A DNA stretch of 64,000 nt from a virus: IMG/VR virus record IMGVR_UViG_3300022871_000011, positions 13,274 to 77,273 of that record. One strand, 5' to 3'. Below the pieces are notes generated by a model. The model saw only the letters and a program-made list of their open reading frames with translations, was not told the DNA's origin and did no database searches. This document shows positions 1 to 64,000 of this stretch, piece after piece. Made by a program: the position numbers and the translations under genes. Position 1 is the stretch's first letter, and the number at the start of each line of letters is the position of its first letter.

Positions 1-1
1 T

Positions 2-289
2 AGCGGTATAGATGTTGTACAGCATAGTAATGGTAAGCGTTACCTTATATATAATCCATCAGCCGAGGCAAGGACACCGCTGAACATAGCGGAGTTCGAA
101 TTGAATAAGGCTGGTAACCCTGAACTTTTGAAAGTTGTGGAGATAGAAGCAGTGTCGAATGCACAAGCGTGGAACATTGGCACACCAGAGGTTTCTTATC
201 CATATGGAATAGAAGCACCTAACGGCGATATAACAGTGGTCTATACCCATAGGCGTAAAACTATTAAATGTGCTACTGTGGTACCTTAA
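2..289 (+). CDS. C-terminal part of a BNR-repeat exo-alpha-sialidase-like protein (5' truncated by the window)
   Basis: Frame 2 from base 2 reads SGIDVVQHSNGKRYLIYN...RTPLNIA...VSYPYGIEAPNGDITVVYTHRRKTIK, matching the SGID/RTPL/SYP/YT-RR pattern of BNR_2 sialidase C-termini. Confidence 0.7.
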   Translation, partial: SGIDVVQHSNGKRYLIYNPSAEARTPLNIAEFELNKAGNPELLKVVEIEAVSNAQAWNIGTPEVSYPYGIEAPNGDITVVYTHRRKTIKCATVVP

Positions 290-315
290 AACGTCCACAC
301 GGGCATTCTAGGAGG

Positions 316-573
316 ATGATGAAGATACTAAAGAAAACACTTGTAGAAATAAGAGGAATAACAGTATATGCAGTATACTTTGAGATGGGGACAAGGGAGA
401 CTTATCCTTGTGACATATGTTGCTTTGAGCCAGACGCCCCTCCCCCTGCCGGTAGTGATCAGAGTAGACGCTGCCCTCATTCGGATGGTGAGTGTCCTAC
501 TCAAACATACTTCGAAGCACTGGACCCTCTACACGCAGATTTATTAAAAGTAAAGGAGATAACAGATGGCTGA
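316..573 (+). CDS. small Cys-rich hypothetical protein
   Basis: GGAGG next to ATG; CxxC; C-terminal HADLLKV similar to ORF 7100-7498. Confidence 0.6.
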   Translation: MMKILKKTLVEIRGITVYAVYFEMGTRETYPCDICCFEPDAPPPAGSDQSRRCPHSDGECPTQTYFEALDPLHADLLKVKEITDG

Positions 574-910
574 CAAAGAACAAGCAGAGGCGAAGCAGTT
601 ATATACGGCTCGCAAAAGTCACTTAGATGTTCCTGTTGGTTCTTTTAATCTATTAACACACCAATGGGAGCCTTCAAGAACACATAAAGAATGGCAGCCG
701 TGTTGTACGGCTATCCAAGGGTCGGAGAGTCAGGAGGGGTATATGTTTACCCACTGCATGTCTTCCCGACATATAGGCCACAAGTGTGGTTTAGAAGGCA
801 AGGAACTATTAGAGTTCGTTGATTACACCGAATGCCAAGCATTTGATGATGAACTAGCAAAAGGAGATATCTATGACGACGAAGAGATCGAAAAGTGCTG
901 CGATGCTTAG
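566..910 (+). CDS. hypothetical protein
   Basis: ORF with AGGAG RBS, overlapping its neighbours. Confidence 0.65.
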   Translation: MADKEQAEAKQLYTARKSHLDVPVGSFNLLTHQWEPSRTHKEWQPCCTAIQGSESQEGYMFTHCMSSRHIGHKCGLEGKELLEFVDYTECQAFDDELAKGDIYDDEEIEKCCDA

Positions 911-1388
911 GCATGTTTATCATGTCGGGTGGTGCAGGCTATACAGATTGAAGAGAAACTTGTCCAAGCTTTCTAGAAAAGAGTTTGATCCTGTTTTTCT
1001 AAAATACCTTGCTGACCGGTGGTGGGTTAATGAAACAGCACTGCAGGAGCATATAGAGCTGGAGCATGTGTCTCAAAAGCTCAGCTATGGTTACGACGAT
1101 GAGGAGGAGGGCATCCACTATTCCAAGAAGTTGTTCCCTATGCCCTCATGGGCAGTGGACCGATGTAATAGGTTCGATAGGGGTGGCCTGATAGAGGACA
1201 CTTGCGAGCACGGAGTGGGACACCCTAACGCCTTTTGGCTGGAGTTTAATGCCTTGGTAAATGAGTGGAACGGCACACCAGAGCGTAGTAGGCATGATGG
1301 CACACACGGCTGCGATGGCTGCTGTAGGCATGAGGATACCCGTAAAAGAAAAGGAGACCCGCCATGGAGGCCTACCCAGACCCCTTAA
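873..1388 (+). CDS. hypothetical protein with C-terminal Cys/His cluster (CEHGVGHP...HGCDGCC)
   Basis: ORF track; metal-binding-like motif. Confidence 0.65.
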   Translation: MTTKRSKSAAMLRHVYHVGWCRLYRLKRNLSKLSRKEFDPVFLKYLADRWWVNETALQEHIELEHVSQKLSYGYDDEEEGIHYSKKLFPMPSWAVDRCNRFDRGGLIEDTCEHGVGHPNAFWLEFNALVNEWNGTPERSRHDGTHGCDGCCRHEDTRKRKGDPPWRPTQTP

Positions 1389-1600
1389 AAGATGATGCAT
1401 ACACCAATGCACATATGATGCTGGATGAGCTGGTGAGTATTCGAAGGAAGCACACCATTATAAGAATAGCCCTGGAGCAGGCCTCATCTAAAGGTGATTC
1501 AATGCCTGTTCAGGGTTGGAACACGGAGGCCCTCATAACAGGGGCCATGGGCAGGGGTGAGCCTTGTCTACCAGCTGGGCTCCTAGATGAGCTTACTTAA
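1364..1600 (+). CDS. hypothetical protein
   Basis: ORF with AGGAG RBS. Confidence 0.55.
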   Translation: MEAYPDPLKDDAYTNAHMMLDELVSIRRKHTIIRIALEQASSKGDSMPVQGWNTEALITGAMGRGEPCLPAGLLDELT

Positions 1601-1908
1601 AGCTCGCGCTTGTCAGGGTCTTCGTTCTTTTTAAGACGTTGTTCCTTGGCCTCGCCGACGCGCTCAATAATGTCCTTAACGATGTCCATCATGACTTTGG
1701 CATCTTTTACCTTTTCTAGCTTGGAAGCTATTACAACAAGCACCTCTGCTCGTTCGATGGCTTCCTCGATAGAAAGGATCTTGGTTTCGACTGGGTTACC
1801 AATCTCTTTAATACCGTCTTTACGTTTGCCTGTGTCATAGACCTCCAGGACAACATTACCGTTCTTGGCTGTTACGCCCTTAATGTTCGACATGTGTTGG
1901 GATTCCAT
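1597..1908 (-). CDS. hypothetical protein downstream of terminase
   Basis: GGAGG RBS immediately after the terminase stop. Confidence 0.7.
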   Translation of the reverse strand: MESQHMSNIKGVTAKNGNVVLEVYDTGKRKDGIKEIGNPVETKILSIEEAIERAEVLVVIASKLEKVKDAKVMMDIVKDIIERVGEAKEQRLKKNEDPDKREL

Positions 1909-1920
1909 AATATCCTCCGG

Positions 1921-4900
1921 TTACCAAACTACTTTCTCTGGATCAGTCGGGGCCGCTAAGGCCAGCTGCTGTTCCGTTATTGTAAACTTATCCTTGACAG
2001 TGTTCATGTCAGGGTACGATTGACGTGTGTGCCATATGGCCGAACACGCATAATTTAAAGCATGGGCAAAGTCATCACTCTTTTTGGGAGCTTTGCCTAT
2101 AAGATACATAATACCGCCTCTGGGTAATTCCCGGGGCATCTCTACAAGGTTAAGTAGATCATCCAGTACTATCTTGGATTCGTCATCATAGAACGGCAGT
2201 GAGATCTTATGTGCCCTTAACATAGCGCACATAACAGCCAAGCTCCGTGCTTTATCGATGCTGTAAGAGAACCGGGTACCGTTACCTGTAGGTGGGTTAT
2301 AGGTTATAACATCTTTGTTGGTGCTGCTAACGTATGTGTAAGGTATGATCTGATGATCGGGCAAACCTGCCTGTCTCATCAAGGATTCCCTAACATAACC
2401 TGCGCCACCATAATCATGTGCCATATAGACACACTGAAACTTGCGGAACTGATCCATGATATACATGGACTCTTCTTCAGGGCTCATACCCATGGGGAGC
2501 CTCTCAGAGTATAAGTTATCTACTACATCTGTACCGTTACGGAAACCCACGACGGCTAATGCAGTGTAGCTCTCTGATAAGTCTCCGCCACCACTCCAGT
2601 CAACACCCATAACATAACCGGAATACTGGTTGCGCAACTTAATTGTAGCAGCCATATCATTCTTATGTTTACCGGCCGCTGAGATTAAGTCGGCTTGTGA
2701 TAATAGTTTAACGTTTTCATCGCAAGGCACCCCCAGTACCTCGTTATAGAATTTAGCCTTAGAGTAGGACCCGGGACCTTCCATTTTACCGAGTAGGGCC
2801 TGCCACTTAGCTTTAATCCCATAATGAAGAGGATGTGTTACCTGGCAGAAATGATAACCAGCATGCGTGGCAGCCAAGTCAGGCCGTGCATGTACATAGT
2901 AACCCCGGCGCCCATCTAAGGTGCCCCCGCATTTGGCACATATAATAGTTTTCTTACCCAGCATCTTAATCAGGTCCTGCTCAATCGATGCTATATTCTT
3001 TTTACGACAGTGACTACAAGGGATACACCACTCCGCCATACTACTGTCGTTCCACACCACTGCAAGTGTTCCATCCGACGTCTTAGGCGTACCGGTATAT
3101 TGCTGGAAACCGAAGTACCTATTTGCACTTGTTGTTTCGAATAAAATTGGGAGGAAATCGTAGTCAATGTCTTGGCAATTAAGGCTTTGCACATTATTTG
3201 CAAGAATATAATTATGCGTTCCGACCACCTCTATATCGTAAACAGGCTGCACAGCTGTAACCTCTATTTTAGATATTCTGCTAAGGGTTACGCCTGCTCC
3301 AGCTTCCTTGCACGGTAACGCCGCTGGTTGTCCCTCAACTTTAACTTCTGACACACCTCGGCCTGGCAGACGGTGCTTGTCTTCTTGTAGAGGGGTTCCC
3401 CGCAGTACCTGCAATGGCCTGTTGGCCCTTTCGCCAGTATTTTGCGCTTGTGCCGGGCATTCGTTATAAGGCGCTGTCTTTCTTTCTCTGCAGGGTCGTT
3501 GGCAAGCCTCTCTTTCCTGCGTTGGTCCGACCGGGCATTCTGTTCTTTTACTTTGTCGGGGTTGTTCTTGCGCCACTCTTTTGTGTGCACTGCCTCTGCT
3601 TTGTGGTCCCTGCGTGCGTTGGCCTTGTCCAGCCGATCTCTGTAGCGTCCCTGGTCCTTCTTTAATTTTGCATAATACCGTTTGCGCTCCGACTGTAGAC
3701 TTGCTTCGTATGCCGGGTCTCCCTTTAGCGATGTCCGCTTGTCGCGTTTGCGTTCGTTTACAAGGTCCCTGTTGCGTTCCAGGTAGGCTGCTGCATGCTT
3801 TCTTCCCATTGCCCTGCTGTACACTAGGTCCTTGTAGTAACAGCGCCTGGCTATTATCCTGGATTGTTCCGGGTTGGCACGGCGCCACTCCGCGGACTTC
3901 TCCATTATGTATTCTTTGTTTTCTTCGTAATATTCGTGTTTGACTATGTGATCGTACTCCTCTTTGCATGCACCCTCGCATACCCATGCTCCCTTGGTTA
4001 GCTCTGCCCCGCACATTAAGCAACGGTGTTCTATACGGTTTATCTTGTAAGCCATCGGTGCAGGCATGTAAGGTGCTATCAACGGTATCAGGGTTATTGT
4101 GCCCTTCGCAGTTATGTATAGCAGAGGGTACGTGAAGACTTCCCCGTCCCTCGTTTTGTTCACCATATACACTTTGCTCTCCACACCATACTTGGCCATT
4201 AGCCATGTAGATAGCAGGTCCACTTCCTCCGGGCTGAACCCGTGAGTCGATATGCTCACAGTCCTGCGTCCGCTGTCCAGACATCCGTCGTCCCCTATCC
4301 ACCACGCTATCCCCTCGGGGGTCAGCTGTGAGAGCCACTCCGTGTTCACTAGCTTGTGATGCCCGTCCGGGCATGTTAGGGTGAAGATATAGTGAAACAC
4401 TGAGAGGGCCTGCGTCCTCCAGACACTCGACCATTCTCCGTAACCCCCGTTCTTGATCTTGTAAGGTGCTCTGGTGGCGTACTCTGCTAACAGGGCGTAC
4501 TTCTCCAGGTTGTATTGGTGCTGGCACCACCCGTGATTTGAGCGGTAACATACAGTCTGCTTGGCTGCGCTGCTTACCTGCATTGAGCCATCCCCTAGCA
4601 TCGTACCCAGTAACAGCTGCTTCTGTGATGCCGTCAAAGTCTCCGGTTTGTTTTGCATACTCATAATTTATTACCTCCGATAATCGTACAGGGCCTATAG
4701 ATGTGGGGAATGAATGATCACCCGTACACTCTATTGTTTCACCTGTCTCTAGTGTAACTTTAAAACACAGCCGCTCCCCGTGATAGGAAGCATCCTTTGC
4801 TGCGATACTATTTAACACTGTACCATCATTGTTGAAAGAATGCAAGTACTCACCTGCTTTAACTTCACAGACCTTTTTGGATGAAAAAGTCACTCCGTCA

Positions 4901-5427
4901 TAACTCGTTGATATTAAAGTATTTGCGCTGAGGCTCTCGTCAATTGCGACACATGAGATTGAGGATATGCCCCTCACACGATCGGGATTTAGGTAGCAAT
5001 ATTCTAGGAATATCATAGACCCAGAATGGAACTCTTTCGTGTAGAATTTACCCACCTCCTGGTCCGACATCATATCGCTCTTTATGAGAGAGTGTTTAAG
5101 AAGAGGCCTCAGGATGGTAGCATTATAGCGGGCCAACTGGTCAGCACGGGGCTCGATTATAAGTGTATGGAAGCCTTTGTAGTAGTGGGCCCTTAAAATA
5201 GCCTGTGCACTTAGGCTCAGACTTTTTCCTACTTGCCGTGAGCAGCAATATACAACAGATCTAGGTTGTTCAAATTCGAAGAATGGTGCCATCTGATAAT
5301 GGAGGTCAGTTGACATATGTTCTTCACCTATTTTGAACACAGGTAAGAGAGGTGCAAAGGATGTAACCCACCCCTCATCTACAGCGCGGAAGTATTCCGC
5401 AATGAATTGATTCGTATTAAGACCCAA
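1921..5427 (-). CDS. terL: terminase large subunit (GpA-like), intein-containing precursor; ~582 aa after splicing
   Basis: Walker A CSRQVGKS; Walker B AIDE/CQD split by the intein; TGTPKT motif; CxxC...CxxC; C-terminal nuclease GVDW...DDFAHALNY; TTG start with AGGAGG. Confidence 0.92.
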   Translation of the reverse strand: MGLNTNQFIAEYFRAVDEGWVTSFAPLLPVFKIGEEHMSTDLHYQMAPFFEFEQPRSVVYCCSRQVGKSLSLSAQAILRAHYYKGFHTLIIEPRADQLARYNATILRPLLKHSLIKSDMMSDQEVGKFYTKEFHSGSMIFLEYCYLNPDRVRGISSISCVAIDESLSANTLISTSYDGVTFSSKKVCEVKAGEYLHSFNNDGTVLNSIAAKDASYHGERLCFKVTLETGETIECTGDHSFPTSIGPVRLSEVINYEYAKQTGDFDGITEAAVTGYDARGWLNAGKQRSQADCMLPLKSRVVPAPIQPGEVRPVSRVRHQSTLQDQERGLRRMVECLEDAGPLSVSLYLHPNMPGRASQASEHGVALTADPRGDSVVDRGRRMSGQRTQDCEHIDSRVQPGGSGPAIYMANGQVWCGEQSVYGEQNEGRGSLHVPSAIHNCEGHNNPDTVDSTLHACTDGLQDKPYRTPLLNVRGRANQGSMGMRGCMQRGVRSHSQTRILRRKQRIHNGEVRGVAPCQPGTIQDNSQALLLQGPSVQQGNGKKACSSLPGTQQGPCKRTQTRQADIAKGRPGIRSKSTVGAQTVLCKIKEGPGTLQRSAGQGQRTQGPQSRGSAHKRVAQEQPRQSKRTECPVGPTQEREACQRPCRERKTAPYNECPAQAQNTGERANRPLQVLRGTPLQEDKHRLPGRGVSEVKVEGQPAALPCKEAGAGVTLSRISKIEVTAVQPVYDIEVVGTHNYILANNVQSLNCQDIDYDFLPILFETTSANRYFGFQQYTGTPKTSDGTLAVVWNDSSMAEWCIPCSHCRKKNIASIEQDLIKMLGKKTIICAKCGGTLDGRRGYYVHARPDLAATHAGYHFCQVTHPLHYGIKAKWQALLGKMEGPGSYSKAKFYNEVLGVPCDENVKLLSQADLISAAGKHKNDMAATIKLRNQYSGYVMGVDWSGGGDLSESYTALAVVGFRNGTDVVDNLYSERLPMGMSPEEESMYIMDQFRKFQCVYMAHDYGGAGYVRESLMRQAGLPDHQIIPYTYVSSTNKDVITYNPPTGNGTRFSYSIDKARSLAVMCAMLRAHKISLPFYDDESKIVLDDLLNLVEMPRELPRGGIMYLIGKAPKKSDDFAHALNYACSAIWHTRQSYPDMNTVKDKFTITEQQLALAAPTDPEKVVW
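3178..4935 (-). mobile_element. intein (586 codons) in the terminase Walker B motif
   Basis: Starts SLSANTLI after DE; block B CTGDHSF; blocks F/G VYDIEVVGTHNYILANNVQSLN followed by Cys; removal restores DECQD. Confidence 0.9.
3288..4664 (-). CDS. LAGLIDADG homing endonuclease nested in the +1 frame of the intein
   Basis: LLGTMLGDG and IAWWIGDDG motifs; own SD GGAGG at 4674-4678; C-terminal CxxC and basic helical region. Confidence 0.88.
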   Translation of the reverse strand: MSMQNKPETLTASQKQLLLGTMLGDGSMQVSSAAKQTVCYRSNHGWCQHQYNLEKYALLAEYATRAPYKIKNGGYGEWSSVWRTQALSVFHYIFTLTCPDGHHKLVNTEWLSQLTPEGIAWWIGDDGCLDSGRRTVSISTHGFSPEEVDLLSTWLMAKYGVESKVYMVNKTRDGEVFTYPLLYITAKGTITLIPLIAPYMPAPMAYKINRIEHRCLMCGAELTKGAWVCEGACKEEYDHIVKHEYYEENKEYIMEKSAEWRRANPEQSRIIARRCYYKDLVYSRAMGRKHAAAYLERNRDLVNERKRDKRTSLKGDPAYEASLQSERKRYYAKLKKDQGRYRDRLDKANARRDHKAEAVHTKEWRKNNPDKVKEQNARSDQRRKERLANDPAEKERQRLITNARHKRKILAKGPTGHCRYCGEPLYKKTSTVCQAEVCQKLKLRDNQRRYRARKLEQA

Positions 5428-5431
5428 ACGT

Positions 5432-6141
5432 TCCTCCTAAGTGCTTCGACAGCACACAAACTTATTATTTAATTTATTCGCATAAAGATGTTTTGTAAAG
5501 TATATTAGCATAAAATACAGGAATTGCAAATGCCGAGTCAGAGCTCAAGAGAAGCACTCAAGCGTAAAAAGCTTGATTTTAATGAATTGAATAATGATTC
5601 TGCCGGTCCTTATAAGACCCGCGGACTCATTTCCCATGACCGACCGTTTGAGGAGACGGTAGCACTACGACCTATTGACACAGTCAAGGATCGTGGGGCG
5701 ACTTTACCTCTGGACGATGGCGAGTGGAACGATTCATCTTCCAGCTCATGACACCCTCTTCAACATACACGGAGGTGTAAGTGTGAAATCGAAGAAGGAT
5801 TATGAAGGCTGAAAAGTATCTCTCAGAGGGCGGAGGTTTAGCCCTTATGGTTATTAGTGGCTTATTGCTGCTATTCTTGTTATGGGTAAGCCCTATAGCT
5901 GCAAGTTGTGCTGGCTTCGCCACCATGATATTAATACTACTCCCCCGCCTCTCCGCTAACCCGGAAACAGGTTCAGGTGTAGGTATTATAGCAGGGCTAC
6001 CGGTTATCGTAGGGTTATGCGTACACCCGGTGGTGTTCTGTGTAGCTGTATTGGCAACTTGGTGGTTAATCGTAGGACTTTCTCAGAGCCTAACCGACTC
6101 AGATTCCCCGTAACAAACACGCTGTCGAGCACCGTGGAGGA
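5432..6141 (-). ncRNA. candidate ~700-nt structured RNA / leader upstream of terL
   Basis: Nested long-range helices whose G-U pairs work only on the minus strand (ends pair; CUGAGUCGG/CUGACUCGG; GGAGAGGCGGGGG/CCUCCGCCCUCU). Confidence 0.55.
5471..5499 (-). promoter_or_regulatory. putative terL promoter TTTACA-N17-TAAATT, overlapping an AATAAATTAAA motif
   Basis: Spacing and position ~45 nt upstream of the terL start. Confidence 0.45.
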
Positions 6142-6170
6142 TTTCTTTAATTTATTAAACCGGAGATAGA

Positions 6171-6383
6171 ATGACTAATTTATTAATTTTAAGTTCGAAA
6201 GATGAGGCTGACACTGTCAGTTCTAAGGTAATGGCTAACCATGACATCGTCATACAGGCCATCGAAGACACAGGGATGTATACAATCCTGAAGAGCAGAG
6301 GCAAGACCAGGCGAGCAAAGATGAACTGGCCTGATGTATGTAAACTGCGAGTAAAGCTTGAGACAGAAATTGCAGAGGCCTAA
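6171..6383 (+). CDS. hypothetical protein
   Basis: GGAG RBS; ORF track. Confidence 0.55.
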   Translation: MTNLLILSSKDEADTVSSKVMANHDIVIQAIEDTGMYTILKSRGKTRRAKMNWPDVCKLRVKLETEIAEA

Positions 6384-6484
6384 AAACCTGCATCTCCTTC
6401 TCATACTCTTCCTCTTAACCTAATATTACAAAAGAATTGAATATTTATTCTAAATATCCCCTTCTTCTGTAGAGATTGAAACAG

Positions 6485-6511
6485 ACGCACCAGCTTTTCG
6501 GCTGGTGCGTT
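6485..6511. terminator. GC-rich hairpin, possible terminator
   Basis: GACGCACCAGC-TTTTCG-GCTGGTGCGTT. Confidence 0.45.
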
Positions 6512-6546
6512 GAGCTACACATTTGTATTACTGAAAAGGAGGTTTA

Positions 6547-6831
6547 ATGTCTATACAAAAGTATAACGCTACACTCAACAGAGTATCAGCATCGTTTGCA
6601 AAAATATCAAAGCTTATTGACAACCACGTTGATAAGTACACCATGCACAAGAAATGGGATTGCTGGTTTAGACTCCATGATGCATTCAGGAAGAAGTATC
6701 ATATCAGAGCCTACAGCAGATCAAAACGCGATAACATGGATATCATGTTCGCAATAGCCTTAGCCCCTGAAGGCAACGGTAAAGGTATGTTAAATGAACT
6801 CGAACAGCTCGCAACGGAGATGTTCACCTAA
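6547..6831 (+). CDS. hypothetical protein
   Basis: AGGAGG RBS. Confidence 0.65.
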   Translation: MSIQKYNATLNRVSASFAKISKLIDNHVDKYTMHKKWDCWFRLHDAFRKKYHIRAYSRSKRDNMDIMFAIALAPEGNGKGMLNELEQLATEMFT

Positions 6832-6846
6832 CCAACAAGGAGTATT

Positions 6847-7131
6847 ATGTCAGAACTAATGTACACACAGTTAATCGGAGTCACAGCAGGCATGGGCCCA
6901 GGAATCATAATTGGTTTCATACTGTGTGCTATCCTGCTTCAGCGGGCTATCATACACAGTACCATGCATGCATTGATGCTTTCGCAGAAGGGCGGGCCGG
7001 CACCAGGAGGAGGCCCTACAGAGGACGGAGAGCAATTAAAAGTTAAAAGCCTGCATGAGATCCACGTAGAGGGTAAACGTAAACAGGAGGCTACTAAGAA
7101 TGACGCACAGGACAAACCACAAGAAGGCTAA
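6847..7131 (+). CDS. small membrane protein
   Basis: AGGAG RBS; hydrophobic N-terminal segment. Confidence 0.65.
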   Translation: MSELMYTQLIGVTAGMGPGIIIGFILCAILLQRAIIHSTMHALMLSQKGGPAPGGGPTEDGEQLKVKSLHEIHVEGKRKQEATKNDAQDKPQEG

Positions 7132-7498
7132 ACCAATCAGATCGATTGTTATACCTACTGACTTGGATAGAGGGAAGTTAGTACCAGTGACGTGGTACCC
7201 TGATGCAGAGATCTATGAGTGTGGTGGTGACTTCTATCGTAGGAACTATGATTTTAGATCAATCGACGAGTACGCAGGCAGATGTGAGACCTGTGATATG
7301 TGCGAGGAAAATACAGGGCTCACAAACACACTCTGTAAAACCGCGCCTCGTAACAAGACTGATTTAGGTATAAAGGACTGCTCGAAGCAGCCACTCTTCA
7401 ATATGAAGCTGATGGATGAAATTCACGCAGAACTGTTAAAGGTATCAACAATACCAGAAAAGGATAATAAAGATGAGAACAATAACAAAGATCCATGA
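7100..7498 (+). CDS. Cys-rich hypothetical protein
   Basis: AGGAGG RBS; CxxCxxC; C-terminal HAELLKV. Confidence 0.6.
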   Translation: MTHRTNHKKAKPIRSIVIPTDLDRGKLVPVTWYPDAEIYECGGDFYRRNYDFRSIDEYAGRCETCDMCEENTGLTNTLCKTAPRNKTDLGIKDCSKQPLFNMKLMDEIHAELLKVSTIPEKDNKDENNNKDP

Positions 7499-8258
7499 TT
7501 ACTACGATGGTTTGATGCGAAGCGATGAAGACGATAAAATAGTTTTCATGCGAAACACCAGTGAGGTTCCCTTTGCGGAACTGGATATAGATACGAAGAG
7601 AACGCAGCATTATAAGCACTGGCATGGAAGCGCGGCTCGTTTTGACTACTTCCTTACAGCCAATGATGATGAAGTCCGTAGATGGGATGGTAAGGTACAC
7701 TCCTCTGAGAGCTTCGTAGTGGGCTTTTGCGGTAAGATCTATACCGGACTACGCGTTAAGAGGACTAATGGTCTCTGCGTTACCGCACAAGGCTATAAGA
7801 AAACAAATGAGATCCTGTACGGAGACGATATGATTGAGTACCTGGAACATATCAGTGCTGATGACTGTGAGAACCATAGTAAATCGCACTGGCCCTGGCA
7901 GTTCACGCATTACGCAGGAACTGCGGCTAAGATACGAGACGCAATGACGCTTATGGAGAATGGACCACTTAAGGAGCTATTTATCAGATACCGGGTGCCT
8001 TACTTTGTGATGGAGGATTATGTGAAGTGTACTCTATTGCCGGTATTGAAGGACTACCAGTTCTACAGGGTATTTGACGCTTATCAGACTTATCAGGAGG
8101 TCCGGATGTTTGTAGAGGGCAACCTTGCACAGGATACTCAAGTCGTAGTACCTGTAGGCGGAGATTTAATAGTCCGCGATAGTAAGGGCTTCGACAAACA
8201 CAGCTTCCGTAAGGACAAGCAGGATAAGAAACAAAAAAGGAGAAAACATAGAACATGA
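7473..8258 (+). CDS. conserved phage hypothetical protein (HDYYD N-terminus, GFDxxSFRK C-terminus)
   Basis: Motifs recalled from a widespread phage family of unknown function. Confidence 0.7.
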   Translation: MRTITKIHDYYDGLMRSDEDDKIVFMRNTSEVPFAELDIDTKRTQHYKHWHGSAARFDYFLTANDDEVRRWDGKVHSSESFVVGFCGKIYTGLRVKRTNGLCVTAQGYKKTNEILYGDDMIEYLEHISADDCENHSKSHWPWQFTHYAGTAAKIRDAMTLMENGPLKELFIRYRVPYFVMEDYVKCTLLPVLKDYQFYRVFDAYQTYQEVRMFVEGNLAQDTQVVVPVGGDLIVRDSKGFDKHSFRKDKQDKKQKRRKHRT

Positions 8259-8560
8259 GTAATATGCAGAAAGACTGGGAAGCTGACCTTATGACTGAGT
8301 CCAAAGAGGATCTCATAGAAATGGTCAAGCATTTCCAGGAAATAGCGCTGGGTACATATGACCCAGACAAAGAGGAAGAGAACTATATGCTGGGGGTGGC
8401 TGTTAACATGTTCACCACACTAGCAAGTTGTATTCACAGGGGCGGTACCATTGAGTACCACGACGAGACAGCTAAATGGAACTGTGTCGAACTTGCCGAT
8501 GTTATAACTAACTGGGAAGTTAAGTACACCCGTGATAACATAAGGATGAAAGAGAAGTAA
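8255..8560 (+). CDS. hypothetical protein
   Basis: ATGA coupling; RBS. Confidence 0.65.
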   Translation: MSNMQKDWEADLMTESKEDLIEMVKHFQEIALGTYDPDKEEENYMLGVAVNMFTTLASCIHRGGTIEYHDETAKWNCVELADVITNWEVKYTRDNIRMKEK

Positions 8561-8566
8561 TATCAT

Positions 8567-8715
8567 ACGTTGGTAGCTAATAGGGTTAAGCGCTCGCATT
8601 TCAAGCGAGGTCAGAATAGACCGTACACCTGGTTAGGTTTATTCCCAAAATTAGGAACGGTATGCGCATACCGGTTCTATGGGTGATGGTAGTTCGAATC
8701 TATCCCAACGTGCCA
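8567..8715 (+). tRNA. tRNA-Glu(TTC)-like gene with a 78-nt structured variable region
   Basis: Acceptor ACGTTGG/CCAACGT, G discriminator, CCA; D arm GCT..AGC; anticodon arm CTCGC-ATTTCAA-GCGAG; T arm GGTAG-TTCGAAT-CTATC. Confidence 0.75.
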
Positions 8716-8725
8716 TTTTATTTAA

Positions 8726-8921
8726 GGTCCTGTAGCTGATATTGGGTTAGCGGCTGGGTGTTGCCTTTGTCATAAGGCACCAGTGTCAGATCGGCAAGAA
8801 ACATAGCCAACCGGTTGGTTATACGAAAAGCCTATCGGCCAAAATTTATGCAGGAAGCGCAGGAACAGTGCGGAATGTGTAATGGGCGTATAAGGAGGTT
8901 CGATTCCTTCTGGGATCACCA
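8726..8921 (+). tRNA. atypical 196-nt tRNA-like gene (possibly Asp-derived, GTC in loop) with an extended anticodon arm and ~105-nt variable region
   Basis: GGTCCTG/TGGGATC-A-CCA; D arm GCT..AGC; GCTGG..TGCCTT-TGTCAT-AAGGCA-CCAGT; T arm GGAGG-TTCGATT-CCTTC. Confidence 0.6.
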
Positions 8922-8926
8922 GTTTT

Positions 8927-9183
8927 TGAGTAGAGCGGGTGACATCCGCGAGTCGTGGTTACTACAGCCCCCTACATCCCGATTGAGCGGCCCAAAAAAA
9001 TATCGGAAGACGGCCGAGGCGCTCAGGGGTGATAAATAAAGGAAGAAGGTGGAGGGATCTATGGCCTATGTAACGGGTTTAATAGCGTTTGCATAGATCG
9101 TCATGAAGCCAAGGCCTATGGAGGGGTTACAAACCTCCGGCCGCTGCCGTAGTTCGAGAAGCCACTTTAACCCGCTCTGCTCA
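8927..9183 (+). ncRNA. unknown ~257-nt structured RNA
   Basis: 14-bp closing stem TGAGTAGAGCGGGT/ACCCGCTCTGCTCA plus several internal hairpins; follows the two tRNA-like genes. Confidence 0.6.
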
Positions 9184-9202
9184 TTTTTAACAAAGGAGAT
9201 AC

Positions 9203-9562
9203 ATGTACAAAGTAATGCATTATAAACACCCAGACGAAGCCAAACTCATACAGCGTATGTTTGTTTGGAAGGGGTATGGGTGCCCTATGAACGAAGACGG
9301 GGTAATGGTCCGCCGCGATACAAACGGCAAGGATGCAGCACTCCTCTACAAGCACAGAACAGTTGTGGCTGTAGGCTTCTTCGAGTCAGTTGAATATTTA
9401 AAGAAGATCGAAGGACTGAGTGATGAGGTACAAAGTATACCGGTGAGACCTGCAAGGGTACCACCTAAACCTCGGCCAAAGCCAGAGGTCAGTCCCATTA
9501 CAAAGGTCGACAAGCCCGCCGATCCTTTTGATGTTAACAAACTAAACGGGCCAGGATTTTAA
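9203..9562 (+). CDS. hypothetical protein with Pro-rich tail
   Basis: AGGAG RBS. Confidence 0.65.
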   Translation: MYKVMHYKHPDEAKLIQRMFVWKGYGCPMNEDGVMVRRDTNGKDAALLYKHRTVVAVGFFESVEYLKKIEGLSDEVQSIPVRPARVPPKPRPKPEVSPITKVDKPADPFDVNKLNGPGF

Positions 9563-9571
9563 GGAGGATGT

Positions 9572-9826
9572 ATACCAGAATCAAAATCAACGGACAAATT
9601 AAGAATACTCACAGGTTATACAGAAGAATTAACCGACGCCATAATAGCGACAGGTCTTGAGAGCATTAACAGGGTGATTGAATCAATTGAAATCACCTGG
9701 GAGTCTGTCACTATCTGTGGTGCTGACAGTATGCCCTGCCCGGGTCTTAAGATTGTATTTAGAGACGGCAATGTAACAGAGAAAACCGTAAGAGACGAAA
9801 AGGAGAACTTTGCAGAAATAACATGA
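9572..9826 (+). CDS. hypothetical protein with a probable ATA start (not in the ORF track)
   Basis: AAGGAGG followed by an 84-codon open frame ending in an ATGA overlap with sbcD. Confidence 0.45.
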   Translation: MPESKSTDKLRILTGYTEELTDAIIATGLESINRVIESIEITWESVTICGADSMPCPGLKIVFRDGNVTEKTVRDEKENFAEIT

Positions 9827-10875
9827 TAATATTTGCAGCAGACATACACCTGACACCTAGAGCCTGGACTAACCGCTGGTCTATAGAGGGCGATGCCTTC
9901 TATGCACTCCAGCAGATCCAGGACTATGTGAAAGGTAAGAAATGCTCAGGCATAGTACTGGGCGGAGACACAACAGACAGCAACACACCGGATGCAGCAA
10001 CACTGTACCACCTGTCTGAGTTTATGCACAAGATGACGGTCATGGGTATACCTGTGTACTTCATCAACGGGCAGCATGACAGAGGCGCTTATGGTCACTC
10101 CATTCTGGAAACCTATGGCGCCAAACATATTGACCAGGAGATTATTCAACTGGAAGGTAAAACATATTATGGCCTGTCATACAGGTCTCGTTCAGATCTA
10201 CTTACTGCACTTGCTGATGTCCCGGAATGTGATTTCCTGGTAATGCACTGTGCGTTTAAACACCTGTTAAGCTTCGAAGGAGCATGGCAGCTGGAGCCTT
10301 CAGACATCCCTGAATACGTATCAAATGTATTGGTTGGAGACATCCATGTACAGGACGTATCAGCGTTTGATAAGCTCAAGATATACAGCCCTGGTTCTAC
10401 TTATGCCTGCAACTCGGCAGAGATAAAACAGAAGCATGGGTTTTACACTATCGATAAGACAGATATTAAACATCATCTATTAAAGACTCGGACGTTTACT
10501 ACACTCTCTGTGGAGGACACATCTCGAGACGAAGTCATGAAAGAACTGGAAGCTATTAATAAGAAAGCTGTTAAGGCAGCATTGCCTCCTGTAGTCTTTG
10601 TGAAAATGACGAAAGATGACACTTTAGCGTTTGACAAATTCGATAAGATCGTTATTGTAAGAATAGACGCAGCATTGGAACTTGTTGATGTGTCAGATCT
10701 ACAGATAGACGCTGTCAAAAGCCTCAATCTGAAAGCTTCCTTACCTGCTGCAGTGGACCGCAAGAAAGATCCAGAACTTTATGATTTCTTAGAAGGGCTA
10801 CTCGACTCTGCTTCGGCGGGGGAGTATATCTCTGACTGGGTTACTAAAGAGGGTGTTAAGCTTGTGGAGAAATAG
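9823..10875 (+). CDS. sbcD: SbcD/Mre11-like nuclease
   Basis: DIH, GGD, GQHD, GDIH and YSPGS metallophosphoesterase motifs; SbcC nearby. Confidence 0.88.
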   Translation: MIIFAADIHLTPRAWTNRWSIEGDAFYALQQIQDYVKGKKCSGIVLGGDTTDSNTPDAATLYHLSEFMHKMTVMGIPVYFINGQHDRGAYGHSILETYGAKHIDQEIIQLEGKTYYGLSYRSRSDLLTALADVPECDFLVMHCAFKHLLSFEGAWQLEPSDIPEYVSNVLVGDIHVQDVSAFDKLKIYSPGSTYACNSAEIKQKHGFYTIDKTDIKHHLLKTRTFTTLSVEDTSRDEVMKELEAINKKAVKAALPPVVFVKMTKDDTLAFDKFDKIVIVRIDAALELVDVSDLQIDAVKSLNLKASLPAAVDRKKDPELYDFLEGLLDSASAGEYISDWVTKEGVKLVEK

Positions 10876-10890
10876 TCTAACGCGTTAGAC
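10875..10890. repeat. 16-bp palindrome GTCTAACGCGTTAGAC, copy 1
   Basis: Perfect palindrome; recurs at 41928 and 60557. Confidence 0.8.
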
Positions 10891-10914
10891 AAAATAAATA
10901 AAAGGAGATATAAG

Positions 10915-11505
10915 ATGATAAACACACCCATACCGATGGTCGTAGAGAACTCAGAACAGGGTCCTAGAGGGTGGGATATCTTTTCCCGTCTGATGAAAGA
11001 CAGAGTTATAATGCTTTCAACACCCATCGACGATATGGTATCGAATGTCATAGTAGCACAATTACTGTACTTGCAATCTGAGGACCCTTCTGCGGATATC
11101 GATATGTATATCAATAGTCCGGGCGGAACAGTCTCAGCAGGTATGGCCATTTATGATACTATGCAGATCCTTGGTTGTGATATTAAGACATACGGTATAG
11201 GCCAGGCCGCGAGCATGGGAGCACTGCTCCTAGCAGCTGGTGCACCCGGTAAACGTTTTGTCATGCCTAATGCACGTGTTATGATTCATCAGCCCCTCGG
11301 CGGAGCTGCAGGACAAGCCACTGATATTGAAATCCATACGAAGGAAATTCTTAGAATTAAGGATGACCTGAATAAGATTATGGTGAAGCATACCGGCCAG
11401 ACTATGAAGAAGGTAAAGCATGATTCGGATCGTGACTTCTTTATGTCCGCGGAGGAAGCCAAGAAGTATGGCATTGTGGATGAGGTCCTAACTAATCTAA
11501 AATAG
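10915..11505 (+). CDS. clpP: ATP-dependent Clp protease proteolytic subunit
   Basis: DIFSRL, YINSPGG, GQAASMG, MIHQP and DRD motifs; catalytic triad intact. Confidence 0.97.
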
Positions 11506-11513
11506 GAGGAGCT

Positions 11514-12230
11514 ATGTTGCTCAATTCAAAAAGAGAAACTGTATCGTCTTGCACTAACTACGGAGATTCTAACTGTCCTCTATGCGATGACAAGTTATCC
11601 GCTAAGGTATGCAAGGACAGGGTTAGTCACTGGGCTCACTATCCATGTGCACATGATAAGAACCCTGATGGGCAGATAGAGAAGCCTAAGTGCATGCACT
11701 TTGAATCAGAATGGCATCTGCGTATGAAGCTTGCTTACATGACGTTTAATGGATGGGACATTGAAGTGCCTATCAAGATGAACGGCGTGAAGTATCTAGT
11801 AGACGCAGTGAACCTTAAGACTAAGGTAGCACGTGAGTTTGTACATACGTTAAACCCACAGCTGATAGAGAAGCATAAAACGCTTAAAGAGAAACGTCCG
11901 GACAATGTGATGTGGATATACGATGGCGAGATGTTTGCCAGTGCATACCGCAGACGGAAGTTCTCTGATAAAGGTACATACTTTCAGAAGATGTTAAAAC
12001 CAACAGCACGACGTCTCTATGCCGTAACAGGCGGCCTTATCCATTTTGATGGCAAGATGTATAAGAAGGGTTCGTTTGGTGATTGCTGGTTTGAACAGAC
12101 TGGTAGGGCTACACGGGAGATCCTTAAAAGGTATGAAGCTATCGACTTTACTAATGTCGAGAACAACCCGGAAGTAATACGTGACTTGGTATCCGACGAG
12201 GCTATCAAGCAATTTGTTAAAAAACTATGA
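11514..12230 (+). CDS. CoiA-like Zn-finger/PD-(D/E)xK nuclease
   Basis: CPLC...HWAH...C..ESEWH...EV...DAV...EF pattern. Confidence 0.65.
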   Translation: MLLNSKRETVSSCTNYGDSNCPLCDDKLSAKVCKDRVSHWAHYPCAHDKNPDGQIEKPKCMHFESEWHLRMKLAYMTFNGWDIEVPIKMNGVKYLVDAVNLKTKVAREFVHTLNPQLIEKHKTLKEKRPDNVMWIYDGEMFASAYRRRKFSDKGTYFQKMLKPTARRLYAVTGGLIHFDGKMYKKGSFGDCWFEQTGRATREILKRYEAIDFTNVENNPEVIRDLVSDEAIKQFVKKL

Positions 12231-12237
12231 GGTAAAG

Positions 12238-12618
12238 ATGGAAAAGAGATTAACACACTTGAAGCTCAGGAGAGCAATCAAGAACAATAAGAAACTTATT
12301 ATGACTGGTATATACCAGCCGGGTACACTCCATAAGAATATGAGTGACGAGGCTTATCATGAATCCAGGGCTGCCATGTATGACATGTACCCGGAGGCTA
12401 AGTCTATCTTCAAGTTTGTGGCAGATATGACGGAGCGTAAGACATATAATCCTACGTATCCTTTGAGTGTTCTTAAGCACTTGATCGAAGAGAAATGCGG
12501 TGAGGAACTGGTAGACGGAGTTGTGATTGCTACTATGCTAGCGCGTGGTTTCAAATGCAACCTTGACATCAGGGACCCACTGTTCAACGTAAGCAGCGCA
12601 TCACCAGCCCTACAATAG
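12238..12618 (+). CDS. hypothetical protein (LKHLIE...G..IATMLARGF...FNVS family)
   Basis: GAGG RBS; motif recalled from phage proteins. Confidence 0.6.
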   Translation: MEKRLTHLKLRRAIKNNKKLIMTGIYQPGTLHKNMSDEAYHESRAAMYDMYPEAKSIFKFVADMTERKTYNPTYPLSVLKHLIEEKCGEELVDGVVIATMLARGFKCNLDIRDPLFNVSSASPALQ

Positions 12619-12651
12619 GGTTGGCGCTTTGCGTCTTAACAGGAGGCTTGA

Positions 12652-14694
12652 ATGCTGAAAATAAATCGTATTGTTATTGAGAACTTTTGCCAACATGAGA
12701 AGGTTGACTTATCTTTAAATGCTGGTATAGTATCATTAACAGGTGTGAATGGCGCCGGTAAGAGCAATCTTATCCGAGCACTATTCTACGGACTCACAGG
12801 CGAGGTCCTGGGGTCTGACAAGCGCGAGGATCTATTGCGCTGGGGCTCTTGTGAAGGGTCCGTTACACTATACGTCACCGATGGTGAACACGATTTTAAT
12901 ATCATCAGAACTATACACAATGGAAAACATAAACTAAATTCAACTAAATACGGCAAGCTCAGTAAGAAATCAGAAGTAAATGAGTTAATTTCTTCCCTCA
13001 TCGGACTCGATGTTAAGCTTCTCGGACAGGTAGTATTCGTACCACAAGGTAAACTTGATGATCTGCTCAAAACAGAACATAGTGATCGCGTACGTACCTT
13101 CAATAGATTGTTTGGATTAGATGCTGCAGAGAAACACCGCGATGTATTGCAGGCGTTTAAAGGCAAGATCATCAACTATCCAGACAGAGAAGCAGAGGTC
13201 AAAGAAGATGTGGAGAAAGTAGCTGAATGCAAAGAACTACTAGATCACGTGAAAAAAGAACAAACAGAGATTAGTGAGATCATGGAAGGTCTCGAGACAC
13301 AGCGCCCGCTCTTCGAGAGTGCATTGCTTGCACCCTCCTATGAAGAAGTCCATAAACTCTTGGACGAGAAGACGGAAGCACACAGGCTATTGGATGTACA
13401 GTTAGGTGAAAAACAAATCGAACTGGAAACCATGCCTGAACAAGCTGTCCAAATCTCTGAAGAAGAGACTCGCAGAGCCCATGCGGCTACTAACCTTAAT
13501 ATCCTGCACGAACAATGTGTAGCTGTACATGATTCCCTCGAAGCCTTCGACAGACAGGTTCCAAAGTTGGAGCCTCGCGTACACACGGAAGACCAGATAA
13601 AACAGACCCAGGACAGGCTGACTGATTTTCAGAAGAAGTACGACTTAGCGAAGGAAGGCAAGTGCCAGGAATGTGAACAGCCCTACATAATGACTCCGGA
13701 GGATATCCAGACTCTTACAGGCCTACTGAATAACACTAAGGATGAGTATAGGAAACTCACTGATGTAGAATCACAGTACAAGGCTACAGAGGCTAGGTAT
13801 ACCCTAGAGTATGAGGCATGGGCAGAAGGACAGCGTCATGTGATGGCTGAGAAGGAGGCCCTTGAGAAGCAGTACGAGGATGCACAGGAATTGGCTAAGG
13901 GCTTTGATCTAGAAGCATATAATGAGAAACGCAACCAACTTGATGAATATCATAAATTCGCTATGGTCAGACAACAGCTCCAAGCTGATATAATGGCTAT
14001 TAAACCAGCGATGGGCAAGGTGGTTGCAGAAATAGAGATGGCAGCACAGCAGCAGGAGGCTGCAGTTACTGTTGAGATTAAGAAGCGAGCTGAGGACGTG
14101 CTCACTAAGATGAACGTCTTCTCAGAGCGCAGGACAGCACTCGAGTTGCAGGAAGCATCACTGAACACAGCCCTTATTATGAGTCAGGATCGTCTGACTA
14201 AGGCTCAAGCAGAGAATGCAGCACACGAGAGTAACACGAAGGCTACAATACTATTCGAAAGGGCTAGAGAAGTACTACACCCTGACATGCTGCCTAAGAT
14301 GACAGCTAGACAGGCTATCGGGTGCTTTAATAAGCTTATCGGTAAGTATCTTGCCTTATTCCATACACCGTTCACACTTAAGTTGAACAATGATATGGAC
14401 TTTAGATGTGGGTTCTCCGGTAAGGAAGACGCATCTATCACAGCCTTGTCAGGGGGTCAGCGAGTAGTCGCAGCACTGACAACACGTTTCGCACTTATGG
14501 AGATGTTAACATATGGTTGTGGCTTACTTGTACTAGATGAACCTACCGCATATCTGGACACTGATAATATCCGTGCCCTCTTAGATGTGCTTAAAGAAGC
14601 GAGCGCACATGTAGAGTCACATGGAATAACTGTGATTGTACCTACCCACGAAGAGGTAGTAGCGACAGCTTGTACGGAGGCGATTACTGTATGA
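12652..14694 (+). CDS. sbcC: SbcC/Rad50-like SMC ATPase
   Basis: GVNGAGKS Walker A, coiled coil with CQEC hook, LSGGQ signature, LDEPT Walker B. Confidence 0.93.
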   Translation: MLKINRIVIENFCQHEKVDLSLNAGIVSLTGVNGAGKSNLIRALFYGLTGEVLGSDKREDLLRWGSCEGSVTLYVTDGEHDFNIIRTIHNGKHKLNSTKYGKLSKKSEVNELISSLIGLDVKLLGQVVFVPQGKLDDLLKTEHSDRVRTFNRLFGLDAAEKHRDVLQAFKGKIINYPDREAEVKEDVEKVAECKELLDHVKKEQTEISEIMEGLETQRPLFESALLAPSYEEVHKLLDEKTEAHRLLDVQLGEKQIELETMPEQAVQISEEETRRAHAATNLNILHEQCVAVHDSLEAFDRQVPKLEPRVHTEDQIKQTQDRLTDFQKKYDLAKEGKCQECEQPYIMTPEDIQTLTGLLNNTKDEYRKLTDVESQYKATEARYTLEYEAWAEGQRHVMAEKEALEKQYEDAQELAKGFDLEAYNEKRNQLDEYHKFAMVRQQLQADIMAIKPAMGKVVAEIEMAAQQQEAAVTVEIKKRAEDVLTKMNVFSERRTALELQEASLNTALIMSQDRLTKAQAENAAHESNTKATILFERAREVLHPDMLPKMTARQAIGCFNKLIGKYLALFHTPFTLKLNNDMDFRCGFSGKEDASITALSGGQRVVAALTTRFALMEMLTYGCGLLVLDEPTAYLDTDNIRALLDVLKEASAHVESHGITVIVPTHEEVVATACTEAITV

Positions 14695-17198
14695 GTCACT
14701 ACACATTAAAACGTAACGGAGCACTTTACTCAATATCACCATGGGATCCTTTGCTGGGTCCATTGATGACCTATACGCTCCGTGAATTTGAATTCGCTGC
14801 ACACAAGGCGAAACCAACATTCACTGAAGAAGAATTATATAGCGTACAACCAGATGGACAGACAGCAGTCTTCCCCTCAGGCCTCTATCAGCGGGTAGTT
14901 AAAAACCTAAAGAAGAGAGGACATACGTATGAAGTAGAAGATTACAGGGACTTGGCAGCTCTTATGCCGGCTCCTGATTTCACAAAAGTAGACGAACTAC
15001 GCAGAGGGCAGGATAAGATCCTCCTTGCAGTGGCCGGACAAGATGGTGGTCTTTTGGTAGGCGGTACAGGACTTGGTAAATCATTTTTGATAGTCCAGAT
15101 CTGTAAAATGTATCCCGATCTGAAGATCGTTGTAGTGTCCCCACGTAAACCTGTCGTAGAAACGCTTTACGAGGGCCTTACAGAAGCTTTAGGCTTCGTA
15201 GCGGTCGGACAGGTAGGTGGAGGCAAGGTGCAGACAGACAGGCGCGTAACGGTCTCTACGGTGAAATCTATATTAAAGGCCCCTATACAGGATTGTGACC
15301 TACTCTTATTTGATGAGGTACATGCTGTAGGGCGAAACCAAATAGGCGACAAACTGGCCTATGTAGCGAAGGGTAGAAAGTTTGGATTTACTGCAACCCC
15401 GGAAGGACGTGGTGACAACGCAGAGCTGGTCATTGAAGCTTTATTCGGACCAATACTCGTTGACATACCGTATGAGGATGCTATAAAGGATGGACTGGTA
15501 ACACCTATTGAGGTGCATAAGTATCCAGTAAGGTCCTCGGCTGCCTTTAATACCGACGGTGCAATTGTAACTAAAAAACGTCATGGATATTGGCGCAATA
15601 CATCTAGAAATGAGACGATGGCTGCTGTAGCTCGCATGTACCCTGAAGATGAACAGGTACTTATTATGGTCGAGACACTAGAGCATGCTATCTATTTACA
15701 TAAGTTATTACCCGAGTTCTCAGTTGTACACTGTGGCGGGGCTAATAAAAAGACAACTATAGGAGGAGTATCCACTGGTAAATATCGTATGGACGATAAA
15801 CGCCTTGGGTACTTACGACGACAGTTCTCTAAAGGAGAGCTAAAAAAGGTGATTTCGACAACCACCTGGCGGGAAGGGGTAATTTTGAATTTGCTCCGTA
15901 TATTGGAAACAATATATGATAATGCTTTTAATTGCTGGAAACTCTTGCTCAGCACAGGGTGCACCAAGACAATCAGCAGCGAAGTTTTAGTTTGATAGAT
16001 TGACAAGAACCACAACATGGAGTATGTTATTAATAACGACAAGAAATAACAACCATGGAGATAGTATGAAATTTACACATGAGATCGGAGATATTATAAG
16101 AGACCACGAGATACTCGCAGTAGTGCCTAATAAGCGTTATGCTTATTCAAAACAAAAAGGCAAAACGGTAGGTATAAATGACCCGAGAGTCTCTCTAAGG
16201 TGCAGCTGCTGCGGATATGAAAAAACCGTACACGGCACAAGACTTAAATATATCAGCTGTGATCATGGGCCCTGCCACCCACGTTTTGTGGACATAGCAG
16301 GCCACCGCTTTGGTAAGTTAGTTGCCCTCGAGTATGTAAATACAGAGGAGGACAAGAACCGGCAGTGGAAGTGGCTTTGTAAGTGTGACTGCGGTGCTAC
16401 TGAGATAATCTCCAGAGGATCCCTTATGGCAACTAAGAAGAGTTGCAGGAACTGTATGTATGGCAGAGTAGGGGACCATAATAGATTACCAAAGGAGCAG
16501 GCAGCATGGAATAGATTAGAAAGAGAGTATATAAGAAATGCAGGCAATAGAGGATATGCTTGGGAATTAACGACAACTCACTTTCGTATTTTATGCGAAG
16601 CGTCATGCTATTACTGTGGAACCCCTCCTCTTCTGAGAGAGCATAGAAATATGATTTGTAACGGAATAGATCGATTGGATAATACCAAAGGGTATACCAT
16701 TGATAATTCTGTGCCTTGTTGTAAGATATGTAACCTGATGAAGAGGGACTATACTAAGGATGGTTTTATTAGCCACCTCTTTAAAATAGTGCAATATCAA
16801 ACTAAAGAACGTTCATCGACTATCCCGGAAGGGAGTACACCTAAGCAGGTGGAAATGGAGCAAACCCTAGCAGGTAATGCTGAGGGTTAAGATATAGTCA
16901 GATCTCATGGGTGACCATGAGCAGCACCTAGAGGTGCGGATTAAGCCTAGCGAGCTTGGTTGAACATAAATGAGATTTCCCGAATTTAGCCGTTTTAATA
17001 AGGGCCGACGGTATGACCAGCCCAATCGCCAGCAATCAGATCCCGGGTAGACTGTCGCGTTTAGCAGATGGTAAAACCTGTGGGATACTAGTTGACATGG
17101 GAGATGAGTTCTCTACGTGGTCCGAACGAAGGGCTAAGGAGAGACACGCCATCTATCGTAAGACAGGCTGGAGAGTTGTTAACAAGGAGCTAACTTGA
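14691..17198 (+). CDS. superfamily 2 (UvsW-like) DNA helicase; exons 14691-15880 and 16973-17198
   Basis: GTGLGKS, DEVH, TAT; splicing restores EGV-DFPNL and motif VI QIPGRLSR. Confidence 0.88.
15881..16972 (+). mobile_element. group I intron in the helicase gene
   Basis: Exon ends in U with P1 GGGGU/GCUCC; AATTGCTGGAAAC, AATCAGCAG, CGACTA and AAGATATAGTC core elements; terminal G; in-frame exon join. Confidence 0.9.
16066..16890 (+). CDS. intron-encoded HNH-type homing endonuclease
   Basis: CYYCG...GIDRLDNTKGY...NSVPCCKICN; GHRFGKL...WLCKCDCG domain; internal promoter TTGACA-N17-TATGTT at 16000-16028. Confidence 0.85.
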   Translation: MKFTHEIGDIIRDHEILAVVPNKRYAYSKQKGKTVGINDPRVSLRCSCCGYEKTVHGTRLKYISCDHGPCHPRFVDIAGHRFGKLVALEYVNTEEDKNRQWKWLCKCDCGATEIISRGSLMATKKSCRNCMYGRVGDHNRLPKEQAAWNRLEREYIRNAGNRGYAWELTTTHFRILCEASCYYCGTPPLLREHRNMICNGIDRLDNTKGYTIDNSVPCCKICNLMKRDYTKDGFISHLFKIVQYQTKERSSTIPEGSTPKQVEMEQTLAGNAEG

Positions 17199-17716
17199 AC
17201 ATAGAAGTAAGAGAAACAATAAGAGATGTGGCCAGGTTCTACTTCGGTAACGAAGCGCTGGGCTGGGATAAATCCCTTGAGGCACTAGGCAAACGTCTGG
17301 ATGCTATTCAGGTCTCTTATTATGAATACTTTGCTTATTTGATTAACAAGTATGCTGATACGGCGCGGTATAGAAACACGCGCACTAGTGAACGAATATT
17401 TGATAGATTCGCAGACTACAAGAAAGACCTGATCCGACACGCAGAACTGAATGCGTACTTGGACATAGAGAACTTTGAGGCCCACATCAATTTGAAGGAG
17501 GAACCGAAAGATATCCTCTTAGATGAGACTGTGGAACTCACACCTCTATTTAAGTACGTTATGGCTTTAACACTGGGACTCTACGGTATAGCACCGCAGT
17601 TCCAGGATAAGGCTGTGCTTCAGCTAAAGGAGAACACGGAGTACTTCCGGACGTTCGCCAAGTTTCGACATGTATTTCCTGTAAAACAGGAGGAAATCAT
17701 AAGTGACAAGACATGA
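17195..17716 (+). CDS. hypothetical protein upstream of the replicative helicase
   Basis: TTG start with AGGAG; operon position. Confidence 0.7.
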   Translation: MNIEVRETIRDVARFYFGNEALGWDKSLEALGKRLDAIQVSYYEYFAYLINKYADTARYRNTRTSERIFDRFADYKKDLIRHAELNAYLDIENFEAHINLKEEPKDILLDETVELTPLFKYVMALTLGLYGIAPQFQDKAVLQLKENTEYFRTFAKFRHVFPVKQEEIISDKT

Positions 17717-19145
17717 GAATACGTTACTACTGATGTGTCTGGCCCATCATGATAAGCTTCTCCAGGAGGCTATCACTAAGACTGGGACACACCCTCTGTT
17801 TGATAATCTTGTGGATCCTTGCTCTACTTTCATATGGACAGTATTGAGAGACTGTAGGATGGACACCAACAGTTACCCAACTAGACCATTGATAGAACTT
17901 GAAGTTAATGGCAGGCTTGACATGATGTTAGGCTTCGAAGACAGCTTTAAGGAGCAGGTACGAGATACGGTCAACAACATATATTCTATAGGCAAGGAGA
18001 ATACATCCGTGGAAATCGGACGTACGTTCCTTGAAGCAGCACTGCAGGAATTATTGACAAGTGACTGGGCGGATAAGATCCACCAGTTGGGTACCATCGA
18101 CGAGATGCGTAAGTACGTCAATGAAGTTACAGCCGATATGGCATCTCTGGCATGCGACGGACAGGCTTTGTCTAAGCCGTTGCAGAACCCGGAAGCCTAT
18201 CTAGTTAGGAAAGTACGCTCTATCTTCGGAGTGCGTGTACTGGACTTAGCGACAGGTGGAGGCCTAGCACCGGGAGAAGTCCTGGGATTGCTTGGACCCA
18301 CAGGTGGTGGTAAGACTGTGTTAGCTGTAGGAATGTTATGCGAGCGAGCCTTAAGAGGTAAGCACGTAATGTTGGCATCGTATGAGCAGAAGACCGAAGG
18401 TGATGTCATGGAAAGGATTTGTACTTACATGACTAAAGAGAATATTGATAACTTCAGAGACAAAGCCTATGCGGAACTAGACCAGGACCTAAAGGATAAG
18501 GTTGAGGAACAGAAGTCCAAGTATGGCCAGTTCGTAACAGTTCTAGACCTGGCTCAGGGTAACCGAGGTACAGGCGGAGCAGAAGAAGTGACACAATATA
18601 TCGAAGAACAGATAGAGGCTGGAGAGAAACCTACGTTGGTCATTATTGACTGGCTTGGGTCCATGATCCAGAGATATCTCGCCGAGAACGGCCTAGCAAG
18701 TGATCAATACAGACACGTTGGACATCAGTTCATTGATAAATTAAGCGGCCACGCCCGCCAACACGGCTACAGTGTGGTTATAAATCATCAGCTGCGTACG
18801 GATGCAGCCAGAAGCAGTGCTTATAGCAAACCTAAGGTTACTGATGCTTTCGAGTTCAGGGCCTTCTCATTCTTTATGGATGGGTGCTTATGCCTCGGTA
18901 CTCTGGATACAGATACTAAGGTAGGGTGGCTGTGTATGGATAAGTTCCGTCGTGGTGCAACTAATGACTTAATGGTTAGGCTGGACGGAGAGCATGTGCG
19001 CTTCGAACCCGCTACAGGATATGTAACAGACCACAGAGGTAAGTTCATTGAGGCAGAGGCAGCACCGCCTGATGTTGATGAGGAAATACAGAATAGTAAA
19101 ACAACAATAAATGAGGAGTTGCAGCAAGCATATAAAACAACATGA
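17703..19145 (+). CDS. DnaB-like replicative helicase
   Basis: GPTGGGKT, VIIDW, HQL and KFR motifs; next to primase. Confidence 0.85.
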   Translation: MTRHENTLLLMCLAHHDKLLQEAITKTGTHPLFDNLVDPCSTFIWTVLRDCRMDTNSYPTRPLIELEVNGRLDMMLGFEDSFKEQVRDTVNNIYSIGKENTSVEIGRTFLEAALQELLTSDWADKIHQLGTIDEMRKYVNEVTADMASLACDGQALSKPLQNPEAYLVRKVRSIFGVRVLDLATGGGLAPGEVLGLLGPTGGGKTVLAVGMLCERALRGKHVMLASYEQKTEGDVMERICTYMTKENIDNFRDKAYAELDQDLKDKVEEQKSKYGQFVTVLDLAQGNRGTGGAEEVTQYIEEQIEAGEKPTLVIIDWLGSMIQRYLAENGLASDQYRHVGHQFIDKLSGHARQHGYSVVINHQLRTDAARSSAYSKPKVTDAFEFRAFSFFMDGCLCLGTLDTDTKVGWLCMDKFRRGATNDLMVRLDGEHVRFEPATGYVTDHRGKFIEAEAAPPDVDEEIQNSKTTINEELQQAYKTT

Positions 19146-20248
19146 GAAATGTGCAACTATACAATGCGTTAGTTCGCGTCTTCAAAGAAGTAAGAATCGC
19201 GAACGAGGACGAAGCAGCAGTGTTCAGAGCCCCGAGGCTTTCAGCAGTGCAGAATCGTTTGAAGAACAAGTATAAGGATCGTAAAGACCTTATGCCTGAA
19301 CGTGTCTTTGGTGGCGAACAATACCAAGTATGCTGCCCTTATTGTGGTGATAACAGGTATAGGCTATATATAAGTCATGCCTGGGATCGTCATATGAAAG
19401 ATGAGGATGGTAAGATGATCTATGCCGGCAAGAGAGCTATGTGTCATAATGAGCAGTGTCTGGATAACTTGGATAACTTCCGTAATTTGGATGCCAAGCT
19501 ACTACAGAACACTAACTCACAAGACTATGTTCCCTTGGCCTGCTCTACTAATGTAGAAGCATTCAGGCATAGAACGGTACAGCTACCACCGGTGACACCT
19601 TTAAATGACCCGAGCGTCCCAGAGGACATTCAGGCATACGTAACAAATAGAGGCTACGACTTAGATGAGTTGACTAATGGATGGGGAGTAGGTGTCGGTG
19701 ACATCTGGTTCTATCCTAAGCCTTCATTAATATTTCCTATTGTACAGAATGGCGTGCGTAAATGTTGGCAGGCTAGGTACACAGGAGAAGACTTTAAAGC
19801 TTTGGGTAAACCAAAGTACTATTGGCCTACAGGCGTCAAGAAGTCCTGGTTACTCTACAACATGGATATGGCTAAGCTGTATCCGGGTGTAGTACTGACC
19901 GAGGGGGTCCTAGACGCGATCAAAATTGGCCCTGTGGGGACGTGCATGTTCGGAAAAATTCCGTCGGCTCACCAAGAGCAGCTATTAGCTACGCACTGGA
20001 AAAACAGTACGTTAGTATGGATTCCGGATGAAGATGATCCGCAAAGTATTAAGACTGCGGAGGAATATACAGAGAAGTGGAACAGAAAAGGACTCTTCAG
20101 GGAAGGTGCACACGTCGTACGTCTTCCTAGCGGAGACCCGGGTGACCACTCTAGGAGGGATTTGTGGAATTTGATTGTGGACAAAGCGCCATCACTGTCC
20201 AGGTTCGCGGACGGACGTACCCAGTCAGAATCTGGAATGGTAGGGTAG
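19142..20248 (+). CDS. DNA primase
   Basis: CPYC..CHN zinc finger; KYY; TEGVLDA TOPRIM motif; DxD. Confidence 0.88.
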   Translation: MRNVQLYNALVRVFKEVRIANEDEAAVFRAPRLSAVQNRLKNKYKDRKDLMPERVFGGEQYQVCCPYCGDNRYRLYISHAWDRHMKDEDGKMIYAGKRAMCHNEQCLDNLDNFRNLDAKLLQNTNSQDYVPLACSTNVEAFRHRTVQLPPVTPLNDPSVPEDIQAYVTNRGYDLDELTNGWGVGVGDIWFYPKPSLIFPIVQNGVRKCWQARYTGEDFKALGKPKYYWPTGVKKSWLLYNMDMAKLYPGVVLTEGVLDAIKIGPVGTCMFGKIPSAHQEQLLATHWKNSTLVWIPDEDDPQSIKTAEEYTEKWNRKGLFREGAHVVRLPSGDPGDHSRRDLWNLIVDKAPSLSRFADGRTQSESGMVG

Positions 20249-23200
20249 ATACCCCGCTTGATGGAACTGAATTTGGAGTTGACACGGAGACGCTCTTAAT
20301 TGAGGGTCCTGTCAAGCTACCGGATATGGTAATCATGCAGGTGTTTAATGGTATATCGGTTGACATTGTAACGTGGGATAAGGTTGATCTTTATCTCAGG
20401 CTACTGGAGAAGCACAACAAGGAGAAGATCCTATTGTACTTCCTTAATGCACCATTTGATATACGTGTGATCAATAGCACGACTCTACACAGAATGTTGG
20501 CTAACGATCAAGTAATAGATGTAGGCTCACGCCATCGTCTTTATAAGTTAGCAACGCAGGGGTACTTCGAAGAACCTGTATCACTGGCTAACCTGTGTCG
20601 TCTGTACTTGCACCAGGAGCTAGATAAGCCTGAGGATATCAGGATGGGCTTCACACGTGATATGGTACTAACAGCAGCGGATGTAAGATATGCAGCATTG
20701 GATGCTGTAGTGACACTGCTGATAGCGAGAGAGATGCCCGAGCAACCAACTGAAGCCTTACAGGCTAAAGCCGACCTTGTACTGGACCTAATAAAAGCAG
20801 CCGGTATTAAGGTAGACAAACCAGCTTGGGATGCTCATAAGCAGAGTATGCAGGACCGTTATGTAGTAGCAGCAGATGTCTTGAGAACCCACGGGTTCGA
20901 ACCAGACTCCAATGCTAATAAGCCTGGTACATTACTAGGTAAGTTCTGTAGTGCCATGGGTATCGATGCCCCACCCAAGGTATGGTCAGTGACTAAGCTC
21001 AAAGGTATACTATATGTAATGTATGCAGAGAGCGGAGGCACATTAGAGCATGCCTGTAGTGAACTGAAGATAGCAATGCCAGCCATTGTGGATAAGAAGT
21101 TCAAGATGACTAAGAAGAACACCCAGGACTTGACTGCTTGTTTAGCCAAGCATGACATGGTGGATCTTATAAGCACACGCAAGAGTAGGCCCTTTACTAA
21201 GGTGCTCCTACTCATGGCGGAGCTCATGAAAGAAGGCAATACCTATAAGGCTGTAATGGCTGAGACAAGTAAGCAGTACAATGCTGCAGGTGGGTGGGAG
21301 GATGACTCCGCTTTTAAAGGCCCCACTGCATTTGTACAAGACCATCTTAAGAAGCTGCAAGCTGTGCATGGTATAACATTCGCAGAGACACCCGGCGGTA
21401 AGATCAAGATGAGCAAGGATGAAGCCTGGCGTCTTGAGTCAAAGGGTATCAAGGACGAGTTCCTAGAAGCCTACATAGACTATAAGCATATCGAGAAGAT
21501 CCTCGGTACATATCTTAATGATGAGTTTATTTATACGGACGGCCGAGTTCATGCCAGATTTAATATCATGGTAAAAACGGGCCGCACGAGTTGTTCAAAA
21601 CCCAATCTTCAAAACCTGCCTAAGGCAGACGGCATCCGGGAACTGTTTACAGTTGAGGATGGTAAAGTCATGGTTAGTATTGATTATAATCAGCTGGAAC
21701 TATGTTCTCTAGCACAACACTGCCATAAGGAGTATGGTGTAAGTCGTATGAGAGAACTAATAAATGCTGAGATTGATTTACATAGTTGGTTCGCGGGGAG
21801 GAAGCTTAGGCATATCACCCCAGAGAATGACTATGATGGAACCGAGGTGTCCAGAGTAGGCCTCCTACCTATCCTTAAGAATATAAAGGATACAGAGGAT
21901 GGAGAACGAAGTAAGGCAAAAGCAGCGAACTTCGGTCAAAACTGCTTGCTTTTGCCTAAGGAACGTAGTATAGTAGCATAAACTATAGGAGTTATGCTAT
22001 GAAGAAATGTTTATTTTGTGGGAAAGGGCCGGTAGCAATAAAATACTGTTCTACGTTATGTAAGAGCAGATACCGGTCGAAACATGTGAGGTATGATAAA
22101 GTGTGTGAGTTTTGTGAAAAAGAGTTTGACACAACAACTAAAGCAACTAGATTCTGTTCCACGAGTTGTGCAGGGAAAGGAACCCCTGTGCCTCTTAAGA
22201 CATTAATCTGTGTTGATTGTGGTGAAGAGTTCGAATTCAAAGGCCGCACTAAAAAGCTACGCTGTGGCACTTGCTGGTCCGCCAAGAGATCAGAGCAATC
22301 CATGACATATAGATGCCAGAAGGACGCCTCCATTAAAAGGGGCGCAGGCAGTGGAGGGGCTCAGTTTGCTGAGGCCAATCACATGTGGAACTCCACAGCT
22401 AAGTATCATAGGCATGATGGCTATCACTACGACTACAGAGCCCGGTGCTTTAAACACTGGATCAAAGCGTGTGTTGTATGTGATAAAGAGGAAGGGCTCA
22501 TAGATGTTCACCATGTAAACGGTGATAGGGAGGATGTCTCTTTTGGGAATCTTGTCCCACTATGCCGCAAGTGCCACTCACAGGTACACAAGATAAATAA
22601 AGAGCTGGGCTACGATAAGTATGAAGAAGCCCTATTTGACCACCTATGGAAGGAAGGCCGAAGTAAAATCGCGGAATTAAGCGGGAACCCTACGTCCGAT
22701 GATAAGGGAATCCGAACCGAAGGCTAAACTAAGTTTAGTCAGGGGCAGAGCATAGAAGATGAAATAATTCTTCCACGAGGCCGCGACACAGTAATGTGAA
22801 AAGATATGCCGAGCTGCGGTGAAAGCCGTAGAAGTAGAGGATAAAAAGCCTTTACGATAACAATTGTTTCCAGGTGGTATGGGCGTAAATAGATTCTTAA
22901 ATGAATCATGGAAGAACGGGATGTATGATATGACATACGAGGAAGCACAGGAGCTACGCTCTGCGTGGTTTGATGCCTTCCCCGAAATGGAATTTCATAT
23001 GAATCCATCGACGTGCTCGGCACCTAATGGAGGGGCTGACACAAACATTTATGTGGGACATTCCTTAGCAGGAACATCACGTAAGTATTGCTCGTATAAT
23101 AGTGCGTGCAATTATCCGTTAAATTGTAGCGGATAAAAAATGAGGTGAATTCATGGGAAGCCAACTTGACAAATTAGCTTGTAACACGTATTGTAGTTAC

Positions 23201-24352
23201 AAGCTGAAGGTGATCATGAGCCAAGCTGCACAGGGATGTGTGGAAGGTGCAACGACTAGTCTGTACAATCTAGACCAGATGATGGGAGACCACGAGCGCC
23301 TCACCCGGGTAAAGTATACCCGGTGATGATATAGTCTGAACTATTACAAATGTCAAGGAGTTAATTAGCATGAAATGTCAGAAAAGGAACGAGAAGTAAG
23401 TCGCGAACGAGGTAGAAAGTATAGAGAAAACATGTCTGAAGAGCAGAGGACACGTAAAAGCGATCGCGACAAACAAAACCGAAGAGCTGCTAAGAAGGAA
23501 AGACTTACACTGAACAAGACTTTGTTTAAGAAGGGTAAGAGAATCTGTAGCAGATGTTATGACAAGAAAGTACTCTCGGCATACTCGACCAAAGGGAACA
23601 GCCCCTCCAATTATAATAAGATATGTGATAGTTGTTTAATAAAGCTCTATCAAACTATCTCTTATTCTCCGGAGGTCTTGACCCCTAAATTCTGGCGTAA
23701 AAAAGCATATAGCTGTAATGGAGGGTTTATATCCCGTCAAAAGCGACGGGGAATCGACACAGCTATACAGACATTAGGCACCCAAAAGATAACAGGAGAA
23801 GAACTCCTAAAATTATTTGAGTGCCAGAATAGGCTTTGCTTATACTGCCATACAGATTTATCTGACGGGCAGTTTCAACTAGACCATAGAACTCCGATTA
23901 ACGGAGGAGGAAAACATGGTATAGAAAATATAGACATAGTTTGTGCTGACTGTAATATGCTTAAATTTGATAAAGACCCTGAGTATTTCAAGGGCTTCAT
24001 CGGATCATATGCTAAACGTATACTCCAAGTAATAGAATTACAGGATAAAGAGCCTGTAAGATAACACAATGTTCAATCACTCGCCGCCACAGGAGCAAAG
24101 GTTGCACTTTGGGATCTGATGCGGAACGGGTACAAAATCGTTAACTTTATTCATGATGAAGTATTGCTTGAAGTAGATCGGGAGGGTCTGCACGAGAATG
24201 TTCTACGTGCACAGCAAATCATGGTAGACGCGATGAAGTTCATACTACCGGACGTCCGTATTGGAACGGAAGCGGCAGCTATGACACACTGGTATAAGGG
24301 CGCTAAACCCTTATTCGATGAACACGGCAAACTCACTTTGTGGGTGCCATAA
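20164..24352 (+). CDS. polA: family A DNA polymerase; exons 20164-21936, 22867-23119 and 24072-24352
   Basis: Exonuclease DTET and YAALDA; TGRTS..PNLQN; DYNQLE; motif B KAANFG/FPGG; NYP/FQS; motif C IHDE. Confidence 0.92.
21937..22866 (+). mobile_element. group I intron 1 of polA, with HNH ORF in the P1 loop
   Basis: Exon ACUUCGGU pairs with guide GCCGAAGU at 22657-22664; core downstream with variant P7 (GAGCAUA/UAUGCC); terminal G; in-frame join. Confidence 0.87.
21999..22727 (+). CDS. intron-encoded HNH endonuclease with N-terminal Cys-rich repeats
   Basis: DVHHVNGD...NLVPLCRKCHSQVH; promoter TTGCTT-N17-TATAGT at 21946-21974. Confidence 0.87.
   Translation: MKKCLFCGKGPVAIKYCSTLCKSRYRSKHVRYDKVCEFCEKEFDTTTKATRFCSTSCAGKGTPVPLKTLICVDCGEEFEFKGRTKKLRCGTCWSAKRSEQSMTYRCQKDASIKRGAGSGGAQFAEANHMWNSTAKYHRHDGYHYDYRARCFKHWIKACVVCDKEEGLIDVHHVNGDREDVSFGNLVPLCRKCHSQVHKINKELGYDKYEEALFDHLWKEGRSKIAELSGNPTSDDKGIRTEG
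23120..24071 (+). mobile_element. group I intron 2 of polA
   Basis: P1 UUAUCCGU/GCGGAUAA; CGACTA and GATATAGTC; terminal G; join gives NYPFQSLAA. Confidence 0.88.
23375..24064 (+). CDS. intron-encoded HNH endonuclease
   Basis: CLYC...LDHRTP..GGKH..ENI..VCADCN; promoter TTGACA-N17-TATTGT at 23166-23194. Confidence 0.87.
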   Translation: MSEKEREVSRERGRKYRENMSEEQRTRKSDRDKQNRRAAKKERLTLNKTLFKKGKRICSRCYDKKVLSAYSTKGNSPSNYNKICDSCLIKLYQTISYSPEVLTPKFWRKKAYSCNGGFISRQKRRGIDTAIQTLGTQKITGEELLKLFECQNRLCLYCHTDLSDGQFQLDHRTPINGGGKHGIENIDIVCADCNMLKFDKDPEYFKGFIGSYAKRILQVIELQDKEPVR

Positions 24353-24387
24353 CAACTAGATCATAGAGATCAGGAGCAAATACCAAT

Positions 24388-25680
24388 ATGGTAATGCGAA
24401 AAACACACAATGCAGGACGTCTGTCCCGCATGATCAACCCAGCCCTCGACGCAGAAGGGAAATACTTGTACGCTAAATGGGCCGTAAGAAGCCCCAACAG
24501 CAAGGGTCCTGTCGAATTCAGGATCTTCCCCCAAGTTATCGATGGCGAAATTATCCCTCAATATATAGACACTGACGTCTATAAGGACAATGGCGAAGAG
24601 TATATCTCTGACGCTGCCTTAGTCACAGAAGCCTGTGTATGTTGGGGAGAGAACTACCACACATTTCTTAGCCCAGAACCGAGTGTACTCAGAGCGGCAG
24701 GCCTCCCGTCTACCCCTGCGTATACAATGTACTGGCAGCTATACAACCTTAAAGAAGACAGACCTACGGAATGTCCTGCTGCTATCCATGCACTCTTCAA
24801 ATATGAAAGAGGCAAGGGATCACAGCTGCAGAGACCCAATGAGATCCTGCTCTTCCAAGGTGTATTACTAGAACATGGTGGTAAGAAAACTACTGATAAA
24901 GATGGTAATGAGAAACCTTGGTTTCCAGTACTGTTACAGATTAACCAAGCCACAGCTCGTAAGAGTCTGTTGGAAGGTTTAGCCACACCTAAGGATTCAT
25001 CTAAAGCGTTGTCCGTAACGAACAACAACATGGGTAATCTCCTAGGATTGGATGGATGCAGTCTCCGTATTGAGCCTAGAATGGTCAAGACGCAGACAGG
25101 CGATCAAACACACTACTTCACTTCCGCTGGGCCACAAATGGTACTTGCCGACGAACAGGTTAAAAATAACTTTGTTCCTTGGGAAGACTTACTCCATTTC
25201 CCGGAAATTGGGCAGAATATTACTTATATAGCAGATGCGATTGGAGCAGAAGCTACCGTATTGGGCTTGGAGAATACTCCATACAAACCCTACGTTCCAG
25301 AGGATGTCAAAGCACGAGCAGCTAGACTGTCAGCACCTACACAAGTAGCAGTGCCTGCAGCCATACCAGCAGTAGCTCCGGCCCCCGCAGTGCAAGCTGT
25401 ACCGGGACCGATAACTGCACCTGCAACTTTGCCACCTGCCGCTCCAGCACCTGCGCCGGTAGCAGCTGCCCCAGCCCCTACTCCAGCTCCTGCACCAGCA
25501 GCAGCACCGGTTGTAGCCGCTCCGGCACCAGCACCTGCGAACACATTATCCCTTGACGAAGCCGTGTCACCGGACGAACCTGCACTGGAGCCTTTCGCTC
25601 CGGACAAGGACATCGTTCCAGATCAGAAAGCCCTCATGGACTCTCTGAATAGTGCACAAGGCAAGTTAGAAGGTAAATAA
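24388..25680 (+). CDS. hypothetical protein, possibly ssDNA-binding; long Pro/Ala-rich linker and acidic tail
   Basis: Lies between polA and recA; function inferred from context only. Confidence 0.55.
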   Translation: MVMRKTHNAGRLSRMINPALDAEGKYLYAKWAVRSPNSKGPVEFRIFPQVIDGEIIPQYIDTDVYKDNGEEYISDAALVTEACVCWGENYHTFLSPEPSVLRAAGLPSTPAYTMYWQLYNLKEDRPTECPAAIHALFKYERGKGSQLQRPNEILLFQGVLLEHGGKKTTDKDGNEKPWFPVLLQINQATARKSLLEGLATPKDSSKALSVTNNNMGNLLGLDGCSLRIEPRMVKTQTGDQTHYFTSAGPQMVLADEQVKNNFVPWEDLLHFPEIGQNITYIADAIGAEATVLGLENTPYKPYVPEDVKARAARLSAPTQVAVPAAIPAVAPAPAVQAVPGPITAPATLPPAAPAPAPVAAAPAPTPAPAPAAAPVVAAPAPAPANTLSLDEAVSPDEPALEPFAPDKDIVPDQKALMDSLNSAQGKLEGK

Positions 25681-25686
25681 TACGGA

Positions 25687-25715
25687 GGCCGGGTCCTACG
25701 GGGCCCGGTTATTTT
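25687..25715 (+). terminator. intrinsic terminator-like hairpin
   Basis: GGCCGGGTCC-TACG-GGGCCCGGTT then ATTTT. Confidence 0.55.
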
Positions 25716-25720
25716 AACGT

Positions 25721-26869
25721 ATGAGCAAATCAGATGTAATGGAGCGAATGCTCCTAGAAGCGCAGAAGAAGTTCGGTAAGGAAGGATGTTATGTAGCACC
25801 CGACCATGCCCAGACACACTATGGTATACCCTTAGGTAATATGGCATTGGAGTATCTCCTATGCAGTACAATCTTACCCATGGAACGTATCATAGAATTA
25901 TCAGGACCATTCGGTTCTGGTAAATCGTCATTGGGATATGACTTCTTGCGCCTCATTGCCGAGAACGGTGGACTCGGTAGTGTTGTAGAAACAGAGAACA
26001 AATCCGCTGCAGCCCTAATGGGCTCCATACTAGGCGAACGAAACGCCGAATGTGTACGACTACACAGAGCCAAGTCTATGGACGATGGCCAAGCTCGTAT
26101 CACACATGAACTGCTCACTTATCAGCAGGCCGTACCGGATAAGGATATACCTATGGGAGTCTTACTTGACTCGCTAGTAGGTAACAAGACAGAAGAAACT
26201 CAGAACAAGATCAACAAGGAAGGCTTCGCTGACAGAACGTTCAGTAAAGAGTCCCTTGTCATATCTTCTTACTTTGGGGCCTTGAGTGACAAGCTCATTG
26301 GTTACCCTATTGTGTTCATGTTCACTAATCACGAGAAAGAGAAGATTAGTGATGGACCAATTTATGGATCTAAGATTAGAAACCCAGGAGGCTCAGCCCC
26401 TGACTTTCATAATACTTACCATATACGCTGTACTAAGATCGGGACCTTTAAGTCCAAGATCGACAATGGCTTTACGATGAAACTGAATACCAAGAAGAAC
26501 TCTATGGGATCAGACAAGCGTAGCATTGAAGTAGATATGCGTTGGAAGTATGTAGAGAAAGACGATGAGTCAATGCACCAGGAAACCTGGTTTGACTGGG
26601 ATAAAGCAACTGCAGAACTGCTAGCAGGAGATGAAGTACCACGTAGCGTAATAAAGGAAATTGTGCAGGTGACTAAGGTTACCAATGCTAAATTCAATTG
26701 CCCGACACTTAAGCTCAGTGGTGTAACACCTCAGGTAGTAGGCGCAGCTATAAACGCGGACCTTGACATATGCAAGAAGCTCAGAACAGCTCTGGGTATC
26801 TTCACATGGAGATCCATCGGTGTCTGTGAGGACCTGACGGCTAAACTAGAGAAGGCAGATGGCAAGTAA
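25721..26869 (+). CDS. recA: RecA/UvsX-like recombinase
   Basis: IIELSGPFGSGKSS, LLDSL, FTNH, PGGSA, KN motifs. Confidence 0.87.
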   Translation: MSKSDVMERMLLEAQKKFGKEGCYVAPDHAQTHYGIPLGNMALEYLLCSTILPMERIIELSGPFGSGKSSLGYDFLRLIAENGGLGSVVETENKSAAALMGSILGERNAECVRLHRAKSMDDGQARITHELLTYQQAVPDKDIPMGVLLDSLVGNKTEETQNKINKEGFADRTFSKESLVISSYFGALSDKLIGYPIVFMFTNHEKEKISDGPIYGSKIRNPGGSAPDFHNTYHIRCTKIGTFKSKIDNGFTMKLNTKKNSMGSDKRSIEVDMRWKYVEKDDESMHQETWFDWDKATAELLAGDEVPRSVIKEIVQVTKVTNAKFNCPTLKLSGVTPQVVGAAINADLDICKKLRTALGIFTWRSIGVCEDLTAKLEKADGK

Positions 26870-27368
26870 TCCACGCAACGTATTAAAATCATTTGACCGG
26901 CTAGACCAGCAGAAGAAGGAAGACGATAGGGTTAAGTACCAATTAAAGGTAGTTAAGATCATCGCCAAATCCCTTAAGCTGGATCTCCGGCCTATTATGC
27001 ATGAGTACAACTCCCTTAGGGATGACCGCCCCGAGCTCTTTATACAAGCTATAAAGGAAGCAACAGGTAGCGGATTCCCTGATGAGTTGTTTATCGAGAA
27101 CGCTCATAAGACCAAGTTTGATGCTCTAGCCTTAAGGGGGCATGAGACATATTGGTTCACGAGGTTCTTGACTCTAGCGTCCGAGAATAATTTACCAGCG
27201 GCGGGATTGATCTTCCCCGTTATGGGTCGCAAAGACTGGATCATACACAACTTACCAGTAAGTCCCAAAGCGGGCAAAGTACGGCTGTTCATCCCATCGG
27301 ATGTAAACAGCATCGATAATGTTCACATAACCTCGTTAATTCAATTTTTAGAGGAGTACAGAAGATGA
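26859..27368 (+). CDS. hypothetical protein
   Basis: ORF in operon. Confidence 0.7.
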   Translation: MASNPRNVLKSFDRLDQQKKEDDRVKYQLKVVKIIAKSLKLDLRPIMHEYNSLRDDRPELFIQAIKEATGSGFPDELFIENAHKTKFDALALRGHETYWFTRFLTLASENNLPAAGLIFPVMGRKDWIIHNLPVSPKAGKVRLFIPSDVNSIDNVHITSLIQFLEEYRR

Positions 27369-28141
27369 CAGAAGAAAAAACAACAGTAGTAGATGCAGAG
27401 ATTGTAGAAGAAGTTGCAACTATAGATGTCTACGAAGAGAACGGAATCAAATTATATGGTTCATATGATGAGTTTATTGAGCGTGCCAAAGGACGCTTTC
27501 TTCAGGAAGGCCAGGCCATGGTTTGGTCACGCTGGACACTAGGAGCACATGTTAAAGTTGTGCTGGAAGACTCTAGTTACGGTTCCCATAAGATGGCAGA
27601 CTTAGAGGCTGACCTGGGTATGAAGAGTAAGACTCTCTACGCATGTAAGACTCTCTTCGAAACCTATGACAGAGACACCATGGAAGAGAAGGTTATGCCT
27701 AAGAACCTATCCTTTCGTGCACTTAACTACATTGCCCGTGTGGATGATGAAGATAAGCGTGACGACTACATGGACCAGGTAGCCGCCGGCGAGATTAAGG
27801 CCGAGGATATACCACAGCTTGAGGCAGGGTTAACCGACGCTGAGTTAGAAGGTGGAGATGATACCACACCTGTAGCAGGTGAAGAGAAGAGTTCTGATGA
27901 GAAGGCTGCAACGGCTATCCGTAAAGCGGTAGGTGCTGTAGATGGACCATTGGATCTGATACTCAGTAACATCAACGCAGCAGAGACATGCCTGGGTGAC
28001 TTGAATCTCCTGGCAGCTAATGATGAACTGTATGATGCAGTGAGTGAAGAGCTCGAAGAGTTCCGTACCAAACTGTCTGACTTACAGCCAAAGATCGTGG
28101 CTCTCATTGACCGTTTAGACAAGACGAGCAATGTAGCATGA
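27365..28141 (+). CDS. acidic hypothetical protein, weak DUF1016-N-like segment
   Basis: W..G......YG....L..DLG pattern; GAGGAG RBS. Confidence 0.6.
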   Translation: MTEEKTTVVDAEIVEEVATIDVYEENGIKLYGSYDEFIERAKGRFLQEGQAMVWSRWTLGAHVKVVLEDSSYGSHKMADLEADLGMKSKTLYACKTLFETYDRDTMEEKVMPKNLSFRALNYIARVDDEDKRDDYMDQVAAGEIKAEDIPQLEAGLTDAELEGGDDTTPVAGEEKSSDEKAATAIRKAVGAVDGPLDLILSNINAAETCLGDLNLLAANDELYDAVSEELEEFRTKLSDLQPKIVALIDRLDKTSNVA

Positions 28142-28929
28142 AATGTGGCGATATAACACCAGCTGGGGACGACCCGCCTAAGGGCGTCCCTCTTAAAAAC
28201 CTCCTTAAGAAGGTTCAGAAGATGTATGTACACTTCAGCGATTTCCTCGGTGAGAATTTTAAAGGCACGGTGGTACCCGCTCTATGTGATGAAATACGAG
28301 CGCGACTTGATTTAACATTCAATGACCTACCAGCTCTACGCTGCTCTTTGGAGGCAATGCTAGAGCCACAACAGGTATTGACAAAGTCCGTTCTGAAGAT
28401 GATATTACTAAAGATGCTGCAGAATAAACATTACTTTCTGCAGAACGAAACCATACCCAGATGGGCAGGTCAACCTCCTGTATGGACTGTAATTAAAGTG
28501 GAGAACGCTGATTACTTGACCATTAAGGAGATATCCTTCCTGAAGGTAGAGGCACATGCTTTAACAGGTAACCTGGCCGGAGAGATGCACCATGTAGTGC
28601 TACCTATTCGATATGTCAGATGGCTTGTAAAAGAGATGGGCTATCCTAGGTATGAACGTGCACACGAGAAAGAGATTGTAGGTATGGTATCCTGGGTACG
28701 CATGGAGACGACTAACCATGGCCGTACAACATTCGGTAAGGCAAAGCCATCGAGTAGCCAGGAAGCATATAACAGAAAGCTTGCTCGCGCACGTATTGAG
28801 AAAGATTGTCCGTATAAGACTATGTCATGCTATAACTGTCCTTTTGGATTAGAGCGGTGTGGCTTGGCTACACGGCAGAAGACAAAGGAGGATTCACATG
28901 AATTCAACAGTTCTAGCATTGGACCCTAG
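28138..28929 (+). CDS. hypothetical protein with C-terminal Cys cluster
   Basis: C..CYNC..C; ATGA coupling. Confidence 0.7.
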   Translation: MKCGDITPAGDDPPKGVPLKNLLKKVQKMYVHFSDFLGENFKGTVVPALCDEIRARLDLTFNDLPALRCSLEAMLEPQQVLTKSVLKMILLKMLQNKHYFLQNETIPRWAGQPPVWTVIKVENADYLTIKEISFLKVEAHALTGNLAGEMHHVVLPIRYVRWLVKEMGYPRYERAHEKEIVGMVSWVRMETTNHGRTTFGKAKPSSSQEAYNRKLARARIEKDCPYKTMSCYNCPFGLERCGLATRQKTKEDSHEFNSSSIGP

Positions 28930-29467
28930 TTTCAGAAATACTGGTTATGCTATTATCGAGCTTACAGCGAACGCTGAGAAGGTTATTGAGACAGGCGTGA
29001 TCAAGACCGAAAAGAACGATAAGACGCGTAAGGTGCGTGCTGCTGATCAAAGACTGGAACAAATCCAGGTATTGGTCACTGGTTTACGTACTCTTATTGC
29101 GAAACATAAACCCGCTATGATGGTGGCCGAGCTGCCGTCGTCAGGAGCAAAGAGCGCTAATGCAGCTGCAGCTATGGCTATAGCACAGGCAGTATGTGGC
29201 GCAGTAGTTGTATACGAAAACCTACCCTATGAATGGGTAACACCCACAGAGAACAAAAAGGCTCTCGCGGGCAAGAAGAACGCTTCCAAAGAAGAGATGA
29301 TGGAAGCAGCCGTAAGATTATATCCAGCTCTACGTGCCAAGTACACCCATCAAAAGGGTCAGTACAAAGGTAGGCTAGTAGGGGAATTCGAACATATAGC
29401 TGATGCACTAGGTACCTTAGAGGTTATCAAAAGCAACAGCCCTTTAATTAGAATGATTCGACCATAA
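28898..29467 (+). CDS. ruvC: RuvC-like Holliday junction resolvase
   Basis: LALDPS..NTGYA, VAE, P...KK...G..NASK, HIADA. Confidence 0.9.
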   Translation: MNSTVLALDPSFRNTGYAIIELTANAEKVIETGVIKTEKNDKTRKVRAADQRLEQIQVLVTGLRTLIAKHKPAMMVAELPSSGAKSANAAAAMAIAQAVCGAVVVYENLPYEWVTPTENKKALAGKKNASKEEMMEAAVRLYPALRAKYTHQKGQYKGRLVGEFEHIADALGTLEVIKSNSPLIRMIRP

Positions 29468-29476
29468 GGAGTTAAC

Positions 29477-29950
29477 ATGGAAGAGAACAAAATGATTCAG
29501 AGCATGCAGACACAGATCAAACTGTTACTAATGGTAACTGGTGATAAGATATCGGAAGGTATGCTAGAGCAGGCTTTTGATGACGACGCTGACTTTCCTA
29601 AGTTGGAGTATCAATGGAAGGAATTCTATGATGATATCATGGAAGGTGGTGTTGATGGGTTCTCTAAGCATTATGACGTAAGTGCAGTGACCACTTCTAA
29701 GTCAGAAGGGCCTATAATGGGAGCAATGCAGCTGAAGCCGCTTAACCCGTTATCACTGGCTGTCATGGTAGGCGTACAAAGCCTAAGAGAGCAGATGGCA
29801 GATGAGCTTGGTACTACTGGTGGTCTTGAGATCATATCTAATCCTGTCAGGGATACTAAACCTGTAGTCGAGGAAGGCTATGTAACACTAACACCCGAAA
29901 GATGTCGGGAGATCGAATTTAATGTAGGAGACTACGATGGCAAAGAGTAA
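29477..29950 (+). CDS. hypothetical protein
   Basis: AGGAG RBS. Confidence 0.7.
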   Translation: MEENKMIQSMQTQIKLLLMVTGDKISEGMLEQAFDDDADFPKLEYQWKEFYDDIMEGGVDGFSKHYDVSAVTTSKSEGPIMGAMQLKPLNPLSLAVMVGVQSLREQMADELGTTGGLEIISNPVRDTKPVVEEGYVTLTPERCREIEFNVGDYDGKE

Positions 29951-30503
29951 AAAGGAGAACGCAAGTGTCAGAATCAGAAAAGCAGAATTCAGCGGGGCCG
30001 AAGACAAGTTCTACGCACCCGGTGATGACATACGCAACTGCTGTATATCGCTTATACGTGGCGGGCTCGAAGCCGCTACTGCCCGCTTTCCTGAGCTTCA
30101 AGAAGAGCTTGGTAAGTGCGCTATTGTACTTGCGAGATACTATCAGGAAGCCTTCTTAGCCGAGGATAAGATCCCGGCTCTTATGCACAAGCTGAATGAA
30201 GACCTTAAGGCTATCAGCCCTACAGCGTCTGAAGCATGCTTGGCGGAGGTAGCAAGATCTATGCTTACCTATTACGGTATAGCACAACGTGAGACAAGCG
30301 GCCACAAGGATCTAACGAAGCCGCAGGTAGAGAAAATAGCTGCCGTGGGTACATTGATGGGGCACTTCGACGAAGAGGACAGAAGGTCGTTCACTAAACT
30401 ATTAGCGAACAACCGTATCTACCCAGAAGAGCTTGATCGGGAACCCATGGAAGGAGTGATCATTGAAAACGAGGATAGAAAAGATACAGAAGAAGCTAAA
30501 TGA
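29937..30503 (+). CDS. hypothetical protein
   Basis: AGGAG RBS. Confidence 0.7.
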   Translation: MAKSKKENASVRIRKAEFSGAEDKFYAPGDDIRNCCISLIRGGLEAATARFPELQEELGKCAIVLARYYQEAFLAEDKIPALMHKLNEDLKAISPTASEACLAEVARSMLTYYGIAQRETSGHKDLTKPQVEKIAAVGTLMGHFDEEDRRSFTKLLANNRIYPEELDREPMEGVIIENEDRKDTEEAK

Positions 30504-31254
30504 GTTCAGTGGACAGTGTTTCCTAGCGTGGCATAGCCCGTTCTTTAAACACGATCCATTTGTTAACTTAGAGAGTTCCTTTCTGGTTGTAGTAACGAAG
30601 AATCGCTTCGGAGACTATGTAGCCTGTCGATTCACAGGCACCCTAGAACAGAATGAGATAAAACACCAGCGGGTGCTGTTCGAGGGTGAAACCCTGGTAC
30701 GTATTCGAAATGGCCCTCGGACCAATCTGGTCGTTAAACCATACCACTTACGTTATGAAGAAACTGCTGTAGTTGCCGGCCTTACCAAACAGGTAGAGTA
30801 CGGCAAGGATCCAGCTAAGCTATTTCATAACAGGGACGGTGATATCGACTTCTTAAAACAAATAGAGACTATGCTGTTCACTAACGCACTGGTACCTGTA
30901 CAGACGCCTCCATATCCTGACCCTTATAAGAAGGTAAGGGATCCGAAGCAAGTACAGCCACGTATCACAGGTGAGATGGTAACCAGGCTCCGAGAGCTGG
31001 GCACCGTGGACCCTGAGGACTCAGTAACGGACAGCTTCTACAAAAACATCGAACACTTTTGTGAAAAGAAAGGAGGAAGTTTATTGTTCCCCATGAAACA
31101 GGTCAATGGAAGAGGCCTCACTGTATTAGACATGAGTTCCGTGGCAAATGAGACATTTCTCTTGCCCACAGAGCAGTTGGACTATAAGTCAGAGACCTTC
31201 CGAATGGACCTTGAACGGACGATCGATAAAGAACAAGTCGAATGGAATTCTTAG
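30463..31254 (+). CDS. hypothetical protein
   Basis: AGGAG RBS; TTG start. Confidence 0.7.
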   Translation: MKTRIEKIQKKLNEFSGQCFLAWHSPFFKHDPFVNLESSFLVVVTKNRFGDYVACRFTGTLEQNEIKHQRVLFEGETLVRIRNGPRTNLVVKPYHLRYEETAVVAGLTKQVEYGKDPAKLFHNRDGDIDFLKQIETMLFTNALVPVQTPPYPDPYKKVRDPKQVQPRITGEMVTRLRELGTVDPEDSVTDSFYKNIEHFCEKKGGSLLFPMKQVNGRGLTVLDMSSVANETFLLPTEQLDYKSETFRMDLERTIDKEQVEWNS

Positions 31255-31862
31255 AATTACTTGATAACTATGGTTACTCTGTCGAAGACTGTGCAGTAGT
31301 AACATTAGGGACAGACGGCTTAGATCCTAATTTCAGCAACTTAGTATGTGTCAGTATATTACCTGTAATGGGTGATGCAGCCCCTCAGACTATCTATGTC
31401 GAAGGGGCAGACATATACTCAAGTGCACCTTACACGAGGGTAAACGAAACAACCTACCAGATTGAGTCTATATCCAGGAAGCTCGCAAGAGAACGCCTGT
31501 ATGATATACTCAAGGACTACAAGATCTTAATAGGACACAATGCAGCAGGATTTACACAGGATTTCTTGTGTACATTCGATAAGCGTTATCGCGAGCATAT
31601 CCTACTAGATACTTGGATACTTGCCCGTTACTATTACCAGCAGTGCCCGGATATTGTAGGGAAGTCACCGACTCTCCCAAGGTATCAAAAAGCCATTGCT
31701 AGATTAGATTTTGATGGACATAGAAGATGGAGGTTGGAGGATCTTTGCCAGTTTGATCCTGGCGATTATTATAATATACCAGAACGAAATGCAGTACGCA
31801 CTAAGACACTTTTCATATATCTGTTGGGTAGGGAAGCCCCCATTCCCCGTGATCTATGTTAG
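31242..31862 (+). CDS. DEDD 3'-5' exonuclease-like protein with degenerate acidic residues
   Basis: TLGTDGLDP in place of D-x-ETTGL; LIGHNA..F..FL; LDT. Confidence 0.55.
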   Translation: MEFLELLDNYGYSVEDCAVVTLGTDGLDPNFSNLVCVSILPVMGDAAPQTIYVEGADIYSSAPYTRVNETTYQIESISRKLARERLYDILKDYKILIGHNAAGFTQDFLCTFDKRYREHILLDTWILARYYYQQCPDIVGKSPTLPRYQKAIARLDFDGHRRWRLEDLCQFDPGDYYNIPERNAVRTKTLFIYLLGREAPIPRDLC

Positions 31863-32118
31863 GCTTAGGTTTTGGTTTGAATATTGGTGGTTTTGTGGTA
31901 TCCGACTTAAAAGTCGTAGTGGAGATTCGAGGTTTGTCGTAGTATCGATTGTATATGGTTGAGGAGAGGTGTGACGGCATAGCTGTCATATCTAAAGCTT
32001 CGAAGGCTCCGCTTAGTTTCTTGCGCTTCTTCTTGCACACCTTGCAGAAGCGATTAGAAGCTGATGAACTTCGGAACATCTTTCTACAACCTAAACATTG
32101 TCGCTGCTTCTCTGACAA
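31813..32118 (-). CDS. small zinc-finger protein
   Basis: CLGC..F.S....NRFCKVC; AGGAG RBS; TTGACA-N16-TATATT at 32143-32170. Confidence 0.65.
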   Translation of the reverse strand: MSEKQRQCLGCRKMFRSSSASNRFCKVCKKKRKKLSGAFEALDMTAMPSHLSSTIYNRYYDKPRISTTTFKSDTTKPPIFKPKPKPNIDHGEWGLPYPTDI

Positions 32119-32186
32119 AATATATCTCCTGGTTAATATCACAATATATAGTGTTAAATGTAAATGTCAAGCGAGGTTTCAATTAA

Positions 32187-32690
32187 ATGACAAAAGAAGG
32201 AACAATCGAAGAAGTAATGAAGAAGGCTACAGTGGGTTATAACCCCGAGACCAGTCCACAACCAGCCCCTCCGGTAGAGTACACTGAACCGTCACCCCCT
32301 ATGCCCGCAACATCCCTTACAGACTTCACTGAGGCCCTCAAAGAGCTTCAGTATGCTACCACAGCTATGGAAAAGACTTCTGCTCTTAAGAAGTTATCCC
32401 ATACTGCTGAAAGTAAGATGACTGATATAGTGGGACAGACGAATAGAGAGTTCAGAAGCCTGCAGGCAGGTAATCCCGATAAGAAGCAGTTCGCGGTAAA
32501 CGGCTGTATCTTTAGAGGGTATACACGACCTGCTACATATAAGTACTCGGAAGAGATCCAGGCTAAGGATGCCGAGGTCAAGCTTATGAAAGCGGCGGCT
32601 AAGAAAGACGGATCAGCGGTAATAACAAAGGTAGCTGCAGACATAGATAAGGATAAAACCTTTGGACTGTCTGTAGTACCTGTTACCTAG
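32187..32690 (+). CDS. hypothetical protein
   Basis: ORF with GAGG RBS. Confidence 0.65.
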   Translation: MTKEGTIEEVMKKATVGYNPETSPQPAPPVEYTEPSPPMPATSLTDFTEALKELQYATTAMEKTSALKKLSHTAESKMTDIVGQTNREFRSLQAGNPDKKQFAVNGCIFRGYTRPATYKYSEEIQAKDAEVKLMKAAAKKDGSAVITKVAADIDKDKTFGLSVVPVT

Positions 32691-33241
32691 TCCATGATAT
32701 AATCGAGGAGCACGTTGTTACGTTTGACTGACTCAATTGTTGTTTGACGGTCATACGTAGCGCGTAGCTCGTCGTATCTATCACCAGGTACTTTGGTGAG
32801 TATACCCTTTACATTGGTGAATATGTCACCAGAGGTTCTATTGCGTATATAGGTGTGATCCGGCTCACAACCATACAAAGCATAGGTTCCTTTCCATGTA
32901 AGCAGGGTACTCAAGTCGCCAAGGTTGGCATCAGGCCAGTAATCAACCCAGTCAACAGCTACTAGTAGTTTATTGCCTGGTTTTTTATTCTTTGGCATAC
33001 GTAGCCATACCTCACCGAACTGAAAGCAGTTAGTATTACATTCAAGGAGTTCAGCGTGAAATATCTTCACGTCTATTTCCTTGGGTATAATTAGAGAAAC
33101 TGCCGCCTCTTCGACGAGGTCCTTTTTGACTTTAGCATTCTCAATAGGGAATGCAGACGCCGGAAAGCCCTTTAAGGCTTTATCTTTTTCCAGTCTGTAA
33201 CAGTGCATGTATAAACATAACCTGATTATTAAGGATTGCAA
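32687..33241 (-). CDS. hypothetical protein
   Basis: ORF; upstream TTGACT-N17-TATATT on the minus strand. Confidence 0.6.
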   Translation of the reverse strand: MQSLIIRLCLYMHCYRLEKDKALKGFPASAFPIENAKVKKDLVEEAAVSLIIPKEIDVKIFHAELLECNTNCFQFGEVWLRMPKNKKPGNKLLVAVDWVDYWPDANLGDLSTLLTWKGTYALYGCEPDHTYIRNRTSGDIFTNVKGILTKVPGDRYDELRATYDRQTTIESVKRNNVLLDYIMD

Positions 33242-33296
33242 GTGTGTATCATTAATATACTATAACAATATGTTGTAGTCAACAAAGGAGACAAAC

Positions 33297-33869
33297 ATGG
33301 ATGAAGTTAAAATGCCAGGGCTAGTAGGTCTTGGAGACATCCTTGGAGACGTCATCTTAGACCTTTATAAAGAGGGTCCTAAGGGTGTAGTCGAAAAGGT
33401 AACGAAAGCCCAGTATTCTGCGTATGTGTGTATCACATATACAAAGACACCCGGCGGATTTACAATTCAGGGACAGCTGCAGATGATTGAAAAGCTGCTA
33501 TGCCCTATCTATCAATCCAGAGGGAGTTCAGGGTCGTACGTAGACGGAATCGTACTCAGAGCCCTTACCACACACGCTCAATATGACCGTGCAGGTAAGT
33601 CGCTTAAACGAAAAACAGAGCAATTCTATCATACTGATGGAGATGCCCTGGAATTTATGAAGTTTGTTAAGGTAAGGGACTACAAGCCTCCTTGCCTGGT
33701 GTATGCAAAGTTGGACGACGAGAGTCGTGACAAGCTGCTCGATAGAGATGCGGGCTTATGGGAGGACTACACTCTAATGGCCGAGCGAGAGTTAAGACAA
33801 CGCTGCAGGTCGTGGAAACAGTCCAGTAAACCTAAAAAGAGGACTATTAATGGGAGCGAAAGCGCCTGA
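33297..33869 (+). CDS. hypothetical protein
   Basis: AGGAG RBS. Confidence 0.7.
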   Translation: MDEVKMPGLVGLGDILGDVILDLYKEGPKGVVEKVTKAQYSAYVCITYTKTPGGFTIQGQLQMIEKLLCPIYQSRGSSGSYVDGIVLRALTTHAQYDRAGKSLKRKTEQFYHTDGDALEFMKFVKVRDYKPPCLVYAKLDDESRDKLLDRDAGLWEDYTLMAERELRQRCRSWKQSSKPKKRTINGSESA

Positions 33870-33995
33870 TGATTTCATGGTGTGGGGCATTGCCCTTGCC
33901 ATAGGCTGTGTTTTCTTATATTGTCTTCCAAAGATTATTCTAGTGATAGCCATTGCCGGTCTGGTAATGGGCTTTGCTACAATAGGGAGCGGAAA

Positions 33996-34703
33996 ATGAG
34001 TAATAAGTTAAAACCATCAGCTGACAGAAAGGTATGGGCCTATAACAATCAAAAGAACACTTTTGGTTTATTGCCCGGACCGGAAGGTACTTGCCCTGGA
34101 GCCACAATGGGTCCCGGCGGATGCCGTACAGTAGTAGGGAAGAATAGACCCGACTGCTACGTTTATAGACTTATGTCGATCTTTAAAGGTGTAAGAAATG
34201 TACTGGAACATAATACGAAACTTCTTAGAGAGGCAACTCCCGAGGAACAGATTGAGCTATTGAACGCTGAGATAGAAAGGTTCAAAAATGTACACAAGAA
34301 CGGAGTACTTGCTGCTGATAAATACCGCTTGCATTGGGCAGGTGATATATTTAACAGACAGTATGCTGAGTCCTTGCGTGCAATGATGCTTACCCATTCG
34401 GATATACAGTTCTGGACATACACCCGTACGTTCGATGTAATCGATGTATTTAAAGATGTAGATAACCTTAAATTGTATCTATCACTAGACGACTGCAATG
34501 CGCAGGAAGGTCTGGATATATACAACAAGCAGAAGTGGAGTAACCTCCATCTATGTTACCTAGGCGATGATAAACCCCCTGAAGAGGTAGGCTCTTTTAT
34601 AGCCTGTCCTGTAGATGAGGGTACTATAGCGCTTGAGGGAGCTTGCCAAAAGTGTAAGCTATGTTTAAGGGGTCACAACATCTGGTTTAAAACAAAAAGA
34701 TAA
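33996..34703 (+). CDS. GP88-like protein
   Basis: FGL.P...TCPGA...C...CY; RLHWAGD; WTYTR; LSLD; C-terminal CP...CQKCKLC. Confidence 0.75.
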   Translation: MSNKLKPSADRKVWAYNNQKNTFGLLPGPEGTCPGATMGPGGCRTVVGKNRPDCYVYRLMSIFKGVRNVLEHNTKLLREATPEEQIELLNAEIERFKNVHKNGVLAADKYRLHWAGDIFNRQYAESLRAMMLTHSDIQFWTYTRTFDVIDVFKDVDNLKLYLSLDDCNAQEGLDIYNKQKWSNLHLCYLGDDKPPEEVGSFIACPVDEGTIALEGACQKCKLCLRGHNIWFKTKR

Positions 34704-34765
34704 ATAGTATTAATTAAAAAGAATCCTGCACACGGCGGGGTTTTTGTTATCCAAACAAGGAGACG

Positions 34766-36139
34766 ATGACAATGGCTAGTAGTAAAATGCAAAGTAGTTT
34801 CGACGTACTTGAAGTAAACCATGAACGCTTAACTGAAGAACTGATTGATTCCATGGACAGCCGTGTGCCTCTGTATATTTGGGGACCTCCAGGAATTGGT
34901 AAATCAGTTGTATGTAATGAGGTTGCTAAAAATGCAGCCAAGAAGAAGGGTAAATTCTATATTGACTGGAACCGTGCTCCTCGCGCCATTAAACACGCTT
35001 TGCGTGACGGTGAATTGGGTTCGGAACTTCTCCAGCTGATGATTAAACCCGAGCCTCCGAAGACTAAAACCACCAAACCCGGTGAAAAACCTGCGAAGGT
35101 TGAACATAGTCACAACCCTGCGGATGATATCCCGTCTGCTCTCGTAAGCGGCCTTATGGTTGCTAGCAACGAAAGAATGGCCAAAGATTTCATTGCAAAG
35201 AAGAAGTCCGCTACTGTAGCAGACTGTTTCATCTTTGCTGATTACAGGCTCTCACAGAGAGATCCTTCTGATATCAATGGTCTTCCCTCCATCAACAGCC
35301 GCGACTACGTCGAATGGCGTCCGACCCTGTTGTTCTCTGTGCTCTCTATGCCAGAGGCTGATGGTATGTTATTCTTTGATGAAATTCCTCAGGCCATGCC
35401 GGTTGTACAGAATGCAGCGTATCAGCTCATTCAGGACCGTTGCTGTGGTGAGATTTCCTTCTCAGATAAGATCGTTGTAATCGCGGCCGGTAACCGTCTC
35501 ACTGACGGTGGTAACCAGTTCCAGATCCCTCCAGCACTTGCTAACAGGTTCACACATGTGGAACTGATGGCTCCGACCATTGAGAAATGGGCTGACTGGG
35601 GTATTGATCACAATGTTGACTCCCGTATTATTGCGTTCTTGCGCTTCAAGCCCTCTTACCTGATGGACTCTATGGATGACGTCCGGAAGAAAAGAGCTAT
35701 GGCTTGGTGTTCACCTCGCTCTTGGGAGAAAGCATCTGATAAGATCAAAGGGTTCTCTGGTGCCGGTGAGAAGTCATTCGACCGTATCTATGGTAAGGTT
35801 GCAATGGCTTGTGGTAAAGCTAGAGCTACGGAATTTCGTGGCTTTATCAAAACCACTGTGTCTTTGAATATCAAAGATATCCTCGCGCACCCGGAAAAAG
35901 CAAAGAGCTTCGAGATCGGTATCAAATGGGCCCTTATCTCTGCGGTTAGTGAATACTACCGTGAAGACAAGAAGTTCCTGGATGATATCCTCGGGCTCTG
36001 TCGCCACCTCTCTGCCGACTTCAGTGTGTCTATGCTGCGTATGATGCGTCGCTATGACCGTACTCAGTTCGCTACCCGTCTTGCTAAATGTAAGAACAAG
36101 GAAGTTGTACTGGACTACATGAAGTACTTCGAGGATTAA
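34766..36139 (+). CDS. MoxR-like AAA+ ATPase
   Basis: WGPPGIGKS, FFDEI, AAGNR, ALANRF, SPRSWE. Confidence 0.9.
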   Translation: MTMASSKMQSSFDVLEVNHERLTEELIDSMDSRVPLYIWGPPGIGKSVVCNEVAKNAAKKKGKFYIDWNRAPRAIKHALRDGELGSELLQLMIKPEPPKTKTTKPGEKPAKVEHSHNPADDIPSALVSGLMVASNERMAKDFIAKKKSATVADCFIFADYRLSQRDPSDINGLPSINSRDYVEWRPTLLFSVLSMPEADGMLFFDEIPQAMPVVQNAAYQLIQDRCCGEISFSDKIVVIAAGNRLTDGGNQFQIPPALANRFTHVELMAPTIEKWADWGIDHNVDSRIIAFLRFKPSYLMDSMDDVRKKRAMAWCSPRSWEKASDKIKGFSGAGEKSFDRIYGKVAMACGKARATEFRGFIKTTVSLNIKDILAHPEKAKSFEIGIKWALISAVSEYYREDKKFLDDILGLCRHLSADFSVSMLRMMRRYDRTQFATRLAKCKNKEVVLDYMKYFED

Positions 36140-36140
36140 G

Positions 36141-36410
36141 TTGAGTTTTCAAGGAATAATTGAGTGCGAACATTGCCGCGTCCACGACATAGCTCTGGAC
36201 CGCGGTGATGGCGTGCCCTTCCCTTGGTATACCCTTGGGTATCCTGATGGCCCCTTATTAAGGGGTCCTCTACATTTTTGTAGTGCGGAGTGTCTTATGC
36301 TATTTCTTTATAGAAAGGAAAAGAATGCAAACACCGCAAATACTGCGATGCGAGATGCTTTAATAAAACTCAGTGCCGAAATAATAACAGAAGGAGGCAA
36401 TAATGCCTAG
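36141..36410 (+). CDS. small Cys-rich protein
   Basis: CEHC...HFCSAEC. Confidence 0.55.
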   Translation: MSFQGIIECEHCRVHDIALDRGDGVPFPWYTLGYPDGPLLRGPLHFCSAECLMLFLYRKEKNANTANTAMRDALIKLSAEIITEGGNNA

Positions 36411-37788
36411 AACAGTAATGACAGCTGAAGAGAAGCTGCACAAAGCTAAGATTAAGCTGCAGGAACTACATCCATTCTTTGCATATTTAATTATGCATAT
36501 GGGTGCTACCGTTGATGAAGACTGCCCAACGATGGGTGTCGACAAAAAGGGTAACCTGTGGTACAATCCGGCGTATGTAGAATCTTTATCAGATTCCCTA
36601 TTAAGAAGTTGTTTAGCACATGAGATCTCTCATGTTATCCTTGCTCATCTGGCTCGCTATCATAAAGATTGGCAGCCTGACATTGGTAACATTGCAGCAG
36701 ATATCGTAGCTAATGACTTGCTTGATACAGAGGGCTTTGAATTGGATTCCAATTGGATTGTCCCGCGTAACCATGAATATGCCTTCCAGGGTAAGAAAGG
36801 TGCCGTCGTAATTGATGACATCGATAACAAGTCCATGGAAGAGATCTATGGTATCCTGGAAGCTAACGTCGATATGAAACCTCAGCCTAAATGTGGTACA
36901 TGCAACGGAACAGGTCAGGTATCTCAGGATCCCGGAGACTCCGATGGCGAGGGTGATGGAGACGGAGACGGACAGGGTCAAGGTAACAAGCCTTGCCCAC
37001 AATGTAATGGCTCAGGTAACAGTGCCCAAGGTCAAGTACCTGGTATGAAAGGTAAATCCCAGGACCAGCATAGGTTCGGAGAAGATAAGGATGAACAGTC
37101 AGACTCATTGGATAAAGATAGTGAACTACCTGATGAGTGGAAGTTCAAAATTGCTGAAGCTGCTGCGTTCGCGAAGCAACGTGGTCGCCTATCTGGTAAT
37201 CTGAGTGGCATGGTCGGTGAAATGATCGAATCAAAGGTTGATTGGCGCTCACAGCTACTGAAGTACATAAGTGCTATGCTGCCATATGATTTTACCTGGT
37301 CCAGGCCTTCTCGTAAGTCGGCTTCACTTGGTATATATCTGCCTGCGGTTCTGAAGGAGTACCTGGAAGTCGTTGTACATATCGACACATCCGGATCTAT
37401 CTGTGGTGAGACTCTTAAGGAGTTCCTAGGAGAGGTCAAGGGTATTCTGACACAGTTCGAAGCAGTTAGGATGACATTGATCATCTGTGACTGTGAGATC
37501 CACCAGGTCTATGACCTGACACCGGACAATGTACCTGAACTCGAAGAGATGCCTATAGGAGGCCGTGGCGGTACAGCTCACAGGCCTGTCGTAGATTGGA
37601 TTAATGAAAACAAACAAACAGCACGTATCTTTATATCCCTTACGGATGGTTACAGTGACATCGAAAGTTGTTACGATGACCTCCCATTTGGCTGCGACCG
37701 TCTTATCTTATTAGATAGAGACAGCGGTGACATGGAAGCACGTATGGAGCCTTATGGAGAGGTGATCTGTTTAGGAGATCAGAGCTAA
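36403..37788 (+). CDS. DUF2201-like metallopeptidase / VWA-domain protein
   Basis: HEISH; NIAAD; MIDAS DTSGS; GRGGT; LTDGY; partner of the upstream AAA ATPase. Confidence 0.88.
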   Translation: MPRTVMTAEEKLHKAKIKLQELHPFFAYLIMHMGATVDEDCPTMGVDKKGNLWYNPAYVESLSDSLLRSCLAHEISHVILAHLARYHKDWQPDIGNIAADIVANDLLDTEGFELDSNWIVPRNHEYAFQGKKGAVVIDDIDNKSMEEIYGILEANVDMKPQPKCGTCNGTGQVSQDPGDSDGEGDGDGDGQGQGNKPCPQCNGSGNSAQGQVPGMKGKSQDQHRFGEDKDEQSDSLDKDSELPDEWKFKIAEAAAFAKQRGRLSGNLSGMVGEMIESKVDWRSQLLKYISAMLPYDFTWSRPSRKSASLGIYLPAVLKEYLEVVVHIDTSGSICGETLKEFLGEVKGILTQFEAVRMTLIICDCEIHQVYDLTPDNVPELEEMPIGGRGGTAHRPVVDWINENKQTARIFISLTDGYSDIESCYDDLPFGCDRLILLDRDSGDMEARMEPYGEVICLGDQS

Positions 37789-37789
37789 G

Positions 37790-38116
37790 TTGACCACGGA
37801 ACCCAAAGTTCCAGTTGAAGTGGTCGGAGAGCACGAACCCGAAGGAGTCCAGGTGGCGTATTACCGTCACCCGGATGACTTCGAGGTTTTCTTCGGCGAG
37901 GAAAAAGACACAGAAGATTTATACTGTGTGGTAATTATACCTTCTAAGAATAGGAGGATATATCAAGGCAAGAAGGCTACTTACGGCTTCTATAAGTCTA
38001 TGCAGACGATAGAGAAGATGATAGCAGTGCAACCATTAGTAGGGGACAAAGTAGACCGGCTTAGAGTATTTGAATTTGATAAGAAGCTGGCTGAGTCCGA
38101 ACCCGGAGGTGAATAA
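37790..38116 (+). CDS. hypothetical protein
   Basis: ORF track. Confidence 0.6.
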   Translation: MTTEPKVPVEVVGEHEPEGVQVAYYRHPDDFEVFFGEEKDTEDLYCVVIIPSKNRRIYQGKKATYGFYKSMQTIEKMIAVQPLVGDKVDRLRVFEFDKKLAESEPGGE

Positions 38117-38676
38117 TGGGGTGTGACATCCATATTTTTATAGAAAGAGAGGTAGGGGACACATGGATACCCTTACGTAAGTATGATGCGTTCTATGCAA
38201 AGCATCCAGAGTGGGGATATGAGATATTCTCATTGGATGGGTGGTATAGCGGTCGCAATTATGAGCTTTTCGGGATATTAGCCGCTGTAAGGCGTGAACC
38301 CGAGAACATAATAGATGTCCCAAGAGGGTTACCTGCTGATTGCTCGGAGGGGGTAAAGGAAAGGAGCGATGAATGGGGCACTGATGCCCATAGTCACTCA
38401 CACTTTACACTGGCAGAGCTGGTAGCGTTCGATTGGACTAGCAATAAGATTCAAATGGAGGGAGTAGTAAGCTCTAAAGCTGCTAAAGCCTATAAGAATA
38501 AAGGTATACCGCCGACGAGGTGGTCTGCTTGGTCGGCTGACGTAAACGATGAGGAGCGGCTTGAGTGGGAGATAACCGCCGAGTCTTATTGCGCTGAGTT
38601 TATGAGTTTAATAGAGGATTTAAAAACACTGGGTAACCCAGATAAAGTTCGAATCGTGTTTTGGTTCGATAATTAG
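38116..38676 (+). CDS. conserved phage protein (MGCDIH...RNY.LF..LA.VR...VFWFDN)
   Basis: Recognisable family of unknown function. Confidence 0.8.
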   Translation: MGCDIHIFIEREVGDTWIPLRKYDAFYAKHPEWGYEIFSLDGWYSGRNYELFGILAAVRREPENIIDVPRGLPADCSEGVKERSDEWGTDAHSHSHFTLAELVAFDWTSNKIQMEGVVSSKAAKAYKNKGIPPTRWSAWSADVNDEERLEWEITAESYCAEFMSLIEDLKTLGNPDKVRIVFWFDN

Positions 38677-38692
38677 GAGGTATGAGTACTTA

Positions 38693-39853
38693 ATGGCTCG
38701 TTATTTTGGTAATTTTATAAGTAGGATACCCTTTCTGCGTGAAGCAGAGAGTGATTTGCGCCTACTAGTGTCCAAAGGAAATCTAGTAGCTGGATTAATT
38801 TATCCGTTGCTGGGCTGGGCATATAATAAGGAACATTTTATAGGAGTATTCGAGACTGACCTAGGGGTCAACTGTTTCGAGATCACTTCGAAGGACAGCG
38901 AGAAGAAAAAGAATCTTAATAAATATGATCTTGTACAGACTGCTGTAGAACTAGGTCAAGTAGCCACTACAGGCTATAATGGACCAACATCATTTTGTCA
39001 ACTTAATATACAACAGGTACCATATGATTTATTCCTTGATGCCGAGGCAACGGCTGACTTCGACGGCTACTTTATAAATAAGAAGCGCGTAGAGAAGATT
39101 GTAGCCAGGAATAAAAAGAGATGTGATACAATAGTCAAGGACTTTAATATACTTGCACAGACAGGCACACAGTGCTTTGATCTGGATAAGAGCCGTAACG
39201 GTTATGGGAGCCACGGTATGACAATATTATCGCCTTTTCATATACTGTTACAACACAAGGAATACCCACACGTACTGTATAATATCGCATCACCGGATAT
39301 GCTGTATAAGCAACCGCAGCTTGAACTGCTGCAGGCTTTTACTAAGGATAAGTCACCCTCCTCCAAGTTTATGGCAATGGTTGAGGACAAGCGTTTAATG
39401 CTTCAGTATGATGATCCTATAACATCAGGTGATGATGGTTACTATCATTCGTCAGACCTGAATGGTACGACTACATATGGTATACCACTAGATGCGGCTG
39501 CTATACATGATATAGTTAAGCCTATATACAGGACTATGTTTTCAAATATAACTCCTTCTCGGAAGCCCGTGGTGGCATTGCCATCATATTGGAGGCGCTT
39601 ATCGTTTCTGTCCCGATTTAAGAATGAACGGCTCGCGGGGTCCCAGATACAACTGGATAGTAACCGCATGTTCCGAACTTCTACATCAGGCGAAGAGGCA
39701 TCTACTGTTGCCACAGAATTCCTTAAAAGGGTAGACGAAGGTAAGCTTGGAACACCTGACTGCGTCGTCCTAGACGATAGCATCAACGTGGATGAGCTAA
39801 TAGACGAGTGTCGCATCTATGAATTAACAGGTGCACTTGGAGGTATAGGATGA
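38693..39853 (+). CDS. hypothetical protein
   Basis: Long ORF with AGGAGG. Confidence 0.75.
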   Translation: MARYFGNFISRIPFLREAESDLRLLVSKGNLVAGLIYPLLGWAYNKEHFIGVFETDLGVNCFEITSKDSEKKKNLNKYDLVQTAVELGQVATTGYNGPTSFCQLNIQQVPYDLFLDAEATADFDGYFINKKRVEKIVARNKKRCDTIVKDFNILAQTGTQCFDLDKSRNGYGSHGMTILSPFHILLQHKEYPHVLYNIASPDMLYKQPQLELLQAFTKDKSPSSKFMAMVEDKRLMLQYDDPITSGDDGYYHSSDLNGTTTYGIPLDAAAIHDIVKPIYRTMFSNITPSRKPVVALPSYWRRLSFLSRFKNERLAGSQIQLDSNRMFRTSTSGEEASTVATEFLKRVDEGKLGTPDCVVLDDSINVDELIDECRIYELTGALGGIG

Positions 39854-40767
39854 AACTAGACGATGTATTAAAAGTATTGAACATTGACCTGAATAATCAT
39901 TATTTAGGCAATAAGTGTTCAGTTATGACAACCTACTATGATAAGATCGATGTGCTGGCATACTGTCAGACTTACACCGATGCTATGATCATATTCGTTA
40001 GAGGCTCAAGAGCATGTGCTTTCCTTTTACGAATGATACCCACACCGGGTAGCATGCATGATGGCTTTCAGCCAATCACAGCTGGCGTATCATCCAGTTG
40101 GTGTATAGACATAGGTAGGATGACTATTAAAAAGAAAGAAGACATAGAGGCTATCTTGACGCATATGAGACGGGTTGGAGATCATCCACTCGGTACGTGC
40201 TTTGAAGAAGACTATGCAGAAGAGAAGCTATATGCAGAGGGTAAGATTATGCCTAAGAAGAAATTCCTAGGTGAGGTCGTACTTAAGAGGTGGTCAAAAG
40301 CTCACCCGAGGAAATCAGGAAATTTATATGAACCACTGACACCTGTTAGACATACCGGTGACCCTTTCCCTTTTGATAGGGCAAGCAACTCAAGAGGTGG
40401 AAACAGAGAAAACACCCAGTTGTATGGATTCTTTCTATGTAAGAACGGTAACGTAATCGTATATGAGAGGTATGGTAGCTACGGCGGCAATACTTATACA
40501 AAGGCGGTTACTGGTGATGAGTTTCCACAAGGCCCGGGCACTATGGTTAATCTGCATAATGCATTGATAGCCTATGAACGAGCAGCAGAAGGACAGCTAT
40601 TCTGCAATATTGACAGATGGCATGAGAATATATACGAAGCCACTAAGAGCTTCGAACTACCGGATGAGGCATATGATAAATTCCGTACCCAGGTTCTATG
40701 CAAAGAACTTGATGGTGCACACAGCACATATATGCCTAAAGAAACATATTGGATACCTAAGCAATAA
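39850..40767 (+). CDS. hypothetical protein
   Basis: Long ORF with GGAGG. Confidence 0.75.
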   Translation: MKLDDVLKVLNIDLNNHYLGNKCSVMTTYYDKIDVLAYCQTYTDAMIIFVRGSRACAFLLRMIPTPGSMHDGFQPITAGVSSSWCIDIGRMTIKKKEDIEAILTHMRRVGDHPLGTCFEEDYAEEKLYAEGKIMPKKKFLGEVVLKRWSKAHPRKSGNLYEPLTPVRHTGDPFPFDRASNSRGGNRENTQLYGFFLCKNGNVIVYERYGSYGGNTYTKAVTGDEFPQGPGTMVNLHNALIAYERAAEGQLFCNIDRWHENIYEATKSFELPDEAYDKFRTQVLCKELDGAHSTYMPKETYWIPKQ

Positions 40768-41432
40768 TGAAAAGAGTCTTAAAAGACTCTCTCAGCAAAG
40801 CGTTCGACTCAATACAGGACGACAGGTATCAAGAATATCTCCAACACTTCATGGCCATAGCGCCACAGGACAGTGAAGAGGTATTCAAGCGATTTTTGTT
40901 CAGCTTCCTTAGTGTCCAGATCAACTGGGAACTAAATGTTAAGCTGTACCAGGAACTAGAGAATTACGATTGGTCACGTGGTGAGGAACCCATTAAACAG
41001 CTCTTCATAAAAGAGGGTGTAGGCTTCCAGAATACCAGGCCGCGATTTATACATGACTTCGCAACGAAGTTCCATGAGGACTCTAAGCCCCTTCTAAGAG
41101 GTGAAGAGACCTGGCAGGCGTATAGAGCACGCCTCAATAGGACAGTATGCGGCCTCGCAATAGCGAAGCTTAGCTTTACTGCCGAGATGTACTCGCCTGA
41201 CCAATCCAGCATCGTATGCCTTGATAGGCATATGCTGAGGGAAGTCTTTCTCATAGAGAAGACTAAGTATGGGATCAGTTGCAACGTTACGAACTATAAG
41301 AAATATGAGCAGATGTGGGTAAAGGAAAGCCAGGCACGGGGCATGGCACCTGCAATTGCTAGGTTACTATACTGGGATCAGTACATGGGTTATGAAGATA
41401 GCTTGTTCTGGTCCAAGGTGTTTGTTGAATGA
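40767..41432 (+). CDS. HhH-fold DNA glycosylase-like protein
   Basis: GLAIAKLSF...VCLDRHMLR...Y...E pattern. Confidence 0.65.
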   Translation: MKRVLKDSLSKAFDSIQDDRYQEYLQHFMAIAPQDSEEVFKRFLFSFLSVQINWELNVKLYQELENYDWSRGEEPIKQLFIKEGVGFQNTRPRFIHDFATKFHEDSKPLLRGEETWQAYRARLNRTVCGLAIAKLSFTAEMYSPDQSSIVCLDRHMLREVFLIEKTKYGISCNVTNYKKYEQMWVKESQARGMAPAIARLLYWDQYMGYEDSLFWSKVFVE

Positions 41433-41932
41433 GTAGAGAGAACTATCTCGAAACAAGCGGCACCTATAGGGCAATGCCTTATTGGGTTGTCGTTTCTCCC
41501 ACTATGGGATATAGATGTGGCTACGTCGGTATACCCGACTGCATACATACTAAGTGGAATGAACTAGCCACTATCGAGGAAGATGGTGAGGAGTTAGCAG
41601 GTACAGATCATATATACGAAGCAGGCATAAACTGCCATGGTGGTGTCACATTCGAAACACAAATGAAAGGTGATGCAGATTGGTACGAATGCTTTGAGGG
41701 TATGATGATAGGCTTTGACTGCGCACATGCGTGGGATGGCACTGACCCTGAACTGTTAAGTGACAACGGTCTGGAACTAGGACACAGAATGAAGGGTGAA
41801 GTACGTACCAAGGACTTCTGTATAGCAGAATGTGAGAGCATCATTGACCAGCTATGGAGCGGGCCAAGTGGAGATGAGATGAAAGGTGTACTCACAGAAC
41901 TTGAGTATCAATTAAAAAAGGAGAATATCTAA
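41429..41932 (+). CDS. conserved phage protein (CGYVG...HGGVTF...GFDCAH)
   Basis: Recognisable family of unknown function. Confidence 0.8.
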   Translation: MSRENYLETSGTYRAMPYWVVVSPTMGYRCGYVGIPDCIHTKWNELATIEEDGEELAGTDHIYEAGINCHGGVTFETQMKGDADWYECFEGMMIGFDCAHAWDGTDPELLSDNGLELGHRMKGEVRTKDFCIAECESIIDQLWSGPSGDEMKGVLTELEYQLKKENI

Positions 41933-41941
41933 CGCGTTAGA
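41928..41941. repeat. palindrome TCTAACGCGTTAGA, copy 2
   Basis: 14-bp core of the 16-bp palindrome. Confidence 0.8.
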
Positions 41942-41949
41942 CTATTTAA

Positions 41950-42483
41950 ATGAGTAGAGAACTATTAAATGATAAGTACTGCGTAAGATGCGGTAAAACG
42001 AGTGCCACACCATACCTGCAGAAATACACCTATCTCTTTACAGAGAAGGAGGGCTGGCAGGGACAGAAAATAGTGGACATTGGGTGTGGTAACGGACGTA
42101 ATAGCGAGCACATGAAAGCAGTAGGGTTCACAGATGTAAACCCGTTGGACATGAAGCCCGACTACGGCGTTGCCATGACACTGGGTGAGGATAAGATGCC
42201 CATAGCAGACGGGTCAGCTGATATTATATTAGCCAACTACGTCCTTATGTTCCTGAATCATCGGGAATTTAATCAGGTAATAGATGAAATCAAACGAATA
42301 GCAGCCCCGGGTGCATACTTAATGTATGAGCTCTACGCTGCTAAAGATAGCCACTGTCCAACCAAACATGAGCTCATCCAATGCAGAGACGGCGTAGCCG
42401 CCAAGCTAGGATGGACTAAGGTACGGTATGCACAGGAACATTGTATCCTAAAGAATAACAATCGGGTAGACGCCTGGTCCTAG
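41950..42483 (+). CDS. class I SAM-dependent methyltransferase
   Basis: VDIGCGNGRN; ADII; IKRIAAPG. Confidence 0.85.
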   Translation: MSRELLNDKYCVRCGKTSATPYLQKYTYLFTEKEGWQGQKIVDIGCGNGRNSEHMKAVGFTDVNPLDMKPDYGVAMTLGEDKMPIADGSADIILANYVLMFLNHREFNQVIDEIKRIAAPGAYLMYELYAAKDSHCPTKHELIQCRDGVAAKLGWTKVRYAQEHCILKNNNRVDAWS

Positions 42484-42548
42484 GAGGACAACGAATGAAA
42501 ATGCTTGTATATTATATATGGAGTCAAGCACCTTAACACAGGATTAGT

Positions 42549-42899
42549 ATGATCTTCGAAGACATCGATAAAGCCGGCGCCGCATTCACTATGGCATTTG
42601 ATTACATGGAATGGATATGGACCGACGATGACGGGCATTCTTTTAGGCCCCGCTTAGATGACGTAATACATACGCTTGTTAATATGAGAGACTCCCTACT
42701 GGACGACGATGGTAAGCATGACTTCATCAAGTCACAGGGTCTTATGGTAGATGTAACAGACAGTGGTACCATAGTGTACAGGCTTGAGCCTGATTTAGAG
42801 CATGCATATAGATTACTGCACTCTAACAACACCGGTGCTAAGTTTGAATGGTTCGGAGAACGCGAAGATGATGTAGATGATTTCCCTTGGGAGAAATAA
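42549..42899 (+). CDS. hypothetical protein
   Basis: ORF followed by a hairpin. Confidence 0.65.
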   Translation: MIFEDIDKAGAAFTMAFDYMEWIWTDDDGHSFRPRLDDVIHTLVNMRDSLLDDDGKHDFIKSQGLMVDVTDSGTIVYRLEPDLEHAYRLLHSNNTGAKFEWFGEREDDVDDFPWEK

Positions 42900-42901
42900 G
42901 A

Positions 42902-42929
42902 AAGCCCCGGTGTGGACGACCAGGGGCTT
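42902..42929 (+). terminator. hairpin, possible terminator
   Basis: AAGCCCCGGT...ACCAGGGGCTT. Confidence 0.4.
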
Positions 42930-43277
42930 AAAGAGAGAGGAGTAACGTGTAATGAAACACGTACTTGTTGAGTGTCTCCCATACATTACCACCATATGTT
43001 GTGGTTATCAAACTACTATACGTAGTATAGTTCAATTTTTATGCTCTAAATATCTTCAAAATAGGCTGGAAATGACCACTTTATTGTGGCATTATATACT
43101 AGAAAGAAGTACTAGCTGCTATTTTTTTAACCCTTAACACAAAGGAGACGATTGTGAGCAATGACAAATTGAGGAAACATGCCGAAAGGCTACGGTCCAA
43201 ACTGGAGAGACCTAAGGATCTATCCAGCTCAGACTATTATTACACACTTCACGAAGCGAAATGTGTAGCAAGACAAA

Positions 43278-43694
43278 TTAAGAGAAGTAATCGAAGGGGG
43301 TGAAAAACTCATCCTCCATTTGAGCACGAAGACCTAGTTGCTGTTTAGAATACTTACCATTACGGGGAGTACTTTTTAAATAGTATTTTAAAATGATAGA
43401 CATCCTGTGTTTTTTACTTCTCTCTTTGATATAAGGGAAGAGAAGTACACAGGCATTATAAGCTCGCCTGTGGGAGATAGACCACACAAAGGCAGGCTTA
43501 TGGTGTGCTTGATATGTTTTTTGTGTTCTTATGCAGCCCCCAAAGTGCTCTGCAAGGAATTCTAAAAGACCTCTATCTGTGTTAGTCATGGATATTATTA
43601 CTGTCTTGTTGCTCTCGGCACTGCGGCGCATGAATGTTATTGTTCCCTCGCCGTCAAAAAGACCAGCAGCATATGCTAGTTCTATCTTTTTCAT
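43278..43694 (-). CDS. free-standing single-motif LAGLIDADG homing endonuclease
   Basis: LAYAAGLFDGEGTI; FGG; LFPYI. Confidence 0.88.
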   Translation of the reverse strand: MKKIELAYAAGLFDGEGTITFMRRSAESNKTVIISMTNTDRGLLEFLAEHFGGCIRTQKTYQAHHKPAFVWSISHRRAYNACVLLFPYIKERSKKHRMSIILKYYLKSTPRNGKYSKQQLGLRAQMEDEFFTPFDYFS

Positions 43695-43750
43695 AACTTA
43701 TATTCTCCTTTATATTATTGGACCATGGTATAATACAAAGGATTACTTGA

Positions 43751-43885
43751 GGGGGCGAAGCGAATCGATTGCTTAGCGAGCAAGTTATCCGGCGTGGTAG
43801 CCCACACGGACAAATGCTTTAGACGTAACCGTGGATGACCCAAGCGTTAATCAAGACCAGGGCTCGCAGCCCTGCGCCTCCACCA
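43751..43885 (+). ncRNA. ssrA: miniature tmRNA-like RNA (tRNA-like domain with G3-U70, 135 nt)
   Basis: GGGGGCG/CGCCTCC-A-CCA; stemless D-loop ending TCGA; GAC before T arm CAGGG-CTCGCAG-CCCTG; extended -10 TGGTATAAT at 43726-43734. Confidence 0.75.
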
Positions 43886-43919
43886 ACACCTCCAACCACT
43901 AACTATGAAAGGATATATT

Positions 43920-45284
43920 ATGAACGATCTAGTATTAAAGCTCGTCGAACAAGCCGAGCTCAAACATTGGCAAGTCCTACTCGTAGGAGGCGCCGTAAGG
44001 GATCAGTTCTTTGAAAAAGCTGAAGAAGTAAAGGACTATGATCTAGAATTCTACGGCCCAACAGCTGAAGAGCTAGAAGAGTTCCTAAGTAAAATAGGAA
44101 ACGTCAAAGCAGTTGGCAAAAGCTTTGGTGTTTATAAGTTAACAGTAGATGATATTGATCTTGATGTGTCCTTACCTAGAAGGGAGAACAAAGTAGGTGT
44201 AGGGCACAAGGGTTTTGTAATTGAAGCGGACGGGAGCATGACTCCTGAGGAAGCCGCTACTCGAAGAGACTTCACTATGAATGCCATCGCAATGAACGTG
44301 CGAAGTGGTGAGGTCCTGGATTACTTTAAAGGCTTGAATGACATCAAGGACAGGATACTTAAGCACACATCGGATCGGTTCATTGAGGACCCACTGAGAG
44401 TGCTACGTGGTTTCCAGTTCTGTGGTCGTTTTGGTCTGTCCGCGGATAAGTCAACGTTAGAGCTGTGCGAACAGCTACTCCCACAATACACCGAGCTACC
44501 AAAGGAACGTGTATGGATGGAGTGGGAGAAATGGGCCGATAGATCTACCAAGCCCTCTTTTGGGTTAAAGTTCCTTAAGAAGACAGGTTGGCTAGAGCTC
44601 TACCCTGAGCTATATGACCTGGTAGGACTGGAACAAGACGCGTTGTGGCATCCTGAAGGGGATGTATTTACACATTCGTGTCAATCCTGCGATGCTATGG
44701 TTAAGCTATGTGATGAGGGTGGTAAGAAGGGTAGGGACCGTCAGGTTCTTATGTTTGCCATACTCTGTCATGACTTAGGCAAGGTTGTAACGTCAGAGAT
44801 CAATGATCAAGGCCGTATAATTTCCAGAGGCCACCCTGAAGCGGGTGAGGAGTACACCAGGCTATTTCTTAATAGTATAGGTGCACCCCAGGAAGTTATC
44901 GAGAGGGTTATACCTCTGGTCGTTAATCATATGATGCACTTATCAGAACACTCGACCAAGTCGGTCAGGCGTTTGTCCATTAGATTAGGGAAAGCCAATA
45001 TCGATGAGCTTGCTTATGTGATAACGGCGGACTCACGTGGACGTGGAAGTTTATCAAAGAATGAAGTACCCGGATTAGCTGAACTGATTAGACTGGCCAA
45101 AGAGGTAAAGGTTCAGACCTTTGCCCCTAAGCCTATCTTAAAGGGTAGACACCTTATGGACCTCGGTCAAGCGGCCGGACCTGATATGGGTAAACACCTT
45201 GAGAGAGCCTACCAAGCACAGCTAGATGGATTCTTCTCCACAGAGACCACAGCAATACAGTGGTTTGTGGATCACACAAAATAA
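43920..45284 (+). CDS. cca: CCA-adding tRNA nucleotidyltransferase with HD domain
   Basis: VGGAVRD, DYD, RRDFTMNA, EDPLRVLR, HPEGDV, HDLGK. Confidence 0.93.
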   Translation: MNDLVLKLVEQAELKHWQVLLVGGAVRDQFFEKAEEVKDYDLEFYGPTAEELEEFLSKIGNVKAVGKSFGVYKLTVDDIDLDVSLPRRENKVGVGHKGFVIEADGSMTPEEAATRRDFTMNAIAMNVRSGEVLDYFKGLNDIKDRILKHTSDRFIEDPLRVLRGFQFCGRFGLSADKSTLELCEQLLPQYTELPKERVWMEWEKWADRSTKPSFGLKFLKKTGWLELYPELYDLVGLEQDALWHPEGDVFTHSCQSCDAMVKLCDEGGKKGRDRQVLMFAILCHDLGKVVTSEINDQGRIISRGHPEAGEEYTRLFLNSIGAPQEVIERVIPLVVNHMMHLSEHSTKSVRRLSIRLGKANIDELAYVITADSRGRGSLSKNEVPGLAELIRLAKEVKVQTFAPKPILKGRHLMDLGQAAGPDMGKHLERAYQAQLDGFFSTETTAIQWFVDHTK

Positions 45285-45305
45285 AAACTAAATAAGGAAA
45301 TCAGA

Positions 45306-45662
45306 ATGATCTACCAACTGAATAAGGATCAGACTCTTGAAGGGTCTGCAGAAGAAATCATTGAAGCTTTGTTGACAGACCACAGGGAGCACCTGTATCG
45401 TCATAACAAAGTTACACTGGTGAACCCCCAAAATGATGCAAAAGTGTACTACTACAAAGCTAAAACCAACTACTGCCCCACTTGTGGGATGGTACACGGT
45501 AGTCGCATACAATTGATTCCCAAAAACCTGCCAAACTTCGAATCTTATTTCAATCCCGCCGTATGCACAATGTGCAGGCAGGGTGTGGGAACCGAAGTAG
45601 AGGATTGGATGAGGGAGTTCTTGGAGGATGACCATGAAACACTGGCCGCCGCCAAAGGATGA
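45306..45662 (+). CDS. hypothetical CxxC protein
   Basis: ORF track. Confidence 0.6.
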   Translation: MIYQLNKDQTLEGSAEEIIEALLTDHREHLYRHNKVTLVNPQNDAKVYYYKAKTNYCPTCGMVHGSRIQLIPKNLPNFESYFNPAVCTMCRQGVGTEVEDWMREFLEDDHETLAAAKG

Positions 45663-45852
45663 GTATATGAAGGACCTCTTCACACTAGCGTTGCACAATA
45701 AACAGCATGAAGATGCTTTTGTACATCGTAGGGGGCGCACTATGCGTCCCTTGTGTGATGCGGCCGTACCGTTAGAATGGCAGACGTTGGAAGACGACGA
45801 TGTTACTTGCCCCGTCTGCATAGCTAGATTAAAGGAGTTTAAATACAAATAA
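45628..45852 (+). CDS. small zinc-finger-like protein
   Basis: H..LC...VTCPVC. Confidence 0.55.
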   Translation: MTMKHWPPPKDEYMKDLFTLALHNKQHEDAFVHRRGRTMRPLCDAAVPLEWQTLEDDDVTCPVCIARLKEFKYK

Positions 45853-45930
45853 ATGGACAGCGGATTTGCACGGTTAGTTGATAATGTGTCCTACATGGTG
45901 TATCTTAGGTAAACAACTAAGAGGTATACT

Positions 45931-46893
45931 ATGAAATGTGCAGATGTAGGTTCGTTGCTAGAGGAAACACCTCAAGCATATTATTGGATGGGTTTTTTGA
46001 TGGCTGATGGTTATTTGTCCGCTAAGCGGGTTACGTTAACACTCGCTCTAGAGGATGAAGAGCATCTACGTAGGTTTGGTAATTTTATCAGGTACTCAGG
46101 CAGGCGTAAAGCGGAGGGTAATAGCCAGAGCATATCTGCTATGGATACGTGTCTAATTCCTAGATTAAAACGTAAGTTTGATCTAGATAAACAGAAAACG
46201 TATAAACCACCTGCTCAACTACCTGATGTGCCGGATGACCTGTTGTTATCCCTTATTATAGGGTTTATTGATGGGGACGGATGCATCAGAGCCCAGACAG
46301 GACGAATAGACCCCGCGTTGACAGTTAAAGTACACGACTCGTGGCTCGATATAATGGAGGATATGAGTTGTTTTTTACACGAGAGAGCCGGATGCTCTAC
46401 GGTACATGCCCGTATAAATAATGCTGGTTATGCGTTTTTTACTGTAACCAACTCTATCGTCTTAAAATATATTAAGAAGGGAGCACTAAGATTACAGCTA
46501 CCGGTTTTGGCCCGTAAATGGGACAAGGTAGACTTGGCTCATGTGAGCAGGGCAGAGTTGGGCCTTACACGAGTGGGGCAGGTAAAAGAGGCCTCTGCTA
46601 GGGGTTTAAGCCTTCAGGAGATGGCTGATACGTTGAATCTTAAGTATAACACAGTCTACATGATTTGTAGACGTAACGCTATCGCTATGAATAAAGATAA
46701 AGAAGTAAGGCAGGTGGAAACACTAGCCCACGAGGGTTTAACCATCAAACAAATCGCCGCGGAATTAAAACTAAACTACAAGGCTGTTTATCTGCGTTGT
46801 AAAAGACATTCAATCGCGGTTACAAGAGAGAGGAGAGATAAAAAAGCTAATGTCAAATCAGTACTGGAGCGCGGATCTTCACATCTCGCATAA
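45931..46893 (+). CDS. free-standing double-motif LAGLIDADG endonuclease with C-terminal HTH repeats
   Basis: YWMGFLMADG and IIGFIDGDG; promoter TTGATA-N17-TATCTT at 45878-45906. Confidence 0.88.
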   Translation: MKCADVGSLLEETPQAYYWMGFLMADGYLSAKRVTLTLALEDEEHLRRFGNFIRYSGRRKAEGNSQSISAMDTCLIPRLKRKFDLDKQKTYKPPAQLPDVPDDLLLSLIIGFIDGDGCIRAQTGRIDPALTVKVHDSWLDIMEDMSCFLHERAGCSTVHARINNAGYAFFTVTNSIVLKYIKKGALRLQLPVLARKWDKVDLAHVSRAELGLTRVGQVKEASARGLSLQEMADTLNLKYNTVYMICRRNAIAMNKDKEVRQVETLAHEGLTIKQIAAELKLNYKAVYLRCKRHSIAVTRERRDKKANVKSVLERGSSHLA

Positions 46894-47455
46894 GAATGTG
46901 ATAGGTCATAACAATCGACCTTTTTCATGCATAGAGGAGCATGATCAGGCTATGATTGATAATATAAATAATACCTGCACACGTAAGGATACCCTTAATA
47001 TTATAGGGGACTTCGCATGGAACGATCACGGTAAATGGCTTGCTGCTATCAAATGTAAGAAGGTTCTCATCAGCGGGAGCCACGACAGGATGGCGCAGAA
47101 GTACCTGGATTGCTTCACTGCAGTGTACGATATGAGAATAATGAAACATCAACATGAAATATTGGTGATGGCTCATTGCCCCTTCCGTACATGGGAACGT
47201 TCCCATTATGGTAGTGTACTCCTACATGGCCACTGCCATGGTAGACTGGAGACCTGGAACCTGTCGTTTGATGTAGGCGTGGACACCCATGACTACAAGC
47301 CGTATGCATGGGATGAGCTCAAGCCTATGATAGACAAACGCAGAGATGAGATGAGAGCAGCAGGTAGAGTCGTGACAGAGGATAGAACAGGTAAAGTCCT
47401 GTGGAGACAAGATGATGTCAGGTTCTGGAAAGATAAGTACGATAAGAAAGAATAG
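46850..47455 (+). CDS. calcineurin-like metallophosphoesterase
   Basis: DLHISH, GDF, GSHD, HCP, HGHCH, DVGVD. Confidence 0.9.
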   Translation: MSNQYWSADLHISHKNVIGHNNRPFSCIEEHDQAMIDNINNTCTRKDTLNIIGDFAWNDHGKWLAAIKCKKVLISGSHDRMAQKYLDCFTAVYDMRIMKHQHEILVMAHCPFRTWERSHYGSVLLHGHCHGRLETWNLSFDVGVDTHDYKPYAWDELKPMIDKRRDEMRAAGRVVTEDRTGKVLWRQDDVRFWKDKYDKKE

Positions 47456-47508
47456 CTCGCCCTGAGCTTAGCAGGGTATAAGTAATATTTTTCACTAATA
47501 ACAAAGGA

Positions 47509-47787
47509 GTGACCATGTATCATTGCGACAATTGTGGAGCACAAACACCATCAGGACAACGTGCTCTGAAGCATGCAGTTTCCAGGAAGAAAGAGTACCG
47601 CAACCATACCAAGAATGAAGCTAAGAAGCATACAGTCGGGTATGAGACAGAACGTGAGATGAAACTTTGCAGTAAGTGTAAGGACGATGTGGCAGCGGCT
47701 GATAAAGCGCATGAGGCCTTGGCCAGAGCGACGGAGCCCACACCACGTGAGATGACGGACTTTATAAATACACTTAACGAAATTTAG
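47509..47787 (+). CDS. hypothetical zinc-binding protein
   Basis: CDNC...CSKC. Confidence 0.65.
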   Translation: MTMYHCDNCGAQTPSGQRALKHAVSRKKEYRNHTKNEAKKHTVGYETEREMKLCSKCKDDVAAADKAHEALARATEPTPREMTDFINTLNEI

Positions 47788-47798
47788 GGGGTGTAGGG

Positions 47799-48122
47799 AT
47801 GAAACCTCATATAGTAGACTTTCTAAGGAAGACCCTCAACAATGAGGCTGTTCCCGAAGAAGTACATAAAGACATCGTCGACCTCATGCTTGAAGAGCTG
47901 GGGTATGACGGCGTTGCAACAGGTGAACGTTTCAGCTGCGTCCAACTGGTATCCGGAGATTGGATACCTGTTACGGCCTATGCTGAGATTAGCAGTCACA
48001 TACTCGATGATAGTAAAATCGCAGCAATCAAAGCATTGAGGGCCGCAACATCGTGGGGTCTTAAGGACTCTAAGGACTTTATCGAACGTTATTGGAATGA
48101 ATTTAAAAAATCAGGAGATTAA
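47799..48122 (+). CDS. ribosomal protein L7/L12 C-terminal domain-containing protein
   Basis: KIAAIKALRAATSWGLKDSKDFIE matches the bL12 CTD motif KIxVIKxVRxxTGLGLKEAKDLVE. Confidence 0.8.
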   Translation: MKPHIVDFLRKTLNNEAVPEEVHKDIVDLMLEELGYDGVATGERFSCVQLVSGDWIPVTAYAEISSHILDDSKIAAIKALRAATSWGLKDSKDFIERYWNEFKKSGD

Positions 48123-48123
48123 A

Positions 48124-49443
48124 ATGAAAATGTTTTTTACAAAGAAGTTCTCGAAGAAGGAATTGGCAGCTGAGATCTATGATGCTATCCATGATACAGC
48201 GGAGATCAAGGACAACATCGACAGTGACACGAACCTCAAGCTGCTGAAGACTCAAGAAGATATGGGTATGTATGTCTGGAACGCCCTCGTTGAAGTAGGG
48301 ATCTGGGATGGTTATAAGAATAGCTTTGAGGTTGACTTCGAAAACGTCAGCATGACTCATCGTGATTTCGGTGAAAAGGATTTCCTGGGCTTTCATACCC
48401 TGGAGAATGACTTGACCTACCTTGGTGTATGCTTCGGTGGTGATTGGGAGACTCCTGTATATGCGGCTATCTTCCACGGTGGAGGGGAGCTACATGTGGC
48501 TGTACCTATTGATGGTAATACGTATAACACCAAGACTGGTGGTGCGTATGGTAACGATGCCCTTGCAGATGCCTCCAACATGACTCTAAGAGTTATGCAG
48601 GAGCAGTTCAAGGACATGACATGTGATCACATTCCGGATGCAGCAGATGATACAGAGGATGCCCTTATTGATGTAGGGGAGCAGCTCTCTACTATGATTC
48701 ATCCCCGTTGTGACCTGATGATTGCCGAGCTAAACCGTGACTTACTCTATTATGATGTTAAGGCGGAAGAAGGCCAGCAGGTTGAACTACCAGAGCTGGC
48801 TGATATCACTACCATGATCCACGGGTCTAAGCTTGCTGATAATCTATCAGAAGCCATCAATGAAGCAGCAGACGCCCGCTTCCACGAGGATGACGGTAAC
48901 TATGCTTGTGATGGTGCACTGGAGTGCTCAACAGAGGCTGTGGAGGCCTGGGTAGAAGCAGAAGGTCTCCGTAAATGTGACGATAAGGCTACAGAAGACG
49001 AGAAGAAGGAAGAAGCAAAAGAGGTAGCAGCGGCTGTGCGTAAGCATTTCCGTGATAACCTACCTAATGCTTTTCCTCTGCCCATTATCACAGAAGACCG
49101 TGAGATTCTATTCAAGCCTGGTGCACACCAGGACGACGATGCGGAAGGCGAGGCTCTGGAAGATACTACTATGCGTCAGCAGGTAGATAAGTTCAAGGAA
49201 GCCAATGATGTACAGCGCCGTTTAGCGTTGCACAGGCTAACTGCACAGATCGCACAGGAAACTAAAATGCTTGCTCAATTGAGTGAAGCCGACCTCGAGC
49301 TCCTTATGAAAGAAGCCACCGAGAAGGAAGACGCAGCAAAGGAGGCAGCAGATGATAAGGACGATGCAGCCGGACCCGATGCTGATTCGGACGAACCGGA
49401 AGCTACGAGTGGTAGTGAGGGCGGAGACAAAGAGGCTGGGTGA
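48124..49443 (+). CDS. acidic hypothetical protein (DFEN...GGDWE...GNTYN)
   Basis: AGGAG RBS; long ORF. Confidence 0.75.
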   Translation: MKMFFTKKFSKKELAAEIYDAIHDTAEIKDNIDSDTNLKLLKTQEDMGMYVWNALVEVGIWDGYKNSFEVDFENVSMTHRDFGEKDFLGFHTLENDLTYLGVCFGGDWETPVYAAIFHGGGELHVAVPIDGNTYNTKTGGAYGNDALADASNMTLRVMQEQFKDMTCDHIPDAADDTEDALIDVGEQLSTMIHPRCDLMIAELNRDLLYYDVKAEEGQQVELPELADITTMIHGSKLADNLSEAINEAADARFHEDDGNYACDGALECSTEAVEAWVEAEGLRKCDDKATEDEKKEEAKEVAAAVRKHFRDNLPNAFPLPIITEDREILFKPGAHQDDDAEGEALEDTTMRQQVDKFKEANDVQRRLALHRLTAQIAQETKMLAQLSEADLELLMKEATEKEDAAKEAADDKDDAAGPDADSDEPEATSGSEGGDKEAG

Positions 49444-50068
49444 TACAACTTACTCAACCTTGTACGGACCGTCAGGCGCAATATTTATTTCGCCTGTTCG
49501 GTTTACTTCATATGAAAGCCTTGATGTGTATACCAAGGAAGTTTTCGGACTAAGTGCAAGTATACGTATGAGAAGTTTCGACGAAACAAAAAGGAGGTAT
49601 GATATCAAAGACCTAAAGTATAAGAATCCTCCGGACAAGTTGCCGGATGGCTCGCCCCGCCCAATGGGTGCACACGAATACTCCGAGCGAGAGCTTAGAG
49701 AGTTTGCCCTGCACCTAGCGGATAACAAGATCTTCAGTAGCAGGCACATAAGACCCGGTGAAGAGGATATGTTGAGTACTATCTTCATGCCCCTGATATT
49801 TCAAGGGCAACACTTTCGTGCTTACATGATACGTGCGGAGATAACCACACTCTTTGAGTACATAGACAAGGCAGGACCACAGGGTATCAACGGATATCCT
49901 ATGTTCACGTCGTTTCGATGTCTAACAGAAGAACAAAGCAAAAGGATGTTTAACTATTATGACGAAGCAGAAAAAGTCAGAGAAGCCTTCCTATCCGCTG
50001 GTGGATCAGGACAAGTGGTTAAAGAAGATCCGGCTGAACAAAAAGTCAGTGCAGGAAAACCATCTTAA
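49352..50068 (+). CDS. hypothetical protein (FMPL...EYIDKAGP..INGYPMF family)
   Basis: ORF track; true start uncertain. Confidence 0.65.
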   Translation: MIRTMQPDPMLIRTNRKLRVVVRAETKRLGDTTYSTLYGPSGAIFISPVRFTSYESLDVYTKEVFGLSASIRMRSFDETKRRYDIKDLKYKNPPDKLPDGSPRPMGAHEYSERELREFALHLADNKIFSSRHIRPGEEDMLSTIFMPLIFQGQHFRAYMIRAEITTLFEYIDKAGPQGINGYPMFTSFRCLTEEQSKRMFNYYDEAEKVREAFLSAGGSGQVVKEDPAEQKVSAGKPS

Positions 50069-50306
50069 GATATGTATCATGTGTACCGAGCATGGCTTGA
50101 ACTATGCATGGACACAGAACCAGCTGGCGGATATGATGGATAAATTGGAGGGTTGCCGGCGCGATTCCGCTTCTAAGGAGTGGGACTTCGACTTCGGCAA
50201 AGAGGGTGAGCAATGTAAAGGTTGTGGGTTTGTAGCAGCACATGTTGCTTTGAACTTCTCAGATAAACTAGCAAAAGGAGATGACGATGGCGGCAATAAT
50301 GAGTAA
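49959..50306 (+). CDS. hypothetical protein
   Basis: ORF track; start uncertain. Confidence 0.5.
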   Translation: MTKQKKSEKPSYPLVDQDKWLKKIRLNKKSVQENHLKICIMCTEHGLNYAWTQNQLADMMDKLEGCRRDSASKEWDFDFGKEGEQCKGCGFVAAHVALNFSDKLAKGDDDGGNNE

Positions 50307-50781
50307 AGCCAGAAGAATGGCCATATTAGGCCGCATTGGTGTCTATAATGACTTGGAGATGCACTTCAAGACAGGCTTGGCTGGGAAGGGCTATATACCC
50401 GCTAAGTTCATACCCAAAGACGCAGAACGCTTTGCATGTGTAAGCCTTGATTATACAGTCAAGGAATCAGGTGCTAAAAGGCATTCACATTATGTTTTAT
50501 TTAGATGGGTAGTAACCGAAGACGCAGAGGAGGCGAGGGAGCATTGGGTGGCACTAACACTCAAGCAGTGCCCGGATGAACCAGGCAGACCTGGACAGAC
50601 TTGGCGTATGAAGGAAACTACACTCTCGGGCTGGTATTATGGTGTTTATAATGAACGCCTGAATAAAGAGCCCATTAAAGGAATAGAGGTCACAAAGCTA
50701 CATATGAGGAAACGGGTACCTACCGAAACAGAGGACCTGATCCAGGCTATGAAGTTTTGTGAGAAACTAGGAGGAGTGTAA
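50281..50781 (+). CDS. hypothetical protein
   Basis: AGGAG RBS. Confidence 0.65.
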   Translation: MTMAAIMSKARRMAILGRIGVYNDLEMHFKTGLAGKGYIPAKFIPKDAERFACVSLDYTVKESGAKRHSHYVLFRWVVTEDAEEAREHWVALTLKQCPDEPGRPGQTWRMKETTLSGWYYGVYNERLNKEPIKGIEVTKLHMRKRVPTETEDLIQAMKFCEKLGGV

Positions 50782-51191
50782 TGGTTATAATATTCCACGC
50801 AATAAGATGGATGGTAGGACTGTATTTAGCATACACAGCATCTATGCCTATGCTAAACAATTGGGGCGGAGTAGGCCCTGAGCCCACCATGTCTATTACA
50901 TTTCTGTGGTTTGTATGGCTCTTAGGCATGTTTATGATGTACAAGAGTTTAAGAGGCATAGGTGTAGGGCAGTCAAGGATACCTGAAGGAGCCACAAAGA
51001 CGATACACCTTGGCTTCGAGATGGAAACCCTGGAGAGTGGCCAGAAGACTATGGACCAGCTCCAGAAACTACTAACCCGCGCTATCCAGGTAAAGAAGTG
51101 TAAAATGAATACTGATATTGCTGCATTCGAACAGGCAGCAAAGGAGGTAGCTGAAGTAGAAGCGATGAATGAAGAGAAGAATAGTGAATAA
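50781..51191 (+). CDS. membrane protein
   Basis: Two hydrophobic segments; GGAGG RBS. Confidence 0.65.
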   Translation: MVIIFHAIRWMVGLYLAYTASMPMLNNWGGVGPEPTMSITFLWFVWLLGMFMMYKSLRGIGVGQSRIPEGATKTIHLGFEMETLESGQKTMDQLQKLLTRAIQVKKCKMNTDIAAFEQAAKEVAEVEAMNEEKNSE

Positions 51192-51218
51192 ACGTTTTAA
51201 ACAATAAAGGAGAATTAG

Positions 51219-51587
51219 ATGAAAACTTCAAACCGAAACCCCATTCCTGAAGGAGTATACAACTACTACATCAAGGAAGATAAAAAGATCATCGGATCAG
51301 TGGCCTTCAAGCCTAACGATGATGGCACTGTGTCTAGAGGCATAGCTGTGACCGGGCTAGGAGAGTCAGGTAGTAAGAAGATTGGAAGAAAGATTGCACT
51401 GGGAAGACTCCAGAGAGCCTTAAAAGATGCAGAATCCTCCAGTCCTATTAACTTTAGACGGGATGCTTGTGCAAGGTTCGCAACATCGTTCGAGGGCATC
51501 AAGGCTGATATGTTTAAGTCAGGCTTTGAGGTTGAACCAACATCCTTCGAAACAAGGATAATTGAAAGTGTCAGTAGTGACTACTAA
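51219..51587 (+). CDS. hypothetical protein (KKIGRKIALGR family)
   Basis: AGGAG RBS. Confidence 0.7.
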   Translation: MKTSNRNPIPEGVYNYYIKEDKKIIGSVAFKPNDDGTVSRGIAVTGLGESGSKKIGRKIALGRLQRALKDAESSSPINFRRDACARFATSFEGIKADMFKSGFEVEPTSFETRIIESVSSDY

Positions 51588-51612
51588 GTTGACAAAGAAG
51601 AAGTAAGTTTTT

Positions 51613-51707
51613 GGAAGTGCCATGGTTGCAAGATAGTTGAAATAGAGGCCGTCGTGCGCAAGCATACTATCCACCAGCAGGACCGCGGGTAAATTCTGCC
51701 ACTTCCA
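51613..51707 (+). ncRNA. tRNA-like small RNA (acceptor stem and T-like arm, no D or anticodon arm)
   Basis: GGAAGTG/CACTTCC-A; GCGGG-TAAAT-TCTGC; GATAGT/ACTATC. Confidence 0.45.
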
Positions 51708-51713
51708 TCCCTT

Positions 51714-51926
51714 TGTAATATAAAAGGTAGGCCCAGAAGCAGCCATCCTCTAAGGAGTGGGACGCACTTGTAGGCATAGAAAGGTTTCTGAGTTTAGCGA
51801 ACTCTAGTCAGGGACCTACAATGTAGCACAGGCAGGTTAGCGACCTGTTAACCGTCGTCTTGAATGCTACGGCTAGTAAAGATGAACAAATGGTTTCCCT
51901 TTAGCGTAACAGCACACTATATTACA
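51714..51926 (+). ncRNA. ncRNA containing a 23S rRNA L11-binding (H43-H44) mimic
   Basis: GGTAGGCCCAGAAGCAGCCATCCTCTAAGGAGT...GCGTAACAGCACAC closed by TGTAATATA/TATATTACA. Confidence 0.8.
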
Positions 51927-52102
51927 TTTAATTTAAACAAAAGGAGATATTATGAGAGAACAAGAATCAGAAGTAAAAGAGAGCATCCGGAATCTGCTAA
52001 AAGACATGTCTGTTGATCAGCTGAGAGCTGAAGCAGTTAAACAGGAAGCTCACCCTAATCGGATTGATCTGATTGAAGCTGAGCTCAAAACAAGAAGGTA
52101 AT

Positions 52103-52402
52103 ATGGAAGGCAAAGTAATAGAAGAGGGTATTAACTCTGATGATGGTCAACTCTATCGCTGCACATGTGGCTCAGAGATACTGGCTATAGAGTTCGAGAC
52201 GGACCCTAAGTGGCAGGAGGACTGCTACTGTGATGTCTCCATATGGAGATGCGGGGATAGGCACATAGGCTGGTTGTATAGGCTTAGAATGATCTGGCGT
52301 ATACTTACCATAGGTCATCCATATACAGATAATGTCTGTATGGACAAGAAACAATTTAAACAGTTTCGGGAGTACATCCTGAAGCATGAAGTAGAAGCTT
52401 AA
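52103..52402 (+). CDS. hypothetical protein
   Basis: ORF with CxC. Confidence 0.6.
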   Translation: MEGKVIEEGINSDDGQLYRCTCGSEILAIEFETDPKWQEDCYCDVSIWRCGDRHIGWLYRLRMIWRILTIGHPYTDNVCMDKKQFKQFREYILKHEVEA

Positions 52403-52403
52403 T

Positions 52404-52491
52404 GCCTGGCCCTGGTGGGAATCTTTCTGCGAAGTTCTAGAACAGTACCAGGAGAGAAGGTTTGGAGGTTCAATCCCTCCCCTAGGCTTCA
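52404..52491 (+). ncRNA. degenerate tRNA-like element
   Basis: GCCTGG/CTAGGC acceptor; T arm GGAGG-TTCAATC-CCTCC; no D arm. Confidence 0.45.
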
Positions 52492-52499
52492 AGTCTTAC

Positions 52500-53530
52500 G
52501 TGCGGCGGCTTGAGTACAGGCCGGGAAAACTCTACGAACCCTCGGGCTATTAGGTCAGGCGAGGTATCCGGATTAGTACCCTGGATGAACGCCTTGGACA
52601 GTAGTATGGGCCCCTCCGGTCCGTGAAAAGCGGTCCTCGCGCACCAGTTTGTGCCAGAATGGGCCTTAACAGGTCTAGATACTCTGTGGAAGTCGATTGT
52701 AGTACCCTGGGCGAGATAACCGGAAGTAACCTGGGCAGGCAGTAGATTAGTAACAGTAGTCACTCGGAGGGTGAATTGACACCCTCGCTGGCTTTTGATT
52801 TTTAAGGATGTGCCACTATTAAGTTTGACTCGAAGGTCGTGGGTTCGAGTCCCACCTCCGCGAAACCGGCAGTGAACGGGCATCGTCGTTGGCGTGTGTC
52901 TACTAGTACCTGTCTTAATTTGGCGGAGTGGAGCAGTTGGAAAAGCTCGTCGGGTCTTTATTATAACGTCGGATGATCCTGGTGTGGTCTGCTAGCTCCT
53001 AAGCGAACACCATAGGGAAGAGTAGTCATACAAGTAAGCTATTATAAGGATAGCCCAACGTATACAATGCCCCTCTAGAATTACGCAGAGAAGACGTTTG
53101 TCGATCGAACTATGAGTACGATGATCTAATGTTTTGTGCCGCCCCGTATACAACTTAGGCGTGACAGGAGGGAAGCTTTGTGACTGTGGATTTTTAAGTG
53201 TTTACACTTAGTTCTCCCAGCGGGCCTCGAAAAACGCGGTGAATACTTATGAGTTCAAGATACTAGGAACTGGATAGTTTAGAGTTTAACGCCGGAGGGC
53301 ACAGATTTAGCCTGGGACTAGGGGGTAAGCCTCTGTTGTATAGACTTCAGTAGGGTCTCCCAAAAAATACGGTGAAGGCAACTAGTATAAGTAGTATCAG
53401 TGTTGGATGATCTAACGTTTTGTACCGTCTCACGGCCTAAAGGCCGGATTGTCCGAGAGGGGGAATAAGGCCCGACGAGATAACGCGGTCCCCTGGTCCT
53501 CGAAAAACGCGGCGAAGACACTGGTATTAA
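52500..53530 (+). ncRNA. candidate ~1-kb structured RNA (or RNA cluster) with an embedded permuted tRNA
   Basis: No credible ORF; many helices, AGUA/GAA motifs, repeated GAUGA..GAA modules. Confidence 0.6.
52827..52956 (+). tRNA. circularly permuted initiator-tRNA-like fold (3' half 52827-52863, 5' half 52922-52956), no anticodon loop
   Basis: Halves closely resemble tRNA-fMet and pair with each other in the acceptor and anticodon stems. Confidence 0.75.
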
Positions 53531-53534
53531 ACCT

Positions 53535-53569
53535 GGCCCCCTTCTTAACGGGAGGGGGCCTTAACTTTT
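53535..53569 (+). terminator. intrinsic terminator
   Basis: GGCCCCCTTC..GGAGGGGGCC then TTAACTTTT. Confidence 0.6.
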
Positions 53570-53580
53570 GGAGGAATGTG

Positions 53581-53955
53581 ATGGATAAAGAAAGACCAAT
53601 TGATAAAAAGTATATAAAGTATGACATATATAAGCTATGCTCAGCCAAGACTGCCTTGAAAGGTGCTAAGGAGGCAGTGGTGGGTGATGGTGGCGATAGA
53701 ATAAAACTTTTGGGGAGGGGGATGAAAGGCAATGCTGTGTACGCTCTTGCCTACGTAGCTGCGGCTATGTGTGAGCATTTTGATGTGATTAAGGAAACAG
53801 CTCAGGCTATGATCGAACATGATTTGAGAGCCGAGGCTTATACACTACACGGAGAAGCAGGCGAGGCCTTTACAGAGGCTAGCATGGTTGTATTCTCAGA
53901 GAAATTGGAGGATGGAGATGAAGACGACGATGAAGACGATTCCCATCCATTTTAA
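53581..53955 (+). CDS. hypothetical protein with acidic tail
   Basis: GGAGG RBS; the upstream extension in the ORF track overlaps the ncRNA. Confidence 0.65.
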   Translation: MDKERPIDKKYIKYDIYKLCSAKTALKGAKEAVVGDGGDRIKLLGRGMKGNAVYALAYVAAAMCEHFDVIKETAQAMIEHDLRAEAYTLHGEAGEAFTEASMVVFSEKLEDGDEDDDEDDSHPF

Positions 53956-54241
53956 AGTATGCTTCACAGGCAAGATGTATTGGCATCGTAATGTAATGCA
54001 TACACAAGCAAAGATGGACGGACAGATACCTGTTAATTCAGTTACCAAGAATACAGACATACTGGTATTGGCTGACTTTAAGTCAATGAGTATTAAAGCA
54101 TATAAAGCGCGCCGTAATGGCACACGTTTACTTAAAGAGACTGATTGGTATGGTGTACCCTGGCATAAGTCTGAGAAGGAGATTAATGATTATATAGATG
54201 TACATATGTTCGCCGAGGTTTTAAAAGACTATGATGATTAA
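53918..54241 (+). CDS. stand-alone BRCT-domain protein
   Basis: VCFTGKM..R...SVTKNTDILV...K..KA...G..LL.E..W. Confidence 0.75.
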   Translation: MKTTMKTIPIHFKVCFTGKMYWHRNVMHTQAKMDGQIPVNSVTKNTDILVLADFKSMSIKAYKARRNGTRLLKETDWYGVPWHKSEKEINDYIDVHMFAEVLKDYDD

Positions 54242-54266
54242 ACACTAACCAAAAAGGAGGTGCAAC

Positions 54267-54524
54267 ATGCCAGCAATTATAATGTTGGTAGTGATTGTGG
54301 TCGGCATCGCGTTGTATGCTGTCCTCAAGGACAACAAAAAGTTCCATCGTTTCGTGGAGAAGCTCTCCGTGGACAAGGATCTGTTAAAGGATCCGGTGGA
54401 TGTCGTCGAGAAACATGCTGAAGTGGAGCAGGAAGCCGAAGAGATGGCTACCCGTAAAACCGCCGAAGCTAAACAAGCGAAGGAGGATGCTAAAATACTC
54501 CGGAGATTAAGAGGAGGTAAGTAA
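54267..54524 (+). CDS. small membrane-anchored protein
   Basis: AGGAGG RBS; N-terminal TM segment. Confidence 0.65.
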   Translation: MPAIIMLVVIVVGIALYAVLKDNKKFHRFVEKLSVDKDLLKDPVDVVEKHAEVEQEAEEMATRKTAEAKQAKEDAKILRRLRGGK

Positions 54525-54817
54525 TGGCGTCATTACTAATCATAGCAGGGCTTATACTAATAACAGTGATGGTTATGAAAGGAGTCATCGCGAAGTATTA
54601 TGTAGAGCCGTGCTCTCATGAATGGGGGCCTTTGAGTGAAGAAGGAACTCAGCAGTGTGTACACTGTAATATTGTGCACCGGGTACCATGCCGACATAAA
54701 TGGGAAAAAACTGATGAGCATACTGTAAGCCGTAACGGGCGTATAGTGAAGCTGATTAAGGTCTACAACTGCACTGAGTGCGGTGATGAAAAGAAACATG
54801 AAGTTAATGCAGATTAA
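54524..54817 (+). CDS. membrane-anchored protein with CxHxW...CxxC repeats
   Basis: TM segment plus two zinc-ribbon-like repeats. Confidence 0.65.
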   Translation: MASLLIIAGLILITVMVMKGVIAKYYVEPCSHEWGPLSEEGTQQCVHCNIVHRVPCRHKWEKTDEHTVSRNGRIVKLIKVYNCTECGDEKKHEVNAD

Positions 54818-54841
54818 CACAAACTAACAAAGGAATCCAGT

Positions 54842-55144
54842 ATGCAGAAAATTAAAATCGGAGCAATCGTAACGGTAGCATTAATCCTTATCGCGGTAGG
54901 ACTAGCCTGGAAAGGGCTTGTAGGTTACAATGATAACCAGGACTTCCAGATCAGGCAATCGGTTAATGGAACAATCACCATCCAGGACAAAGGTGGTTAC
55001 TATGCACAGTTCATGAACACTATCTGGACTTACCCAAGAGTACAAGAAGCATTCTTCTCAGCGTCTGATAAGGAAGGCGGATCTGTAGATGATAGCATTA
55101 GTGTTACATTCAATGATGGTGGCCAAGCAGATGTATCAAACTAA
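54842..55144 (+). pseudogene. truncated SPFH/band-7-like membrane protein
   Basis: TM segment, Q...G......G.Y, V.FNDGG.A motif, then a stop at 100 aa beside the convergent gene. Confidence 0.55.
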
Positions 55145-55248
55145 AGTTTACTATCTTTTAAAATGCACTTGTGCATTAAAAATATTTTCGACCGCTTTGC
55201 GGTAATGCATTGGGGGACACCCCCACCCCCCCGAAAGTACCAAATAAT

Positions 55249-56313
55249 CTATTGTCCTCCGCGCACCGGCCATACATAGATGCTACCAGACTTATTACTG
55301 CCGTAGACGCTGCCGGCGCCGCTGCGCAGATACACGACCCAGGCGTACGCCGTATTACCAGCGTAGGTAGTACCCGACCAATAGTAGCCCGACTGCACAC
55401 CGGTGAAGGGATCACCCGCAGTCCACTTAGCATTACCTGCTGCATTGGATAATGCGGGAGTAACATATCCATAATTACATAGACTCTGTAACTCATTCAC
55501 ATTTGGTAATCGCCAATCGCCAGCGACAGAACCGTCAGTTAAACCTGCTGTTCCGTTAGCAAGAGTATTACAAGTAGTTAATGCTGTTGCCCAAATTTGA
55601 GTGCCGAATGCATTAGCATTTTTAAGCCATATAAGCTCTGTGTTGTTGTCTGTGACTGTACCGTCTCCATTATCGGTAAAGCGTGGTGCCGTATTAGCTA
55701 CACCTTTTTCATAATAACCATCATCTGCATTAGTTGAAACTTTAGGGTTCACAACAGCACCTGCGGCGTCATAACTTATGGTCTGCCCGGTTTTTGATAC
55801 AAGTGGAAGCCCCGCTGCCGTACCAGTTATTTTAACTCCGTTTACGTAAGCGGTTTTACTAATAGTAATCTCACTTGCAACTGCGTTTGCGTCGGCAGTA
55901 TCAACAACTTCGGTTTTTCCAGCAACTCCAAAAATAGTTGCACCTGATTTGATATTACCAGTTACTAAATTAGCATCAGTTGCAACAACTCCAGACCCGT
56001 CATGATAACCTGCGGTAATCGTATGTGTGGTAGTTGAAGGAGTTATATTTTGAGTTCCCACATTTACCATTGTTCCGGTAAGTCCAGCACTTCCTGTTTT
56101 AGAAAATGTTTTTGTTGCTAATACATTTGCAGCAATAGCATCTCCTGTTGAAACAACAGCTGAACCGTCAACTCCAAAAATATTCTTTCCTGTTACAATA
56201 TTGACTGCGGTTAAATCTGCATCAGCCGCAACAACTCCGAGAGGAAGAGTGTTTCCAGCCAGCTGCGGTACAAACTCTTGATATACCTTCAATGAAGGAG
56301 GTGAATAAGCCAT
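55249..56313 (-). CDS. DUF1566/Lcl C-type-lectin-fold protein, probable DGR target, with tail-fibre-like repeats
   Basis: RFTDNGDGTVTDNNTELIW, DWRLPNVNEL, YWSGT...AW.V...VWPVRGG; NI..G..IFGV.G repeats. Confidence 0.85.
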   Translation of the reverse strand: MAYSPPSLKVYQEFVPQLAGNTLPLGVVAADADLTAVNIVTGKNIFGVDGSAVVSTGDAIAANVLATKTFSKTGSAGLTGTMVNVGTQNITPSTTTHTITAGYHDGSGVVATDANLVTGNIKSGATIFGVAGKTEVVDTADANAVASEITISKTAYVNGVKITGTAAGLPLVSKTGQTISYDAAGAVVNPKVSTNADDGYYEKGVANTAPRFTDNGDGTVTDNNTELIWLKNANAFGTQIWATALTTCNTLANGTAGLTDGSVAGDWRLPNVNELQSLCNYGYVTPALSNAAGNAKWTAGDPFTGVQSGYYWSGTTYAGNTAYAWVVYLRSGAGSVYGSNKSGSIYVWPVRGGQ

Positions 56314-56483
56314 CGCTGTTACTCCTGTTTGTTACTGTTTATTTATTGATTGAATGTGCTATCTTCGAATCGCACTTTCTTTAATATAGGTGCAATCGGA
56401 GCCAATGTCCAACCGCCCTTGTATTTAAACTATTCTGCCTAGTACCCCTATAGGGGTACCCTGTTTTTAACAGGAGAGTTATC

Positions 56484-57068
56484 ATGAAAAAAGTAAAGAT
56501 GCGAAAGCAATATGATGGAATAGCAGAATTCGTCATCGTAGCCATCGGTATCTCTGTACTAGTCATGTCTGTTATATGTATAGGCGGGTGTGTTAAAGAG
56601 GAGACGGCTATCAGAGCAGGTATCGTAGGTACTCCTTATGCAGATGAAAACAACTTCGTACCGAAGTGGCGAGAGAGCCATCCAATGATAGACGATGAAA
56701 GCTATGAAGAGTATACAGCCCGTGCTAAAGAATTCGTTCTTAAGCTACTAAAGGCTAAAAAGGATAAGCACGTCAGATGGGCAGCTGATAAGGCTAAAGG
56801 CCTTAAACATAAAGCTGAGATACAAAAGAAGAACGAGGCTAAGAAGAAGGCAGATGAACTTCTAGCAGCAGTAGATAAGCATAGAGTAGACTGGCAAGCC
56901 ACACAGGCGTGGGAAGCCGAGAAGGGACAATTAGAAGGAAACAAACCTACAACAGTGCGTACAGTTAGGCGCCCTGGTGAGAGGTCTCCCTCTAAGAAAA
57001 CTAAACGAAGCACATACTTCCCAACAGAAACCTTCAAGGTAGATAGGAGTGTGCTTAAGGAATGGTAA
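56484..57068 (+). CDS. membrane-anchored hypothetical protein
   Basis: AGGAG RBS; hydrophobic N-region. Confidence 0.65.
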   Translation: MKKVKMRKQYDGIAEFVIVAIGISVLVMSVICIGGCVKEETAIRAGIVGTPYADENNFVPKWRESHPMIDDESYEEYTARAKEFVLKLLKAKKDKHVRWAADKAKGLKHKAEIQKKNEAKKKADELLAAVDKHRVDWQATQAWEAEKGQLEGNKPTTVRTVRRPGERSPSKKTKRSTYFPTETFKVDRSVLKEW

Positions 57069-57069
57069 T

Positions 57070-57483
57070 ATGAGTGAAAGCACAAACTATCTGACATTCG
57101 ACGAGAGTGTACAGATGCTTAAGCTCTTCTACGAAATGGAAGTACAGCAGGTAAGTTATACTTACACACCGCTCTATGGGTGGTGTATACTGCTGGAAGG
57201 GTTCAACCTTGATTTCTTTAGGCGTAAGGCTGAGGAGAACAAGCTGGACTGTGTCCATGAGTATGAAGGGATGGAAGCAGCAGGTCTTGATACACCAGCC
57301 AGCCTGTGGAAACGGACTGATGGTAAGTACATGACCAATAAGTTATTCGGTATGGATGCTGATGATGTGGATGCGGAACCGCTGAAGCTCAAAGCAGATG
57401 GCCGAACATGGAAGAAGCTCGAGTTCGCCTTGAGTAAACAGATGATTAAGGACTTCGATGAAGCGTTGTCTAAAGGATTCTAA
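57070..57483 (+). CDS. hypothetical protein
   Basis: ORF track. Confidence 0.65.
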   Translation: MSESTNYLTFDESVQMLKLFYEMEVQQVSYTYTPLYGWCILLEGFNLDFFRRKAEENKLDCVHEYEGMEAAGLDTPASLWKRTDGKYMTNKLFGMDADDVDAEPLKLKADGRTWKKLEFALSKQMIKDFDEALSKGF

Positions 57484-57493
57484 AGGAGTTAAC

Positions 57494-57766
57494 ATGAGCA
57501 AACGAAAAGCAAAGAGATCCAAAGGTCGTAGGTGTAACCTCTTAGAGAAGCACCGTACGATCACCTTGAAGTCTATCATGCGACTAAGGATGAGGCTTCA
57601 CTGTCCCTGACATGAGGTGTATGATGCTTTAAGCACTGAACTAGGCCACAGATGGGCAGCACCCGAGCAATGGTCAAGAATAGATGCCCTGAACATTCGT
57701 AATGCGTGCGCCCGGCTTGATGAAATAGTGGACGCCGCAGAAGCAATAACAGCATGTGAGGCATAA
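57494..57766 (+). pseudogene. 90-codon ORF with one in-frame TGA at 57608-57610
   Basis: Strong RBS; frame stays open after the TGA up to TAATAA. Confidence 0.45.
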
Positions 57767-57784
57767 TAAAGTAAAGGAGTTAAC

Positions 57785-58138
57785 ATGAGTAAGGACGAAA
57801 AAAAGATGGGTGTCCCTAAACCCAAGTACGACCCCGAGAAAGCCAAGCCTAAGATTATCCGGGCTTCCCGTACTAAGCCCTTCCTACTCATAATTCCAGA
57901 GCGGGAACCGACGCCAGAAGAAGCGGCATATCATGAGAAGGACAAGCGGGAGCACACATGGTGGCCTGACTGGTTCATGATATGGAAGGAACACCGTATT
58001 AACAAGTATGCTACAGCTAAGGCAGCCGACGAGGCCCTGCGTACATACAAGAAACGAATAGACAATAACGCTGATGAGTACCACTCTAAAATATATGAGA
58101 TGGACCGGGCTATTGTCGTAGATACGAGGAGTAAATAA
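57785..58138 (+). CDS. hypothetical protein
   Basis: AGGAG RBS. Confidence 0.65.
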   Translation: MSKDEKKMGVPKPKYDPEKAKPKIIRASRTKPFLLIIPEREPTPEEAAYHEKDKREHTWWPDWFMIWKEHRINKYATAKAADEALRTYKKRIDNNADEYHSKIYEMDRAIVVDTRSK

Positions 58139-58431
58139 TGATTAGTCTAATGAAACCCGTAAGGGCTGATGTGATGGCTGCGGAGTATACCTTCCGGCTG
58201 ATTGAGGCGACGACCGACGAGGAAATCGAGCGTATTGCCAATAAAATAAGACGGATGAGGAGAGCAATACAAACGGAAGACAATACGTCTGCCTTCTCGC
58301 AGGCTCTCTGTTGCATTCTACTATATCACCCAATCCCAGACGTTAAAAGCCTCCACTGCCTCTCAGAGGAGGAGTGTGCTAAATGGGCCAGTGCTTGTGA
58401 AAGAGCAGAGAAATTAAAGAGGAGTAAATAA
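58138..58431 (+). CDS. hypothetical protein
   Basis: GAGGAG RBS. Confidence 0.65.
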   Translation: MISLMKPVRADVMAAEYTFRLIEATTDEEIERIANKIRRMRRAIQTEDNTSAFSQALCCILLYHPIPDVKSLHCLSEEECAKWASACERAEKLKRSK

Positions 58432-59663
58432 TGAAACTATATCAAGAAGCCCGCACGGGCAAGATCAAATGGATTGATATTACCGCCGATGGTAACATCA
58501 TGAGATCGCAATGGGGCCTAATGGACTCTGACAAAGTCCAGGAAGTAGAGAAGCCCTGCCAAGTAACAAACAAAGGTAAACAAAATGAAAGGAACGAACA
58601 AGAACAGGCCACTTTCGAGGCCAATGCTAAGATCGTTAAGAAGAAAGAGGAAGGCTATCTTAGCTGGGACGACCTCCAGGAAAGCCTCCAATCAGAAGAA
58701 GTGCCAGTGCTCCTGAGTGCTCTCCCTAAAAGCTTCTCCGTGTGCAAGCCTATAAGCAAGTGCCCGGACAAGGTATTAAACAGTGCAGACACATATGCAC
58801 AGCGTAAACATAATGGCCATTGCATTATCCTAGTTAAGGATGAGAAGGGTGGCGAACGTGTATACAGTAGGCGCATGGAAGACATCACTGATGTACTTTG
58901 TAAGATCCCAGCCATTGACCATCGTATGAAGCTCCTTACAATAGGCAGCCTCGTATTCTGTGAGATGACATGGTCTGACAATGAGACGTTTGTTGAGTCG
59001 CCCCGCAAAGTAGCGGAGATAGTACGCGTGAAGGATTCTGCCAAATCATTGGAGAATTACATAGAGAACAGTAAGACCGGTAGATATGACCTTAAGATGC
59101 TGGACGCCCTTTGGTGGGACGACAGCTTTATAGGACACAAGACACACCGGGAACGCTATGACATGCTTACGGAAGAAGGCTTACTACTCCCTTTCATCTA
59201 CACAGATTGGAAGACTATGATAGCATCCGCTGAGGCACAGGACTGGGAAGGATTCGTTCTTCGTACCCCTGATGAGCGCAGCTGTATCAGTTATAGTTTG
59301 GATGGTAAAGCACACCGCGAGGGATCCTGGAAGTATAAGTTCATCAAAGAGGATGACGTTGTACTTGTTGGGGCAACAAAAGGGCTCAGCGGGCGTCACA
59401 TGACGGTATATGCTAGGTTCGACATGCGTCAGTATAATGATGCCGGCGAGCTTACTCATTATGGTTACTGTGGTACAGGTACTTTGAAGCACGATGAGCT
59501 TAAAGAGATGACCAGGCAGATAGATGCTGGTGAGAGCCAGTTTCCGATGGTAGCTGAGATTGAATTCGCTAGTAGACAGGATGATTCGCATAAATTCGAA
59601 TTCCCCCAGATACAACGAATAAGATATGATAAGACTCCTGAAGAATGTATCTTTAACCCATAA
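58431..59663 (+). CDS. ATP-dependent DNA ligase
   Basis: QRKHNG motif I, EGFVLR motif IV, WKYK motif V, CGTG, FP...RIRYDK. Confidence 0.85.
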   Translation: MKLYQEARTGKIKWIDITADGNIMRSQWGLMDSDKVQEVEKPCQVTNKGKQNERNEQEQATFEANAKIVKKKEEGYLSWDDLQESLQSEEVPVLLSALPKSFSVCKPISKCPDKVLNSADTYAQRKHNGHCIILVKDEKGGERVYSRRMEDITDVLCKIPAIDHRMKLLTIGSLVFCEMTWSDNETFVESPRKVAEIVRVKDSAKSLENYIENSKTGRYDLKMLDALWWDDSFIGHKTHRERYDMLTEEGLLLPFIYTDWKTMIASAEAQDWEGFVLRTPDERSCISYSLDGKAHREGSWKYKFIKEDDVVLVGATKGLSGRHMTVYARFDMRQYNDAGELTHYGYCGTGTLKHDELKEMTRQIDAGESQFPMVAEIEFASRQDDSHKFEFPQIQRIRYDKTPEECIFNP

Positions 59664-59671
59664 GGAATAGC

Positions 59672-60103
59672 ATGAGGTATTCTCATAAAGTACACAAGAT
59701 CTTAAATACCTATGGTACTGAGTACTCAACGGACGGGCGCACGCCCGCCCATGTACTCTCCCCATGGCGTATGTTGGCACACCTTAGGATAACGTATGCC
59801 TCACCCTGTGGTGCAGGAATAGGTTACAAGCGCTACAATGTGTATGATCTGGCATTGCTGGATGACTTCACTGTGTATATGAAGGCGCGTAAGGATGTGG
59901 TTCGTAAGGAGACACATAACGTCTGGATGAAACTTGATGTTGATCCTGAGGTAGCATCATATAACTTCTGCCAGCTATTAGAAGCTGACTGGGAGAACGA
60001 TGATAACCTGATTGGGTGGACGTTAAGCTATAAGAAAGAGCCAACCCTGGATGTGATTAATCAAATCAAGGTAGCAGCTCTTTGCAGTAACCTAGGTGAC
60101 TAA
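59672..60103 (+). CDS. hypothetical protein
   Basis: ORF track. Confidence 0.65.
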   Translation: MRYSHKVHKILNTYGTEYSTDGRTPAHVLSPWRMLAHLRITYASPCGAGIGYKRYNVYDLALLDDFTVYMKARKDVVRKETHNVWMKLDVDPEVASYNFCQLLEADWENDDNLIGWTLSYKKEPTLDVINQIKVAALCSNLGD

Positions 60104-60387
60104 TGACAGATGATGTAAATGACAAACTAAATAAGATAGTGCAGGAGTTAGCCTTTATAGTAACCGGTGCACAAGAGGACCGGCAGAAGTTTAATGCTAT
60201 GGCTATTGAGCACAAGATGGGACTACCGTCCCCTGCACGAACTAATGAAATGGAAGCAGAGCTTCAGGATATTGGTAGTAAACTTAGTGGCCGCAAGCTT
60301 GCAATACGCAGGCTACTAGGCGACTACAGTAAGCTACAGGAACATAACCCTGAATTACCAAACCTTCCTAAGGACTTTTTAAAATGA
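60103..60387 (+). CDS. hypothetical protein
   Basis: TAATG coupling. Confidence 0.65.
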   Translation: MTDDVNDKLNKIVQELAFIVTGAQEDRQKFNAMAIEHKMGLPSPARTNEMEAELQDIGSKLSGRKLAIRRLLGDYSKLQEHNPELPNLPKDFLK

Positions 60388-60556
60388 ATACAAAAGGATT
60401 AAAAACAATGTTGGGTATCATAGGCGTGTTATGCTTATTGGAAGGTTTGGGTATAGCTGTATATGCTGTACTGGAGCAAGCACCAATGGCATGTGCACCA
60501 GCAGGATTATGTGTAGTCTGCTCATTTCTAGCGCTAATGGGAGTAAGATTGTAAAA

Positions 60557-60572
60557 GTCTAACGCGTTAGAC
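60557..60572. repeat. 16-bp palindrome GTCTAACGCGTTAGAC, copy 3
   Basis: Perfect palindrome at the boundary of the AT-rich small-gene array. Confidence 0.8.
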
Positions 60573-63231
60573 AGGGCCCTTAAAAGAGCTCTAAAGGAGG
60601 TGTGAGGTGGAACATCCATGCACAAACGAGAAACATAGAGGATTAGAGCTTTATTGTGTGAAATGCATACAAGCCCTTGAGCAGAGGGTTGTAGAGTTGG
60701 AGGAAAGGGAATCAAAGTTCAACCTTGACATGGCAACACTAGAATGTAAATACCATGAACGAGGCAAGGCGTTGGAGGCTCTAAAGGTATTAGCAGTTAA
60801 AGGAGGTGTGAGGTGAAGAAAAAGCTAGGATATAAAACAGGAACGTCAAAACCGTGGCCGTTAAAAATAAACACCCACAACTTTATTGAAAAATGGGCGG
60901 TACACGACAATGACTATAGCTATTACATTAAGATAAAGGAGGAGGCGAAGTGAAAAACAAAAGATTAATTTGCGAGGCATGTGGAGCAGTACAGTTTGAG
61001 ATAATAGTTGAGCCGACTCTACCTGAAACGGAAGAACAGAAATCATGGTTGCGAGATGCTATCTATTGTCCTCATTGTGGCTCTGAATGTGAATAAAGAT
61101 AAAGGAGGTGTGATTATGATGACACACGCTGAAAGACGAAAAAAATTTAATAAAGCAAGCTTGGAAATAGTAGAAGTTTACCGTTGTCCGATATGTAAAA
61201 GGATATTTGAAAGGGCAAATAACTTTAACGACCATATACGGAGTCATGGTGTAGATTTCAACAAAGAGGAAGTTATTTATTATGAGAGTCCTAATGATGC
61301 ACAAGGATTCTGTGACATGTTGGAATGTGGAGATAAATAAAGGAGGTGGCGAAGTGATTGAAAACATAATGGCAAGTTTTGGATTAATATGTTTCATCGC
61401 TGGCTTTTATTGGGTTTATCGTGGAATAAAAGCTCGTGTACAAACAAGAAAAAAACTAAAAAGATAAAGGAGGAGTAGCATGATGTTATTTAAAAACAAG
61501 AACTACCCACATGGGAAATATAGAATTGTCCCATTGCATGGTAAATTTTTTAGGAGATTTAAAGTGGGAAAAGGAATAGGATATTGGAAACACCCATCTA
61601 TCCCTATTGGTGTATTTGCTAAGTGGACTTTGAGATTAGCTTTTGTGGAAATACAAAGATGGTTATCTGAAAAAGAAATAAAGGAGGCGTGACATGGCAA
61701 AAGCAAACCTAAACAAGCGGATGAACACGCCACAATGTAATTGCGAGAAGTACCGCACGGCGTTGGAATTCTATGCTGATGAAGATAATAATAAGGATAT
61801 TCGTTGGGAATTTGGCGGTAAAGGGTTCTCCAAGGTTCAAGACGATAAAGGTAAAATAGCAAGAGAAGCACTAAAGGAGGTGTGAAGTGAAACAGATAAG
61901 TGAAGAAGTATTATACGCACGAAGAGCAGGAGCGAGTCATACCGTTAGTGGAGAGTTGGCAAATCTTGATAATCTCAAAGAGTGCAACTGTTCAGCCCTT
62001 GCGCATAGGGTGGGGGAGTTGGTTAAAGCTAGAAATGAATGCGAAAGACAATTCCAAAATAAAGTAACCAAAATCACTAAGCTACTTGATGATAAAATTA
62101 TGCTCAGCAAGACGCTAGAGGATATAAAAGAAGAATACAACAATATAGAACATACTTGTCAAGAACGATTAAATATTATAGGCAGACACTTAGACGAAGC
62201 CCTAAAGGGAGGTGCGTGATATGAAATTTATAATGCAAATTGAACCGCATACACCAAGCGACAAAAAGAACCCTTGCAAAGAGTGTGTTTTGTCACATGG
62301 AATGATGTGCTTAGATAGAAGTTACTGTAAGTTCAAGGAAACAGGAAAGACTTGGAAAAAGGCCCTAAAGGGAGGCGTAGGATGAATGTGTCAATGAATG
62401 GATTAAGAAGAAATTTATCAAATGCAACAATAGATTTGATGCATCAACTTGCAAAAATAATTGATGAGCATGAAACCTATGAAGGTGAATACGAACCTAT
62501 AACTAAAAGAATGGATGAAGTCAGAGGATATGTGGGAGCATTAAATTGCACTTATAATCCCGATGATGAAGATTTTAAAGAGATAGAAATAGAATTGCCA
62601 TGGATGGAAGATTTATTAAAGGAGGAGGCGAAGTGAATACTCGATATTTTGCTCATACTAGCGGATTTAGAGATAATACAATTTATATGAAAGAACGAAA
62701 TGGTGTTGCTGTTCCCGTTTCTAAAAATGGAGCTACCGGGAATAATGGATGGAGATTAAGAGATTGTCTTGATATGGTTAAGCTTGGTTTATGGAAAGAA
62801 ATAACAAAAACTGAAGCAAGAGAAGCACTAAAGGAGGCATGAAGTGAGTAAATTAGCTGAAACATTAGAAGAAACATTGCAATGCAATATAGGATTAGCT
62901 GATAAAATATGTGAACTTCAGCAGAGGGTGGGGGAGTTGGAGGAGAAATTAACTTATGCAAGAATGGTATATGACCAAATTAGCCAAGACCAAGAAGATG
63001 AGTTAAATAAACTTAAACACTTCTTATTTATAATGGTCAAAGAAGAAGCAACCACCTTAAGCAAGGCTAAAGAATTGCTTAAACTTAAAGACATGAACGA
63101 AGCAAGGGCATGGTACAGTAAACAAGAATCCCTCCCCGCCACCGAGGCCAAGGAAGAGGTGTGTGAGTGTGACTTAGGGAAAAGGTTGCCCGATTGTAAG
63201 TGTGGATTCTGCGGTAAAAAGATAAAGGACG

Positions 63232-63780
63232 GTGAGTGATATGAAATATTATTATTTTTCAAACAAAGAAAAAAGACTAGCTTACGGAGACAACCGTAAA
63301 ATCAAACTAGGAACAACGCACAAAGTCAAAGGTGAACCTATTCTATGTGAACATGGTCTTCACGCATCAAAACGTATAATTGATGCACTAAATTATGCTC
63401 CCGATAGCGTTTTATGGATAGTTGAATTAGGTGGTAAAGTGGTTCACGATGACGATAAGTCCGTAGCAACAGAAAGAACTTATGTGGGCGGGGGAATTGA
63501 TGTTACAGACACACTAAGAAAGTTTGCGAGAATGTGTGCTTTGGATGTTGTTCACTTATGGGACTGTCCACCAATAGTTTTAGAAGGGCTCAAGACAGGG
63601 AATGAAGAAATAAGACAAGAGGCTAGGGCTTGGGCTTCGGCTTGGGCTTGGGCTTCGGCTAGGGCTTCGGCTTCGGCTTCGGCTTCGGCTAGGGCTTCGG
63701 CTAGGGCTTCGGCTTGGGCAAAACAGAACAGAAGACTAGCACAGATGGTTAGTAAAGCACTCAAGGAGGTGGCGAAGTGA
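63232..63780 (+). CDS. phage protein with a CEHGLHAS domain and an Ala-X low-complexity tract
   Basis: CxxGLHAS...FA..CA..V.HLW family. Confidence 0.75.
   Translation: MSDMKYYYFSNKEKRLAYGDNRKIKLGTTHKVKGEPILCEHGLHASKRIIDALNYAPDSVLWIVELGGKVVHDDDKSVATERTYVGGGIDVTDTLRKFARMCALDVVHLWDCPPIVLEGLKTGNEEIRQEARAWASAWAWASARASASASASARASARASAWAKQNRRLAQMVSKALKEVAK
63622..63720 (+). repeat. in-frame hexamer repeat (GCTAGG/GCTTGG/GCTTCG)
   Basis: About 16 units encoding AR/AW/AS. Confidence 0.85.
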
Positions 63781-64000
63781 ATGATTTACCAAAAGAAATA
63801 TACTTCTCGGAACTAATAGGAAGCAATGGAGTTAATTGTTTAGATTATAAAAACTTTGATGATTCTGAAAAATACATTAGAGGCGACATACATGAAGCCC
63901 TTGAGCAGAGGGTGGGGGAGTTGGAGGACTGGAAAAAAATAACAGACACAGCAGGAAAGAAACTAGCTGAAGATAATATCCGACTCCGCAAGGCGTTGGA

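What the first reader, a model, noticed from the sequence alone, without database searches (positions are those of the whole stretch)
52827..52956. Circularly permuted initiator-tRNA fold: the 3' half precedes the 5' half
Seen: 52827-52863 GACTCGA-AGGTC-GTGGG-TTCGAGT-CCCAC-CTCCGCG-A is a tRNA 3' half, and 52922-52956 GGCGGAG-TG-GAGC-AGTTGGAAAA-GCTC-G-TCGGGTC is the matching 5' half. They pair in the acceptor stem (GCGGAG/CTCCGC with a 1:72 mismatch, as in fMet) and in a 7-bp anticodon stem. There is no anticodon loop; that stem opens into the flanking RNA. The 58-nt linker is itself a hairpin with a GAA/AGUA loop-E motif, and no CCA is encoded. Known: both halves resemble tRNA-fMet; this topology occurs in two-piece tmRNA and in some algal and archaeal tRNAs. 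Inference: RNase P, 3' trimming and the phage CCA enzyme could give a two-piece RNA presenting an fMet-like acceptor end, for example as an IF2, formylase or ribotoxin decoy.
Basis: partly seen in the sequence, partly recalled or inferred. Interest (0 to 1): 0.88.

Follow-up and report, generated by a model that had tools for sequence, protein, structure and literature searches.

The report
Back-to-front initiator-tRNA mimic in phage
A large phage encodes a small RNA that folds like an initiator tRNA with its two halves in swapped order and no anticodon loop; this is the design of the known bacterial and phage "YrlA" tRNA-mimic RNAs, here in an unusual version whose acceptor stem is closed by a 58-base hairpin.

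Summary
52827-52956 (+) folds as a tRNA body in permuted order: closing stem, variable loop, T arm, acceptor 3' strand, a 58-nt hairpin, acceptor 5' strand, D arm, closing stem. All the usual tRNA tertiary nucleotides are present and there is no anticodon loop. A strict descriptor finds it once in the window and never in 60 shuffles.

This is the architecture of YrlA-type Y RNAs (Chen et al. 2014).

Phages with a related CCA-adding enzyme carry compact sealed versions. Some sit beside Ro60 (TROVE) genes; one complete genome has neither TROVE nor DUF2828.

This copy fails YrlA membership:
- 16.7 bits against a threshold of 69.
- No GNCGAA motif.
- No Ro60 gene in the 77-kb, 41%-complete record.

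It differs from those copies by initiator-type marks and by its 58-nt cap. I found no homologue, so there is no covariation, and no read data could be obtained. The function (decoy, tether or processing signal) is inferred.

This scan has reported permuted tRNA mimics of this kind before in many other phages. I rate it a new variant of a known kind, of moderate interest.

The parts
52795..52822 (+). Weak sigma-70-like promoter candidate: TTGATT, 16-nt spacer, TATTAA. It would start transcription at about 52827-52830.
   Evidence: Read from the sequence. It does not pass the scanner's criteria, so this is inference only.
52827..52833 (+). 5' strand of the 7-bp closing stem. This is the anticodon-stem 3' strand (positions 39-43) plus two extra pairs.
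   Evidence: Pairs with 52950-52956; probability 0.95-0.98 in contexts up to 220 nt.
52834..52838 (+). 5-nt variable loop AGGTC (positions 44-48), with A44, G45, G46 and C48.
   Evidence: The positions fit the tRNA tertiary pairs G26.A44, G10-C25-G45, C13-G22-G46 and G15-C48 (established tRNA knowledge).
52839..52855 (+). T arm: 5-bp stem and 7-nt loop TTCGAGT.
52856..52863 (+). Acceptor 3' strand (positions 66-72) plus discriminator A73. No CCA follows.
   Evidence: acceptor stem probability 0.9-0.97 in every context tried.
52864..52921 (+). 58-nt hairpin capping the acceptor stem. It has three A-U pairs, an internal loop, a 5-bp helix and GAA/AGUA strands facing each other.
   Evidence: Fold -14.3 kcal/mol, z -0.6. 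Compact homologous-type modules in other phages have 3-7 nt here.
52922..52930 (+). Acceptor 5' strand (positions 1-7), then U8 and G9. The expected RNase P site lies between T52921 and G52922.
   Evidence: The cleavage site is inferred from the 12-bp acceptor-plus-T-stem rule and from the M. smegmatis YrlA precedent.
52931..52949 (+). D arm: 4-bp stem with A11:U24 and a 10-nt loop with A14, G15, G18, G19 and A21. G26 follows.
52950..52956 (+). 3' strand of the closing stem (positions 27-31 plus two extra pairs). The U-rich stretch TTTATTAT follows at 52957-52964.
52403..53580 (+). ORF-free, motif-rich region in which the element lies. It ends with a strong terminator at 53535-53560.
   Evidence: AGTA is the most enriched 4-mer here: 18 observed against about 6 expected. 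No protein family matches the overlapping ORFs.
43905..45284 (+). CCA-adding enzyme gene (PolyA_pol head domain plus HD domain). It is a candidate tailing enzyme for CCA-less tRNA-like RNAs.
   Evidence: Pfam E 2.3e-20 and 2.9e-07.

Best explanation
The element is a phage-encoded, circularly permuted tRNA mimic of the YrlA architectural type. A T arm, a closed acceptor arm and a D arm are sealed by a 7-bp stem where the anticodon arm would be. It most likely arose from tandem initiator-tRNA genes, and it keeps every nucleotide needed for the L-shaped tRNA fold. It cannot decode, because it has no anticodon loop. It most likely works as a tRNA-shaped ligand for proteins that recognise the tRNA elbow and acceptor arm. 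The G1xG72 mismatch, U at -1, A73 and the weak A-U pairs beyond the 7-position acceptor stem mark a natural RNase P site at 52921/52922. A 3' processing site would lie after 52863. Cutting at both would remove the 58-nt cap. The phage CCA-adding enzyme could then tail the result, giving a two-piece RNA as shown for M. smegmatis YrlA. The fold potential, its non-random nature, and the existence of the same design in related phages are shown. Transcription, folding in vivo, processing, the protein partner and the biological role are inferred.
For: The sequence and fold are, and the chance controls. The Rfam YrlA model aligns its positions 23-85 (T arm, acceptor stem-loop, D arm) to 52831-52952, treating the cap as a 61-nt insertion; E is 0.039 for the whole 77-kb record. 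Phage loci found through the CCA-enzyme homologue carry compact sealed modules of the same order. Examples are L006 1060-1129 and 1200-1266, and L007 8459-8525 and 11631-11697; both of those records encode TROVE/Ro60. TROVE-adjacent modules in L021, L023 and L024 match Rfam YrlA over its full length with E 5e-7 to 2e-4. A conserved module lies between tRNA-Asp and tRNA-Pro in G005 and G007, with a UUCG cap in one and a 22-nt cap in the other. Cap length therefore varies, and G005 is a complete genome with neither TROVE nor DUF2828. Published precedent is PMC4201824: YrlA has T and D arms flanking a closed acceptor stem. M. smegmatis YrlA, which has a 7-bp acceptor stem, is cut by RNase P and CCA-tailed, and some YrlA RNAs have longer acceptor stems. 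A CCA-adding enzyme gene lies 7.5 kb upstream. Both inner halves are intact while no trace of the outer halves remains, and the closing stem has two pairs that an initiator anticodon loop would not supply; both points argue for selection.
Against: No homologue of this element was found, so there is no covariation. The Rfam YrlA score is 16.7 bits against a gathering score of 69, and the Ro-binding parts of the model (positions 1-22 and 86-114) do not align. There is no GNCGAA motif upstream of the module. CGAA occurs only inside the closing stem/variable loop and at the acceptor-cap junction. No TROVE or DUF2828 gene is present in the 77-kb record, although the record is only 41% complete. Predicted stability is ordinary (z -1.5). 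In long contexts only the acceptor stem stays probable. The promoter candidate is weak. No expression or end data could be obtained.
Confidence: 0.55

Rival explanations
1. The element is one module of a longer structured transcript, the 1.18-kb ORF-free region 52403-53580. It would act either as an embedded tRNA-shaped domain, as in GOLLD-type phage RNAs, or as a processing signal where RNase P cuts the precursor into smaller RNAs. This reading overlaps with the best explanation.
For: The region has no supported ORF and a strong terminator only at 53535-53560. Another tRNA-like acceptor/T-arm element lies at 52405-52495. AGTA is the most enriched 4-mer in the region. Two paralogous units of about 200 nt lie at 53095-53305 and 53381-53560.
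Against: Rfam gives no GOLLD, ROOL or other large-RNA match even at E 10. A terminator-like hairpin at 52767-52786 and a promoter-like site just before the element suggest separate units. No homologous region was found in kin phage records or in metagenomes.
Confidence: 0.2
2. It is a decaying remnant of two tandem initiator-tRNA genes whose outer halves were lost. The complementarity of the inner halves would be inherited, not selected, and the RNA would have no function.
For: Tandem tRNA-fMet genes 45 nt apart exist in a phage locus (L149 484-560 and 606-682), which is the layout expected of an ancestor. The record has no canonical tRNA, which would fit decay of a former tRNA array. There is no covariation evidence of selection.
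Against: All four stems and all tertiary-interaction nucleotides of the two inner halves are intact, while the outer halves are unrecognisable. The closing stem has two extra pairs (T-A and C-G) that an initiator anticodon loop would not supply. Permuted modules are a conserved, recurrent feature of related phages.
Confidence: 0.13
3. It is a two-piece (permuted) tmRNA-like RNA that acts in ribosome rescue.
For: The gene order is the same as in two-piece tmRNA genes: acceptor piece first, then the 5' piece.
Against: ARAGORN, which models permuted tmRNA, finds nothing. No Rfam tmRNA-family hit covers the element. Positions 3:70 are C:G, not G.U. There is a full D arm with a stem. No pseudoknot or tag frame was recognised downstream.
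Confidence: 0.02
4. It is a true permuted tRNA gene whose transcript is circularised and reopened at the acceptor stem to give a decoding tRNA, as in Cyanidioschyzon or Thermofilum. Alternatively, the 3' half belongs to a conventional tRNA that begins at 52766 and carries a 43-nt insert.
For: The half order fits. The Rfam tRNA model gives an 18.8-bit alignment over 52766-52860.
Against: No anticodon loop can be assembled: the stem runs 7 bp straight into U-rich flanks, and position 33 would be C. No bulge-helix-bulge motif is present. The 18.8-bit match is below the threshold of 29 (E 1.8), and its 'D arm' is the terminator-like hairpin at 52767-52786. No T arm lies downstream of the 5' half anywhere in the window.
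Confidence: 0.03

Closest known systems
YrlA-type Y RNAs of bacteria and phages (Rfam RF02553; Chen et al. 2014, PMC4201824)
   Same: The module order is the same: stem, variable region, T arm, closed acceptor stem-loop, D arm, stem. The tRNA tertiary nucleotides are kept. The setting is a phage tRNA/RNA-repair gene island with a CCA-adding enzyme. Acceptor-cap length varies within the class.
   Different: It scores far below the family threshold (16.7 against 69 bits). It has no GNCGAA(N)G motif and no matching Ro-binding stems. No Ro60 gene lies within 4 kb or anywhere in the 77-kb record. Its cap is 58 nt instead of a short loop. Its D stem and acceptor stem are of the initiator type (A11:U24, 1:72 mismatch), whereas the phage modules seen here have elongator-type C11:G24.
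Mycobacterium smegmatis YrlA after processing (PMC4201824, section read)
   Same: It has a 7-position acceptor stem closed at the top. That stem is cut by RNase P, and the new 3' end is completed to CCA, giving two base-paired pieces. This is the fate proposed for the present element.
   Different: There the processing was shown by Northern blot, cDNA and M1 RNA assay, and the RNA is bound by Rsr. Here nothing has been measured, 58 nt rather than a few would have to be removed, and no C of the CCA is encoded.
Two-piece (permuted) tmRNA
   Same: The acceptor/T-arm piece is encoded before the 5' acceptor piece, with an intervening segment between them.
   Different: It has no G3.U70, no mRNA-like domain, tag frame or pseudoknots, and it has a complete D arm. 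ARAGORN and Rfam do not call it.
Circularly permuted tRNA genes (Cyanidioschyzon merolae, Thermofilum pendens)
   Same: The 3' half precedes the 5' half, joined by a linker at the acceptor ends.
   Different: Those genes encode a full anticodon loop and mature through a circular intermediate made by the archaeal/eukaryal splicing machinery. Here the anticodon loop is absent and the host is bacterial.
GOLLD and ROOL large phage RNAs
   Same: They are large, ornate non-coding RNAs of phages that lie beside, or embed, tRNA-like elements. The surrounding 1.18-kb region here is ORF-free and motif-rich.
   Different: There is no Rfam match to either family at E 10. Nothing here shows a single large transcript.

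Membership tests
YrlA (Rfam RF02553) | Permuted module order: T arm, closed acceptor stem-loop, D arm, all enclosed by a stem. | tested here: met
   The Rfam alignment covers model positions 23-85.
YrlA (Rfam RF02553) | Score at or above the family gathering threshold of 69 bits. | tested here: not met
   16.7 bits; E 6.2 in the all-family scan and 0.039 per genome. TROVE-adjacent phage copies also fall below the threshold, but score 36-45 bits over the full length.
YrlA (Rfam RF02553) | GNCGAA(N)G motif near the 5' end, in the Ro60-binding module. | tested here: not met
   Upstream of the module there is none. CTCGAAGG within the closing stem/variable loop matches 5 of 6 positions but is in a different place. 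CGAA also sits at the acceptor-cap junction.
YrlA (Rfam RF02553) | Ro60 (TROVE) gene within about 4 kb on the same strand. | tested here: not met
   There is no TROVE match in the whole 77-kb record and no DUF2828 match either. The record is 41% complete, so absence from the full genome is not shown.
YrlA (Rfam RF02553) | Binding by Ro60/Rsr, and tRNA-type modifications. | not testable with these tools
   This needs immunoprecipitation or modification mapping.
Canonical tRNA | A conventional cloverleaf with an anticodon loop, called by ARAGORN or by Rfam RF00005 at 29 bits or more. | tested here: not met
   ARAGORN finds none. The best RF00005 alignment scores 18.8 bits, and nothing in the whole record reaches significance.
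Bacterial initiator tRNA | CAU anticodon. | tested here: not met
   There is no anticodon loop.
Bacterial initiator tRNA | Unpaired 1:72; G2:C71, C3:G70 and G4:C69; purine11:pyrimidine24. | tested here: met
   G52922 lies opposite G52862. G:C, C:G and G:C follow. A52932 pairs with T52947. The defining features themselves come from established knowledge.
Bacterial initiator tRNA | Three consecutive G:C pairs at 29-31:39-41. | tested here: not met
   The pairs are G:C, G.U, G:C.
Two-piece tmRNA | G3.U70 alanine determinant, stemless D-loop analogue, pseudoknots and a tag reading frame. | tested here: not met
   Positions 3:70 are C:G, and there is a 4-bp D stem. ARAGORN and Rfam give no tmRNA call on the element.
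Permuted tRNA genes (algal/archaeal type) | Complete anticodon loop, and a bulge-helix-bulge junction for circularisation. | tested here: not met
   The 7-bp stem opens directly into U-rich flanks.

The most novel reading that the evidence does not exclude
The RNA works without Ro60. RNase P and a 3' tRNA-processing nuclease cut out the 58-nt cap, and the phage CCA-adding enzyme tails the new end. The resulting two-piece, anticodon-less initiator-tRNA body, which keeps the formylase-type acceptor marks, acts during infection as a decoy or sponge for host factors or toxins that recognise initiator tRNA. The excised loop-E hairpin would be released as a second small RNA.
Probability: 0.1. Interest if true: 0.8.

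Novelty: new variant of a known kind. Interest (0 to 1): 0.42.

Why it matters
What bacterial and phage Y-RNA-like tRNA mimics do is still open. This copy brings together three features that make the question testable:
- It is visibly derived from an initiator tRNA and keeps the acceptor-stem and D-stem marks that distinguish initiators.
- Its acceptor stem carries a built-in break point (a 1:72 mismatch followed by weak pairs) and a large removable cap. Processing into a CCA-tailed two-piece RNA can therefore be checked with simple RNase P and CCA-enzyme assays.
- It sits in a phage fragment with a CCA-adding enzyme but no canonical tRNA and no Ro60 gene, and a complete related phage carries a permuted module without any Ro60-type gene.

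That last point bears on whether such mimics can act independently of Ro60. If instead the missing part of the genome encodes Ro60, this is simply one more phage Y RNA with an unusually long acceptor arm.

Tried and rejected
The 19 contigs that hold the neighbouring 99-aa protein could therefore not be fetched.

**Searches for homologues that found nothing useful**
- blastn of 52400-53400 against phage records: no match.
- Exact and degenerate DNA patterns in viral contigs (the latter gave only coding-sequence chance hits).
- Neighbour proteins in viral and metagenome contigs and in the 5.8-billion protein set: only self matches.
- DNA of the whole ORF-free region against five kin phage records: only T-arm-sized matches.
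- A block conserved between the two paralogous units, searched in metagenome contigs: no match.
- A T-loop...D-arm pattern in viral contigs gave mostly tandem tRNAs.

**Other steps that led nowhere**
- A custom covariance model was abandoned because MAFFT misaligned the acceptor and closing stems.
- The 448-aa neighbour (48097-49443) was checked as a possible Ro-like partner. It has no family, PDB or homologue match and is highly acidic, so it was rejected.

**Readings rejected**
- tmRNA, true permuted tRNA, a conventional tRNA with an insert, and an attP fragment (no integrase).
- An overlapping protein-coding gene.
- Long-range inverted repeats I1 and I6 are at chance level by my estimate.

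Full report
**What is there.**
On the + strand, 52827-52863 reads as the 3' half of a tRNA. It holds the anticodon-stem 3' strand with two extra bases, a 5-nt variable loop, a T arm with a canonical TTCGAGT loop, a 7-nt acceptor 3' strand and discriminator A. 52922-52956 reads as the matching 5' half: acceptor 5' strand, U8 and G9, a 4-bp D arm with a GG loop, G26, and the anticodon-stem 5' strand with two extra bases.

The halves pair with each other. Six acceptor pairs form, with G opposite G at 1:72. Seven pairs (one G.U) form where the anticodon arm would be. Nothing resembling an anticodon loop exists, and no CCA is encoded.

By position, every nucleotide used for the tRNA tertiary fold is present. 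These are U8-A14-A21, G15-C48, G18 and G19 with the T loop, G26-A44, G10-C25-G45, C13-G22-G46, T54-A58 and G53-C61. This follows from the sequence plus standard tRNA knowledge.

The 58-nt linker (52864-52921) folds as a hairpin that extends the acceptor helix. GAA and AGUA strands face each other within it.

**Is it more than chance?**
- ViennaRNA returns exactly this permuted cloverleaf for 52825-52958 and for 52780-53000, with mean stem probabilities of 0.63-0.98.
- A strict descriptor of my own required a canonical T arm, at least 6 of 7 acceptor pairs, a 4-bp D stem and a 5-bp closing stem in tRNA geometry. It hits once on the + strand, not at all on the - strand, and not at all in 60 shuffled windows.
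- With the real 3' half fixed, a shuffled downstream stretch supplies a fitting 5' half in 38 of 20000 trials.
- Canonical T-arm motifs occur four times on the + strand and never on the - strand, against 0.36 expected.
- Against this, stability alone is unremarkable (z -1.5). In 400-nt and 1178-nt contexts only the acceptor stem stays probable. Thermodynamic models often lose T and D arms in long contexts, but it is a real caveat.

**Detectors.**
ARAGORN finds no tRNA or tmRNA in the window. Rfam at gathering thresholds finds only a group I intron elsewhere.

A permissive Rfam scan of 51500-54500 gives two relevant weak matches. The first is YrlA (RF02553): 16.7 bits, with model positions 23-85 aligned to 52831-52952 and the cap treated as a 61-nt insertion. 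The second is a conventional-order tRNA alignment over 52766-52860 at 18.8 bits, below the threshold of 29. Searched alone against the 77-kb record, the YrlA match has E 0.039.

**Does either half have a conventional partner?**
The upstream candidate is poor. It has five acceptor pairs, no nucleotides 8-9, and a 'D arm' that is really the terminator-like hairpin at 52767-52786. No T arm lies downstream of the 5' half anywhere in the window.

**Context.**
The window is part of a 77-kb virus record judged 41% complete. It encodes phage replication and recombination genes. It also encodes a CCA-adding enzyme at 43905-45284 and a phosphoesterase at 46850-47455.

The record has no canonical tRNA, no TROVE/Ro60, no DUF2828 and no integrase.

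The element lies in an ORF-free stretch, 52403 to about 53580, that ends in a strong terminator. ORFs overlapping the element match no protein family. A terminator-like hairpin ends 40 nt upstream. A weak promoter-like site (TTGATT, 16 nt, TATTAA) would start transcription at the first bases of the closing stem, and a U-rich run follows the stem. These last points are my reading only.

**Related sequences.**
No homologue of the element or of the ORF-free region could be found, so there is no covariation test. What could be found is the class it belongs to.

Seventeen viral loci encode relatives of the CCA enzyme. In them my descriptor finds compact modules of the same permuted order whose acceptor stem is sealed by a 3-7 nt loop, often UUCG. 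They are at L006 1060-1129 and 1200-1266, L007 8459-8525 (between tRNA-Glu and tRNA-Tyr) and 11631-11697, and L024 4856-4923.

Both L006's and L007's records encode a TROVE protein. In L021, L023 and L024 the modules lie just upstream of the TROVE gene on the same strand, and they match Rfam YrlA over its full length with E 5e-7 to 2e-4.

Two further kin phages, G005 and G007, share a module between tRNA-Asp and tRNA-Pro. Its cap is a UUCG loop in one and a 22-nt hairpin in the other. G005 is rated 100% complete and has neither TROVE nor DUF2828.

Across 1.57 Mb of fetched phage loci, short caps are the rule and long caps are rare.

**Literature.**
- Chen et al. 2014 (PMC4201824) define YrlA by T and D stem-loops flanking an 'acceptor' stem-loop, a GNCGAA(N)G motif near the 5' end, and a position within 4 kb of Ro60. 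They report it in 254 bacteria and 22 phages and note copies with longer acceptor stems.
- The same paper shows that M. smegmatis YrlA, which has a 7-bp acceptor stem, is cut by RNase P and completed to CCA in vivo, giving two pieces.
- Phage Ro60/Y RNA pairs are also described for a Thermus phage (PMC12135203) and noted for jumbo phages (PMC7824862).
- This scan has also reported many permuted or handle-tagged tRNA mimics in other phages. I treat those notes only as leads.

**Initiator character and origin.**
The element carries several marks that, by established knowledge, distinguish bacterial initiators: an unpaired 1:72, then G2:C71, C3:G70 and G4:C69, and A11:U24. It has a run of three G's at 29-31, but the middle pair is G.U.

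The TROVE-adjacent phage modules have elongator-type D stems instead. Against the phage tRNAs in my loci, the halves are not closest to tRNA-Met. The initiator reading therefore rests on these marks and not on overall similarity.

Tandem tRNA-fMet genes 45 nt apart exist in a phage locus (L149). Loss of the outer halves of such a pair would give this layout.

Three observations argue for retention by selection. The inner halves are intact. The outer halves have left no trace. The closing stem has two pairs that an initiator anticodon loop would not supply.

**Mechanism.**
What is shown: a non-random, tRNA-shaped permuted fold, and the same design recurring in related phages, some with Ro60 and one complete genome without.

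What is inferred: the RNA folds into an L shape and is handled by tRNA enzymes. RNase P would measure 12 bp from the T loop and cut between U52921 and G52922. A 3' nuclease would cut or trim to A52863, and the phage CCA enzyme would tail it. The alternative is that the uncut 25-bp acceptor rod, with its internal loops and its CGAA at the junction, serves as a protein handle.

The partner is unknown: Ro60 from the unsampled 59% of the genome or from the host, or another tRNA-binding protein. Methionylation, and hence formylation or IF2 binding, is unlikely without a CAU anticodon.

**Rivals.**
- A module or processing signal within one long structured transcript is compatible with the data and is not exclusive of the main reading.
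- A dead remnant of tandem tRNAs cannot be excluded without relatives or RNA data.
- tmRNA, a true permuted tRNA, and a conventional tRNA with an insert each fail on defining features.

**Verdict.**
I file it as working like YrlA without being a demonstrable member of the family. It is a new variant of a known kind, marked by its initiator-type identity, its 58-nt cap and the absence of a Ro60 gene in the available sequence. Interest is moderate.

Noticed in passing
window 52405-52495: A second tRNA-like element. It has a 6-bp acceptor helix (GCCTGG / CCTAGGC) and a canonical T arm at 52464-52480. A single long arm replaces the D and anticodon arms; that arm carries facing GGAA and AGTA strands and a CGAA near its tip. 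The 3' end reads TTCA, not CCA. Neither ARAGORN nor Rfam calls it.
   Followed up: partly
window 52403-53580: AGTA is the most enriched 4-mer in this ORF-free region compared with the rest of the window (18 observed, about 6 expected). It often appears as AGTA(C/A)C followed by CTGG, or as AGTAGT. AGTA-rich tails also follow the permuted modules of the kin phages (L026 and L029, - strand). These could be loop-E strands or a protein or Hfq-type (ARN)n site; I could not tell which.
   Followed up: partly
window 53095-53305 and 53381-53560: Two paralogous structured units of about 200 nt share the blocks GATGATCTAAYGTTTTGTRCCG and CCTCGAAAAACGCGGYGAA. The second ends in the strong terminator at 53535-53560. 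They match no Rfam family (EGFOA only at 16.7 bits) and have no match in metagenome contigs.
   Followed up: partly
window 53449-53955: The listed TTG-start ORF probably begins at the ATG at 53581, which follows a GGAGG. The first 130 nt are the terminator-bearing structured unit, so the non-coding region runs to about 53580.
   Followed up: partly
L029 1504-1616 (-) and L026 1348-1443 (-): A conserved permuted tRNA-like module lies between tRNA-Asp and tRNA-Pro in two phages (G005 and G007). It has a GGGGG/CCCCC closing stem. Its cap is a UUCG loop in one and a 22-nt hairpin in the other. G005 is rated complete and has no TROVE or DUF2828 match, so this is a possible Ro60-independent tRNA mimic.
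   Followed up: partly
L006 1060-1266 (= L021 3681-3935, and 4418-4475): Two tandem YrlA-like modules and a third partial one lie upstream of a 556-aa TROVE gene and a tRNA-Met. In L007, one module is wedged between tRNA-Glu and tRNA-Tyr with almost no flanking sequence, leaving no room for a separate Ro-binding stem.
   Followed up: partly
window 8567-8921: Two large tRNA-like genes have canonical T arms (8688, 8894) and ACCA-type ends, with long inserts. The first has a TTC (Glu) anticodon loop and an insert of about 78 nt in the variable region. Neither is called by ARAGORN or reaches the Rfam tRNA threshold. The acceptor 3' strand of the first pairs at 6 of 7 positions with the 7 nt at about 8741-8747, inside the second gene.
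   Followed up: no
window 43751-43885: A tRNA-like or tmRNA-like RNA lies directly upstream of the CCA-adding enzyme gene, preceded by an extended -10 (TGGTATAAT). It is not called by ARAGORN or Rfam.
   Followed up: no
window 23086-23358: A group I intron (Rfam, 63.6 bits) lies among the replication genes downstream of the family A DNA polymerase ORF (20164-21981), which matches only part of the Pfam polymerase profile; its host gene was not determined. A LAGLIDADG-type homing endonuclease ORF lies at 45931-46893, next to the CCA enzyme gene.
   Followed up: no
L149 484-682: Two tandem tRNA-fMet genes lie 45 nt apart in a phage tRNA cluster. This is the arrangement from which a permuted initiator-type module could arise.
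   Followed up: yes
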